A stretch of DNA of 63,369 nucleotides, the filler included, from Rhabdomonas costata (lineage: Eukaryota): assembly GCA_019059605.1 (NCBI GenBank). It is 54 parts of 54 records of this genome, joined end to end, with 100 filler letters (N's around TTAATTAATTAA, not from the genome) between each part and the next. Parts side by side here need not be neighbours in the genome. Positions count along the whole stretch, not along the records: positions 56,419 to 57,494 come from JAHMHO010029920.1; 53 more parts are not named here. One strand, given 5' to 3'. Below the pieces are notes generated by a model. It worked only from the letters and a program-made list of their open reading frames with translations, searched no databases and was not told the origin of the DNA. The number at the start of each line of letters is the position of its first letter. Position 1 is the first letter of the stretch. This document shows positions 1 through 63,369 of this stretch, piece by piece. The position numbers and the translations under genes were made by a program.

Positions 1-1077
1 CCCCTGGACCTGCTGAAAAGCTGATGCCTTCGGTTTGTTCCTTCCGTGTCAGGTTGACTTTCATGTCTCCTCTTCATCACCAAGCGGTTCCCCTGGCCCC
101 CAGGCATTGGGGTTGTTGGGCCCGTTGTAGGGCCTTTGGTTTAAATAAGCTTGTCCGCAAAATTGCGCTGCCCGTCCATCGTGCCACGCTTTGATTATGG
201 CCACTCCCGTGGACGGCGGCTGCGTGAGTATTTAGTATACCAACGTGCGCCCCCAATACTGTCACGGCATTCAAATGGCCCTGTCATCTACGTGTAATGT
301 GGGAGCCACCAATCTTCACAAGTGGCGCCATTGGGACTTTGGACCGCAAGGTTCCCCCGTTGTGGCAGCAGCTCGGGTTTGAGCAGTCCACTGAGTCTTT
401 TCTGTTTCCCATGGGCCTCCCGGGGCGTTCCCTTTCACGGACCTGAACCGCGAGCGCGAAACCATCCGATTTCAAACGTGCGCAAGGCAAATCGTGTGTT
501 TGTCCTTTTTCTCCGTCCTTTGTCACGGGCTCAAAGGCCGAAATGCCGTGGTGGTACGTCTGCAATTCATATGGTTGGCGACGCTAATGTGCGCAAAGCT
601 AAACGTTTTAAAACGGAAGTTTTGGTTGTATTTGGGAAATTGGGGTCTTTTTTGGTATTTTGATTTGATAGTCATTGATGGCTGGGACTTCTTAAAACAT
701 TTTCAACCCAAGCCCGCGGGCAACCAATAACTAGCAGCTGAGGTTTACCGAGGCATTTTGTGAAGTTGCTTGCGCATAGAATCAGGAGCAAACTCGGAAA
801 AATAGAAATCTCACAGGCAATTCTGAGATGGGCGCTGGTTATCAGTGAACGCTCTACTTATCTTTTGCGGCACAGTATTCAAATATTGTTTTCCAATAGC
901 AAGCATATGTCCATTTCGCATGCTCCCGATGCTTTGGTTTGCTTTGGTTTCAAAATAGTGGGTCATTCGAAAAATTTTACACATATTGTTGATCGCAAAT
1001 TTAAACGGCAAACACAGTTGTTTGGGACCAACAATATGTGTAAAATTTTTCGAATGACCCACTATTTTGAAACCAAC

Positions 1078-1177
1078 NNNNNNNNNNNNNNNNNNNNNNN
1101 NNNNNNNNNNNNNNNNNNNNNTTAATTAATTAANNNNNNNNNNNNNNNNNNNNNNNNNNNNNNNNNNNNNNNNNNNN
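1078..1177. other. Artificial contig linker (first of 53): N44 + TTAATTAATTAA + N44
   Basis: Same 100-bp spacer with six-frame stops recurs about every 1.17 kb; contigs are nearly all 1075-1077 bp, i.e. length-sorted. Confidence 0.99.
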
Positions 1178-1251
1178 GGGTGGTGGTTGGAGCGACTGGC
1201 CGCACTGTTGGCATTGTTTGCCCTGAGGAACCAGCCCGCCTCATTCTTGCA

Positions 1252-1297
1252 AGAAGGAAGGAAGGAAGGAAGGAAGGAAGGAAGGAAGGAAGGAAGG
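1252..1297 (+). repeat. (GAAG)n microsatellite in GPI intron
   Basis: Tandem GAAG run visible in sequence. Confidence 0.95.
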
Positions 1298-1368
1298 ACT
1301 TGTGAATAGCTCAAAGGGAGCGAGAGTGCCCTTGCACAATCAAGGATGAAAAAGGGAGGGGCGCATAC

Positions 1369-2002
1369 GCTCTCGGGGTCGAAGCCGTTGAGCGCCCGGG
1401 AGACGTCCTCGGGGTCCACATTGGCCAGGAAGTGCAGGCGCCGCCCCGAGGCAAGCTTCTGGGCCTGAGGGAGCAATGGTGCGGTATCACTGATGATGAG
1501 AAAATTCGTCTGAGAGCAGGCAACTACATCGCCCAGTGCCCTGAGTTAATGAACAGCTCAACTAGGGTAATCCCCTTTGTCACATCACAATGCAGGTTCC
1601 TTTTCTGCCGCACTTTTAGCCTTGAGAGAGAGTGTGTGTTTGTTTCCGGAAAAGGCAGTCTTGCAAAATGTATATATGGAAGGAAGGATGAGTATTGTGT
1701 TGGCACATCCGGGGCAGACACCGACAAACTTAACAATCACTGGCATCGGTGTGTTGTGAAAAAATGCCGAGTTGACGGGCTAGAGTCAGGCGGGGGAGGA
1801 AGTTTCCAACCGGAGGGTAGGTCTCCAGGGCGGTGTGCACAAAGAGAGGTCCCAGGAAGCTCCCCCCGATGCCAATCGCCAGAACATCCCGCAGGGGCTT
1901 CCCCGTGGCGCCGACCCACTTCCCAGAGCGGATCTCGTTGGAGAAGGCCTTGATCTTGCGCAGCACGGAGTGCACCTCAGCAATCACGTCTACCCCGTCA
2001 AC
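1369..2002 (-). CDS. GPI: Glucose-6-phosphate isomerase, two internal exons (2002-1811, 1464-1369)
   Basis: [11 protein letters not shown]...[61 protein letters not shown] intron 1810-1465 keeps the frame. Confidence 0.96.
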
Positions 2003-3702
2003 CTAAGAGAGGGCGGGACTTGGCGTGCGTGCTGCTGTGTGCCGAAGTGAAGCTGATGAACCTTACGCATGTGTTTATGCCATGCTAAAGCTGCTCAGAT
2101 CAGGCGGTGTCCCGCCCAGTGTGCATGTGTCTTGCCTCCATCTGCGAATCCCATGCGTCCTTCATAGTAGCCGGTCCCGTGTGTGTGTGTGTGTGTGTGT
2201 GTGTCATTTCTTAGAGTCCGCATCTCGCCCAGGGCAGCTCACCACCCCCCACCCNNNNNNNNNNNNNNNNNNNNNNNNNNNNNNNNNNNNNNNNNNNNTT
2301 AATTAATTAANNNNNNNNNNNNNNNNNNNNNNNNNNNNNNNNNNNNNNNNNNNNCTTTCCCTGGTACACACTTCACATGGGAGCCACATTTTGCGGAGAA
2401 CCCCATATGCGCCAGCCACTCTCGGAAGTTTCTTTTCGTCATTGCCGGGGTCCGGGACATCATAAAGTGTCAACATGGAAAACATGACAGGATCCGCAAG
2501 GCGCTGGCTTAATAAGACAAGACTTTATTTTCCTTTCGGGTTGGCCACGTCCCGGTAGAGCCCGTTCGCCACCGCCTTATTCATCGGCCCAAGCATAAGG
2601 ACTCTCGGTCGACTCTCTTTTGTAACGGGCCACGCAGTCACACCGTCCCAATGTCGCTTTTCAATTTCCAGCGGAAGGATTTTTAATAACCTTGGCCACG
2701 CAATGCGCCTTAATACGCCAAACTCCCCGACCGACATTCCCGCTTTGCTTCACGCGCCTCACCGCACCTCACCGCACCGACTTGACCGCCTTCGCTTCGA
2801 CACGTAACGCGCGGAAGGGACTAAACCGCCTTCCCCTTTACAACGTCGACCGGGCCGCGGCGCCTAAACTCCGCCGCTTGAAAAGTGGGCGGCGCAAGCG
2901 GCAAAGTGGGGTTGTTGGAAGTTTTCGGCCTTTGCGGAAAGGTATGTGCGGAACGAAGGGTGGATAGATCATCCCAATAGGCGGCCAAACAGGGCAAAGC
3001 GGCGGACCGATCGGGCAAACGATCCGGCACATATTGAAAGGTCAAAACGCCGCGGCGTGTCCACTATGACTGTGGCCGCCCTTTCCCCACACAAATCTAC
3101 GCAAAAACCGCGCGACAGCGGTTGGTACTAATACGTCGCGTCACTACAGCGTTCCGGTGTAAATGCCCTGCGTGACCCTGAAGTCTGGCCATGGCTGGTG
3201 GCATCGGGGTGCCCGTTGCCCACTTTGATGTCTGACCAAAAAGCCTGAAGCCGAAGAACCCCAGAAGCAGCACAAGGCAGCAGCAGCAGAAGAAGACTTT
3301 ACGACCCCAAGTTTGGAAGCGGTCTTAGCTTTTCTTTGCGCTTGCAGGACCCAGTGCGGTGGACCTTTGTGGTTCTTCGGCTTCAGGCTTTTTGGTCAGA
3401 CACCAACCCNNNNNNNNNNNNNNNNNNNNNNNNNNNNNNNNNNNNNNNNNNNNTTAATTAATTAANNNNNNNNNNNNNNNNNNNNNNNNNNNNNNNNNNN
3501 NNNNNNNNNTTTTGGGTGAGGATCTTCAATGCCTGTTTTCCAGTTGTAAATATGACTGTGTGAAATAGAAAAGGAGACGACCATTCATATGAACAACATG
3601 CACCCCTCCCTTGCCCTTCCCTTTCCTTTTTCCCAATCTCTTTGTACATTGTACTGGTCTTTGCGTCCATGTCGATGCAACTATTGTGCAAATCACTTAC
3701 AG

Positions 3703-4586
3703 GAGAAGACGATTGCGGCGTCCTCGCTGGAAAGAGAGCTCTCTGTACTTCGCGAGCATACCCTGCAGGTCAAGGCCAGCCAGGGTGAGACTGCGACACA
3801 GCTGACGAAGGTGTCTTTTTTTGGTGGTGGTGGTGGTGGTGGTGGCTGCAGGCCCCGAGAGCCCTGGGTTCCACGAATCCACCAGTGCCATTAAGTTCTG
3901 TTCAAATTGAAACTGAACAACATCCACCTCCCCATGCCGTTGTGGCTGTTTGCTTGCTGTTTGCTGTTTGCTAATTTCGCCCGGACGCACTATCCACAGG
4001 ATCGGGATCAGCTCCAAGCCGTGCTGCTGCAGCGCTTTCAGGCAGACCTGAAGGTGTGGTGAGGGTTCCCCGAGTGGTATGACCTCCGCATGACGCCTTG
4101 GTCTCTAGGAAAGAAGATCATCTCGATCGGGCTCCGTTGGTCTTATACAGCCGCCATCCCTTTCTTAACTTTCGTGGTGGTGAGAAAAGCCCAAGCCCCC
4201 CCCTCTTTTTTTGAAAATCCGACATATGCAGTGTTAGTGGGTCCCTCTTTGCAAAGGCTGACTTCTGCAGCAGCTGCAAGTAATTGTAAAACGGAAGTGT
4301 CAATTAGATTTTTCTAGTAAAGGCAAAAGTTGGGTTTGTCGTCTTGAAAAGGAAAGAAAAGTGGCCATGTGGATGCTCACACGCGAGGTTGGGCTCTGTC
4401 CACGAGGCAACACAGTTGCGCTCCAGAAACCGGAGCATTTTACTCCCTCTCAGTGGGGCGACGCAATAATGCTTGTGGCAAAATCGTTACCTTCAGCAAT
4501 GACTGCCCTGACTCCTTCACCCCAGGACTGCATGGCGCAGCACGCCGCCGGGGTGCAGTTCCTGGAGACGGAGGAAGACATTGCTC
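3703..4586 (+). CDS. Unknown coiled-coil protein, three probable exons (~3703-3810, ~4000-4053, ~4526-4586)
   Basis: AG/GT-bounded GC3-rich segments: EKTIAASSLERELSVLREHTLQVK..., DRDQLQAVLLQRFQADLK, DCMAQHAAGVQFLETEED. Confidence 0.55.
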
Positions 4587-4782
4587 NNNNNNNNNNNNNN
4601 NNNNNNNNNNNNNNNNNNNNNNNNNNNNNNTTAATTAATTAANNNNNNNNNNNNNNNNNNNNNNNNNNNNNNNNNNNNNNNNNNNNTTAAAGGTTTGAAT
4701 TGTTTGTGTCTACGAACCCAGCTTTGAGCTTGTCTTTTATTAAAGTAATCTTTTGATAGAATTAGAGATTGAATATGTGTTG

Positions 4783-5200
4783 TCATATACCATTACTACA
4801 TAAATTTAATTAATCTGCAAGTCTCATAATAGAATCAGGTATGTTATCATAGATTTCTCTCATAACGATAAAAACATCAATATTTTTTTTCATGTTTAAG
4901 AAATGTTAACAATTTTATTATGTCATCGTATAATTCTCTCTTGATGTTTAGAAAAAAGAAAATTTCAAAGACAATACATCTTCTCTTACATCTTGAATTC
5001 TCATGAAATGAGTTGTCTAAGTACATGAAATGTGGTAACTTTAATAAAATACTATCACAACAATTTATATATTCAGTATACTTGTTCTCAGCGTCTGCTA
5101 AATAGACAACATAAACAAAATCATATACATGTGTTAATAAATGTAGTTTAATGTATCTTGTCTTCCCTGATCTTTTCTTTCAAACCAACATATAGAACAT
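4783..5200 (-). pseudogene. Decayed P-loop ATPase, A32/FtsK-HerA viral packaging ATPase-like
   Basis: MFYMLV*KKRSGKT (Walker A with Gly codon changed to TGA at 5182-5180), Walker B-like RCIVFE, C-terminal KHEK/NIDVFIVMREIYDNIPDSIMRLAD*; one frameshift in an A8 run; AT-rich and intronless. Confidence 0.6.
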
Positions 5201-5262
5201 TACTATATATTAGTATAATAATTGTTGATATAAAATATAATATAGTATTATATTACTATAAC

Positions 5263-5588
5263 ATGGATAAAACAACACTAAAACAAGAATTGAATGAATA
5301 CGAAAAGGTCAGGTTAAGACTAAAGATTATGTGGGAGGGAGGACTTAGGGGCTATATTGATTATGGTATTGCTTCATGTTTAAGAGAAAAGTTCAGAAAA
5401 GAATTGATGAAATAGATGATCCATACGATAAAAAGTCAGCGAAGAAGATAGCTGAATTGAAGAAAAAGATTGAAACATTTTTAGATGGTAACATTGATTC
5501 TATGAATATGGATAGTATAGACACAAAGAAGTACGATGAAATGGGAATAGATCTTAATGACTATAATTACATCCTGAATATAGAATGA
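5263..5588 (+). pseudogene. AT-rich virus-like hypothetical gene with a frameshift
   Basis: MDKTTLKQELNEYEKV... continues in another frame as RIDEIDDPYDKKSAKKIAELKKK...; divergent from the ATPase across a short AT-rich spacer. Confidence 0.5.
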
Positions 5589-7552
5589 AAAGAAATTTAA
5601 TATATTTTTTATGTATTCATTTCTCTAAATAATCGTACTAACTTTTTCACCGTGTAAATGAAATGAGATTAGAAACGCAAGGCTTCTTTGTCCACAATCT
5701 TTTTCAGCGAATGACTCATCACGGTTGGTGTTAGCATTAATGAATTTTTTCTTTGCAAAGAAANNNNNNNNNNNNNNNNNNNNNNNNNNNNNNNNNNNNN
5801 NNNNNNNTTAATTAATTAANNNNNNNNNNNNNNNNNNNNNNNNNNNNNNNNNNNNNNNNNNNNTGAAAAAATTACTGGTTAGACCTTGTTGGAAACCGGT
5901 TGCACGAGGGCGGGACGACGCCAGCGCCGCCTACGAATCGACAAATGTTTTGCCGATTTTGACTCCTCCAACCCTCCAACAGCTTCAAAGCCTTGCAAAG
6001 CACACCAGTAAGCCAAACCACCGAAAATGTCCAAAGGCCCGAGGAAAGCGTCGCTTCAGTGTTTCCAGCACAGTGCACCTGAGCACCGAACCACCCATAC
6101 ACCCACAGACATTCTTCCAACTGTCACCGGACCCTTTCCCTATGTGGGCTTGACAAAACGTGATGTAGAGGGAGACCGACCGTGCACAAGGGCAGAACAC
6201 AGCGAGACGCCGCTCCCTTCTCCATCTGCCCACCGCACACCCAAAACCTCAGGTCATGAGTTCATGTGGTAATGAGTGGCCGACCGCTACCACAGCTGCG
6301 GACCCATTACGATGACAGGCACGGCAGGGCGCGATAGCGTCAGACAGAAAGAGAGCAGACAGAAAGAGAGACCAGGTGCGAGTGAGAAGCGCCTGTTGGA
6401 AAGGGCGTGCTGGATGACCAAGGTGCACTGTTCGGAAGGGACAAACTGTACACAGCGCAGGACATTCACAAAGCGCACACAGCGCACACGCACCTACAGC
6501 CCCCCCCTCAACACACACAGGCGGTTGACAAATTACATCGAACACTCTGAGCCCAAGCACCGCGCGGACTAGCTCACGGCACACGCCTCGGGAACGCTCA
6601 CGCAATTAATGGGCACAGCAACCACAGTCCTCTCCACACACGATCCATTCAAACAAAACAAAACAAACAACCCTCGGAACACCCCGCTCCTCAGCATCCA
6701 CCACATGTTCCAGAGAGGAACATTTCTGCGGATGCAAAAAAGAAAGGAAGGGCAGGGCAGGGAGGGTGCGGTGAACATGAACATGGAATGGATCCTCCAA
6801 ATTGCAAAGGGAGGTGGAAAGCACTTTTCTCGAGTGACGAGTAGAAGAATAGAAGGGGGGGCAGTAGTAGAGAGGAGGGTAAAAAAAGAGGTTTAGAAAG
6901 AGAGGGCACTATACAACACGATCCATTCAAACAAACCAACNNNNNNNNNNNNNNNNNNNNNNNNNNNNNNNNNNNNNNNNNNNNTTAATTAATTAANNNN
7001 NNNNNNNNNNNNNNNNNNNNNNNNNNNNNNNNNNNNNNNNGGACTACCGAGTCGGGCTGTGGCTGTTCGGGGCCCATGACCGTATGCCCTGTGTCTGGGG
7101 ATGGGGGGTGCTTGAGCCGTTCTGATGCTGTTGTCTTTCAGATGTGGGGAGGATGGAGTTGCGTCCGGAAGCAATCCTCGTAGTCAGTTAACAAGCTCGC
7201 CCCTTCGGCGCGAAAAGCTCCTCTCTCTCTCTCTCTCTCTCTCGAATATGGGCACATAACATCGCGGGCCAAATACACTGACTCAAGCAGATCGCGGTTT
7301 TTTTACGTGCATCTGTGATTGTTGGGGGGGGGGTCATCCTGCACCGCTGTTGTGCTGTGGTAAACGGGTGTATGCCTCTGGTGGTTTCATGGGTGGGACG
7401 TCTTACTTGGTTCCACTGGCCCGTTTGCACTGTCCTCTGGGATGGATTTTCGTTTAATTTTATGACAGTGGCTGTTTCTCGTGCCATGGAGGAAGAAGGT
7501 GAGCAACGACTCTGTGGATTTGTTCTGTGTGGTCTCTGCGAGGAGGGGGGAG

Positions 7553-7903
7553 GATGGCATTATTTTTGCCATCATATTCTGTTGTCACATTACCAAGAGA
7601 ATCATAGGATTTTATTGCATATTTAACTCTATTATTAACAAGATTATTTTGTCCATCAAACGTCTTAACATTACCAGTAAATGATTTTGACATAACTCTA
7701 TCCATACCATCATATGCATATGAAATAAAGCTAGGATTAGATTTATCATAATCATTAGGAGTTATTTCTCTTACCCTTCTGCCAGCGGTATCTTATTCAA
7801 AGCCAGTCTTACCGTGCTTTGGATCTTCGACACATGCTAAAAATCCTCTTTTATTGTATGTATTTGTTGTCACATTACCCCTAGAATCTGTTAATGTAAG
7901 AAC
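7553..7903 (-). pseudogene. Bacterial-type Rhs/YD-repeat protein fragment with an in-frame stop
   Basis: VLTLTDSRGNVTTNTYNKRGFLACVEDPKHGKTGFE*DTAGRRVREITP...YAYDGMDRV...SYDSLGNVTTEYDGKNN; TAA at 7795-7793 where Y of YD is expected. Confidence 0.85.
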
Positions 7904-7978
7904 CCCACAAGCAAAAGGGGCTGGAACTTGGGTGTTGGGTGTGTAAAAGATGGCATGCAAAGACACACAGAGAAGAGA

Positions 7979-8117
7979 ACTCTACTCTACTCTATTCTAT
8001 TCTATTCTATTCTATTCTATTCTATTCTATTCTATTCTATTCTATTCTATTCTATTCTATTCTATTCTATTCTATTCTATTCTATTCTATTCTATTCTAT
8101 TCTATTCTATTCTATTC
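7979..8117 (+). repeat. (TTCTA)n pentanucleotide microsatellite
   Basis: Long perfect tandem array running to the contig end. Confidence 0.98.
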
Positions 8118-8589
8118 NNNNNNNNNNNNNNNNNNNNNNNNNNNNNNNNNNNNNNNNNNNNTTAATTAATTAANNNNNNNNNNNNNNNNNNNNNNNNNNN
8201 NNNNNNNNNNNNNNNNNGCAGAAAAATTCTGTTTTGGTTTTTTGGGTGCTAGGGACCTGCATCGTGATATTGACATTACATTCTTTTACTGCAGTGTTGT
8301 CAGGATAAAAGGTGGGGTCTGGAATGACCGCGTCCTTCGAAGCTCGCTATTCACGCTATTCACGCTTCAGGTGTTCAGGCTACGCAGCGCCAGAGTTCTT
8401 TCTGTCTTTTATCTTCACTCCGCATTATCCCAAATCTACATCTACGTCTGCTGAATCATACCAAATCTCGATGCGACGTTTTGGAGGTGCAACCCCAAAC
8501 TCTACCACCTCCCACGACCACGACCACGACCACACACCACCCCCTGTTTTAATGTGTGGTGTGTGTGTGGAGGGGAGGGGGGGTGCAAG

Positions 8590-8855
8590 GTGTGGAGCAA
8601 GTCTGCGCGGCACAATTCTGGGAGCTGTCCCCCGGGGTTGCCAAGGGCGGGGTCATCGGCACGGTAACCCTGCGGTTATCACCGCAGGGCAGTGGGCTAG
8701 AACCGCGCATCCTGGCACAGGTCCGGGCGATCTTTGCGCGGGAGGGGTTGGGAGAGGAGCTGGCCGTGCAGCTTTCCGGGCCGGAGTGCTCGGGGTCTCC
8801 CCTGCGCAGTGGGATGGGTGTTGTCGTGAATCTCGAGTCGTATAGCCTCGCATAG
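8590..8855 (+). CDS. Cation diffusion facilitator (ZnT5/7/Msc2-like) C-terminal cytosolic domain, last exon
   Basis: GVEQVCAAQFWELSPG...VIGTVTLRL...EPRILAQVRAIFAREGLGEELAVQL resembles the CDF C-terminal fold motif; TAG at 8853-8855. Confidence 0.6.
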
Positions 8856-9809
8856 CTCCTCTAATGGTGGGAAGATGAGGTTTGTGGTGGTGGGCGCGTG
8901 CTCCTGCTGTGGTCCATCCTGGTCGCTGCTCTATTTGAGGAAACGTGGAAGTGGAGTTTGTTAGAGTTATTTATTACCTGTCTCGTATGATTGTCTGTTG
9001 ATGTGTGACCATCTCTTGGCTGCATCTGAAATTATGTGCGCTACCATCGAGCTCATGGTAACTGCGTTTAAATTAATTTAAAATTAAATTAAAATAAAAA
9101 ATTAAATTGAAAGTGTTTGAAAATGCTTCACGTAAGCTCCATGCATGCTATGAGGGAGCTGCAATGAAGTCACCAACTCTGCTTTGCCGCTGACCTAGTT
9201 TGCACCATTGGGCTTAACATCGTGCTAAGTTTCGTTCATTTTATACGCATCCAAGCCTTACACTGTAGTGTACCGTTTTCTTTCCCAACAACCNNNNNNN
9301 NNNNNNNNNNNNNNNNNNNNNNNNNNNNNNNNNNNNNTTAATTAATTAANNNNNNNNNNNNNNNNNNNNNNNNNNNNNNNNNNNNNNNNNNNNTGTTTTT
9401 GGTCAACAATCGCTGAGAACTGGTGGTGAAGTGCCCCAGTGGGATCTGTGTAATCTGTTGCCCTCGCCCCTAGCATCCTGCCCATGTATACAGCGGGCAC
9501 AAAGTCTAGTGTGAATGGCGCGAGATGGCACCATTAGGCATTTTCGGCAACTCCGTTAAAAGGTTTTAGCCCTGGGGGTAAAAGGGAACGGCTGGCAAAA
9601 GGCCCCGCCAATCGCTGTCGCCTGAAGTTGCCTGAAGTGGAAAATCTGGAGTGTGATGAGCCGGACAGATCACTTTTTGGAAGGCAGGCGAGAGTTCGCT
9701 GAAGTCGCTTTCAGCGCACAGCTGGACTGCAGTGATGTGGCCTTTCAACCACATAGGCCAGGGTTGCAACGAGTACCATACTCCTTTCTGCGTTATTTCT
9801 TTCACCCAG

Positions 9810-10204
9810 GGCGCATGCACTCCAAGGGAAAGGGTATCAGCGAGAGCTGCTTGCCCTACAGACGCGAGGCTCCGGCTTGGCTCAAGACCTCCGCCCGGGA
9901 AGTCGTGGATATGGTGTGCAAGTTGGCGAAGAAGGGCATGCCGCCATCGCAGATCGGAGTGGTGCTGCGAGATAGCCACGGGATTGGGCAGTGCCAGGCC
10001 GTGACTGGTGCGTGACTTGTCCTGCTTGTCCTGAGCAATGGTATCTCACACTTACGTCCCATTCCCTTTTGTTTTGCTGATGCAGGGCGGAAGATTCTTC
10101 GCATTCTTAAGCACAAGGGGCTCGTTCCTGAGATTCCTGAAGACCTCTATTGCCTCATTAAGACCGCGGTGACCTGCCGCAAGCATCTGGAGAAGAACCG
10201 CAAG
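9810..10204 (+). CDS. RPS13: 40S ribosomal protein S13 (uS15), exons 9810-10007 and 10086-10204
   Basis: [19 protein letters not shown]...[13 protein letters not shown]...[31 protein letters not shown]; 78-nt GT-AG intron. Confidence 0.98.
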
Positions 10205-10715
10205 GTTTTCCATTTTTCTTCCGCGGCAAGTGATGTGAACACGATTCTTCGGATTTAGAGGAGCTGTGCAGTGATGTATCAAGTGTCATTTTGGCTGGGT
10301 ACTTCATTACTTCAATCCAGCGAAAAACTTCAGACACCCGTTATATATAGTCAACCCCTTTCCGAATGAACGGTTCCCGGGAAACGTCACAATATTCAGA
10401 ATCCATTTTCAAAAAACGTAATCAGAAAAGGTAAAAGGAATCCCAAGAGCATATGTGAAAAGAANNNNNNNNNNNNNNNNNNNNNNNNNNNNNNNNNNNN
10501 NNNNNNNNTTAATTAATTAANNNNNNNNNNNNNNNNNNNNNNNNNNNNNNNNNNNNNNNNNNNNGTTCACGTGCTTCGCTTCTCACTTGCCTTACTTAAA
10601 GAAAGAAATGGGCGGGGGTTGAGTTTGGCTGCGCTTGACGGTGAGAATAAGACGGAAAGAATATGAGTCAAGAGATGCGGAAAAATGCGTCTTCTGCCCG
10701 CAAAAGGCACAGAAC

Positions 10716-10964
10716 CTCTTCCCTGGCGATTCTTTGCAACGCATCCAAGGCATGACGGTAATTGCGGCGTAGCTCGGGAGGAAGGCGCCCGTCAGCCTGC
10801 ATACGTACTAGAGTGAGGTCAGCGGGATTTCCAACCACTGACCCCAGAGCTCCAGCACCGATCCCACAGACCACTTTGCCCAAAAAGGACACACGGCCTT
10901 GACTGTCCTCCGCCTTCTTCTTCAACACGTTATAAAACCCCAACATGCTTCCGATGAAGAAAGC
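10716..10964 (-). CDS. Mitochondrial carrier (2-oxoglutarate/dicarboxylate type), internal exon
   Basis: GAGALGSVVGNPADLTLVRMQADGRLPPELRRNYRHALDALQRIAREE with PxDxxxxR signature; AG/GT bounded, 249 nt. Confidence 0.93.
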
Positions 10965-12409
10965 CTGTGCAGAAGTTCAACAGGGAATTCAGTTTGGGTC
11001 ATGCAGTGGGGTCCGCCTTATGCACCACCCCGCCCCGCCGCTGTCCAGTCCTTCGCGCATGTACAAAACCCCCACATTATTTTCTCCCTGCGCTGTCTCC
11101 GCTGGTAAACTCCACTCTGCACATATCCGATGCATCCCTGTGTTCATCACTAGTATGTCGAGCCTTCCCACTCAACAGTTGTCGCTCATCCTCCTGGTAA
11201 ACACACCTGTCTAAGTACGTTGCCGCTGATTCCAGTAAACAGTGCAAGAGGACCCTCAGATGTCGCGACATTCCAGAACACTTGCCTGAAGGAAGGCCTT
11301 TTTAAACCGTCACTGAGCTGCATCCGCACCTTCACCAAGTCAATCTGCAGAAAGATTCATGAGGGGTTAACTTAGAAGCCTTGCGGGCTCTAATAGACAA
11401 ACAACAGCCATCCAAATGGAAATATATAAACCCTTTCAGGTTGCACAAGCAAACATTGTATATAAACCACCTTGGTGAAACCTCTCTTCAAATTCCTTCA
11501 TTACCTTTGACACCCACAACAAGTATAATTTTGAACACAAAGCGGGTGCATTCTAAAAACCACATTGGCAAAAATACCAAGGTAAGTTGTGCCAGTAACT
11601 TCTTCTGTTGGCCAAGGAGCTGGCTTGCTATCAAACGCCANNNNNNNNNNNNNNNNNNNNNNNNNNNNNNNNNNNNNNNNNNNNTTAATTAATTAANNNN
11701 NNNNNNNNNNNNNNNNNNNNNNNNNNNNNNNNNNNNNNNNGACTGGTATCGTTGGCTGAAAATGGGTTCCTGTTTCCTGTGTTTGGGCTTGGTTAATGTG
11801 CAAGCTGGAAGCTAGCCCTCCTTCCACGTCCTGATGGTAGGCATACAAGGGTGGGCTTTGAGGTCACTGTCCCCCTTTCGGGTCAGTTTGATGGCCACAG
11901 GTCACATAAGGTTGGGACGGGGGGTGGGGGGTTTGCAAAAGCCAATGTGCGGAAATAACTTGCGCTGCCCGAGTTCCGCTAGTAGGGTTCATCGCACGTT
12001 TTAGAATGTGCCCAGAGAAACGTTTTTGGCGAGAATCTGCTTGCTGCATAATTTTGTTTAGATGGATTCACACAGGACCAAAACCCTGGCTGCAAGATCT
12101 CTCGTTTGCATTGGTGGTTTGGACACAATTTTATGGCATACGTTTTTCTTAGGGCGAGGACGAGCAAGCTTTGAAGAAGGAAGAGGAGGAGAAAAAAAGT
12201 ATGACTCCTTGCTTGCATTTCTCATAGTTTTTCGGGGCAAAGCTTCTATGCCTATTCTGGCGAGGCACTGGTTTCCTTTCTTGTCAAAACGCTTTGGCCT
12301 AATAGACACTTTCCACCCCTTTTCACGGCTGCCCCAATTTCCGCTTTCTTTTTCCTCTCTCCTGATTTACCTTTATGAGTCGCCTCCAGGGAGAGCCTTT
12401 TTTACTCAG

Positions 12410-12513
12410 ACAAGGCCTCGAGTGCGTTCATGAAGCGGATGCACGTGGAGCAGCAGGAGTTTGCCGAGGTCACTCACAAGCTGCTTCGCGAAGAGGCGCT
12501 GCGAGCTGTCTGA
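12410..12513 (+). CDS. Probable terminal exon of an unknown protein
   Basis: After tttactcag: KASSAFMKRMHVEQQEFAEVTHKLLREEALRAV*; coding-like codon usage only. Confidence 0.4.
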
Positions 12514-12957
12514 GCTTCGCAGAGGAATTCTTCCAATGCTGCAGTGGCTGGCCAGATCTCCTCTGCAGCACTGTCGAGGCATTTTCTGGGTGAACACATT
12601 CGTCTGCAGAGTTTGTGTTCTGACCCGACGATACTGGGGCTGTGGAACATCTGAAGATAGGATCGGCTTGTCTTTCATTTTATCTTCACACGCAATGTAT
12701 CTGTGGAGTTTTGACCAATACGTCCATGTGTTCACATGCCCTTTTAAGGTTTCGCGGAACGTTGGGCGTCTGGAAATGCTGGTAGCCAACAAGAGGACGT
12801 ACTGGTCAAAACAACCNNNNNNNNNNNNNNNNNNNNNNNNNNNNNNNNNNNNNNNNNNNNTTAATTAATTAANNNNNNNNNNNNNNNNNNNNNNNNNNNN
12901 NNNNNNNNNNNNNNNNGTGTTGGGCGTGTTTGGGGTTTTGTGGTGGTGGTGGCTCAG

Positions 12958-13141
12958 GTACATCGATGGCATGCCCCGAGACGATGACCCAGAGATCTTT
13001 GGGATGCACCAGAACGCCAACATCATTTATCAGCTGCAGGAGTGCAGCGCCCTGGTGGACACGGTGCTGTCGATCCAGCCCAGGCTGACCGCCTCTGCAA
13101 CAGGCAGCGGGCCCTCCCCAGAGGAGATGGTCATGGAGAAG
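12958..13141 (+). CDS. Axonemal dynein heavy chain, C-terminal region exon
   Basis: YIDGMPRDDDPEIFGMHQNANIIYQLQE...VLSIQPR is a conserved DHC motif; AG/GT bounded. Confidence 0.95.
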
Positions 13142-14573
13142 GTACCACCCACCTCTATCTCACCCACCCCTAGCAATGTCCTCTCCTCACTCCTCGCGCT
13201 TTGTCCTCTCCTCACTTTTCAGAGTGAGTTTCAACGCAATCGTGCGCACAGATGAGATAAGCTAGAGCAATAGGGTTAAGGTAAGCTAGAGCAATAAGGT
13301 AGCCAGTGCACAACAAACCTGCAGGCAACACTGCTGTGCGTGATGGACAGTTGGTTTCTGCCCACCCCACGAAGGCTGATCACCCCTTTCCATCCATCCT
13401 CCTCGAAGAAAAAGACGAAAATAATCCTCAGGGTCAGCTCCAAAAAATACCTCAATACACAAATCCAGATCAGCCTGAGTTGAAGCCTGGTCGACGTGTC
13501 CCCTTGGTCCGGACACCCCTATCTGGGAAAAATTTGCATTGCAACAATCTTAGGATTGGGGCTAGGAACTGGTGAAAGGGCTTAGGTCTGGACTTGGATG
13601 AGGTGGCTTCAATTCAACCCACTGTCTGTCCCTTGGTTAGGGTCAGGGTCACCTTTTACAAAAGGTAGAAAAGAAACGAGAGAGTTGCGTGCAACTCGGA
13701 AAGAAAGAGCGGAGTGCGCGGAAAGAGTTGGGGAGACGGCAGTTTTGCAGTTAGAGGTGGGGTCCGGGTAAACGGCCGTACGACAGCCAAAAGTATTTTA
13801 ACCCCCACCGGTCCTAATTCAGCGTGTTTCGACCGGTTTCAACGGTTTCACTTTGTGCTGGGTCAAAGCTTTTGGGCTATGTTGTAATGTCCAAGCGAGG
13901 GCAACCTTAACCTTAACCTAAATCTGAATTTCACCCCATACACGGAATTTTTTCACCATCGCACCAGAAAGCGAATTTTTTCACACAAAACCNNNNNNNN
14001 NNNNNNNNNNNNNNNNNNNNNNNNNNNNNNNNNNNNTTAATTAATTAANNNNNNNNNNNNNNNNNNNNNNNNNNNNNNNNNNNNNNNNNNNNTGTTGGGT
14101 GTGTTGGGTGTTTGTGTGTCTCGTGTGCGGGTGTGAGGGTGTCTTCACGCGATGGTTGTGCACCTGACGAGTCTGTCTTTCGTTCCCCTTGGTTTGGTCT
14201 TTGTAAGACATCGACACCGCATCGAAGGGGAGCCCGCCTTAACGAATAGGACCCCCTGAAAAATCCGATTGCGATGTTCATCCTTGAAAGGTCACGAATT
14301 TTGTGCATGCGCGGATATGCGCGGTCACTGTGGGTGGCATTCATCTTCTCCGAGATAAAGTGCACAGTCTAAAGTGCACAAGGGGCACGTGGGCACGTTT
14401 AACGCCCCAGGGAAGCAAATAAGTCTAACAACTGCTGGAAATACCCGTTGTCATTGCAGAATTACAGCACATCGTACAGTATTGTCAGCACGAGCACCCA
14501 AAAGGTGCGGTACTTGTGCCTCTTTGGCTTCTTGTTGGGTGTCGAATTAATGGAATCTGTGTCTATTTTCCAG

Positions 14574-14732
14574 CGTACTACGCCGCGCTGATCTTCACGG
14601 GCACCCTGTTGGGCTCGGTGTTCTTCCGGGAGTACCTGGGCCAGAGCCCGACGCAGATCGCGGGGTTCCTCGTGGGCTTCGGGATTGTGCTAGGCGGGGT
14701 CCTGCTGCTGATGCGCCGCAAGCCTAGCGAGG
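14574..14732 (+). CDS. NIPA-family (DMT superfamily) Mg2+ transporter exon
   Basis: YYAALIFTGTLLGSVFFREY...QIAGFLVGFGIVLGGVLLL; AG/GT bounded. Confidence 0.75.
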
Positions 14733-15750
14733 GTACTCCCTCATCGCCTCGCTATCTGCCTTCGTCCGCTTTTCGTTTTAATCGTTTCAGTGTTTGGGTG
14801 ATCCTCAGCCGAGCAGAGGAGGCCGCTCACTGTCACGTCTCGCGATTGTGGGGCAGTTCTTTGCAGTGGTTTTCTGCTTTCACTGAGGGACTGTTGTGTC
14901 TGTTTCTTCGCGTTTGTGTATGTTTATGCGATGAAAAGACGGAAGGGAAACACACACCCACACGTGAAGGAGAGCGATCTTGGAAAGAAAAGAAAAGCTT
15001 CCCCTGACATAAGACGCGCGCAGCCTGGGTGCTCGCACGGAGGGTCCTATAGCTCTGTTTTCAGATTTCGGGTGCCGAACAGGCCAGGACCCTCCGCCTG
15101 CCCCACTTGTCCCAGGCTTGTGTACAAATGCGCGCGAAAGAAACGCTGTGTCCTTCCCAACCCCCCNNNNNNNNNNNNNNNNNNNNNNNNNNNNNNNNNN
15201 NNNNNNNNNNTTAATTAATTAANNNNNNNNNNNNNNNNNNNNNNNNNNNNNNNNNNNNNNNNNNNNGGTTTACTTGGGACCCGTACTCTGTCGAAGGTGT
15301 GATGCCGACACCGGGAAGCAAAGCAGGCCCGTGGTTCGTGGTTGGGAAGTTGGTCGTTTGGTTACAAGAAATAAAGCGCATGGGTGGGAGTATCAGGAAA
15401 CCTCACGAGCGGTGGGGCAGGCCACTCACCGCAGGAAGTGCAGTTGCTGAGAAATCCGGACAATCTTTTTGTCCTGCACGTGTGCAAATACACACGTCCA
15501 CATGCACAGGGATCCTTTACATTGAGCTGAGCAAGGGACCATCCCATGTTGCAACAGCAGCAGCAGAAGCAGCGGCCGCTCCGCCAGCGCCGCCCCCGCC
15601 GATAAGGTGGTTGCACCTTGGAAATAGCTCTCCACAGTTACAGCTGCTTTTAAGCCCAGTCAAGTGTGCATTTGTTGGCTCCGAATTCAATTCCAGATGG
15701 TCGGCTTTTGGGCTGAAGCTGTATTTTGTGGCTGCTGTAATTTTTGTGTG

Positions 15751-16117
15751 GGCTCTTGTGAAGTTCGTGGGAGGGGGTATTTGGTACCCGTCGTTTCCGG
15801 GTACCAATGGTACCGGGTACCAGTGATATCTGGGTCCGCCTATTTTAAAGAACAGTGAATGATCCAATGATTCAAGCAGATCATCCACGGGGGGTTAGGT
15901 GGCGATCCACGTGTCCCCTGGGATTCCAATAGAAGCATTTGCAGGGGTTAGGTAGCGATGTCTTCCGCTGCGAAGCTCAGTGGAGCCCAAGATCCTTAGG
16001 AATGTAACGCTCGGCTGCTCACTTTTTTGCTTTAAACGGGCACCAAGGTACGTATAAGAGTGCTACTAGGGTACCACGGGTACCGGGTAACCCTCCTCCC
16101 ACTACTTCACAAGACCC
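15751..16117. mobile_element. MITE-like non-autonomous DNA transposon, 367 bp
   Basis: ~40-bp imperfect TIRs (GGCTCTTGTGAAGT.../...ACTTCACAAGACCC) flanked by TGTG on both sides (15747-15750, 16118-16121); internal to the contig. Confidence 0.7.
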
Positions 16118-16937
16118 TGTGCGGAAACGCGCTTTGACACTGAGGAAGAAATCCGAAATTCAGAAGTCCACGAATGGCAACTCGTAAAAGCAATTTTGTT
16201 TTCATCAAAAAATGGAAAATAAATAAATAATTTAATTTAAAAATAATTTTTAACTTTCTGGACGTTCATCTTCAAAATTTGGTATGGTATGCTCCGCGTC
16301 AGGTCAAAAGAAAGAACTCAGTCCAAGGCAAAAACCACACCNNNNNNNNNNNNNNNNNNNNNNNNNNNNNNNNNNNNNNNNNNNNTTAATTAATTAANNN
16401 NNNNNNNNNNNNNNNNNNNNNNNNNNNNNNNNNNNNNNNNNGTGGGGGGGGGGCAGAGCCCTCCTGGGGAACTTACATCTAGTTAGGGAGCTGTTTCCTC
16501 TTGTTTTTTTAAACGGATGTTCACTCTTTTTGATCTTGAGAGGTTGTGTAGAGATGAAGCCAAGCTGACTTCGCGGGCAGTATGCTAAAGATGTGGTGTT
16601 TGGAGGAGTGACCTTCCGGGTTCACACCAACACCATTCATGCCATGACAGCTGGGGAACGCCCCTCTGTCGTTCGTTGATGTTCCACCCGAAGTTTTGGG
16701 GAAGCGCTGCTCCCCTTACCCCTCTTATTTGGTATACATTCATTTTTTTGCTTGCACTCATCATTTGCATCATTTGCGGAAGCCTCATTTCTTCGCGACA
16801 GTGCCTTGACTTATGCCCTGCACTTTGCGCGTGGTTGCCCTTCAAGGGATTGGTCATTTCGTTTGCTTGTGCCCTGGTTTCTGGGCACTACGGCGAAGTT
16901 GGGCCTCAAGAATGGCCTCGGACTTTGCATCTTCCAG

Positions 16938-17150
16938 CAGCTGGGCGCAGCCGGTGGTGTCCTAGCCACCGGCTGGGCCACCCCCGGAGGACTTCTTAAC
17001 GTGAAAGGTGTGAAGTGGACACCATATTGCAGCGATGAGTACTTTTTTGCACCGCCGTGGGACTCGCTTTCGACCTTTCACGACGGGCGGGACCTCACCC
17101 TTCCCGTGCCGGGGGCTTGGGGGCAGCAGCTGAGGTTCGCGGAGGGCTAA
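16938..17150 (+). CDS. Probable terminal exon of an unknown protein
   Basis: QLGAAGGVLATGWATPGGLLNVKGVKWTPYCSDEYFFAPPW...AEG* after a cag acceptor. Confidence 0.4.
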   Translation, partial: QLGAAGGVLATGWATPGGLLNVKGVKWTPYCSDEYFFAPPWDSLSTFHDGRDLTLPVPGAWGQQLRFAEG

Positions 17151-17671
17151 CTCAGGCAGCAGCCGCTGGTATCACCTCACCATCCCTTCCCATTACTGCA
17201 CATAAATGACGGCCATGATCTTCGGGATCCCTGCAGTGGTTCCTGGAGCAGACCTTTCTTCGGTCGCTGCAGTGCGGTGAGATGCACATTCAGGACCCCC
17301 CATGTCTATCTTACCCTGAGATGGAGGCTGGTGGTTTTCCAGTAGCAGGGTCTCAAGAATGCATCGGGTATTTGAGTGCAGGTGATCTGTGGTATTGGTG
17401 CATCGGGGTTCAAGGTGAGCTGGTGGGTCGTAGGGAGGGTGAGACAGGTGCACCAATACCACAGATCACCTGCACTCAAATACCCGATGCATTCTTGAGA
17501 CCCTGCTACCAAAAAACNNNNNNNNNNNNNNNNNNNNNNNNNNNNNNNNNNNNNNNNNNNNTTAATTAATTAANNNNNNNNNNNNNNNNNNNNNNNNNNN
17601 NNNNNNNNNNNNNNNNNGGGGTTTTGATTCCCTGCTCGTAAAAGTGAGGCATCTCAAGTGGCAGAGCTGGT

Positions 17672-18310
17672 TTTTCACGGTGGATTACCATCCAGCATCA
17701 TTTCCGACAATGACACCACGTTTACGAGCGCTTTCTGGAAGGCCACGTGCGATATGATGGAAATCAAGCAGAGCATGACTTCCCCGTTCCCTCTGCAGGC
17801 AAATGGCTCCGCGAACGAACCAAACAACGAAGCATGATGATGCAGACAATTGTACTCGCCAAAATGCAGAACGTCAGTGATTGGAGGCTGCACAACTGGA
17901 TTCTCCTGCTGAACGTTTTTGAAATCTCCATCAACAATGCCACACATCGGAGGCACATAGCTCAGCCCATAAGTCTTCAACATGTGCTACCACCCTAGTT
18001 TCTTATTTGACGTCACCAACTTCGACGATGAGAGGCTAACCTGAGAGAGCACTGTGACGATCAAGAAATGGCTTACTAGATGAACTCCTACTGGGCCTTT
18101 GTGTACCTTTACCTGTACTATTCACGGGAAATTGCAGATGAGTTTGTCAACAGCGAGCGCGCCAATTATCAATTTGTTGTTGGGCAGGACGTGTCGATCA
18201 ACAAGCTGACACCAGAGGAACCAGCTGGGCCCCGCCTGCCACCTGGCATCGAAGGCCTTTGGTACAAGATCACTAAGAACACTTATGAGATTGACATCCC
18301 CCCACATTAG
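17672..18310 (+). mobile_element. Degenerate Ty3/Gypsy LTR-retrotransposon integrase
   Basis: FHGGLPSSIISDNDTTFTSAFWKATC...MTSPFPLQANG(fs)ERT matches the rve core; downstream ...KITKNTYEIDIPP is GPY/F-like; frameshifts and stops present. Confidence 0.88.
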
Positions 18311-19206
18311 GAATAATATGAGTCTTCCATTTAAGCGAGATGATCCCATTTGAGACAATTGAGCTGGACCCCGTTGGCCAGCTGCCCCCGCATGAGCAGG
18401 CCGATGACCCCTTTCTTCAAGCGCACTGACTTTTCCACTGGGATATTCCAATGCCCCTGTTTACCAACAGCAATTAGTGGACAATGACTTCCAACCTCAC
18501 AATGCGCCTGCTTAACGGTATGTGGACCAGGAAAGAAACCAGAAATGTGACCTCAATGCCGTTCATAATCACCCATTTGTCGTATGTTAATTTCAGTGTG
18601 TCCACACTGAGAGGATCAGGAAGCAATCGAAACTTCCCCACAACGTTGTTCAATTCAATCCGAAGGTAATTGTGCTTCGTCTCCCACCCCACANNNNNNN
18701 NNNNNNNNNNNNNNNNNNNNNNNNNNNNNNNNNNNNNTTAATTAATTAANNNNNNNNNNNNNNNNNNNNNNNNNNNNNNNNNNNNNNNNNNNNAGTTTTA
18801 TTATCGTGAGTTTTATTGTATAAAACATTTTGTATAGTAAATTATATTAATGTCAATTAATTTTGATTCTTTGTTCAGTACAAACAAAATTAAATAAAAA
18901 ACCAGAAACCAGGAAAAAAAAACTATCCATTAATGCTATTAAACTGATACAAACTAAGTATGGAAAGATCATATTGTGTGTACTTATGATTGTTACTCAA
19001 TATTTTGCTTATCAAATTAAAATAGATTTCTGCATGAAAAAGAAAGTAAAAGTTTTGATGATAAAATGAATGAATGATAATTTTTATTGTAACAATTATT
19101 CATTATTGACCAGAAAACCAAGTTCAGCTATTTTTTGTTTGTCTCTATCAATACACTCATTTAATTTAATTACCTTTTCCTTTAGATTTATTAATGCTAA
19201 ATCAAT

Positions 19207-19449
19207 TTAACTAAATTCGATTTTAAGTGAACTCATTGTTAGTTGTCTTTTGTAATGATCAATTATGTAAGTAGCTGCATCATATGTACTTGCGAAGTGC
19301 TGGTTAAATACTTCTCTATGCATTTCATAACACTCATCTTTCATCATTTCAAGTTCAGCAATCGCAAATTTCACTTTACCGATTTCTTCTTCATTGCCTT
19401 TGATGCTTTCTTCAAGTTCATTTATTTTTTCTAAATTCACAGAATCCAT
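19207..19449 (-). CDS. AT-rich virus-like coiled-coil ORF, probably nonsense-truncated
   Basis: MDSVNLEKINELEESIKG...EFS*; frame continues past TAA as IDLALINLKEKVIKLNECIDRDKQKIAEL; start context TATAATG. Confidence 0.6.
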   Translation of the reverse strand: MDSVNLEKINELEESIKGNEEEIGKVKFAIAELEMMKDECYEMHREVFNQHFASTYDAATYIIDHYKRQLTMSSLKIEFS

Positions 19450-19523
19450 TTATACTTATATGTAATAAATTATTTCTTAAGTAATTTTAAAATAATAATA
19501 AAATCTATATTATTTAAAAACAA

Positions 19524-19730
19524 TTAAGATACTACATAAAATTCAAAGCACATAATTGAATTTTGAGCACATTCATATTTCATTTGAAAATAACCATTAT
19601 TTGCAAAAGTAGAACCATGAGAGTTTAATATTTCAAATGTTTGTGTTTCATCATCATATCCAGTAATTACCACTGCATGCCCTCCGAGCATCTCGTCGTC
19701 TGGAAGTGGTAAACTTAATAAGGTAAGTAA
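19524..19730 (-). pseudogene. Papain-like (C1) cysteine protease, C-terminal fragment
   Basis: GGHAVVITGYDD...FEILNSHGSTFANNGYF with catalytic His and Asn; Cys-bearing half replaced by GC-balanced DNA at ~19731. Confidence 0.88.
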
Positions 19731-20045
19731 CACCCGGAAACTCAGAAAATGGTATGTGAAGGTTTTCCACTCGAAGTCTTTTTAGCCTATATACATGCCG
19801 CGGTCCGGTGACGTGGCATGTGGTTAACCCGAAATGTTTTCTGGGGCGCGAGCTGAAAAATCAACACACNNNNNNNNNNNNNNNNNNNNNNNNNNNNNNN
19901 NNNNNNNNNNNNNTTAATTAATTAANNNNNNNNNNNNNNNNNNNNNNNNNNNNNNNNNNNNNNNNNNNNTGTTTTGTGGTATACGCGAGCACTGCAGTTG
20001 GCGATGACGATCTTTTTGTTGTTGACTTGCGGTTGTTGGTGGCAG

Positions 20046-20959
20046 CTTTTGCTGGCGATGGCCTCCCTGCTGGACGTGGTGCAGTTCCAGCGGTGGAACA
20101 CCCAGATGGGGATTCCGGACTGGGTCTTCATGCTGGGCAAGGCCTCGCTGCAGAACACCTGCTCCATGCTGAACTTCATGCCCACCACCATCCTGATCTC
20201 CCGGCTATGCCCCGAGGGCATCGAGGTATCCGTGCGCAAAGCACGTGCGTGCTTGCGGGGGTGGTCTCGCACCCGTCCTTCCTTTGTTCGAGTTGGATGA
20301 ATTGTTTTTACCAGCCGATTGAGGAGTAGTATTCAGGATCGCAAAAGAGGCTGATACGCGGTTATGGTAAGTTGTATTCTCCCCCGCAGTTTGCGACCAC
20401 GTGCTAAAGCACCAGTGTACGAAATGGGCTTCGGATATCGGAAATCGGATATTTTTTGGTACGTCCTTGGTGTGATATGGCAGAGTTGCAATGCGACCTT
20501 TAACGTCGAGGCGTTTACTCGCACTTCCAGTGGTTACCAAACAGCCGAGATATATCTTTCCTGCTCCTCCAGCTGGGTAAGGGAAACCGCAGCTGCCTTG
20601 TCAAGTGCGAGCTCCGCAAGGTGCCCTCTAGACGGTCCTGAGAATTCTGAACTTCTCAAAGATGATGCTTGTCCGCCACCCATAGAAAAAGACGGGTGGA
20701 CCCCCCAAATTGCAGAGTTGGCACAGGGCACACACCAAAGAGAAAGAATGCCGGGTTCGCAGTCTTGAAGGGACTATCTTTGCGTTGAGGTCCCACTGGG
20801 CACACCATTACCATCCCACTATTTCGGCTTCTGCTGTCCTCGCAGTCCACGGTGTTTGCGCTGTTGGCGGGGTTTTCGAACTTCGGGCAGACAATCAGTG
20901 GGTACACCGGGGCCTACCTGCTCTCCGTGCTGGGGCTGTCCTCGATTGGTCAAGGAGAG
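20046..20959 (+). CDS. Folate/biopterin transporter (BT1/FBT family), exons 20046-20225 and 20846-20959
   Basis: RWNTQMGIPDWVFMLG...NFMPTTILISRLCPEGIE|STVFALLAGFSNFG; GT-AG intron in phase 0. Confidence 0.93.
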
Positions 20960-21511
20960 GTTTGGGCACCGGAGCACATCCTTACCCCCCCCCCTCAACC
21001 TGTGCCCAATCGAAAAGTTAAAAAGAGTGGCCGCAGAGCAACAAANNNNNNNNNNNNNNNNNNNNNNNNNNNNNNNNNNNNNNNNNNNNTTAATTAATTA
21101 ANNNNNNNNNNNNNNNNNNNNNNNNNNNNNNNNNNNNNNNNNNNNGTGGGTTTTGGTGGAGATCTTTCTGCCTGCAGCGGGCTTTCGAATACTCTCCCGC
21201 TGCCTGGCCCTTCTCGGGGTAGGATCACCCCTCTGCCGGGCGGAGGTTCTTGGGAAACCTCAACGGGGGTGGTTCGACGAAGCTCCAACCCTACGCGCTG
21301 GCCGAGTCTGCTGAGAGCTCATGGCCTTTCTTCAACTCTTCGTGTGCGTGGGATCCTCAACACTTCTTCTTCATTCCCGGAGAGCCCCACTTGCAAGACC
21401 ACAAAACACACACACTTCACTTATAAACACACGCAGTTTGATGCAAACTCATTTGAAAGATTGCGGAAAGCTCGGGAAATTATGCGCACCCAAACGCACC
21501 AACACGCACAC

Positions 21512-21610
21512 CATCCGGCCTCCGGAGGGCAGAGTGAGGTAGGTCGGGCAGTGCGACCTTGACGAGGTCGCGTTGACCGCCGTGCTCTGCGTCCTGCGGC
21601 GATTCTTTGC
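21512..21610 (-). CDS. Kinesin motor-domain exon (switch I), possibly degenerate
   Basis: AKNRRRTQSTAVNATSSRSHC (NxxSSRSH); a downstream VGLSGNE near 21390 resembles a decayed DLAGxE. Not in the ORF track frame. Confidence 0.7.
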
Positions 21611-21691
21611 CTATGCAACGAAAGAGATGTGACAACACCTTGCCGCCCTGAAGGGCCACGCTGCACACGTGCGTCCTCTTGAACACGATGC

Positions 21692-21734
21692 ATCCCAGGT
21701 GTATCCCAGGTGTATCCCAGGTGTATCCCAGGTG
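21692..21734 (+). repeat. 11-bp minisatellite (ATCCCAGGTGT) x~4
   Basis: Direct tandem copies visible. Confidence 0.9.
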
Positions 21735-22321
21735 AGGTGAACACGTTCAGGTGAAACATGCATGACAAAATTACAGAGAGAGAGAGGGACCGAAAGACAA
21801 AAACAAAGTGATTTGCAATAAAGGACACTCTGCGAAGTGAGGTCCAGAATCCAGAACGCAGAAGCACCAACACAGCGGCAGAATAGAAAGGGACCCCACA
21901 CAAACAAACACAAGCAGAGACACGAACGCACAAACCTTCGCTCATGATAAGGTAGCTCTCCCAGAGCACCAAAGGCACCCCCCACAAAAACGATAAAGGA
22001 AACGATAAACTAAATTAACTGATTGATAACTGCACGGCACGATAGACCCAGCAAAAGGATGTCAACAAGAGCAGTCCAGAGTCTTCATTCGGTAAAAAAA
22101 AATAATGCCAAGAGACAGCGGGCAAGCACTCACAATTGCACCGCGACGATCGCGACGATGAACCACTTCAGGCCACACCAACGAGAGACGGGCACCCAAC
22201 ACACCAAATACACTCAACATANNNNNNNNNNNNNNNNNNNNNNNNNNNNNNNNNNNNNNNNNNNNTTAATTAATTAANNNNNNNNNNNNNNNNNNNNNNN
22301 NNNNNNNNNNNNNNNNNNNNN

Positions 22322-22679
22322 TTTCTTTAAATGTTACTTGATTTATCTCTCGTGATGGTGATAATGTTTGATCTGCTTGTTGGCTTTCAACTTGTTTCTG
22401 TATTTGCACTGATTCTTTAGAGAATTTCTTATACAATCTTGACTTTTTACTATTATAAACTTTAAATGCTTTCGCTAAAGAGCTTAGATTTGCTTTTTTT
22501 GAATTAATATTTTCATATGTTTTATTTATAAAATTGTATATCCTTTTGTGATTTTTTAAAATCCATTTAAAGTTATTTTTGTGATATGTAATTGTCAATC
22601 TGCGAGCCCATAACTTAAATCTGGATATATCATTAATATTAAACGTATCCATATAATAAACATGATATAATTTTTGCAT
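22322..22679 (-). CDS. N-terminal part of a putative virophage/PLV-type (OLV11-like) tyrosine recombinase
   Basis: WILKNHKRIYNFINKTYENINSKKANLSSLAKAF...YKKFSKES...QTLSPSREINQVTFKE resembles the recalled pre-catalytic region of PLV/virophage YRs; catalytic residues lie off-contig. Confidence 0.55.
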
Positions 22680-22752
22680 ATCATGAATACATTACACATT
22701 TTCACAGGAAAAATATATATTTTCTAAAAATAAAAATATATAGTATTTTTAT

Positions 22753-23079
22753 ATGGAAAAAATTACACCTCAAAATTATGTCTTTAAGCTTGGTAAATAC
22801 AAAAACATGAAAGGAGTTGACGTTGCAAGATTAAAGACAGTAGATAAAAACGGTAAAGAGAGAGCAACAGGTAGATCTTATTTAGAATGGATTGTTAATC
22901 AAGATTGGTTTCATCATAAAGACATAATACAGAAAATTATTGATGCTGTAAAGGAAGAAGATCCAGACACAGAAGAGGAAATAGAAGAGAAACCTAAAAT
23001 AGAAAAGAAGAAGAAAAAAGAAGTAAAAACAGTAAAAATTAGTGCAGCAGATCAGGATAAAACAATACATTTTCAGTGA
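22753..23079 (+). CDS. Virus-like small protein with a FKLGKYKN...YLEW motif (DUF3820-like) and charged tail
   Basis: Intact intronless AT-rich ORF of 108 aa. Confidence 0.75.
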   Translation: MEKITPQNYVFKLGKYKNMKGVDVARLKTVDKNGKERATGRSYLEWIVNQDWFHHKDIIQKIIDAVKEEDPDTEEEIEEKPKIEKKKKKEVKTVKISAADQDKTIHFQ

Positions 23080-23108
23080 AAAATAAATTGTTAGTTAAAT
23101 AATATATA

Positions 23109-23354
23109 ATGGATCAGAATAATAAGAAGAAAAGAAAATACAGTGATATTGTTAGTCAATTACATGCTATTGATTTAAACATCAAACCAGTTGATTATCT
23201 ACCATGTGTAATATGCAAAAATAGAGTCTATGAATATAGAATGTTTGAGAACAAAGATTTTGTTACATGCTGTTATGACTGCTTATCATTATTAGCACTA
23301 TCAAAAAAAGAAGGACTATTACATGAAAGAAAAGATAAAACATCTTTTGAATAA
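23109..23354 (+). CDS. Virus-like small zinc-finger protein
   Basis: CVIC...CCYDC; ATATATAATG start context; 29 bp from the previous ORF. Confidence 0.7.
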   Translation: MDQNNKKKRKYSDIVSQLHAIDLNIKPVDYLPCVICKNRVYEYRMFENKDFVTCCYDCLSLLALSKKEGLLHERKDKTSFE

Positions 23355-23384
23355 TTAAAAGTTGTTCAAACAACTTTTAATTAT
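23351..23384 (+). terminator. Perfect AT-rich hairpin overlapping the stop codon (putative viral 3'-end signal)
   Basis: ATAATTAAAAGTTGTT-CA-AACAACTTTTAATTAT, 16-bp perfect arms. Confidence 0.6.
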
Positions 23385-24901
23385 GATACAGTATAAANNN
23401 NNNNNNNNNNNNNNNNNNNNNNNNNNNNNNNNNNNNNNNNNTTAATTAATTAANNNNNNNNNNNNNNNNNNNNNNNNNNNNNNNNNNNNNNNNNNNNGTG
23501 TGGAGACCTGCTAAGTGAATAATGCGCCAAAGGCGCGGCTTTTTTGTGGGGGTTGATTCCGCTTTTGTGGTGGATTTTGAAGCGAATTGTGAAGCTCTGT
23601 GGAATGATACTTGAGGAGTGGGGTGTATAGAGTTCGTGTTTGAATCTGTGGCTATCAGGAAGGTGATGACTGAGTTTACGGGGTAACGGACTTTATTTGG
23701 AAAGCCACAGGGGCACACGCGACACACACACCTGGCGCAACATTTCTGGCGACGGGCAAGTTGCGGAGGGAACGCCGTAACTCTTGTACAGCCTTTTTCT
23801 CGTATTTCTACTCGTTTGTTTCCGCACCTTTTTGTCTCGTTATTGCCTCCCAGCGGCCTTCAAGCCCCACTTTCTGGAGGGAACAGCGCTCATCACGCAT
23901 GACTTCCGTTCGGCCAGCCGAGACCTTTTGTGAATCCCCTGTGCAGCCCTTATGGTGGCCAGGGACCCACTACGTTTCTACGTTCCCGTTAATAACGTCC
24001 TGCCAGGGTATCAAGATCAACCGCGCCAGTGGCTCCGGGTGGGGTTTTTAACTTGACTCAGGCACTGATGGAATGAGCGCCTTTAAGTGAAATAAATGTG
24101 TGGAGTGCTTGGTTCTGCCGCAGCCTTTTTTGGGAAAGAATGAACGAAATTTGCGAAGGGGACAGACATAGTGTCATTAGCGGTGGCCAGGACAAGGTCA
24201 CTTATTATCAAACCAACCTCAAACAACATTAAAACCAGGAGCATGCACGAAGGTGGATGCAAGTGCACCAGAAGGTTCAGAAATACTCCACGTAACAACA
24301 ATGATGTACAAGCACACCCCCAGGACCTGATCTCCTAGAATGTGGGTTCTCATGGCTGCGCTGGTGGACTGAGCAGCATAACGTCAGGCAAGGAAAGAGA
24401 TTGAGTGCCCACCAGCGGGGAGTTCAACGAGCGAGGCGACTGAGGCCCGACCTCATTCGTAACATACGTCAGGGTGACCTTATCAGGAGCTTTTGGAAAG
24501 TTGCACTCCCCGCTGGTGGGCACTCAGTCTCTTTCCATGCCTGACGTTATGCTGCTCAGTCCACCAAACCCCCNNNNNNNNNNNNNNNNNNNNNNNNNNN
24601 NNNNNNNNNNNNNNNNNTTAATTAATTAANNNNNNNNNNNNNNNNNNNNNNNNNNNNNNNNNNNNNNNNNNNNTAACGTTCACTTCCCAGGTCAGCGCGA
24701 CCAAAAGCCGGTCCGAGAATGAGCTTCTCTTGGATTCGGAGTTGTGCAGAAAATGCGATAACCCCAACTGCTTCGATCGATCGAGAGAGTGAGAGCGCGC
24801 GTCGGCAGAGAGATATCCGCGGGAAAAAATGGCACTGCCTCAACCCAAACCATGCCCCACAAAACAAACGAAGCACAAAAAAGAAAATGCACGGAATCCC
24901 A

Positions 24902-24971
24902 CATTTCTCAGCAGGTGGTGGAATGAATCATGAGCTTTCATACGGGGAAAGAAGTAAACCATCATGGAATG
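24902..24971 (-). ncRNA. Box C/D snoRNA, snR190/SNORD12-like LSU guide (copy 1)
   Basis: Box C ATGATGG, D' ATGA, C' ATGATTC, D CTGA, terminal stem CATTCC/GAAATG; D' guide CTTCTTTCCCCG is complementary to conserved LSU CGGGGAAAGAAG. Confidence 0.85.
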
Positions 24972-25584
24972 AGCCTTCCGCCTCCTTTTGCCCCACTCCA
25001 AGTCCAAAGCGGAATAAAAAGTTTCTTCAGAAATAACCCCCCACCCCACCGAAAACAACCCAAAAAAATTTCGCCGGAAGAAAAAGTGCACGCTGAACAA
25101 CCTTCTGCTTGTCCTTTCCCATTCAAATGAAAAACGTGATCTGATGCTATAGTGTCGATAGGGAAGAAAGCGGGAAACGAATTCGGTTCGTCTCAAGGCC
25201 TTTCGCCAGATGCGAAACTCTCGAATGTTGCCATGCGCGCTCGGCACTTCCACTGAAAAGAACAACACCCCGCTGCCGCGATAAAACCTTAACTCCAATG
25301 ATGGCTACCGCCACGCCCAAAAAGTCTAGCTCCACGTCTGGCAATCCAGGCATCCTTAACGTTCACTTCCCAGGTCAGCGCGACCAAAAGCCGGTCCGAG
25401 AATGAGCTTCTCTTGGATTCGGAGTTGTGCAGAAAATGCGATAACCCCAACTGCTTCGATCGATCGAGAGAGTGAGAGCGCGCGTCGGCAGAGAGATATC
25501 CGCGGGAAAAAATGGCACTGCCTCAACCCAAACCATGCCCCACAAAACAAACGAAGCACAAAAAAGAAAATGCACGGAATCCCA

Positions 25585-25654
25585 CATTTCTCAGCAGGTG
25601 GTGGAATGAATCATGAGCTTTCATACGGGGAAAGAAGTAAACCATCATGGAATG
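25585..25654 (-). ncRNA. Box C/D snoRNA, snR190/SNORD12-like (copy 2)
   Basis: Identical copy 683 bp away. Confidence 0.85.
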
Positions 25655-28600
25655 AGCCTTCCGCCTCCTTTTGCCCCACTCCAAGTCCAAAGCGGAATAA
25701 AAAGTTTCTTCAGAAATAACCCCCCACCCCACCGAAAACAACCCAAAAAANNNNNNNNNNNNNNNNNNNNNNNNNNNNNNNNNNNNNNNNNNNNTTAATT
25801 AATTAANNNNNNNNNNNNNNNNNNNNNNNNNNNNNNNNNNNNNNNNNNNNGTTTGTTGGTACTACAACGCTTCTCACTGCTTCTTTTTATCCAGTGACGA
25901 GCGTTGTAGTACCAGCAGAGCCCCGAAGAGTTTACTTTCGGAATACAAATACACATAGATTTAGGGCCGCGGGGAGCGCAAGTCCACTCTCAGCAGACTG
26001 GCGTAACGACGCAAAGAAAGTCCGGCTTGCTGCGTGCGGCGCCCTGAGCCCTGTAATGGAACGTAAAGGAATGTACTGTTCAAAATTCAGCAACGGTGCG
26101 CACCTTGAGGTGCAGCATTCACTTGCAAACGATGCGATGCAGCTGTTGGTGCAATCGATGTCCTTTTGCTCTGTCGCGGAAGCGGTGCAGTATTCAGGAC
26201 GAGAAGGGTGTGCATGTTTGTGGTAGCAACCAGTTCACCACAATGATGCTAAGTCACTGGAAAACGTTCCAAACGATCTTTTCTGAGATGCCCGCGCCAG
26301 TGAAATGGACTTTTAAATGGGGAGTCTGAGAACCCCTCTTTGAGGACAGGCAAAAGATCAAGAATTAACTACTATGAACCACACGTTGCCTTCGACCCGC
26401 ACTCTCTGTGCCAATCCCGCTTCAAGCCAACAATAGTGTTCGCTTGCACCGCCGAGTCTTCGAGATAGCTTGCCAGCACCGCCGCCGTTCTCGCCAACAC
26501 CTTTGCCGCAGCAAACCGGAAGCCTTAATAGATACAGGCACCAAAAAACTCATCGAATAAGCACTGGCGCCATATCCCCGGTAGAAAGGAGGTTGCACTT
26601 GACATGAACCTAAGTATGAAGCAAGAAAGGCTGAGAAGGCATTCATTGCACGCCAACCTTAAGCACTGCCGTTGGCAGGCAGCACCGCCACATCGCTTTC
26701 CGTTACGGGCTCAGCACTCGAGGCCTGGTTTCCAACGCTCACCGGGGCGGCGCCATCCTGAGGATTTTGCTCGACATCCGCCGCTGCCTGCAGTTTTAGA
26801 AAGAAGGAAAAGAGATGCGGGCGCAGGCGGAGAGATTTGTCAAATAGAACAATAAGGACTGACACCACAAATTGAGCGAGCACACACACCAAAAAAACCA
26901 GGTGCCCAAAAACATCCCACACACCCNNNNNNNNNNNNNNNNNNNNNNNNNNNNNNNNNNNNNNNNNNNNTTAATTAATTAANNNNNNNNNNNNNNNNNN
27001 NNNNNNNNNNNNNNNNNNNNNNNNNNTGTGTTGGGTGAGTTTAGTTGTGTGGTGGCCGCTCAGTTTTTGCTGAGTACGTGCACACAGTACTTTGCACTTT
27101 TCTATGTTCCTTATTTTGTCTGCCGCAGAAAGCCGAGGTTGGATGTCAGACTCAAACGAAGTCGCTGTTCGATGACGATGCGGATGCGTAGCCTTCCCGT
27201 GGTGGCGATGCAGGCCTTTGAGCTTTGGCTTTCGCTGCTATGCCTCTGGATAATACGGTGCTTGTGATAAAGGTAGTCCTGGTGCATGTGCAGGCCGGAG
27301 AAGTTCGGTTGTGGCTGAGTGTCTGCATGCTTTGGTCGCTGTAGGGCTATTTGACCTTTCGTTGCATGAACCTGTGTCCGTCTGTCTATCGTTCGTGCGT
27401 TTGCATCTGCACGCTGTTCCCTGGTGGTGCGTCTTACGTCAAGCAAACGGGGCTCATACAGGATCAGTCTTCGGTTTCTGTATTACACAGTGAGCAATTG
27501 CGGGATGCCCCTCCCCGCCCTTTCGGGCTGAAACATAAATGGGGAAGGAATATTTGAAAAGGAACTGTGGTGGCCCGCAACAACAAAAGTTGATGTTGAC
27601 AGACTCGCGTAAGGATGTGGGTTTGAACGACGCGGAAGCCCATCTGAATCAAGGGCGCGGCGAGTGACGACCCAGTTGACAACCGAGATGTGATCACACC
27701 GTAGTACCCCACACCATCTGTGCAGCTGCAGGAACCTGGATGGCCGATGTAATTCTTATACCGTGGCCATGGTACTTCGAAACCTTCAGCAGAGCAGATT
27801 CAAGCCAACGATGCCGCGGAAGCTCGGCCAACCAGTGGCCCAGCACCGCAGCATTTGCTTTTCAACCCAAAATTGACTAAAATCCTATCTTTGCGAACTT
27901 AGCTCGAATGGATATGTAAACGGCTCTCAGCGGTTTACGCACGTGCTCTGAGCAAGAACAGCATGAAAACGGATTCGAGCCAATTTTGGTGTCGGGCAGT
28001 GTTCATTTTAGTGGTTACCCTTTACTCCCAAGTCGGTGTGTGTGTGTGTGTCTGTGTCGCACAAGGAAGGCGAGTTGGGAGTAAAGGGTAACCACAAAAC
28101 NNNNNNNNNNNNNNNNNNNNNNNNNNNNNNNNNNNNNNNNNNNNTTAATTAATTAANNNNNNNNNNNNNNNNNNNNNNNNNNNNNNNNNNNNNNNNNNNN
28201 TTGTGTGTGGTGCTGCGCACTCTCACTAATGGCTCTCTCAGGGTTCACTGTGGGGTTGTCTTTGCCCGGAGGTCTTTGTAGATTGTATGTGTGTAGGGTA
28301 GACAGTGTGTGTATAAGGGGGAAGGCAGCTGGCATGTGAACTCCGAATGTATGTTGTTGTCCCGTGAATGGAGTGCTGTCACTTCAGGGCTGTGGGCGGC
28401 GATAGTGCCGCAGGTGCCAAAGACAAATTAACCGCCAGAGTTTTTGAATCCTGCTCTGAGGTCGAGAATGCAAGGGCTTGTGCTGAATGACCAATGGCCA
28501 ACACGAGCCCATGTGGGATGGGGACCTCGGGATTGTCCCCTTGTAGCCGTGGAGGTCCTGTCTTTGGGGGTGCATTGTCGATGCGATGCGATACGAATGC

Positions 28601-28808
28601 GATGCGAACTGGAACCTTCAAGAATAAATGGCCCAGAAAATGAGTTTGGCCTGAAATTTTAATACGTCGGTTGTTTGATGAATTTTCGCCGGTGCACGTG
28701 CCCGCAGTGCTGTTCCCTCTCTCTCTCTTCGGGCACCCCTCCCAAAACCTGTTCTGAGAGGGAGGAAAGCGAAAAACAGAAAGAGCAGAGAGCTCGCAAT
28801 TTGGCAAA

Positions 28809-28952
28809 ATGGCCGGGCAGCCCTGCGAGATTACCATTCAGGCGGGCCCGAAGAAGGTCTCCCTGAACCCTGGGCTATTCATTGGCGGGAAGTTCGTGTC
28901 CTCCGCGGCGCAGAAGAAGATGCCTGTCGAGAACCCCGCCACGGGTGAGCAG
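28809..28952 (+). CDS. Aldehyde dehydrogenase, first coding exon
   Basis: MAGQP...GLFIGGKFVSSAAQKKMPVENPATGEQ then a GT donor; classic ALDH N-terminus. Confidence 0.9.
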
Positions 28953-30798
28953 GTCGTGGATATTCTTGGCCACATCTATCGCCAAGAAACCTTAGGGCTC
29001 CCATAATCATGCGTGTGTACATCTGGCTGCTCCTCGGCGTACGCGGTTCCATCGATCGCCGTGCCCACCGTGCACCACCGCACCGAGAGGACCCACCAAG
29101 CGAAAAGATAAATAGGCGCGAAGCTCATGAACAACGGCTCATCACAGCATAATGGCGCGAGAAGGAGCCCTGTTTGCGTGCCATCCCATGTGGAGCCGAA
29201 CGCCGCGTTTCTCTGTGAAAGCCACTGAAATTTTTCTTGGGGGGTGTTCCTCACATTCACTCCCCCGACACACACANNNNNNNNNNNNNNNNNNNNNNNN
29301 NNNNNNNNNNNNNNNNNNNNTTAATTAATTAANNNNNNNNNNNNNNNNNNNNNNNNNNNNNNNNNNNNNNNNNNNNCTCAGCATTCTGGAACTTCGCCGT
29401 CGTTGACAAAAGTCCGAAGTCCATCGATTTTCTGAAAAGCAGCAACAGCCTTTTTTCTACTTCCCACACCTAGAAAGGAAAAAGGAAGAAAGAAGTAGCA
29501 AATCCGTCGAACGAAAAAAGAAAGGGCTGGAAAATAGAAAATAAAACTCAACAGAAGCACTGATTTATTCCCAGGGCAGCCCAAGCCCAACGCGTTACCG
29601 AGGGGGATACCTCAGTTCACGCGTCCAAATCTTTTGTCAGCGGCTGGCCCGGAAGCATATGGTACGAGTTGTGGCGGAGGCATCCGTAGGTGGACATAAG
29701 TGGGAGCAATGAAAGTTGGGGGAGTGGTAACCGTAACCGGTGGTTCAACTCTAACTATGGGACCATGCTTTTAAAGAGTCGTTGAAGGTCACGTCCCCGA
29801 CGCAGCCGCCGCTCCGGCCGCCGCGCAGACTAGCCTCCGTTCCTATACTAATGCTGTCCGACTGGTCCGCCCATATTCCAGCCATATGCGAGCCCTCAGT
29901 ATTTTGGAGCAGCTAAAAAAGCAATCATCTAAGGGGGCACTGGCTTACCTAAACCCCTTAAACAAAAATAAAGTCACTTCGAGAATGCTGGCATGTTCTG
30001 CACAACGTTTTTTTCTTGTTAATTTAACAAAAATATATTAAGACACTTTTCAGTCACCAGTGGTAACCGTTGCTTACAACCCCGCAATTGGGCCCATACG
30101 TGAATACCCCGGAGCGAGTAAACTGCTGACGAATGGTATGAGAGAGAAAGGAATTCGCATATCCAAACATCTTGAGAAGACGTCTGCCTCTTTCACGAGT
30201 GTTAGTATTACTTTTTTTTTTGCAAAAAAAAAAGAACACAAAGCTACGCAGTCCATCTGCTGCTCCAGATGAAGCAGAAGTACGCACACACACAGATATA
30301 CACACAACAATAGAAGCCGTGTTCGATGCCTGCCACAGAGAAAGGGCCGACAGTCATCCAAAAGAACCATTGCGCTGGGGTCAAGCAGCTGAACTGGCTC
30401 CTAAGCAATGCCCCACGGCAACGCAGGCACGGAACACGGAACCACAAACACCNNNNNNNNNNNNNNNNNNNNNNNNNNNNNNNNNNNNNNNNNNNNTTAA
30501 TTAATTAANNNNNNNNNNNNNNNNNNNNNNNNNNNNNNNNNNNNNNNNNNNNTGTGGTGGGGGTACGCACGGCTGCAGTGGTGGGTGGGGGCTAACTTCG
30601 GATGTGCCCCAGCCCAGAACACCAGCCGTGTTGGTTTGGTTTGATATTCCCAAACTTCACTTATCAGCTGTGCGCAGAAAACTTTGAAGTTGAGCGACCC
30701 TACGACCAACTAGTAGGAGAGAGAGTATCACAACCAAGGATCCAGTTCTAGCGGGACCCCGGCCTCCTTTGCCACCACTCATTTTCGCATTTCTAACC

Positions 30799-30802
<4 letters not shown>

Positions 30803-30829
<27 letters not shown>
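30803..30829 (+). repeat. (AG)n microsatellite
   Basis: Dinucleotide run. Confidence 0.9.
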
Positions 30830-30833
<4 letters not shown>

Positions 30834-30939
30834 GAGACAGCAAGAGATTGTAAGGTCGACGTGTTGCAGAGCCAAATAGAAAATGCGCAATGTTTCCTGC
30901 GCGGATTTTTGCGGATGCTCTCCCCTTCCCTCTGCGCAG

Positions 30940-31527
30940 GGCCCTCCTCTCTGGCGGCGTTCTCGCTGCCCAAGGCCCTGGACTCCGTGCTGCCGTATTA
31001 CCTCAAAACCCTCGCCAGCACTTCTCTGGAGGCCCGCGAGGGCGCCGCCCGCGCCTTCTCTGACATCGTCGAGCTCGTCCCTCAGGCACGCGCGGCAACC
31101 CCCCTGGCAACTTATCATACCATCCAACCGCCAGCATCGCACGTTTATTTGGGTTGTTTGCGTGAATGTGCCAACATGGACAATCTTTTTGTTTTTGGTG
31201 TTTTTGTCATTTGCTGCGCCTTTTACCTTCAACCTGTTCAACCAGTGGCCGTCCGTTTTGTCCATTTGTTCAATCCGAAACACGCCCTTCATCTCAAGTG
31301 GTGGATGTTTCTGGGGAGGAGGGATGGTATGGCTGTGCCCCTCACTTAGGCCGCGCTGGAGAAGTACATGCTGACCATCATTGGGCCCATCCTAAGGGTT
31401 GTCAACGAAAAGATGCCGCCCTCACTACGGCAAGCCCTGCTGTCCGCGCTGACCCTACTGGTCTCCCGCGGAGGGGCCTCCGTGAGGGCGTTCTTGCCGC
31501 AGCTCCACAGCAGCTACGTGAAGGCCC
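30940..31527 (+). CDS. GCN1: eIF2-alpha kinase activator GCN1, HEAT-repeat exons (30940-31085, 31350-~31527)
   Basis: AFSLPKALDSVLPYY...EAREGAA...|AALEKYMLTIIGPILRVVNEK...VRAFLPQLHSSYVKA; intron 31086-31349 is GC-AG. Confidence 0.9.
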
Positions 31528-33339
31528 GTCATTTCCCGCCCGCCACACACTTCCCCTTGTACCCCACGACGTGGCGATCTGGGTTTATGTGGGTGAGCGG
31601 GTCCCAAACCCACCAAACACACCCACACNNNNNNNNNNNNNNNNNNNNNNNNNNNNNNNNNNNNNNNNNNNNTTAATTAATTAANNNNNNNNNNNNNNNN
31701 NNNNNNNNNNNNNNNNNNNNNNNNNNNNGGTTGTGGTGGAGTACGCACATTCGGAAGTGCACCGGTTACTGCCGGTGCGACACTGACCTTGGTGGTTGGC
31801 TTGGGAGCTGGTATGCGCTGGATTTGGAGCTGGCTTTGGAGCTGTGTTCGGAGTTTCCGCTGGCGTAAGCACAGTTTCTGGTGGTGGTGTCTTTGGAGTC
31901 TTCTGTGGACGTTCCAAACCGCCAGAGAAACTGAAATTGCTGCAGTCAAAGCAGTGTCAAGCCGACTGCCATGGCCCCACGAAGTATCACCGAAAATGCC
32001 AGCAAGTGATCGCTTCAGAGGTTTCCATTCTTGCGCTGCGTCCGAGGAGGCAAACATTCACCAGAGAACCTGATAAAGTGGGCAGTACCACAGCTGGCGC
32101 ACTTCGACAAACCGGATCTGTTCCAATAGAAACCTTCTAGTTGCGCAGTTGCCCACGGAGGCCACCAAATTCAAGAGCATTGGGACTTCGCAACACATAC
32201 GACGTAACCACGTCGAGCAGCACACCGCTGATGATGAAGGAATGGAAACTACAGTGGCTTGAGGTGGAATCAGCATGCTACAGAGCAAAATGTCCAGTTG
32301 TGCATTAAGGTAGCGCCGTTTGAGAAGTTCCCAGACGAGTTTTGCTGGACGCGTACGGCGCTGCAGCGGATTTGCCAGACTACTAAAAAACTCCGGCCCT
32401 TGTTGAAACAACACATCGTGTGTCAGTCTGACTCCGCTTAACTAACCACGTGCAACGGCAAACATTCCTCCCGCCTACACAACGCACATACACGCGTACA
32501 CATCCTGACTATGTGTCCCTGCAGCCTGCTATGGTCTCGGTACACGCTGATTCTCAGTGTGTGTCGGAACAGAAAGTTTTTGACCATGCCATTATGCCCC
32601 ATACAAATTTGTCTGTGGCACAAACGTCAGTGTATGCACTGTGCTCACAACGTCTCTCGAAGTGTTGCGTTGGTGCTCTGGGATTTAAGCACAACCGTGC
32701 CCACATCGCTCGCTGGAAGGAACATTTTGCCCGCACAAAGCTGTGGAATTCTCGCATGTCGTTAAGACGATTCGCAGTGCGACGGTAGTGCTCGACACCA
32801 CCCCNNNNNNNNNNNNNNNNNNNNNNNNNNNNNNNNNNNNNNNNNNNNTTAATTAATTAANNNNNNNNNNNNNNNNNNNNNNNNNNNNNNNNNNNNNNNN
32901 NNNNCGATACACTTTTGTGTAGAAGAAGGGCACAGCCCCTCTTCCCCAAATTCCTGCGGCCTCAAAGGGTTTTCCAAAGTTCACCGAGCTGAGAGGAAAG
33001 AGGGGCTGTGCCCTTCTTCTACACAAAAGTGTATCGCCATCACACAGAAAGCTACTAACTTTCCCAGTGGCTCACTAGCAGCGGTCAGCATATGCAGCCT
33101 CGAGACTGAATCGAGACGTCTTTGCGTGTTTTTCTTTCTCGAATTTTTTTTTGGTTTCCCCGAGTTTATTGTTCTTTGCATTTTTTCTCGACATTTGCAA
33201 TTTTCGTATTCTTTCCTAATGCTTTCCCTTTAAATCCTCACTTCTTCAAATTTTTACTCTATAAGTCGCCCCATTTTCGCACTTTGCGTCCGAAAATTCG
33301 GCGACCACAGCTTGAGGGCAGCAAACACAGGTACATGCA

Positions 33340-33810
33340 CGCCTTCGTGGAGCTCGGGGCGTAGTTGAAGCATTGCAGACTGAACCGCACTCCCAAGCTG
33401 TCCGCGGTCTGCTTCATGCTGTTCACCAGCCGCATGTCCAGCCACCCCGGGGCGAAGTCCCCACTGGAGTTGTACCCCGTCACGGGCCCGCGGAGATGGG
33501 GCAGGAACCCCAGCGAGAGCTCCCCAGGCTCAAACGAGACGATCCCCCCGTAGGCCGCGCCCCACGCCGTCGTGTTGCCAGACTGCGCCAGCGCTGTGAA
33601 GGTGGACGCCATGGCAGACACCGAGGCGTACAGGCTGCTCGTGGGCCCCGGGATGGGGGTCAGGGTGTACCCCGTGATGTCCGCCCAGTTGGTGGAGCAC
33701 CGCTCCGTGGCGAAGGCGTCGTTCTCGGCGCACATATCGGAGCCCACCGGCCCGAACAGCCCCCCGGCTCGCCATGTGGTGGTGTCTAGCTGAGCCGTGG
33801 TGTTCTCAAC
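33340..33810 (-). CDS. Large exon of an unknown, probably extracellular glycoprotein
   Basis: Open GC3-rich frame after cag: VENTTAQLD...WADITGYTL...FSLQCFNYAPSSTK; several N-glycosylation sequons; donor uncertain. Confidence 0.65.
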
Positions 33811-36449
33811 CTGAGAGGCAGAGTGGTGTCCTCAGTCAAGGTGACAACGATGCACATCAAGCCGGCAACGAAAGAAAGAGGTTCTCTCCTCACTCTCACC
33901 CTCTCACCCTCCAAGTGGGGTGTGTGTGAATGTGTAAATATGTGCTCTTTCTTTTCCTTCTTACACCTTCACACCAGAAANNNNNNNNNNNNNNNNNNNN
34001 NNNNNNNNNNNNNNNNNNNNNNNNTTAATTAATTAANNNNNNNNNNNNNNNNNNNNNNNNNNNNNNNNNNNNNNNNNNNNAGCCTTTTTAATGCCCTCAC
34101 TGGGATGTAACAAGCTGTGAGGGAGATCAACCGCTGTTTTATATACTGCCCTGTTTTAGTGATTGTGAGACCACCAAGGGCCGTTTGCCCTGGCCCCATT
34201 CGCGCAGGAAAGGGACAGTGGGGCTTGAAGTAGATATGTATACGTTGCGGATGCTGTGGTTAAACCGCTTGCGCAAGAAGCGGCTCAGGGCAGCCCAGGA
34301 TTGCACGCAACGTGTCGGAAGGTCTGCGGTATACAAAAAGAGCCCGGCTTAGGGCTTCCGCTTGTCAGATAAGTGCCTCACTTTCGTTTTAATTCCACGT
34401 AGGAGTTGTCCCACGCAAATGTTTCAATGGGCGAATGTCAAAAGTGTAGTGTGGAGATCAGGTGAGTTCACGTTCACGTTCACGTTGCCACACTCGTTGA
34501 TCAGGATGAGTGCCCGCTGCACTTTGACACCGACCGCCTTCTGGAGGTCGACACCGACCCCCGGCGCCCACAGCAGAGGCTGAGTTGGACGTTTCCAACA
34601 AATTATGAAGTCTCGTTCATCGCGCAGCCTGACCCCCCGCAGGAGGAGGATGGAGGTCCTCCCCATGCCTGTGTTTTTGTCTCTGGGCCTGGAACACCGA
34701 CTCACCACAAAGCCAGTTGATTTTGTTTATTTTCGTATTTAGTATTCCCATGATAAGCCATCCGAAAACGCTTCCCGTAAGCCCACGTGGCCAGCTTGTG
34801 GTCACCAACAGCCAGTCAGGCACCCAACACGCGGACGCAGGTCCCCTGGGTGGTCATCTCTGAGCTTAGACGATTTGCCGTTGCCTGCTTTGGTGTTCGT
34901 GCGATTCCTTTGACTCTTCGCTGCCAGGGTTTGGGTTGAAATGGCACGGGACATTTCTTGTTATACTATTTTTCGTGCTTTGCGAAGCGCCGCTTCTTTT
35001 TTTTCTTCCCTTCTTTCATCCCTTCCCTTTCTTTCTATTGCAGTTCACGCCTTTGATTCTGTTGATAGTTCCGCTGCTCTTCCGTTTTTATGCCGCTGCA
35101 AATCTCTTCTTTCCTTTCATCCAAACTGTTAACATTGTTGTGGACTTGCTGCGCGNNNNNNNNNNNNNNNNNNNNNNNNNNNNNNNNNNNNNNNNNNNNT
35201 TAATTAATTAANNNNNNNNNNNNNNNNNNNNNNNNNNNNNNNNNNNNNNNNNNNNGTGGTGGGTGTGTTTGGTTTGGTTGTTCCACGTTCTTGGCTGGTG
35301 CCATTGGGAGAAAGTTGGAGTGAATTGCGGGTCGAGGAATGTACCGCTTTTGGCTTTTCCATCGCCTTCCACACAGTCCCCCTTCTGATGCTCAAAGCAG
35401 GCTAAGGAACTTGCTTTCCCGATGACATGGTGTCTTAATATCCCTTTGCTACGTTCGCTAACATTCAGCACGCCAACTTTTCCTGTCAAAGATGAGGTCA
35501 CCACGCCTTGTCGGAAATCGGTGCACTTCCAACCCACGTCCCAACCTCAACCAACCACGACTTGGGAGGAGGAGGAGGAGGGCTGCGCCACCCTCGCTCC
35601 AGCTAAGGTTTTGAAGGGGGAGAGGCAATTCCCAGAGAGGCCATCCCAGTCCCTTATTTTGCTGCGCTTGCGTGTGCCCAAATTCCCAAATTCCGACATG
35701 TGTTATCGCAGTAAATTTAAACTGTCATCGTATAACGTTAGGCTTAAAAAAAACTCCACCATCTGAGATCTTTATGGCTGCAGGCCAGAAAAGGTTTGTT
35801 GGATTGGAATACGTTTTTTCTTCAGGATTTTTAGAATTTCCTCACGCTTTTGCGCTTGGGCTGCATCAAGTTGGTGAACGATTACGTAAACCCGTTTGAG
35901 CAGAAAAAGGAAAGAAGAGACAAGTTTTCCCAACAAGGACACACCCGCATTTTGCTTTCAGATCTTTTTCGGGCTTTTTTCCAGCTTCTTTTGTTTTCAT
36001 CAAATGAGTCGGAAACGTGCTTCGCTACAGGCAGTGTTGTCGTTGCTTCACGAGCAGCAGGATGTCGAGGTATGTATTATGTATTGCAGCCTTTCTGTTG
36101 GAAGAAATTTGCTTGTTCATGCGTTTTGGGTGCCGTCGATATACCACCGGTGCAGCGTAATGCGAAGAAGCTCCGCCATTTGTGCGTGGTTCTGCACCAA
36201 ACTTGCCCGAGGACGCCGGAAAACACGCGGAGGAAATGGAAGGGAGGGAGGGTGAAAGTACCGGTCACACAGTGTTTCGGGAAGCCGGTTATTGATAGAC
36301 TCCAATCAGTTTCGGTTTCGCCCACACAACCNNNNNNNNNNNNNNNNNNNNNNNNNNNNNNNNNNNNNNNNNNNNTTAATTAATTAANNNNNNNNNNNNN
36401 NNNNNNNNNNNNNNNNNNNNNNNNNNNNNNNACCAATAATTTACGCACA

Positions 36450-37500
36450 TTTTTCCAGCGTCAGTTTCCGGAGGGTTACCCCATTCGAGGAGGACGGACC
36501 ACAGGATTGATTTGAAGCCGGACAGTAAGGTACCAGCCAAGATGCTGTACCGAATGTCCCAGGCGGAAGATGAAGAATTGCTGAAGCAACTGAAGAGTAT
36601 CAAGGAGCCTGGTTTTGTAGAGCAAGCAACCTCGCCTTATGGTGCAGTGGTGCTGTTCGTTACAAAGGCCAACGGTAAGTTGCGGGTGTGTGTGAATTAC
36701 ATACCGTTGAATGCGATCACTGTTACATATGCTTACCTTTTAACCGAATTGAAGAAATGAATGATCACGCTGGAAAGGCGGAGTAGTTTTCCAAACTAGA
36801 TTTGCATGCGTGATTTTATCAGATCCGCATTCATCCAGAGCATGTTGAGAGGATGGTATTCAAGACGGCATTCTTTCCAATTCAGAATCGTGCCCTTTGG
36901 GTTGTGCAATGCCACAGCCACGTTGTAGAGAACCATGGACTTCGTTCTTGAGGTTCTGCGAGAGACTAGAGGTGCGTACGCGGACGACATTCTCCTCCAT
37001 ACGGATACACTGGAAGCCCATGTAGAAGCTTTGCGTGTGTTGTACCAGAGGTTGGATAAATGAAGCTTTTGAAAATCCAGAGAAGTGTATGGTTGCACAT
37101 CCAGAAGTCGAGTATTGTGGATTTATTGTTGTTAGACCAAGCCAAGGAAGTTCATGGCCGTGTATAAATGGCCGCAGTTGCGTAACCCTACAGAGGTGAA
37201 GAGTTTTTATTGGGTTGTGTGGGTTTTACCAGAGATTCGTGGAAGATTACACCACATTAGCAACACCATTGACGGATATAATGAAGAAGAACAAGTGGGT
37301 TTGGAGTAAACCGCATGATACGGCGTTTCAGAGGTTAAAATCCAGACTGTCGAAAACTCCAGTCTTGGTAGTGCCAGATTTTAAGAAACCATGGTGCTTC
37401 ACACGGATGCTTCAGAGTTGGGGATTGGAGCCGCGCTTTTGCAGCAAGTGGAAAATGTCAAGTTGCATTTGGTGGAGTGTCGTTCCAGAAAGCTGTCCAC
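36450..37500 (+). mobile_element. Degenerate Ty3/Gypsy pol (reverse transcriptase to RNase H)
   Basis: DHRIDLKP...YRMS...SPYGAVVLFVTKANGKLRVCVNY, VPFGLCNA, AYADDIL, GFYQRFV, TDAS; many stops and frameshifts. Confidence 0.95.
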
Positions 37501-38802
37501 CACACAANNNNNNNNNNNNNNNNNNNNNNNNNNNNNNNNNNNNNNNNNNNNTTAATTAATTAANNNNNNNNNNNNNNNNNNNNNNNNNNNNNNNNNNNNN
37601 NNNNNNNGGTGTATTGGGGCAGAAGTTGAAGCTCAGCCATTTGTGAGCCAGCTCCTGGCCAGGCCATGTTCAAGCTTTATATCAATCATCTGGGCAATAA
37701 AGCAAGCAAAGCATGGCCAGGTGAGATGGAAGACCAGCAGAGAGACATTGGGGAAGACCACAGGCGAGGCAGAAAGCAGAAGACAAGCTTTTGATGCTTT
37801 GCCCTGTGTATTTTTACCATTGAAATAAGAATTTGTGAAGAAGCTACTCTTATCGATCTACTTCCACGGCGAGAACTCGGTACTGCGCCCGGTGTCACAA
37901 ATCAACAGCTGAGATAGAGCCCACCCTCCTGGTGAGCGGTGTGAGAGTGTGCGTGGGTGTGTGTGGGTGAGGTGTTAGTATGGTGGTTTGAGAGATGAGA
38001 ATCCACAGCGTGCGTGAATTGTTTGAAGAGCTCTGACTGAGCTACTGAGTGCTTTCGAGTTCTTTGAGAGGATTGACTGAGTGCTGAAGTACTTCCAGTG
38101 TTGTTCAGTTCAGAGAATGTCTTCAGGTGGACCGTTCGGGTTATCGGCCGTCGGCAGTCTGCTGGAGACGTTCTCCGTCCTAGCAGTTTAGAGTGTAACA
38201 GTACAGATCACCCAGGTGTTCCATATCAAGATGCGGAGAAGAAAAGTCACGTGCGTGAGACACACACATTTTCCAGAGGTTTCCAGAGTGCTGTTTTGCC
38301 AAGGGTCAGCTGTGGCAGAAGTTGAAGCTCAGCCATTCGTGAGCCAGCTCCTGGCCAGGCCATGGGTCGAGAGGAGGAACTTCTTCCCCTCCTTTTATTT
38401 CTTACGCGAGTTGTTACTTGATCCTGGAAGGGAAAGCAAAGGTACAAACACACAGGACAAAGCATAAAACTCTCGTCGCCTACCCACTCCACTTGCCAAC
38501 TTGTGTACAAACCAATGAAGCTCTTTTACAACCACGTAGTAAAACACCGTGGCCCACCGCGGCCTTGGTCGAAGATTTCCTGTGGATTGTAAATACAATC
38601 TACCACTCCACATCCTGCATCTGATTGTCAGCTCTTTCAACAACTGATACCAGAGCAAAGCATCCGAGATAGTTCTCAAAAAANNNNNNNNNNNNNNNNN
38701 NNNNNNNNNNNNNNNNNNNNNNNNNNNTTAATTAATTAANNNNNNNNNNNNNNNNNNNNNNNNNNNNNNNNNNNNNNNNNNNNTGGGGAGGGAAAGGGCC
38801 AC

Positions 38803-39786
38803 CTCTTTCAAGAAGTCATCGAAGGCCTGTAGGCCGACGTTCGTGCAGGCGACAAAGGAGATCGCAGAGCTGCCGGGCGGCCGTACCCCGTTGATTGCAG
38901 GCACCACCAGATTCACCCCAAACGTGTTCACCGTGAAGTACATCGGCCCAAAGAAGACCTCTGCGGTGGGGTTCTGAACCGCCGCCACGTACCACGCCTA
39001 AGAGCACGACCAGCGGCGGAAACCAGCACCATACGACCAAAGGACAAACCAGGACAAGAGCATCCTCATCATAGAAGTGCTCAAAACTTGGCAAAGTCTG
39101 GGAGACCAGACCACAGCACTTCTTGGTCGCCCTTTGGAGCATCCGCACTTACTGTTAGATGGGTTCATAGAGCAACAATGTGAGGGGCTTATCAGAGGCA
39201 AAACTACACAACGGAACAGTGCTTACGGAATCTTGGAGTGTTGCTGCCTCGCTCTCGTTGATGTTGCACTCTCTCTGGTGGTGCTTTCTTCGAATTCCAA
39301 CTTTGGTTTTTGACGGGTGCTGTCCCCATTTTCGGCTTTTGGCCTATCCTCCTTCTCCTGGGGTTGGAATTGGTTACCTCTTATTTCGCGTCATCCTAAG
39401 CCCCGAGAGGCGGGGGGACTGATTATCGAGTGTACAGTGCAGTCGGTTTTTTTTGTCTTTCGCAGGGCGTGTGTTTTTTTTAGGCGAGGGGGAGATGGCA
39501 CGCCGCACCCGGGCAGTCGCGTTGTAGCGGCCTCCGCTGAGGGTCATGTTGCCCAGTCCCGCCAGCCAGTCTGCGCCCCAGCTGCTGCCGGCCACCATGG
39601 GGATCCCCCCGATGCGGTACCCCGTGAGGTTGTTGCTGATCTGCCAGTTCAGGGCGTTGTTGGCGGCGTTGCGGTGGATTCCCAGCACCTCGCCGGTGCT
39701 GAAGCCCACGAAGTAGTCATTGGCAACCGAGATCATGGGAATCCCCAGAAATTCCTGCTTGCGAAGCTCCACCGAGAGCACATCAC
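38803..39786 (-). CDS. Cache-like extracellular sensor domain of a receptor, exons 39786-39509 and 38997-38803
   Basis: YFVGFSTGEVLG...YNATAR|AWYVAA...FGPMYF resembles the YDPRxRxWY Cache motif; in-frame GT-AG intron. Confidence 0.65.
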
Positions 39787-40771
39787 CTGTCCCCCCCCCC
39801 CTCACGCAGAAGCCGTCTGCCCTGCACCTTAGGGGTTTACGATGCTCGTCTGCACAACCNNNNNNNNNNNNNNNNNNNNNNNNNNNNNNNNNNNNNNNNN
39901 NNNTTAATTAATTAANNNNNNNNNNNNNNNNNNNNNNNNNNNNNNNNNNNNNNNNNNNNACCTTTTCCGTAAGATGTCTCCAGTGTCGTCATAGCTGTGT
40001 CAGAAGCACTCTGTGTTTGGTGGACGGCTCTTTCTTGCATTTATCAATATGAAAGAGAGAGATGAGAGAGAGACAAAGAGCTGAGGTTGTGGTGTGAAAG
40101 CTTGAAATATTTTCGCGGCAGTTAACCTGAACGGTGCGGGGTGGGGCTCATCCAGGCACACCGTCCGAACGCCCGTCGACGGCCAGGAAGGCACCTCCAC
40201 AAGTCAAGTCAAACGTTGTAGAGACCGAGCCCGCGTATGCCTCCAGCCCCTCGCTCCTCTGTGTTGGGCGCCCTTAGTGACCTTGCCTCGTCCGGAACGG
40301 CTTGCTTTCCTTTTGGCCTAGAGGGCAAGCCACACTCGAACTCGAGTTCATACATGCGGTTTTTTTAAGCGGAATTTGGTACGTTAGTTGTTCTGCAGCA
40401 GAGCACAGAAGCATGCGATTCACAAGAAACAAAAAACACGCGAGTGGAAAGGGAAGGGATCGCGTTGGAACTCGAAGAAGATGCGAACACGTGGAACAAG
40501 CAAGGAAGCAAGCAAACCAAAACCCATCAACCAACCTGCGAACTCACTAACAGGCTGTCGTTTACCATGAGAGATGGGGGGGAGGTCGATATACAAAAAG
40601 GGAACAATAAATTACAGTGGAACGAGGCAAAGTAAATGGATCAAGGTAAGGAGACCAACTCAGAAGCGGTGACAAACACGACAGCAAACAAAAAATTCAA
40701 TGGCTCAAAATGGGGGCAAATTTAGAACGTGGTGGGGGTCATGAGGGCTGAGCGGTGCTCTTAAAATGCAG

Positions 40772-40901
40772 CCCTGTGGCGAAGGACAGCAAGTCTGCTC
40801 CAGTGCCTTCTGGGGTGATTCTGGACCGCCGCAAGACGGACAAGGCGGAAAAGGAGAGCGACAGTGAAGACGAGGGCCCACCTCCGTTCGCCGATGCTGA
40901 G
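40772..40901 (+). CDS. Exon of an unknown protein with an acidic low-complexity segment
   Basis: AG/GT-bounded PVAKDSKSAP...KESDSEDEGPPPFADAE. Confidence 0.5.
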
Positions 40902-41240
40902 GTGCGCTGTTGTTGTTGTTTTCATCCTTTTTTCTATGGGGTTGCTGCCTTTCTCAAATCCGCGCATTGGGGTTGAAACACCTCCCCCCCTCTTCCCCTC
41001 TTCAATCTAGATCGACCCTGTTTTCCCCAACACAANNNNNNNNNNNNNNNNNNNNNNNNNNNNNNNNNNNNNNNNNNNNTTAATTAATTAANNNNNNNNN
41101 NNNNNNNNNNNNNNNNNNNNNNNNNNNNNNNNNNNTGTTGGGTTGCACCAGTGGTAGAATCTGATTCCCGTGTGGTTGTGGGGGTGACGGGGTTTACCGT
41201 GGTGGGTCATTGGACACATTTTTGCTCACTGGGCCTCCAG

Positions 41241-41973
41241 GAGAGAGAAATGAAGGAGAAGGGCGACGAAAGTGAGCTGCACCTGATCATTTTCGACGAG
41301 ATTGACGCCATCTGCAAGTCCCGTGGCAGCACCCGGTGCGGAATATGCATGCCTGGGCACTTTGCTAAAAGATGGTTGAAGGTTTTTTCCTGCCTACCTG
41401 CCGACCTGCCGCTTTCCCTGCATGAGAAGAATTCAGTGGGTTGATCTCGGTTTAATATCGGTGTTGCAGTTGATGAAGCCGCAGTGTTAGCGGTTCTGAG
41501 CTTCGAGTTCAAACACAAAATTACATAGTGCCTTTTCCTACCTTTGTATTGCTCTCACTTTGGAGCTTAGCGCCCGTAACGCGCATGCCATGCCTATAGG
41601 GATGGCACAGGAGTCTCGGACAGTGTGGTGAATCAGCTTCTGTCCAAGATCGACGGAGTGGAGGCCTTGAACAACGTGCTGCTGATTGGGATGACCAACC
41701 GCAAGGACCTCCTGGACGAGGCCCTGCTGAGGCCGGGCCGCTTCGAGGTTCTGATCGAGATTGGTCTTCCGGACGAGGAGGTTTGTGTTTGCGTGCTGTG
41801 GGTGAGTGTTTTTTCATATGTGACTGTGATGTTATGCCTTTCCTTGGCGCGCTGTGATCCTATGAACACTGATATTCGTCAGGTCAAGGATCAGGATTAT
41901 GTCTTTTCTCTTTGCTTTTTACTTTCACTCTTTGACACTGCTTGGCTGGTTTCAGGGCAGGCTGCAGATCTTC
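41241..41973 (+). CDS. NSF: N-ethylmaleimide-sensitive factor (Sec18) D1 AAA domain, exons 41241-41335, 41600-41780, 41956-(chimeric)
   Basis: [72 protein letters not shown]...PDEE|GRLQIF. Confidence 0.96.
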
Positions 41974-42467
41974 CAGATCGACGTCGGGCTCCAGGTGACC
42001 TGTTTCGCGGATCTTCATTGTGTGAATCTTGAAGATCTGCAGCCTGCCCTGAAACCAGCCAAGCAGTGTCAAAGAGTGAAAGAAAAAAGTGTGTGAGTCA
42101 CTGGAAAAAATAGGGAAGTCAGCGAAAGTAAAAAGCAAAGAGAAAAGACATAATCCTGATCCTTGACCTGACGAATATCAGTGTTCATAGGATCACAGCG
42201 CGCCAAACAAANNNNNNNNNNNNNNNNNNNNNNNNNNNNNNNNNNNNNNNNNNNNTTAATTAATTAANNNNNNNNNNNNNNNNNNNNNNNNNNNNNNNNN
42301 NNNNNNNNNNNTTTTCATGAGAGTTTGCAGTCGACAAGACACAGTTCATACATGCAGTGCGCGATTTCTCTTGCTATATATGGGCATCTGAAAACTCTCA
42401 TGAAAACCATCACACGTAGGGCGCTGTCCTGGGAGCGGCTTTGATGCAGGGAAAAAAAATCAGGGAA

Positions 42468-42651
42468 TCAGCCTCCGACTGGGATAAGCTCCGGGGCTGG
42501 GGTTCTGTCAGTGGGCCGGCATGCGAGTGCCAACCCAGCGGGATCGTGAAAGTCGGGCTCTGGGCCGAAATAGGAATCGCTCGGGGCTTCCATACCGGGC
42601 CCCGGAATCGGGCCTCGGGGGTACCCACCACACACACACAACCCGGGTGCG
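42468..42651. repeat. Dispersed repeat family, copy A
   Basis: Collinear similarity to 47062-47260 (TCAGCCTCCGACTGGG...GCGAGTGCC..CCCAGCGGG.TCGTG.AAGTCGG.CTCTGGGCC.AAATA...CGGGTGCG). Confidence 0.8.
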
Positions 42652-43171
42652 ATAGATTGAAAATGCAGCGGAGTTATGCACCCCTATATTCATGTATTAG
42701 CCCGAACTAGGCTGGGGGTCATAGGTCCACAGAGGTCCTGTATAGAGGGTGCTTCAAATCGCCCATCTTGCCTAGATTTCGGCCCAAACACCAATCGCAA
42801 CGAATGCAACGCAGACATACGTTTCTATATTTAACTTCGGTTGCCGGTAGGAGCCTCCGTCAGCCGTTCGGTATATCGGTCTTCGCCGCCTACCTTTGGA
42901 GACTGTTGATGCAAGATACCCTGCAGGTAGCGATTCCTGTCGCGCTTATAAACGTCGTTCTTGGTGTGGCAACCGGCCACTGGTTCAAACGTTCCGACTG
43001 GTGGGTGTCCGCCTCCGCCTTTGGTTGTTCACCGTTTGTATATGCCTTGCCGCTTTGGTTCCGCTGACGGAATGAGAACGCTGTTAAAATTGTATATGGC
43101 TTTGCTCGCTGCCCACTGATAGTGCATTAAGTTTTTCAGTGGCCTTGTTTTTTTTGTGCTTGATTTCTCAG

Positions 43172-43387
43172 TGTGCGACATCTTGCTGACCGGAGCGGCC
43201 TCTGCCTACACCGGGGTTTATAAGGTCGTCGGCTTCTACCAGGCTCGCACCTACTACTACAACAGCGCAGTGCTGATGTACCTGTACTATCTGCCCGGCC
43301 AGGGGTGGTCAGTGAACCCCAACCTTGGGGGCACGACGTTCTTCCACAACACACAGAACGTGGCGACGCCCAACCTGCCCACAACAC
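43172..43387 (+). CDS. Exon of an unknown Tyr-rich, probably secreted protein
   Basis: CDILLTGAASAYTGVYKVVGFYQARTYYYNSAVLMYLYY...; GC3-rich, follows a polypyrimidine tract and cag. Confidence 0.6.
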
Positions 43388-46300
43388 NNNNNNNNNNNNN
43401 NNNNNNNNNNNNNNNNNNNNNNNNNNNNNNNTTAATTAATTAANNNNNNNNNNNNNNNNNNNNNNNNNNNNNNNNNNNNNNNNNNNNGGGGTTTGGGAGC
43501 GAGACCATGTTCCTTCTGGTGCTGACTCAAGCAAACACAAAAAAAAATACGCAACACAAGAAGGAACATGGTCTCGCTCCCTTACGCCTTCACTCAGTGA
43601 CCTCTCTGTGGGTGTAGGGTGAAGTTCCCGGGTTAGCGGCCTGCCGGCGCCGGCGCGCAGCATCCGATGAACCGCAGGAAGTACGACGAGCCCTTCCACT
43701 TGGCGCCGCAATGCGTGCACAGGTAGTGGCTTAGTCCCTGTGCCAAGAAGAAGGATATCACCATTGTGTTTGAGGAAAGAGAGTTTGCAGATCATAAAAC
43801 CATTTCGAAAACAAAAAGCGAGTCGAATCGACGTTACCCTGTCCACCAGGCACGGGCAGGAGTTCGAACGCACACACAACTATTTGGTAGCGCGTACAGA
43901 GCGGTACAGAGCAGAGGACACACACTTGGTGCACTTGGCAAGGATGAGTTTTTTCTGATGAGGACTCGAGGTCCAATTCCCCCCTTGTCAGCCCATGGTA
44001 CCTTGTCCCGCTGTCTTGTCACGTAGGGTTGGTTTACCCCATGTGACCCCCGAACCACAGTGTACGCGGGGCCTTGGGAACCCCGATTGGGGCGTTTAGA
44101 AATCTCTTTGAGGGTACCCAACCTTCCGCGCTCGTACACTTCCCTTTGGGCGCTATTGCCCTTCTGGGTTTGGATCCTCTATCTCCGGGCTTAGACCCGC
44201 TTTCCTGGTGGCTGGTGGACAGGCATGGTAACCTTACTCTGTCCCTGATGCCATCTGTACCTCGCTTCTCTCCACTCTCTTGGGTCCTCACTTCCATTCT
44301 CTCTGCGCTGAGCTCCGCACTGCTACCGTCTCCCACTGCGTGCTGAAGAGTCTCAGGCCAGGGGTCAGCTCCACGGCTGCAGAGTCTCCTGTGACATGCG
44401 CTACCTCGACCTCCCACATTTTTCCTGGCTGCGCCACAAGTTGGCAACCCAGGTAATTTGATTTTCAATGCGTAGACCTGGTAGGATTACCCAGCATGCT
44501 CCTGGCTTGTTGGGGCCTGAGCTTATATTAAGATCTTCCCTGGCTTTTCTTATAGCTGCGTCTTNNNNNNNNNNNNNNNNNNNNNNNNNNNNNNNNNNNN
44601 NNNNNNNNTTAATTAATTAANNNNNNNNNNNNNNNNNNNNNNNNNNNNNNNNNNNNNNNNNNNNGTTTTGGGTGTATGGACCAAACTTCGAAGCAGAAAT
44701 GAATTGACAATCCATTATTAATAATGTTATAAATCTTTTTGATTTGACTTTTGGGGCTTTGCTTGGAAAATCTAAATCGCGCTTCCGCTGTACAATGCTT
44801 GCGGCTGCTGCGGAAGTCAGACAGCCTGCCGGTCGTTTCACCCCTGGCCGGTCTGCATTGATTTTCTGGTTTTTTCATTATAAATTAATTTTATAAATAA
44901 AATCCATTATTTCCACCATTATTTTTTCTAACAAAGATGAAAGGGATTCGTGTCTTGTTTTTTTGAAAACAGAACAACACCCCCCCTTCCTGCTCTTTCC
45001 TGCCTCACGCATTTTCCCCACCGCGTAGTGAACACACCACAGGTACAGTTGTGTGTACTTTTTGTTGGTGACAAAGTTTCCGCTAATTACGCAAATTATT
45101 GCCTTTTCGTTTCCTACAAACTGTGACAATGCTCTCAAGGTTCGGATGACACCAAGGAATGGGATTGGTCCTGAGAAAATTCGGGAACATACAAAAGACC
45201 CCAGGTCTGCTTCGGCTTAGTCCTCCTTTTGGAAACTGCACAAAAATCCGGAACATCCATCAATAATTCGAACCATTAACTTTTAGGGTATTCCTTTACC
45301 TTTACGTACCCGTCTTTCAGCACCTCAAAAGTGTCAGACGCGGGTCTTATAACCAGGAGCGTGCTCATTTCATGTAAAGGCAAAACCACAAAACCCATTC
45401 ATTCGCCCCAAGCCCCAAAAAACAGTTCACAAGCGGAGCATCAAACATCAAGCAACAATTCGTCAAACCACACGATCGCGAGCCGAGGGTGACACAACCA
45501 CTGCTGAGAGCAAATGACACTGAGCCGGTGCCAGAAGAGGCTTATGAAGGAAGATTGAAGGAAGATGGGATAAAGCCCGCATGCCCGACTCAAGAGCTTT
45601 GAAAGAGACACAGCGTTATCCCCGCCGATCCTTTTTTTGAGCCCTTGAAACTGATGGAAAGAAAGACGCACCCTCCCTCCTCCTAAAAAAACCAAAAAGA
45701 CAAAAAATACATGGGTTGTTGGATTGACAACCAACCACNNNNNNNNNNNNNNNNNNNNNNNNNNNNNNNNNNNNNNNNNNNNTTAATTAATTAANNNNNN
45801 NNNNNNNNNNNNNNNNNNNNNNNNNNNNNNNNNNNNNNGTGTGGTACCTCCGGTTGATCACATCCTGAAGGTGCAGGGGAATCCTAACACGGTGTGTGCG
45901 TATGCGTGTCTTTCTTCTGGCTTTCCTTTTTGGGACTGCTGTATTCCTAAGCTGAAACCGCGCTTTGCAACTTCTGGGGATTTTGTGGTTTGTGGTTTCT
46001 CTGAACGCAAAATGGCAGTCATTCGTATGTGTGCGTGTCTATGTTTCTTTGTTTGTGTATCAGTTGAGCGCGTGGTGCGCTGACTGTTGCCTTATTTAGC
46101 TGCCGGGGACCGCTGTGGACTGAGGGGGCCACACGAGATAGGACACACTGGTGCTGTGTGGGGGAGTATTTTTACGGCGCTGTGGGGTACCGGCTCACCA
46201 CCGCCCCGAACGTTTCACGCGAGGTAAACCTCCCTTCTGGTCCACAGGTCCCGGGCCTCAGTTCCACCGCAACCCTTTTTTCAGTGGCTACCTGCGCAGC

Positions 46301-47061
46301 TGTAGTGCGGTTCAGGCCTCTGAGGCTCCGTCCTCCTTTTTGGGGTGTGGCTGGGGCCAACAACACAGATGGACTACGGACACAGGCCAATCTCCCTGCT
46401 CGTTTTCCCCCGCTGTTTTGGTCAGCCCATGGCTCCAGTCTCCCGACTGTTGAGCTGGCCATTATGGGGCTTATGGTCCACGCGCTTGTTGATGATCCCT
46501 TGGTGAGCCCTCCCCACTCCCTAAGCCGCGTGCCTGAGAGAGAGAGAGGGGCTGTGATCAGCTGGCTAATTCTTTGTGCGGTGTACTCCCATTCCGAGGA
46601 GTCGGACTGTGACTCCACTCCTCAACAGAGGGCGTGCTGACCTGCCTGCGTCTCCTGCCTCTTGCCCGTGTATGGTTGCTTTCACGAGCCATGTTCAGCG
46701 TTCTCGCGAAATTGCTCTTGAACCTTTGATCGCAGCCTGCACCTTTCCCTCGTCTTGGGCGTTCTGTGGCTCGGTGTTGTTGTGGGTCGGTCGCGAGGGT
46801 TGGGCGCGGGGGTTGGAACGGGGGGTGTATGGGTTTATCCATCGATGTTTTATCGATCTCTGCCTGGTGCCTCTCTCACTCTGTCACTTTTATATGTTCT
46901 AGTCAGGGCAAACANNNNNNNNNNNNNNNNNNNNNNNNNNNNNNNNNNNNNNNNNNNNTTAATTAATTAANNNNNNNNNNNNNNNNNNNNNNNNNNNNNN
47001 NNNNNNNNNNNNNNGCAGCTCTGGTGGAGTCCCCGAAAAAGAAACGGGGATAGTGGGCGCT

Positions 47062-47260
47062 TCAGCCTCCGACTGGGCTAAGAGGAGCTCCTTGCTCGGG
47101 GTTGGGGTCACGGCAGCGTGCTGACGTAGCGAGTGCCGTCCCAGCGGGCTCGTGCAAGTCGGACTCTGGGCCCAAATACCAACCCGGTCGCCTACCTGAA
47201 CACCGAGCACTGATGCCATGCACACCACGATAACACACACGCACACAGTGGTCGGGTGCG
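47062..47260. repeat. Dispersed repeat family, copy B (in the Arp intron)
   Basis: Similarity to 42468-42651. Confidence 0.8.
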
Positions 47261-47343
47261 GTGCGGCGCACCCGTCAATGCCTTGTGCTTACCCTCTTGT
47301 GGTGCTTGTGTTTATCAATGTGTGCATGTGCATTTTGGCGCAG

Positions 47344-47914
47344 GTTTGCCATGGGGCAGCAGACGGCCCTGGTCATTGAGAGTGGCCATTCGTCGACCAC
47401 TGTGACCCCGGTGCACGAGGGCTTTGCCCTGGCGCGACGTATGACCTGTCACACTGTCAAACTCCAAGCCCCTTTGAGAGAAAGCCCCGTTTTGGAGTCT
47501 TGGACTCGGCGTTCCCTTCACATTCAATTTTAAAATATCCAAATCGGCACAAAACACACCAGTAAATCACCTTTAGTTTTTGGGTCATTTACTCTTGATC
47601 ACCGGCTACAAACATACGAACTCATTTAGAGCCGCAAAGTGTGCCGTGGAAACAAAGCCAGCATCGTATGAGGAACCTACCCGACTTGTGGCTTTCCATG
47701 ACGGGGGCATATTATTATGAACGCGCGTGCAAGCTGGCAGCTGCGTCCCCCCCTCCCCTGGGGCTTTTCCAATGCGATGCCGGAACTTCTTACTGTCTAA
47801 GCTTCGGCTCGCAGCAGTCGCGCGGGGCTGTCCCTCAGCCTCAACGTGCTGCAGGCCGCAGAGTTCCTTGCCAGCACCCCACTGAGGCCCCGGTACACGG
47901 TGACGAGAAAGCGG
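47344..47914 (+). CDS. Actin-related protein (Arp4-like), exons 47344-47438 and 47802-47914
   Basis: FAMGQQTALVIESGHSSTTVTPVHEGFALAR|PSARSSRAGLSLSLNVL...PLRPRYTVTRKR; actin phosphate-2 motif plus an Arp4-like insert. Confidence 0.82.
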
Positions 47915-48310
47915 GTCAGTCACCCCACCACCGCCCATTCTTCTTTCCCCATATGCCAGGCAGCTGGCCACCAGTGCGCCTGGTTCCTTCACATTCAACT
48001 GATCCCGAAATTTATGATGAGTGTGTAAGTGCCGTTTCAGGGTCAGTGTGTCTGGTGGAGTGGAGGTATTGGACGCCTGCCCCCCACTCCNNNNNNNNNN
48101 NNNNNNNNNNNNNNNNNNNNNNNNNNNNNNNNNNTTAATTAATTAANNNNNNNNNNNNNNNNNNNNNNNNNNNNNNNNNNNNNNNNNNNNGTTTTTTGGT
48201 GAAATGGTTTTCAGATTTGTGGTGTTCATCAGACACATCCACACGACGCACCGCAAGATGACCTCTGACCAGCTCGCAACCTCTCTGCTCGTGCGTGTAT
48301 GCGTTTGCAG

Positions 48311-49263
48311 TACGGGAAGGTGAAGCGTTCGTTTGTCGAGGCCATGTTGGCAGAGATTGACAGAGATCGGGAGGGCGCGGTGGATAACTGCTGGGCTGTG
48401 AAAGTGGGCACCTCGGTGTGCCTTCCATTCACCACCCCCCTATCCGCTTATCTGCGCATTTTTTTCCGTTCTCTTCTCGTGGTGGCTTACTTGCATTGAA
48501 GCCGGGAAAACAGCATGACACCAGGCGCACCGGGCGAAGGGAATTGCCCGAGGGCACAGCTGCTTTTTTTTTCGTCCCCCCCCCTCAGGTCAGATTTTTT
48601 TGGGGTGCCCCCCTCAACTGTATTTTGGGCACATGTCCGCTACTGGCAGTAGATCAGATGACGATGTAAGTTTTCCCCTCGGATATCATTAGAATTAACA
48701 GGGAGTTAAGAGGCGATGCATTGTGTGCAGGCGTTTTTCCAGGATGCGCTGCCGGCCCATGATCTTGATCAAGTGCTTTCATACCTCCCGCATAAGTGAC
48801 GGTCCAGGGGGGTGAGGGCGGCAAAAGCAGTTTTTCCTGCCTGAACCTTCTACGAAGATTTCAGTAACGCCCGCCAATTGCTTGGCATATACATGGGGAT
48901 GTGGCATGCGCGGCTGGAAATGAATAAATTGCTGCGCCCCCTGTAGCCTTATTTTCAGGAGTGAAAGTCATCCTGCATCTGTTGCATGCTCGGCTGCTGC
49001 GTAAAACTTAATGGGGGTTTGAGGGGAAACGATGTTCAATGTATCACGCCGGCGAAACGACACGCAGACAAAGGTTTGAAGGGTTTCCTGCCTAAGGCGG
49101 CACTGGCACCTTTGCGTGCGCTTCACTTTGAGCGGTGGATACCCGGCAGATACGCTCTTCTGTGGAATTTCAGATGCTGGTGGAGATCGCCCTGGGGGAC
49201 ACCAAACTGTACTGCGAGGACTTCCAGAAGGCCTTCCTGGAGGCCACTCGGGCGTACTACCGC
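48311..49263 (+). CDS. Cullin, exons 48311-48415 and 49174-contig end
   Basis: MLAEIDRDREGAVDNCWAVKVGTS|MLVEIALGDTKLYCEDFQKAFLEATRAYYR is a cullin repeat motif. Confidence 0.92.
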
Positions 49264-51888
49264 CCCNNNNNNNNNNNNNNNNNNNNNNNNNNNNNNNNNN
49301 NNNNNNNNNNTTAATTAATTAANNNNNNNNNNNNNNNNNNNNNNNNNNNNNNNNNNNNNNNNNNNNGAAGATGAGGAAGCTTCCCCCGAAGGCTCAACGG
49401 GACCGAGTTCATGTGGAAAAGAGGAGGAGGAGGAGGAGGACCCAGCACCCGAGGCGGGAGCGGAAGTCTGCTCCCCGCCGCCGCCTCGCTGCATTCGCTT
49501 CATCTGAATCCGCTCATAAGCAGTCGCCATTTTTCCAAAGGCCGCGAACCTGCTCTATTCCTACAACTCTATGCGTCTGAAAGACAAACTTAGAGGGATA
49601 ACATCCCAACAAAGGAGTAGATAAAAAGGCTGCTTTGCGTTGAACATGGCCTATCTAGCTCTCAGCACTCAAGGGCTAGGGCCAATATATACCACCACAG
49701 AAGGGAAAGAACCTTACAATTTTCTCACAAATATTCGTCAGCAGAAGGTGGTATAACGTCCGAAATATTCGCGGAAGTATTGAAACAGTGTGCTCGACAA
49801 AACATTCGCCATCAGAACACTTCGAGACCCACAATGAGCAACCACTTTCCCTTTCCCGTTAAAGTTGGGTTTTAGATGCAAAGCACACCGCTCCTTTTCT
49901 TCCTTTCTTTTCTTTTTTTTCTTTTTGGAATCGCTGCTCTTTTTTTCCCAACAACAAAAGAGCTCCCCCCCATGGAGCTCCTGCGATCATGATCCCGAGG
50001 GGGCAAGGGAAATCCTGATCCCTGGAGCGGTGAAAACTCATTCGTTGGGGGAGCAAATCTCTATCTCCATATCTCCATGTTCCCCTCGAAAACTTTACAC
50101 ATGAGGACAACAGGAGTTGGAGGAGGTCATGCTCACGAGCTCCCACATTCAAGTGAGGTGAAGTGAAGCAAACCACAAGCACATGACACAAGGAACACTG
50201 GGTTCAAGGGACCCCCATAGAACACGATCGCTGATTTCTTTCTGTGGGTTCAGGAGGCCACAGCACGGTCAACGGGAAGCAGAGCCGTGAGGCGGGTCTG
50301 CGTGCCATGGGTCCGCCGCAGCGGAACGTAGGCCACGGGGCACTGGATGCATCGCGGCACGGAGCCCGTGGTGTCCCACACTCTTTGAGAACCAGCAAGA
50401 CGACCCCAAGAGCACCCCCAGGAAACGCCACCCGCCGTTCTGNNNNNNNNNNNNNNNNNNNNNNNNNNNNNNNNNNNNNNNNNNNNTTAATTAATTAANN
50501 NNNNNNNNNNNNNNNNNNNNNNNNNNNNNNNNNNNNNNNNNNCTCCACCGCGGGGAGAGACCGCCTGTGGGGGTGGAAGGGAGCAGGGCGAAGCGGGGTG
50601 GGGAGACACTCATGCTCACTTATGCCGGGCGTGAAAGACGTGTGTGTCGTGTGAACCACCCGTGAGTACTCCAAGGTTCTCCAGCTTAACGGCAGCTTAC
50701 AAGTCAAGCTGCTCTGAAGACATAATGTGGAGTAAGTCAAGCAACCCGACCGAGAGCTTGCGCTCAGTTCACGTGCCCCAAAAGGGGCAGGCCCTTAAAA
50801 ATCGGGCTCCAAAAAGCGACCTTGAAAGGCCCCCGTAGAGATGCAACCACATGCTGGGAAGCTGCCAGTACATTCAACTCATGAGTACTACCGTCCCATC
50901 AAGCATTAGCACCAGCCGGCCAGTCTAGCTCAAGTCATGATCCTCTAGCTACGGCTCCAGTTCCAGGAAATCCATGAAGGAAGTCAAATAGGGTGAAGAT
51001 TTAAGCCGCAGTAAGTGGTCCTAACCCCCAGGCCACTATTTCCGGGGTGCCTCCTGACGATGGTGCAGGTCTGGGAGCCTGGGAAGGAGGATTGGGGGCT
51101 GCTGAAAGACCCCCACAACGACACAAGGAATTGATGTCCACCTTTGCGAAGCCAGAGGGATCTCCTTGAGCACAACCACGAAGACTGGTGGGGCGCGGGT
51201 AGACCGCAGCACCTCCAGCAGCGCAGGGTCCTCCTCCTCTTCCTCTTTTGTGTCCACTGCCTGCCCCTCCTGGTCCTGGGAGCCTGTGGAGAGGGCTTCA
51301 CTTCGGGGGTCTTCCGAGCCATCATGACGACGCTGGCAGCCCGCACCTTCTGGCGAGTCGGAGGCGGGGGACTTCCGAGGGCTCAGCGGCAAGACTGGAG
51401 GGCAGAGGTTGGGATACCCGCGGCGGTGGCTGATCGGAGTCACCATTCGTGAGTGAATGAGAGGGGTGGCAGCAGTGGTTTGGTGGAGGAGAAGGAAGGA
51501 GTTAGGCAGTGCAGGGGGCAAATGGAAACCGAAACGCAACAAGGGACAAGCGCAACTCGTGCGCCGCGGAAAGAATGGGGAAAGAAAGATGCTGCAGCAA
51601 ACGTCTGAACTCATTGCNNNNNNNNNNNNNNNNNNNNNNNNNNNNNNNNNNNNNNNNNNNNTTAATTAATTAANNNNNNNNNNNNNNNNNNNNNNNNNNN
51701 NNNNNNNNNNNNNNNNNTGTGGGGTGGGTCGAGTTTCAGTTTAATCCCAACATGAAGTCAAACGTATCTCACAGCAAACCATAAAAACCGGAACACCAAC
51801 GAAACCTGAAGGCAGACCGGGGGTGGTTGGGAGGGAGAGACGCAGAGGTCACTGCATGCACCCCACACACCCATGAGAATCGAGTCAC

Positions 51889-52759
51889 CGCCACGGCGTT
51901 GGCAATCCTGTCCAGGGCCTCTTGCAGCTTCACCCGCTCCTCGATCACAAACCCAAACGCAGCACGGCGAAGCGCAAGATGCTATGAAAGGATCATACGC
52001 CACACCACCTCAGCACGTAGCCCATAAGCACCACAAACGCATTCCAAATTGCAAGGGTACAGGTTAGCATGTGCCCGCGCTTCCCATCACCGGAATGTCC
52101 GGCAACGTCCTTTGAGACATCGGCTTCTTGTATGTTGGAAGTACACCAAGTGCAATCCATTCGGCTCCAGACCGAATGCACTGCTTTCCCTCTACAACTG
52201 CTGCGGAAAAAACAATGAACTAGGGAGCATTCACAAACGCGCGGGGTTCCTTGCTCTTACCGAGAAAAGTTAATCATAGCTACTTCATCTTTCAAAACAA
52301 CCTACCACAAAACAACAATCGGTCCTAAAATCGTCAACGCAACTGAAAAATGTCACGTGTTTTCTTCAGCTAAAACCTAACCACTTACTGCTGCACTAAA
52401 CCACAACACACCGCACAAACCTGCCGCTTGACTTCCTGGACCTCTTGGCTGAGCTTCCCCGCGGTGGTCTCGGCCTTGTGCAGGCGGCGGGCCATGTCGT
52501 GCAGCAGCTCATGCAGGAGAGCCACGCTGTCCGTGAGGTGCTGCCGCGTCACTGCCATCCGCAGCATCTCCCGGCGCCTCGCACGGATCGGAACCCCGCC
52601 CAACTCTACGGGGGCCAAGTACGGCGCAAGCTCCTCGAGGTACGCCACCACGCCCTGGCAGGCCTCCCAGTCCAGGAAGCTCATCGTCTCCGTGTCCCAC
52701 GCGGGGTACAGGTGCTTCCGCAGCGTCACCACACTCAGCAGCAGCCGCAGCTGATCCTC
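51889..52759 (-). CDS. Unknown helical/coiled-coil protein, exons 52759-52421 and 51981-51889
   Basis: Both exons AG/GT bounded, phase 0 and GC3-rich: EDQLRLLLSVVTLRK...VQEVKRQ|HLALRRAAFGFVIEERVKLQEALDR. Confidence 0.75.
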
Positions 52760-53018
52760 CTGGGGATGCACTCGCACCACCACCCACCCCNNNNNNNNNN
52801 NNNNNNNNNNNNNNNNNNNNNNNNNNNNNNNNNNTTAATTAATTAANNNNNNNNNNNNNNNNNNNNNNNNNNNNNNNNNNNNNNNNNNNNAGCACGCGAC
52901 TCGCTGAAGAGGTGCTGCAAAAGCCCCAGGTCGTTGAACATCACTAAAAGGAAGTTCATTCCAACGTTGCCTCACAGCGACAAGAGTTACCGTGCAACAG
53001 AGTAGCTGAAAAACCAAC

Positions 53019-53920
53019 CTAGAAGGCGAAAGATCTGGAACAGCTGTCGCAGCTTCTCGAAATCAGTCGCATTTTCCAAATCATCGAAGACAGCAAGCAG
53101 CTTGTCAATATAACCTTCGTTCTGAATTTGTGCAACGAAACCTTCTTTAGAAGCCGGTCGCACTGACTCCAAAACCTGAAGGATTGCTCCCAGCGAGGCA
53201 GGCTCCACCACAGGAAGGTCCACTCGCGGAAGCTCCTGCTTTCTGGCATTTATGCTATCGTCCTCGGACTCTTCAGAAGAAAGCGAAAGTTCGGATGAAT
53301 GGCCCTGAACCCGTCGGATCTGAGACCTGCACAAAAAAGGCATGTGCGTCTCAGCATTCCCAAGATTCCCCGGATGGTCCCCAGAATGGAATTGGCACGT
53401 TTTCACTTGTCGTTCAAAGCCGAAATTTTTGTGATGGCTCGATAACCGATTATCAAAGAGCACACGGAAAATGTTCAAAAACCTTGATTACTGCAAATTT
53501 ACAAAAGTATAAATCATTTCAGAACGAGTAAAAAGTACCAATGAAGACTGGGGTGAAAAGATTGACCTCCCGGAAATCGAACTTTGTGTTTTTGATGTCG
53601 GGGGTGCCGAAGGACGAGTTTTTAGGCCGATTTGAGCCGTTTGTGGGCTTGTTGTTGACCTTTCAAGCTGCACTAAGGCCGAAATTAGGGCGCTTTGTTT
53701 TCCGAGGAAGTCAGAGCGGTGCCGAAGTCAAAAACTGCCCCAGGCCACTTCTAGGTGTTAGGTGTTAGGTATTGTCTCTCGCAAGGAAGCATCACCGAAC
53801 CATCTTGGCAGAAAGGAAAAAGGAAATGAGCACACCACACAAGGCGACAACCCTTTGCGTACTCGAAGCTCAACGACAGTTCTTGGCGCAGACTTGGTTC
53901 GTTCCACACGATGAGCGTTT
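53019..53920 (-). CDS. PPP4R3: Protein phosphatase 4 regulatory subunit 3 (SMEK/Psy2), exons 53920-53836 and 53326-53019
   Basis: ETLIVWNEP...ELSLSFEYAKGCRLVW|SQIRRVQ...EGYIDKLLAVFDDLE...LRQLFQIF; split Trp codon joins correctly. Confidence 0.9.
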
Positions 53921-54215
53921 CTGTTAAACATAAACCCACGAACAAGGAATTTTTCCAAAAAACAAANNNNNNNNNNNNNNNNNNNNNNNNNNNNNNNNNN
54001 NNNNNNNNNNTTAATTAATTAANNNNNNNNNNNNNNNNNNNNNNNNNNNNNNNNNNNNNNNNNNNNTTGTTTTTGCGTTGATTGGGGCATATTTAGGCCA
54101 ATTTAGGGATGCTACACCCCCGTGGTGTGGTATTTTGGTATTCGGCACTTTTTCGAAAAATCGCGTTTTTTTCGGTCATTTTGGGCTCCAGGGCCGTTTA
54201 TATGGGAAAACGTCC

Positions 54216-54593
54216 ATTTTCTCCAGGAGGCTTTTTTTTGAATTAATTTGTCTTGAGTTTGTCTTTTGTGATGATTACGAATGCAATTTTAAAAAAGATA
54301 ACATTATCACGTGAGACATTTTGTAACGTGATAAAAGTTTATTTTTCTCCAGGAGCCATGTTTTTGGCTTAATTTTGTGTATGTGTTCTGCTTTTTGGAA
54401 CAGTTGTAACAGTTTTTGTTGAAGATATTCCAACGTAAATGCCTCAGAATAGTTTTTGTGGTTTCTCGACTTCTCGTTGTACTCTCAGTATGGGACAAAA
54501 TATGACGCTTTCAAAAAAGTGAAAATTTCCTATACAAAGCTGCGGGACCTTTGCATGTAAAATCGTAAATTTTCTCCAGGAGCCATGTTTTTT
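54216..54593 (+). repeat. Three dispersed direct repeats TTTCTCCAGGAG(CCATGTTTTT) in AT-rich non-coding DNA
   Basis: Copies at ~54216, ~54341 and ~54569. Confidence 0.7.
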
Positions 54594-56418
54594 CCAATTT
54601 TTCTTGACCTTAATCGGATGAAAAGAAATTGTTTGTTAATCTGTGTAACTTATTTTGCTACATAAATGCCAAAAATCATCATTTTATGTGTGAAGTCCAG
54701 TTGTAAAACCCAGAACGTTGGAGTAAAAGTGGTACTTTTAAAAAAGCAAAAACTTCCCCATGCAAAGTCAACCGGGTCACACAGTCCACAGAAAAATTTT
54801 AAAGCTTCCATCATGGTTTACTCAGTAGGATCCAGTTTCTTCTGTAATGAAATGATTTTAAAATGGAACTTTGTCTCACGCTGTGCAACTTTTAGTACGG
54901 ATGCGAGTTTTTGTGCAGAACTTTCCAGGTTTCTTCGTGACATTTTTCTCTATCATTATGTGCATTCAGCTGCACTGCAACTGCGCAATCCGTCGACCAA
55001 GGGCAAAATGGGACATATCTCGAGATAGACTGCGTATTTTTTGAATCTGATTGCATATATTGGTAGGTTTTTGGGTACGGGGAATCGTTTAAAACAAAAA
55101 TGGAGCTTCAACTCGGTCTCTAGATATGTTTTTGCTCGAAAANNNNNNNNNNNNNNNNNNNNNNNNNNNNNNNNNNNNNNNNNNNNTTAATTAATTAANN
55201 NNNNNNNNNNNNNNNNNNNNNNNNNNNNNNNNNNNNNNNNNNGTGGGGGGGGGGACACGTTGCACACGCCGCGAACACGTCACAGGCAAGGAAATGACGA
55301 GGAAGAGGCGCACTGCACACTGGTCCGAGGGGGAAGGGTATTCATGACTACCACTTCTCCACCTGAGTGCTCGCAGCTGTTGTTGCACCTCTGTCTGTGC
55401 CTTGAACGGTGGGGCGAGCTCGAAAAAGCCCTGAAATAATGGCCCATTTGGGCCGGTGTTGGGAATGGTCAACTCAAACAACACAAACGCAAACACAAAC
55501 ACAAACCAGTCTGAAAGTCACACAAAATAAAGGAGGAGCAAGCCTGACGCCTTCTAGATCCCGAAAAAGCACTTTGAAGGGGATACTTAATCGTACGAGC
55601 ACAACTGATGGCACATATATTCGGAGAATTCCTCGAGACCCTCACTCAATCACTCCAAGAACGACAACGAGCTCCAAGAGCAGGCCAGTCCTGATGCTGA
55701 GAGTTGCGCAGAAGGCAGGCCTTGCCATTTTTGCAAGCAGCATTAAAACGTGACGTTTAAAAGAAGACTAAACCACAAAACAATAAATGGAGGGCTGGGG
55801 ATGGGACAGGATTGCGCAGGAAGAGGGATGCACAAAGTCGTCTGCCGCAACCCACACCGCAGCAGACAAAGAATGGCAATAGCTGTCACCACCAAAAAGA
55901 AGCCCCAACACTCATTACAGGAGGCCTGCTCGGTAATGGAGGAGGACGCCATGCGGCACTGGCACTAGCACTCGAAGCGAGAGCAGAGAAGCCCTGAATG
56001 CACTGGGCTAAGCGTGCACAGCTTTTCACCGACAGAGATCGACAGCTGGCCTCTCAACCCGAGCTGTCAGTCCGAGAAAGCAAAAGAGAGAAAAAGGAGG
56101 GATTGCAGAGACGGCAGCATTGTGGGGTATCAGTGCAGGTGCGAACACAGTGCTGGAGCACCAATAAAAACGGGGAGCGAGCAAACAGTAAGCGAAAAGA
56201 GAAGAAACCGGGGGGGGGGGATTCTAGAAGTCATTTCCAGTGCCACTGATGACCTCTTGGACATCGACCAATAACGATGAAGGATCGAGAACACAAAAAC
56301 CAAACACAACACACAAAANNNNNNNNNNNNNNNNNNNNNNNNNNNNNNNNNNNNNNNNNNNNTTAATTAATTAANNNNNNNNNNNNNNNNNNNNNNNNNN
56401 NNNNNNNNNNNNNNNNNN

Positions 56419-57156
56419 TAATTGTCGATCAGTTGGCGAAGTAATGTTTACATCAGACAATGAAACACGTAATAATCCAGGAGAATTTACCCATTTATTT
56501 GCTGTAGAATCATAAGTAAGTAGCTGATCACCTGTTGGTGTTGATAAAGCAAAATCTGATAAAAATGATGTATCTAGATTTTTCCAAATTGCAGAAGTAG
56601 GTCCAGTTGCAGTTAGTAATTGGCCACTAATTGGTGCTGAAGCAGATGATACATCAACTTTTGTTGTTGCAGATAATAATGAATTAGCCATGATATTATT
56701 AGATGGATCAACCAAAGTTTTATTTATTAAAGTTTGTGTCGCTGTATCACCAACAATGACACAAGAGGCATCAGGAACAGTTAATATTCTTGTTTCTCCA
56801 CTTGTAATTTCTGATAATGACAATTGTACTTTCTTTGTTTTATCAGTATTATTTACAAGAGTAAATACAGTATCAAATAAGGTACTTGAATTGATCCATT
56901 GATTAGATGCTGAATCATAAATAAGTAATTGATTATCTGATACGGACGTGATATTCACGTCTGATAATGATACACTTAATAAACCAGTTGTATTTTTCCA
57001 TTTATTCGTTACATTATCATAAACAAGTAATTGATGATCTGATGGAGACGTGATATTCACGTCTCCTAAAGAAGCACTTAACAATCCAAATGTATTGATC
57101 CATTTATTAGATACAGAATCAAAAATAAGTAATTGATGGTTCATTGGCGATGTAAT
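56419..57156 (-). CDS. Viral fibre/tail-fibre-like repeat protein, 5'-interrupted fragment
   Basis: Repeats of SLSDVNITSPxDxQLLxYDxxxxKWxN plus a TKKVQLSLSEITSGETRILTVPDA...TQTLINKTL motif; AT-rich, intronless; begins mid-repeat. Confidence 0.8.
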
Positions 57157-57315
57157 TATAATTATTATTAATTAACTTTTTATTAATAAGACTATCTCGA
57201 TCAAAATCAATGATAGGTTGATAAATTCATTTTCCTATAACAAATTTTAATAAATCTTCTTTCAGACCAAAGTTGACTAAGATATAAGATTACTAAGTTT
57301 TTAATTAGTACGAGA

Positions 57316-57494
57316 TATATTTACATAAACACACAAAAAAGTAACGAGAACTTAATAAAGGAAATAAAAAACACATACAAAGTAAGAGAAAATGAAAAAT
57401 TGACCATAATGTATGGAGATTGGTCTTCAAAAAATCAAATGAAGAATATGATATCAACACCAAATAAAAAAATAAAAAGATTATTAGGTAAACA
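57316..57494 (+). mobile_element. Fanzor1 (eukaryotic/viral TnpB-like nuclease) gene fragment, bridge helix to RuvC-II region
   Basis: YIYINTQKSNENLIKEIKNTYK...LTIMYGDWSSKNQMKNMISTPNKKIKRLLGK matches the recalled viral Fanzor1 pattern YINxQxS...GDWS..QM....STP...KR.L; N-terminus missing (TGA at 57274). Confidence 0.8.
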
Positions 57495-58959
57495 NNNNNN
57501 NNNNNNNNNNNNNNNNNNNNNNNNNNNNNNNNNNNNNNTTAATTAATTAANNNNNNNNNNNNNNNNNNNNNNNNNNNNNNNNNNNNNNNNNNNNGTGTGT
57601 TCACATCCGCATTCACGCAATGAGACCTCAGTTTCCGCGAGCAGAGTATGGTTGTTCTGGAATTCCCTCCACTCCATAAGCTGCACTCGGCTGAGCAGTG
57701 GAATACTCTCCTCAGCCGAGTGCAGCTTATGGAGTGGAGGGAATTCCAGAACAACCATACTCTGCTCGCGGAAACTGAGGTCTCATTGCGTGAATGCGGA
57801 TGTGCACACGCCTGCTCTTTCGGAACATGTTGCTGTCAACACACTTTTAAGAGTTTAAGAGAGTGTATGAGTGAGGATGCACAGGGCCGAAAATTGGTCC
57901 TGGCGAGGGGGGGGGCAAGGTGTTGCTGGAAAGATACTTTCCGGTTTGATCGGGCAAAAAGTGCAAAAAGTGGGCTGAGAGTGAAATCACACGAATTTAG
58001 TTTTCGGAAGAGTTTCTGTTTTTTTCCGCGTGTGGGTGTTGATGGCATCGATGTGGAAAAGACAGGGTCGGCCTGAAAAGTTGCCCTACCTCCGCCCCAC
58101 CAGATTCCCACATCTGCAACACCTTGTGGTGGGTATCACCTTACAACCCCCTGCAGATTCTTCCTTGGAATCCATTGGAACCGCTTCGATTGCAATATAT
58201 AAGTGAACCTGGCTTTGATGTTTCAGTTGGCCCACCCCTTGGATGATGCGTGTGCATTGGTAGGCCTGTGCGTTCGTGGTTGCGTGCGATGGTGGGGGGA
58301 CTGCGGTTCCAGGATTTCGTGAGGAATGCCACGGCCAACCTCATGGCCACCCAGATAGAGTCAGGAAACCCCCCGCTGGCCAAAGTCGGGAGCTTGCGGC
58401 TGCACGGAGGTTGGCGAACCCCCCCCCTAACAGAAAGAGATAAACGAATGCTGATGTGCCCTCGATTTCTCAGGCTCCTTCTCTTCTTCGCAATGTCGCA
58501 ATGTGAGCTCTCCCAGAAATGAAAGGCGCACGCAGAGACCCAAGAGAGAGAGAGAGAGCCCACGTCCATCTTGGCCTAGCCGCGTTCCTTCCACCATGTC
58601 AGGCCTTTGCGTTTGTCTCCAGCATTCGTATGATTTGACTTGGATCCGTAAAAAAAATTGCTCACCCACNNNNNNNNNNNNNNNNNNNNNNNNNNNNNNN
58701 NNNNNNNNNNNNNTTAATTAATTAANNNNNNNNNNNNNNNNNNNNNNNNNNNNNNNNNNNNNNNNNNNNCTTCGATTACCTCTTCTGGGAGGTAGTTTCT
58801 GTGCACATGTTGTGAGAGAAGGTTACGATGAATATCGATTGCAGCAAGCAACTGAATAAGGTGGGTGGCAGGAAGAATACCTGGTACAACCTGGGTGGAT
58901 TAGCTGATGCTGGTGCGCGTTGCACGCTGTATTGTGCTGATTCTGTCTTGGGGGAATAG

Positions 58960-59222
58960 GGCTCCTTCGGGTCACCGCTCTGGACGTCACCTTTGCCGCC
59001 CAGCCCGTGAAAAAGCACGCCAATCGCCCGCTTCGTGTGGTGCTCAGCCTGGGCGGCCGCCGCATGGTCTCTCACAAGGCTCGCCCTGAGGTCCGAGGAG
59101 GGCTGGCCACCGCGAGCTGGGGCGAGGGTTGGGAACTCGAGGTTCCCTCGGGCTCTTCCGGTGTTTTGCAGGTGGAGCTTCAATCCGTGGGGCTGTTTCG
59201 ACAGTTCACTCTGTCCTCTGTG
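58960..59222 (+). CDS. C2-domain-like exon
   Basis: LLRVTALDV...LRVVLSLGGRRMVSHK...ASWGEGWELEV...GVLQVELQS has a C2 strand pattern. Confidence 0.55.
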
Positions 59223-60131
59223 GTATGCGTTCCCAACTTCTGGCTTTCCTACCTCTCAGCCTTTTTCGAATTCCGCCACGTCGCGGGCACTTCACCCCTT
59301 CACGACCCTGCACTTCCTCGAGGTCCCTGGGTATCAGTTCCTGGGTAAAGTCGGATGTTCATATTCTCCTTAGGTGCTCACTACAACTGATGTGGCTAGG
59401 GACTGTCTGCTATATTTCCCAATGAGGCGGTTTGTTGCACGGTCCCCCTGTGGAACCTTTGCAGGCCGGGGGCACAGTGCACTTACCCCTTCCGCAAGGT
59501 ATTGGGTGGTCAGCAGGGTGTATGGGACTGGGCTGTGGGGATGCGGTGTTTGTGGTCTCACCCCCCACATAATCAGTGGCACAGCCTTCCCTTTCCCCTT
59601 GTCCCCTTCCCCACGTTTCGTCCACCTCAGTCTCCCAGCTGCTCTTCTCTCATTCCTCACGCACTCCCCATTATCTCCAAAAACCTTTCCTTTCCCCCCA
59701 CCGCCTTCTGTTCATTTTTCTTCCTAGCAACTGCACCCTTGTGCTTGCGCGCCACTGTTGCTGCCACAATCGTCCAATCCTGCATCCATCCAACCTCTGC
59801 TATGTGCCGCTGCCATTGTTGGCAACCCATTTGTACGGGCATGCNNNNNNNNNNNNNNNNNNNNNNNNNNNNNNNNNNNNNNNNNNNNTTAATTAATTAA
59901 NNNNNNNNNNNNNNNNNNNNNNNNNNNNNNNNNNNNNNNNNNNNCTCCCGCCGCTCAGATTCACCCCCTGTGCCTGCGTCGTTTCTTGTGCTTACAACTC
60001 TGCAACTTGCACCGCAATGTTTATGTCCGGGCTTGCCCTTGACCCCTATCTGCTGCCCTCGGCACCCAACGTTGTAGACAAAACTCTGCTTTCCCTCCGA
60101 GGGTTGGACACCTCTTGCACTTTACTTCCAG

Positions 60132-60954
60132 GTGATGGACCTGGATAACATCGAGCAGCTTTTCGGGGACGTCGACAGTTCCCTCACCAACAGCCTGGAG
60201 GTGTCTGCTTTTGGCGCTGGAGACGGCTCCCTTTTCGATTCAATTATGGTTGTGGTGCTAGTGCCGGTTTTGCAGCCAACTGCGCCGTTTGATGGCGGCC
60301 GTCTTCCGCGTTAGTCGTAGGATGTGCAGATGGGTTGGTGGGAGGTCGGCGCGCTTCACTTGCGCCACCTTTGATTCATTTGAAAAGCTGATTACCCTCA
60401 CCCACCGACCATCAAGGGCGTGGCTGACGCGCCTGGGGAAAGGCAGCTCCTTTTCAATCCTGCCCTCGCTTTCTCACACAGCGTCCCCCTCCCTAGAAGA
60501 AGCCTTCACTGAAAACCACACAGACAATCCAAATTGGAGGCAGGCACTGTTGTGACATCCTGGGAGGGGGGTTTTTCAACACCGAAAACGGCCATGATAC
60601 TTCAAAAGGAAACGGCTGCCCTTGGCGGGTTCGCAGTTTGCTTTGAATGCCTTCCACAGGTTCTGAGGTAAATCATCCAAAGGGATTTTGGCAACAGACC
60701 TCCGCAGAATGAGGCTCCTCACCACAACCTCAATATCCCCATGGCCCTCCTGCACTGCTCCACTACTCGCGCTTCTGTTTATACGTGCTCCTTCCTGTGG
60801 AACGCCGCCCCTTGCAGGATATCGTCTCCAACCTGAAGGCTTACCTGCCCTACCTCCCCGCCACGGTCCTCTCGCTGGTCCGCAACGACGATGGGGCCGC
60901 GGCGAGCCCGACCGACTCCGATTTCGCTCAGCTCTCGGCGATGGGCATTACTGT
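60132..60954 (+). CDS. HAMP/juxtamembrane exons of a receptor-type nucleotide cyclase-like protein (60132-60200; 60818-~60954)
   Basis: VMDLDNIEQLF...NSLE and DIVSNLKAYLPYLPATVL resemble the HAMP-to-YLP linker of class III cyclases; a linking exon is unresolved. Confidence 0.55.
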
Positions 60955-61790
60955 GGTCAGGTGGATGAAAGACCCCCCCACACCCAGCGCCACCCCTTTT
61001 CTCCTCGGATCCCGTCCTGNNNNNNNNNNNNNNNNNNNNNNNNNNNNNNNNNNNNNNNNNNNNTTAATTAATTAANNNNNNNNNNNNNNNNNNNNNNNNN
61101 NNNNNNNNNNNNNNNNNNNTTTTTTTCTCGAAACTCTTCATCCTCATGAGATCCCATCATATCAGGAGGAACGGGAACGGGCGAAGTTATGTATGCGAGA
61201 ACTCGCATTGTTGTCCATTTTTCCACTGTGATGACCCCTTTTTATATCCAGTTTTGTCACCCTTTTTGATGTTTAACCCAATCGTCCAAGGTCGTCCAAG
61301 GGGCTGTGAGGCAGGGCGGATGCTCGATGGGCCCTCTTTGGATCCTCTTGAAGTGTAACCGCATGGCGGGCATTATTAGAAAGCTTCAAGGGTGACGGAG
61401 GCACCCCCACAACAATATGCCGATGCATTGAGGTCAAAAGAGCGTCTTGCGACAAGATGCGCGTTCCAAAAACAGGCCAAAATAGGTTTAAATCCGTCTT
61501 TCTGAAACGAGACCTCTGCCGTTCGCGCTGGCGTCCCCGAGTCACCTTCCAAGGCCGGTAATGAGGACAATCCGACATGCTACACCACTCATAATCCTCA
61601 GCTAGTTCATCAAGCCACCCTTTGTTTTCAAGATGTGTGCACCCCGAAGGTTTCCCTTCCCCACCAAAGGGATCTGGCAGTTCCTCACAGCGGAGGCAAC
61701 ATTTCACTGAAATTAGTGGGTGGTTTGTTGTTTACCCCTATGAGCTCTTCCTCTTCCATTGCTTTTTGTGCTTAGCTGCTGATCCCGCAG

Positions 61791-61915
61791 ACCGAGGTGT
61801 TCAAGAACCCAGACACCAACTCCCTGGACGACACCCTGTGCTGGTACCCGAGCGGCTCGCAGTCTTGCGACACCCTGAGCACTGACTTCTTTTACACCGA
61901 GTGGGTGTACGTCAG
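61791..61915 (+). CDS. Exon of an unknown protein
   Basis: AG/GT-bounded, GC3-rich TEVFKNPDTNSLDDTLCWYPSGSQSCDTLSTDFFYTEWVYV. Confidence 0.55.
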
Positions 61916-62738
61916 GTGATCCCTTGCCAGCTCCCACCCCGTGAAAATCCTAAGCAGCGGTTTTGAAAGGGGGGGCAGTCTTCACCTTGCCCTGCAGACT
62001 TTCAGAAGCTTCTTTTTGTGCGCCTTATATCTTCGCGCCAGCGAAGGACCCAAAGAACCCAATTCTGCCTTGTCCTCATGCAGGTTGAGCATCTGAAGAG
62101 TCCGTCTTAAGTTATTCACCTTGTTTTCTTCGTGGGAAGGCTAGAGCAATGCCGAACTGTGGAACCGAGCAACCTCCCACTCGTTTAAAAGACGNNNNNN
62201 NNNNNNNNNNNNNNNNNNNNNNNNNNNNNNNNNNNNNNTTAATTAATTAANNNNNNNNNNNNNNNNNNNNNNNNNNNNNNNNNNNNNNNNNNNNGGTGTT
62301 GGGGCACCCAGGGGTATAAAAGGGTAAAAATGCCTCTATGTTTGCTGGTCGCATACTCCCTCATGTGCATTCGGTCGTATGCTCCCTACATGTAAGAACC
62401 CCAATACCGAACCCCTCGTCTCGAAGCATACGCTCCTCGACTCGGGGACACTAAAGGCATGAAGGCAAAGAACCCAAACTCAGAAAGCGAAACCCAGAAC
62501 CTTTGTTGAGCCGTGGTTGGATAGCGTTTTTCCTGCGCTCTGAACTCGTGGATCGGGTTTTGCTGGGTCTTTGAGCTACAATACGACTTTCAGCGGCTTT
62601 CAATACCTTGTGGAAGGTTGGTCTGTGTTGGCCGGGCTAATGGCCGAGAACGGAATGATCGTATTCTCCACTCCTGCCCACACAAAATACTCCCTCGCCT
62701 CACATCTTCATCGCGAGCTGGCCCGGCCTCGCTCCTAG

Positions 62739-62966
62739 CAACTTCTGGACAGCAACGAACGCGGCACTGGCTCCCTGTTGACTGTTCTCGCCGTGGTGTG
62801 GCTGGTTGAGCTCGGGGATGTCCTGCAGCTCACCCACGTCACAGTGTTCCGCGGGGTGGAGCTTCTGGACCGAGTGCTTGGCCGGGCGGCGGCGGGGGGC
62901 GAGGCTGGAGTCCCGGTGCTACTGGGGCGGGAATTGGACGCTCAAACGATCCTGCTGTTGAGCTCG
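62739..62966 (+). CDS. Divergent cyclin-box exon
   Basis: VVWLVELGDVLQLTHVTVFRGVELLDRVL resembles cyclin N-box WLVEV..xxL..xTLF.AV..LDRFL; tag/gtatga bounded, 228 nt. Confidence 0.7.
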
Positions 62967-63369
62967 GTATGAATAAATTATGGTAGGCCAGCCTCCTCAG
63001 GTTGCCCGAGCAGCTGAACGCAGCCAGACCGTGCTCGCTGCTCATCTTTTGCGCTTAGAATTCGCGCAGTGGTTGGTTGGGAGCCGTCTGCAGTTTTATG
63101 GTTTTTTTTTGCTTGGTCTTCTGGCACACAGCTTCCGTGCAGCGTCTAGTGTGGTGACACGTCAGCACACTCAGGCACATTCACAAATACAGCAGTTTTG
63201 GGGTCATGGATACCCACACCGTGTACAGTCCTGCTTTGTGCTGATTGCCAGGCCGTACGCAACACTGATGCTGGCACTGACATCTCGGCCGTAAACATTC
63301 AGCTGAGATCCCATGACAGATACCGTCGTCCACATAAGGAGTTACCACCCACCCCCAAACACACCCACA

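Follow-up and report, generated by a model that had tools for sequence, protein, structure and literature searches.

TnpB proteins (IS200/IS605, IS607) and the Fanzor2 proteins of mimiviruses belong to the same superfamily of RuvC-fold RNA-guided nucleases as the Fanzor1 proteins (accessible portions of PMC10432273 and bioRxiv 10.1101/2023.08.09.552727). According to the accessible portion of the latter paper, the Fanzor signature consists of a DPG motif and a RuvC-II glutamate that is shifted C-terminally to a position near the Zn finger. Fanzor1 proteins are reported from giant viruses in the available text of PMC10432273, and the viral enrichment stressed in the available text of PMC10530073 is that of Fanzor2. 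Structures have been solved for the Fanzor1 proteins SpuFz1 (8GKH, Spizellomyces punctatus), PpFz1 (9CF0, Parasitella parasitica) and GtFz1 (9CER, Guillardia theta), which are products of fungal or algal nuclear genes. Here, we describe a fragment of a Fanzor1 gene, the relatives of which are, in contrast, virus-borne, AT-rich and intron-less. Compared with the solved proteins, it has only 71 codons and lacks RuvC-I, and the remaining motifs would lie beyond the end of its contig.

The window analyzed here is a stretch of 63,369 bases, in which 54 contigs (1055-1077 bp each) have been chained in the order of their size. All 54 contigs are separated by linkers of the structure N44-TTAATTAATTAA-N44, which constitute six-frame stop spacers. 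The linker that follows the contig under study (57495..57594, with the Ns beginning at 57495) is an artificial contig boundary and not sequence. Since the window is a concatenation of small contigs, physical linkage to the Fanzor1 fragment is limited to 56419-57494 and the adjacency of contigs is uninformative. The fragment is located wholly on contig 56419-57494, which is unplaced and comprises 1076 bp with a GC content of 28.4%. GC contents below 30% were found for four of the 54 contigs (4687-5763, 18794-19869, 22322-23397 and 56419-57494), while most of the others range between 43% and 58% and contig 54067-55142 has 37%. The contig to the right opens with a 102-nt inverted repeat (57597-57809), the arms of which are 98% complementary and 9 nt apart. 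This fold-back resembles an artefact of assembly or library preparation, or else a hairpin element.

A preliminary description of this DNA had reported a Fanzor1 peptide at 57316-57494, an upstream closure of its frame at TGA 57274 and coverage of the G-D position of RuvC-II. The peptide as quoted there matches exactly frame +0 of the contig (59 amino acids, 57316-57492), and the frame remains open to the contig end at 57494. The closing TGA (57274..57276, plus strand) is also present, and further to the left the same frame contains TAA 57238, TAG 57214 and TGA 57211. No Fanzor homology was detected to the left of this TGA in any frame, and the 72 codons to its right are free of stops despite the 28% GC of the DNA. 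An alternative genetic code was considered for the upstream stops and rejected, because TGA, TAG, TAA and TGA follow each other at 57211-57276 and all three stop codons thus occur within 30 codons.

When the 59-residue peptide was compared in a word-indexed search with 5.8 billion proteins, a protein of 1010 amino acids (P0001) was the sole match among 52 candidates (E 8.6e-5). It is 51% identical to the peptide and covers all of its 59 residues. Comparison of the 72-residue translation with the best 150 relatives of P0001 yielded 147 HSPs at E<=1, and the top BLASTP relative (P0046) shared 54% identity (E 4.4e-15); no relative closer than this was found. A profile of the RuvC region built from 134 relatives matched the fragment with 62.5 bits (E 9.4e-21), and this was its sole match in the six frames of the window. 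With a full-length profile built from 38 relatives (A1), we obtained 76.3 bits (E 4.6e-25) for profile positions 525-591 of 748, which correspond to 57280-57492. The Fanzor homology therefore starts 36 bases to the left of 57316, directly after the TGA, and the gene fragment extends over 71 codons (57280..57492, plus strand, open to the contig end).

The fragment corresponds approximately to residues 730-797 of P0001, that is, to the stretch between the helix preceding RuvC-II and the S-T-P-N...K-R-L-L segment. It includes the codons GGA GAT TGG TCT (57415-57426), which encode G-D-W-S, and the G-D-W codons (57415..57423) align with G772, D773 and W774 of P0001. The non-catalytic form of the ancestral RuvC-II position is thus present, and it is at this position that TnpB carries a Glu. 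In the A1 alignment, G772 is invariant and D773 and W774 are conserved to at least 90%; in the A2 alignment, the corresponding G47, D48 and W49 are all invariant. A comparison with A1 carried out by hand indicated that nine of ten invariant or near-invariant columns are kept in the fragment (Y732, F737, N747, G772, D773, W774, T786, P787 and K792), the exception being R738. The claim of a Fanzor1-type fragment that covers the G-D-W position was thus borne out, both by the two profiles and by the fact that the family profile matches the solved Fanzor1 proteins.

In a search of the protein data bank, the A1 profile matched PpFz1 (9.8e-70), SpuFz1 (8.8e-65) and GtFz1 (2.2e-49) over REC and RuvC. 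Among real proteins, these three were the only ones matched, and no TnpB or Fanzor2 chain was returned at E<=0.01. P0001 itself matched SpuFz1 (E 3.4e-12) and PpFz1 (E 5e-12), and for the peptide alone SpuFz1 ranked first, although weakly (E 0.12). The fragment aligns to residues 871-909 of SpuFz1, over an F-I-N-x-Q...G-D-W-S stretch that reads F-I-N-R-Q at its beginning in SpuFz1 itself. Since neither P0001 nor the peptide, which by itself is too short for such curated libraries, was assigned to a family by Pfam, NCBIfam or PHROGs, the family assignment is based on the structurally characterized chains and on the profiles built here. A precomputed table lists PF26935 for P0001, but our Pfam search of this protein did not return it. 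When the 38 relatives of the A1 alignment were compared with Pfam, none of them matched OrfB_IS605 or OrfB_Zn_ribbon at E<=0.01. As judged from sequence comparison, the fragment is a genuine piece of a Fanzor1 gene, and statistically this assignment is solid.

The family to which the fragment belongs is large. An exhaustive phmmer search with P0001 returned 2058 cluster representatives at E<=1e-3 and 313 at E<=1e-30. The conserved signature of the A1 alignment consists of D648-P649-G650-K (RuvC-I), G772-D-W, D805-E806-x-x-T809-S810 and R863-D864 (P0001 numbering), and D648, G772, E806, T809 and R863 are invariant. SpuFz1, PpFz1 and GtFz1 share this DPG, GDW, DExxTS and RD signature with the relatives of the fragment. 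It agrees with the motif pattern in the accessible portion of 10.1101/2023.08.09.552727 and with what the preliminary description had stated about Fanzor1 motifs. The occurrence of Fanzor1 in large DNA viruses, which had also been stated there, is in line with the giant-virus reports in the available text of PMC10432273.

Searching IMG/VR with the A1 alignment as query, we obtained 291 pattern matches, of which 156 loci were confirmed and 80 were kept for further analysis (L005-L084); when either the peptide or P0001 served as the sole query, nothing was returned. Many of the confirmed loci are located on contigs labelled as GVMAG, which are up to 415 kb long, and several bins are multi-copy, such as one GVMAG with four Fanzor1 loci. 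When the peptide was searched by tblastn, it matched 77 of the 80 kept loci. The giant-virus proteins (L005-L084; P0001, P0034-P0182) are 38-54% identical to the fragment over its length, their base composition is alike (17-40% GC in the 80 loci), and the fragment keeps the invariant residues of their family. Thus, it belongs, as far as its residues indicate, to an already known and common virus-borne Fanzor1 family. The earlier suggestion of a candidate new OMEGA system is not supported, since this family is already large and virus-borne.

The virus-borne relatives also provide information on the size of the gene unit. Of the 80 loci, 73 contain an ORF of 566 or more amino acids without interruption; in four of the seven loci with shorter ORFs, no more than about 130 nt separate the beginning of the reading frame from that of the locus. 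For 818 of 933 pairs with less than 95% identity, the start of nucleotide similarity fell into the interval from -100 to +75 relative to the ATG. Of 571 pairs with less than 97% identity, 508 showed similarity that stopped 50-200 nt behind the stop codon. Within L005-L084 these ends cluster by sub-family at about +60, +100 and +150 past the stop. These positions indicate that the virus-borne Fanzor1 relatives form compact units with a conserved 3' tail, in the place where an omegaRNA scaffold would be expected. With their sharp flank ends, these 80 loci would be well suited for delimiting elements and their omegaRNAs.

Compared with these complete ORFs of 630-750 amino acids with conserved short flanks, the copy on our contig lacks the first 524 of the 748 profile positions, and the 5' two-thirds of the gene are absent. 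When 57101-57494 was translated in all six frames and stop codons were replaced by X, no match to profile positions 1-524 was obtained, and the positions around the RuvC-I DPG motif with the catalytic Asp were missing from all six frames of the contig. A tblastn search with P0001 against the whole window returned only 57316-57492 and no other piece at E below 2. According to these results, the DNA of the contig contains neither the REC lobe nor the Asp of RuvC-I. A complete ORF with REC lobe and RuvC is not present either, the frame being closed at TGA 57274. At the other end, alignment with P0001 predicts the D-E-x-x-T-S motif about eight codons past the contig end at 57494, so that the shifted Glu, the Zn finger, the RuvC-III R-D-x-N motif and any omegaRNA would lie beyond it. 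With this set of residues, the fragment as seen could not be an active nuclease.

One way to account for the missing upstream part is that the Fanzor1 gene is spliced and that the fragment is one of its downstream exons. There are AG dinucleotides ahead of the start of homology (cttctttcag at 57256-57265, ctaag at 57277-57281), and high intron density in many eukaryotic Fanzors is mentioned in the available text of PMC10530073. However, the intron would have to hold the antisense fibre-like gene described below, no upstream exon is found in the 860 bases upstream on the contig, and the 73 virus-borne relatives with one uninterrupted ORF argue against splicing in this family. We consider an exon highly improbable.

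To the left of the fragment, the minus strand carries a fibre-like repeat protein gene (56419..57156), which was recognized by its internal repeats and by its repeat-protein homologues and which is cut by the contig end at 56419. Its repeats are units of 34 amino acids (102 nt) at 56824, 56926 and 57028, with a further one at 56419, and they were the only matches when the contig was compared by blastn with the whole window. The only ATG of this ORF (57144) is located within a repeat unit, where ITSP-M-NHQLL stands in place of ITSPSDHQLL and ITSVSDNQLL (start context ...ITSP-M-NHQLLIFD compared with the units ITSPSDHQLLVYD and ITSVSDNQLLIYD), and there is a stop codon nine codons upstream of it. 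Thus, the previous statement that the fibre gene starts in the middle of a repeat at about 57156 was accurate. Homologues of the protein open with 10-45 non-repeat residues followed by a complete unit, which suggests either that the authentic 5' end of this gene has been lost or that the gene relies on a makeshift start codon.

For the fibre-like protein, we found 32 long repeat-protein homologues (best E 3.6e-48), none of which is informatively named, and a cluster look-up gave no informative names either. Among the PHROGs, it matched family 692 (virion structural protein, 4.5e-7) and family 11660 (tail protein, 5.2e-4), and five better matches are of unknown function; the families matched are those of phages. 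No Pfam family was found above the cut-off and no relative in the PDB. Its neighbours in the Atlas are viral and labelled Uroviricota (tailed phages), but with a score of 0.91 they amount to no more than a weak lead. The flanks of the 80 Fanzor loci did not contain a match to the fibre gene, and a homologue sought in one Fanzor-bearing virus record was not found. Taken together, these similarities suggest a protein that is virus-like, but not specifically giant-virus-like.

The two genes are separated by an AT-rich spacer of about 120 bases (57157..57279) without detectable homology to either gene or to the element ends of the relatives; a palindromic TAATTATAATTAT run is located at 57153-57170. 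The preliminary description had interpreted 57157 as the junction and 57157-57315 as the left end of a Fanzor1 mobile element; this element would have entered the fibre gene of an endogenous virus and would subsequently have undergone an internal deletion. The geometry is compatible with this proposal, since the homology of the fibre repeats stops at about 57157 in the middle of a unit; the Fanzor gene points away from the fibre gene, and the relatives, which are short at their 5' ends, resemble mobile units of compact size. The same geometry would be explained equally well by one deletion or rearrangement that cut into both of the divergent genes, or by a chimeric contig. The left end itself could not be upheld, because Fanzor coding homology is already present from 57280 and 57157-57279 shares only AT-rich words of 12-17 nt with the relatives. 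Such words were all that a short-word search of 57145-57290 against the 5' and 3' flanks of the relatives returned. No shared word of 57157-57279 was located in the upstream-end zone of the relatives. As protein identity to these relatives does not exceed 54%, a diverged end could escape this search. A blastn comparison of the contig with 84 loci returned only the coding stretch 57395-57494 and one AT-rich match of 35 nt. In addition, two events (insertion and internal deletion) would be required, the contig lacks the 5' half of the fibre gene, which would have to lie past the contig end, and it contains no host junction that would indicate endogeny. On balance, such an insertion appears decidedly unlikely.

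The 71 codons of the fragment are well kept and show no decay, and this points to a recent truncation or, alternatively, to a mis-joined contig. In the latter case, a short-read assembly error in AT-rich sequence that is of low complexity or repeated would have placed a piece of an intact multi-copy Fanzor1 gene from elsewhere next to the fibre gene, and the adjacency of the two genes would be false. A chimera is plausible because of the AT palindrome and because both contig ends fall into repeated or multi-copy sequence, the fibre repeat at 56419 and the Fanzor gene at 57494. That the contig is an unplaced scrap of 1076 bp would fit such an origin, and so would the fold-back on the adjacent contig, which is of a type typical of artefacts. 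On the other hand, the Fanzor break at 57280 lies about 110 nt away from the palindrome, and a single mis-join there would leave the missing upstream coding sequence unexplained. We regard an assembly artefact as unlikely.

The most probable explanation, which we hold with good confidence, is a 5'-truncated and catalytically dead Fanzor1 remnant that lies beside a clipped fibre-like gene on a giant-virus-like contig. According to this explanation, contig 56419-57494 would be AT-rich, giant-virus-like DNA, either integrated or free, that was co-assembled with a eukaryote of about 52% GC, and it would carry the middle of a Fanzor1 gene from a family abundant in giant-virus metagenome bins. Intact relatives are RNA-guided RuvC nucleases of 630-750 amino acids with D(PG) at RuvC-I and R-D at RuvC-III. 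In these relatives, G-D-W is non-catalytic and the working Glu has moved to the D-E-x-x-T-S motif just before the Zn-finger region. Their gene resides in a compact unit, with the omegaRNA scaffold expected about 50-200 nt after the stop. One deletion or rearrangement may then have left the Fanzor1 remnant together with the clipped 5' end of its divergent fibre-like neighbour. Both this origin of the remnant and its giant-virus source are what we infer from the arrangement and composition of the contig. The GC content is consistent with a giant-virus setting (28% for the contig and 17-40% for the Fanzor loci, compared with 43-58% for the majority of the 54 contigs). As to the remnant, its good preservation fits a recent event, but it fits equally a mis-joined contig with a right part from an intact gene. 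Against a giant-virus source stand the phage-labelled neighbours of the fibre-like protein, the lack of a fibre match in the 80 loci and the lack of a giant-virus match on the other AT-rich contigs; the evidence that the contig is viral is circumstantial.

With 25-28% GC, the three other AT-rich contigs (4687-5763, 18794-19869 and 22322-23397) stand out from the contigs of about 52% GC around them, and they may share the virus-like source of 56419-57494. The ORF at 19527-19781 (minus strand) gave a sub-threshold match to a papain-family protease (E 6.5e-4, 20.3 bits compared with a cut-off of 20.7), and the other ORFs of these three contigs were without family and without a giant-virus match. 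When the ORFs 22744-23076 and 19527-19781 were scanned against IMG/VR, no close relatives were found, and an Atlas look-up of the former gave weak leads only. Pieces of eukaryotic genes were detected on host-side contigs. One, at 9626-10012 (plus strand), encodes a ribosomal uS15/S13 N-terminal domain (E 8.3e-30), and the other, at 41580-42029 (plus strand), an AAA ATPase (E 2.3e-11). Apart from these two, there were almost no Pfam matches among the 64 long ORFs of the window, and an Rfam search of the whole window at the gathering threshold yielded none.

More far-reaching is the idea that all four AT-rich contigs derive from a giant virus that is resident or integrated in the eukaryote, and that a Fanzor1 element, mobile now or until recently, landed in a virion fibre gene and broke it. 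We consider this combination a long shot. If true, this contig would document a natural case in which an OMEGA element disrupted a structural gene of a giant virus, and other parts of the assembly would contain intact Fanzor1 copies together with their omegaRNA. The fragment itself is of minor importance, being a dead-looking piece of 71 codons from a family that has been described, structurally solved and found abundant in giant-virus bins. Its value is that of a flag: the unplaced contigs of this eukaryote hold giant-virus-like DNA with Fanzor1, and intact copies might be present in the assembly. For the mining of giant-virus Fanzor1 systems, the compact units with sharply ending flanks seen in the virus-borne relatives may be of more use than the fragment.
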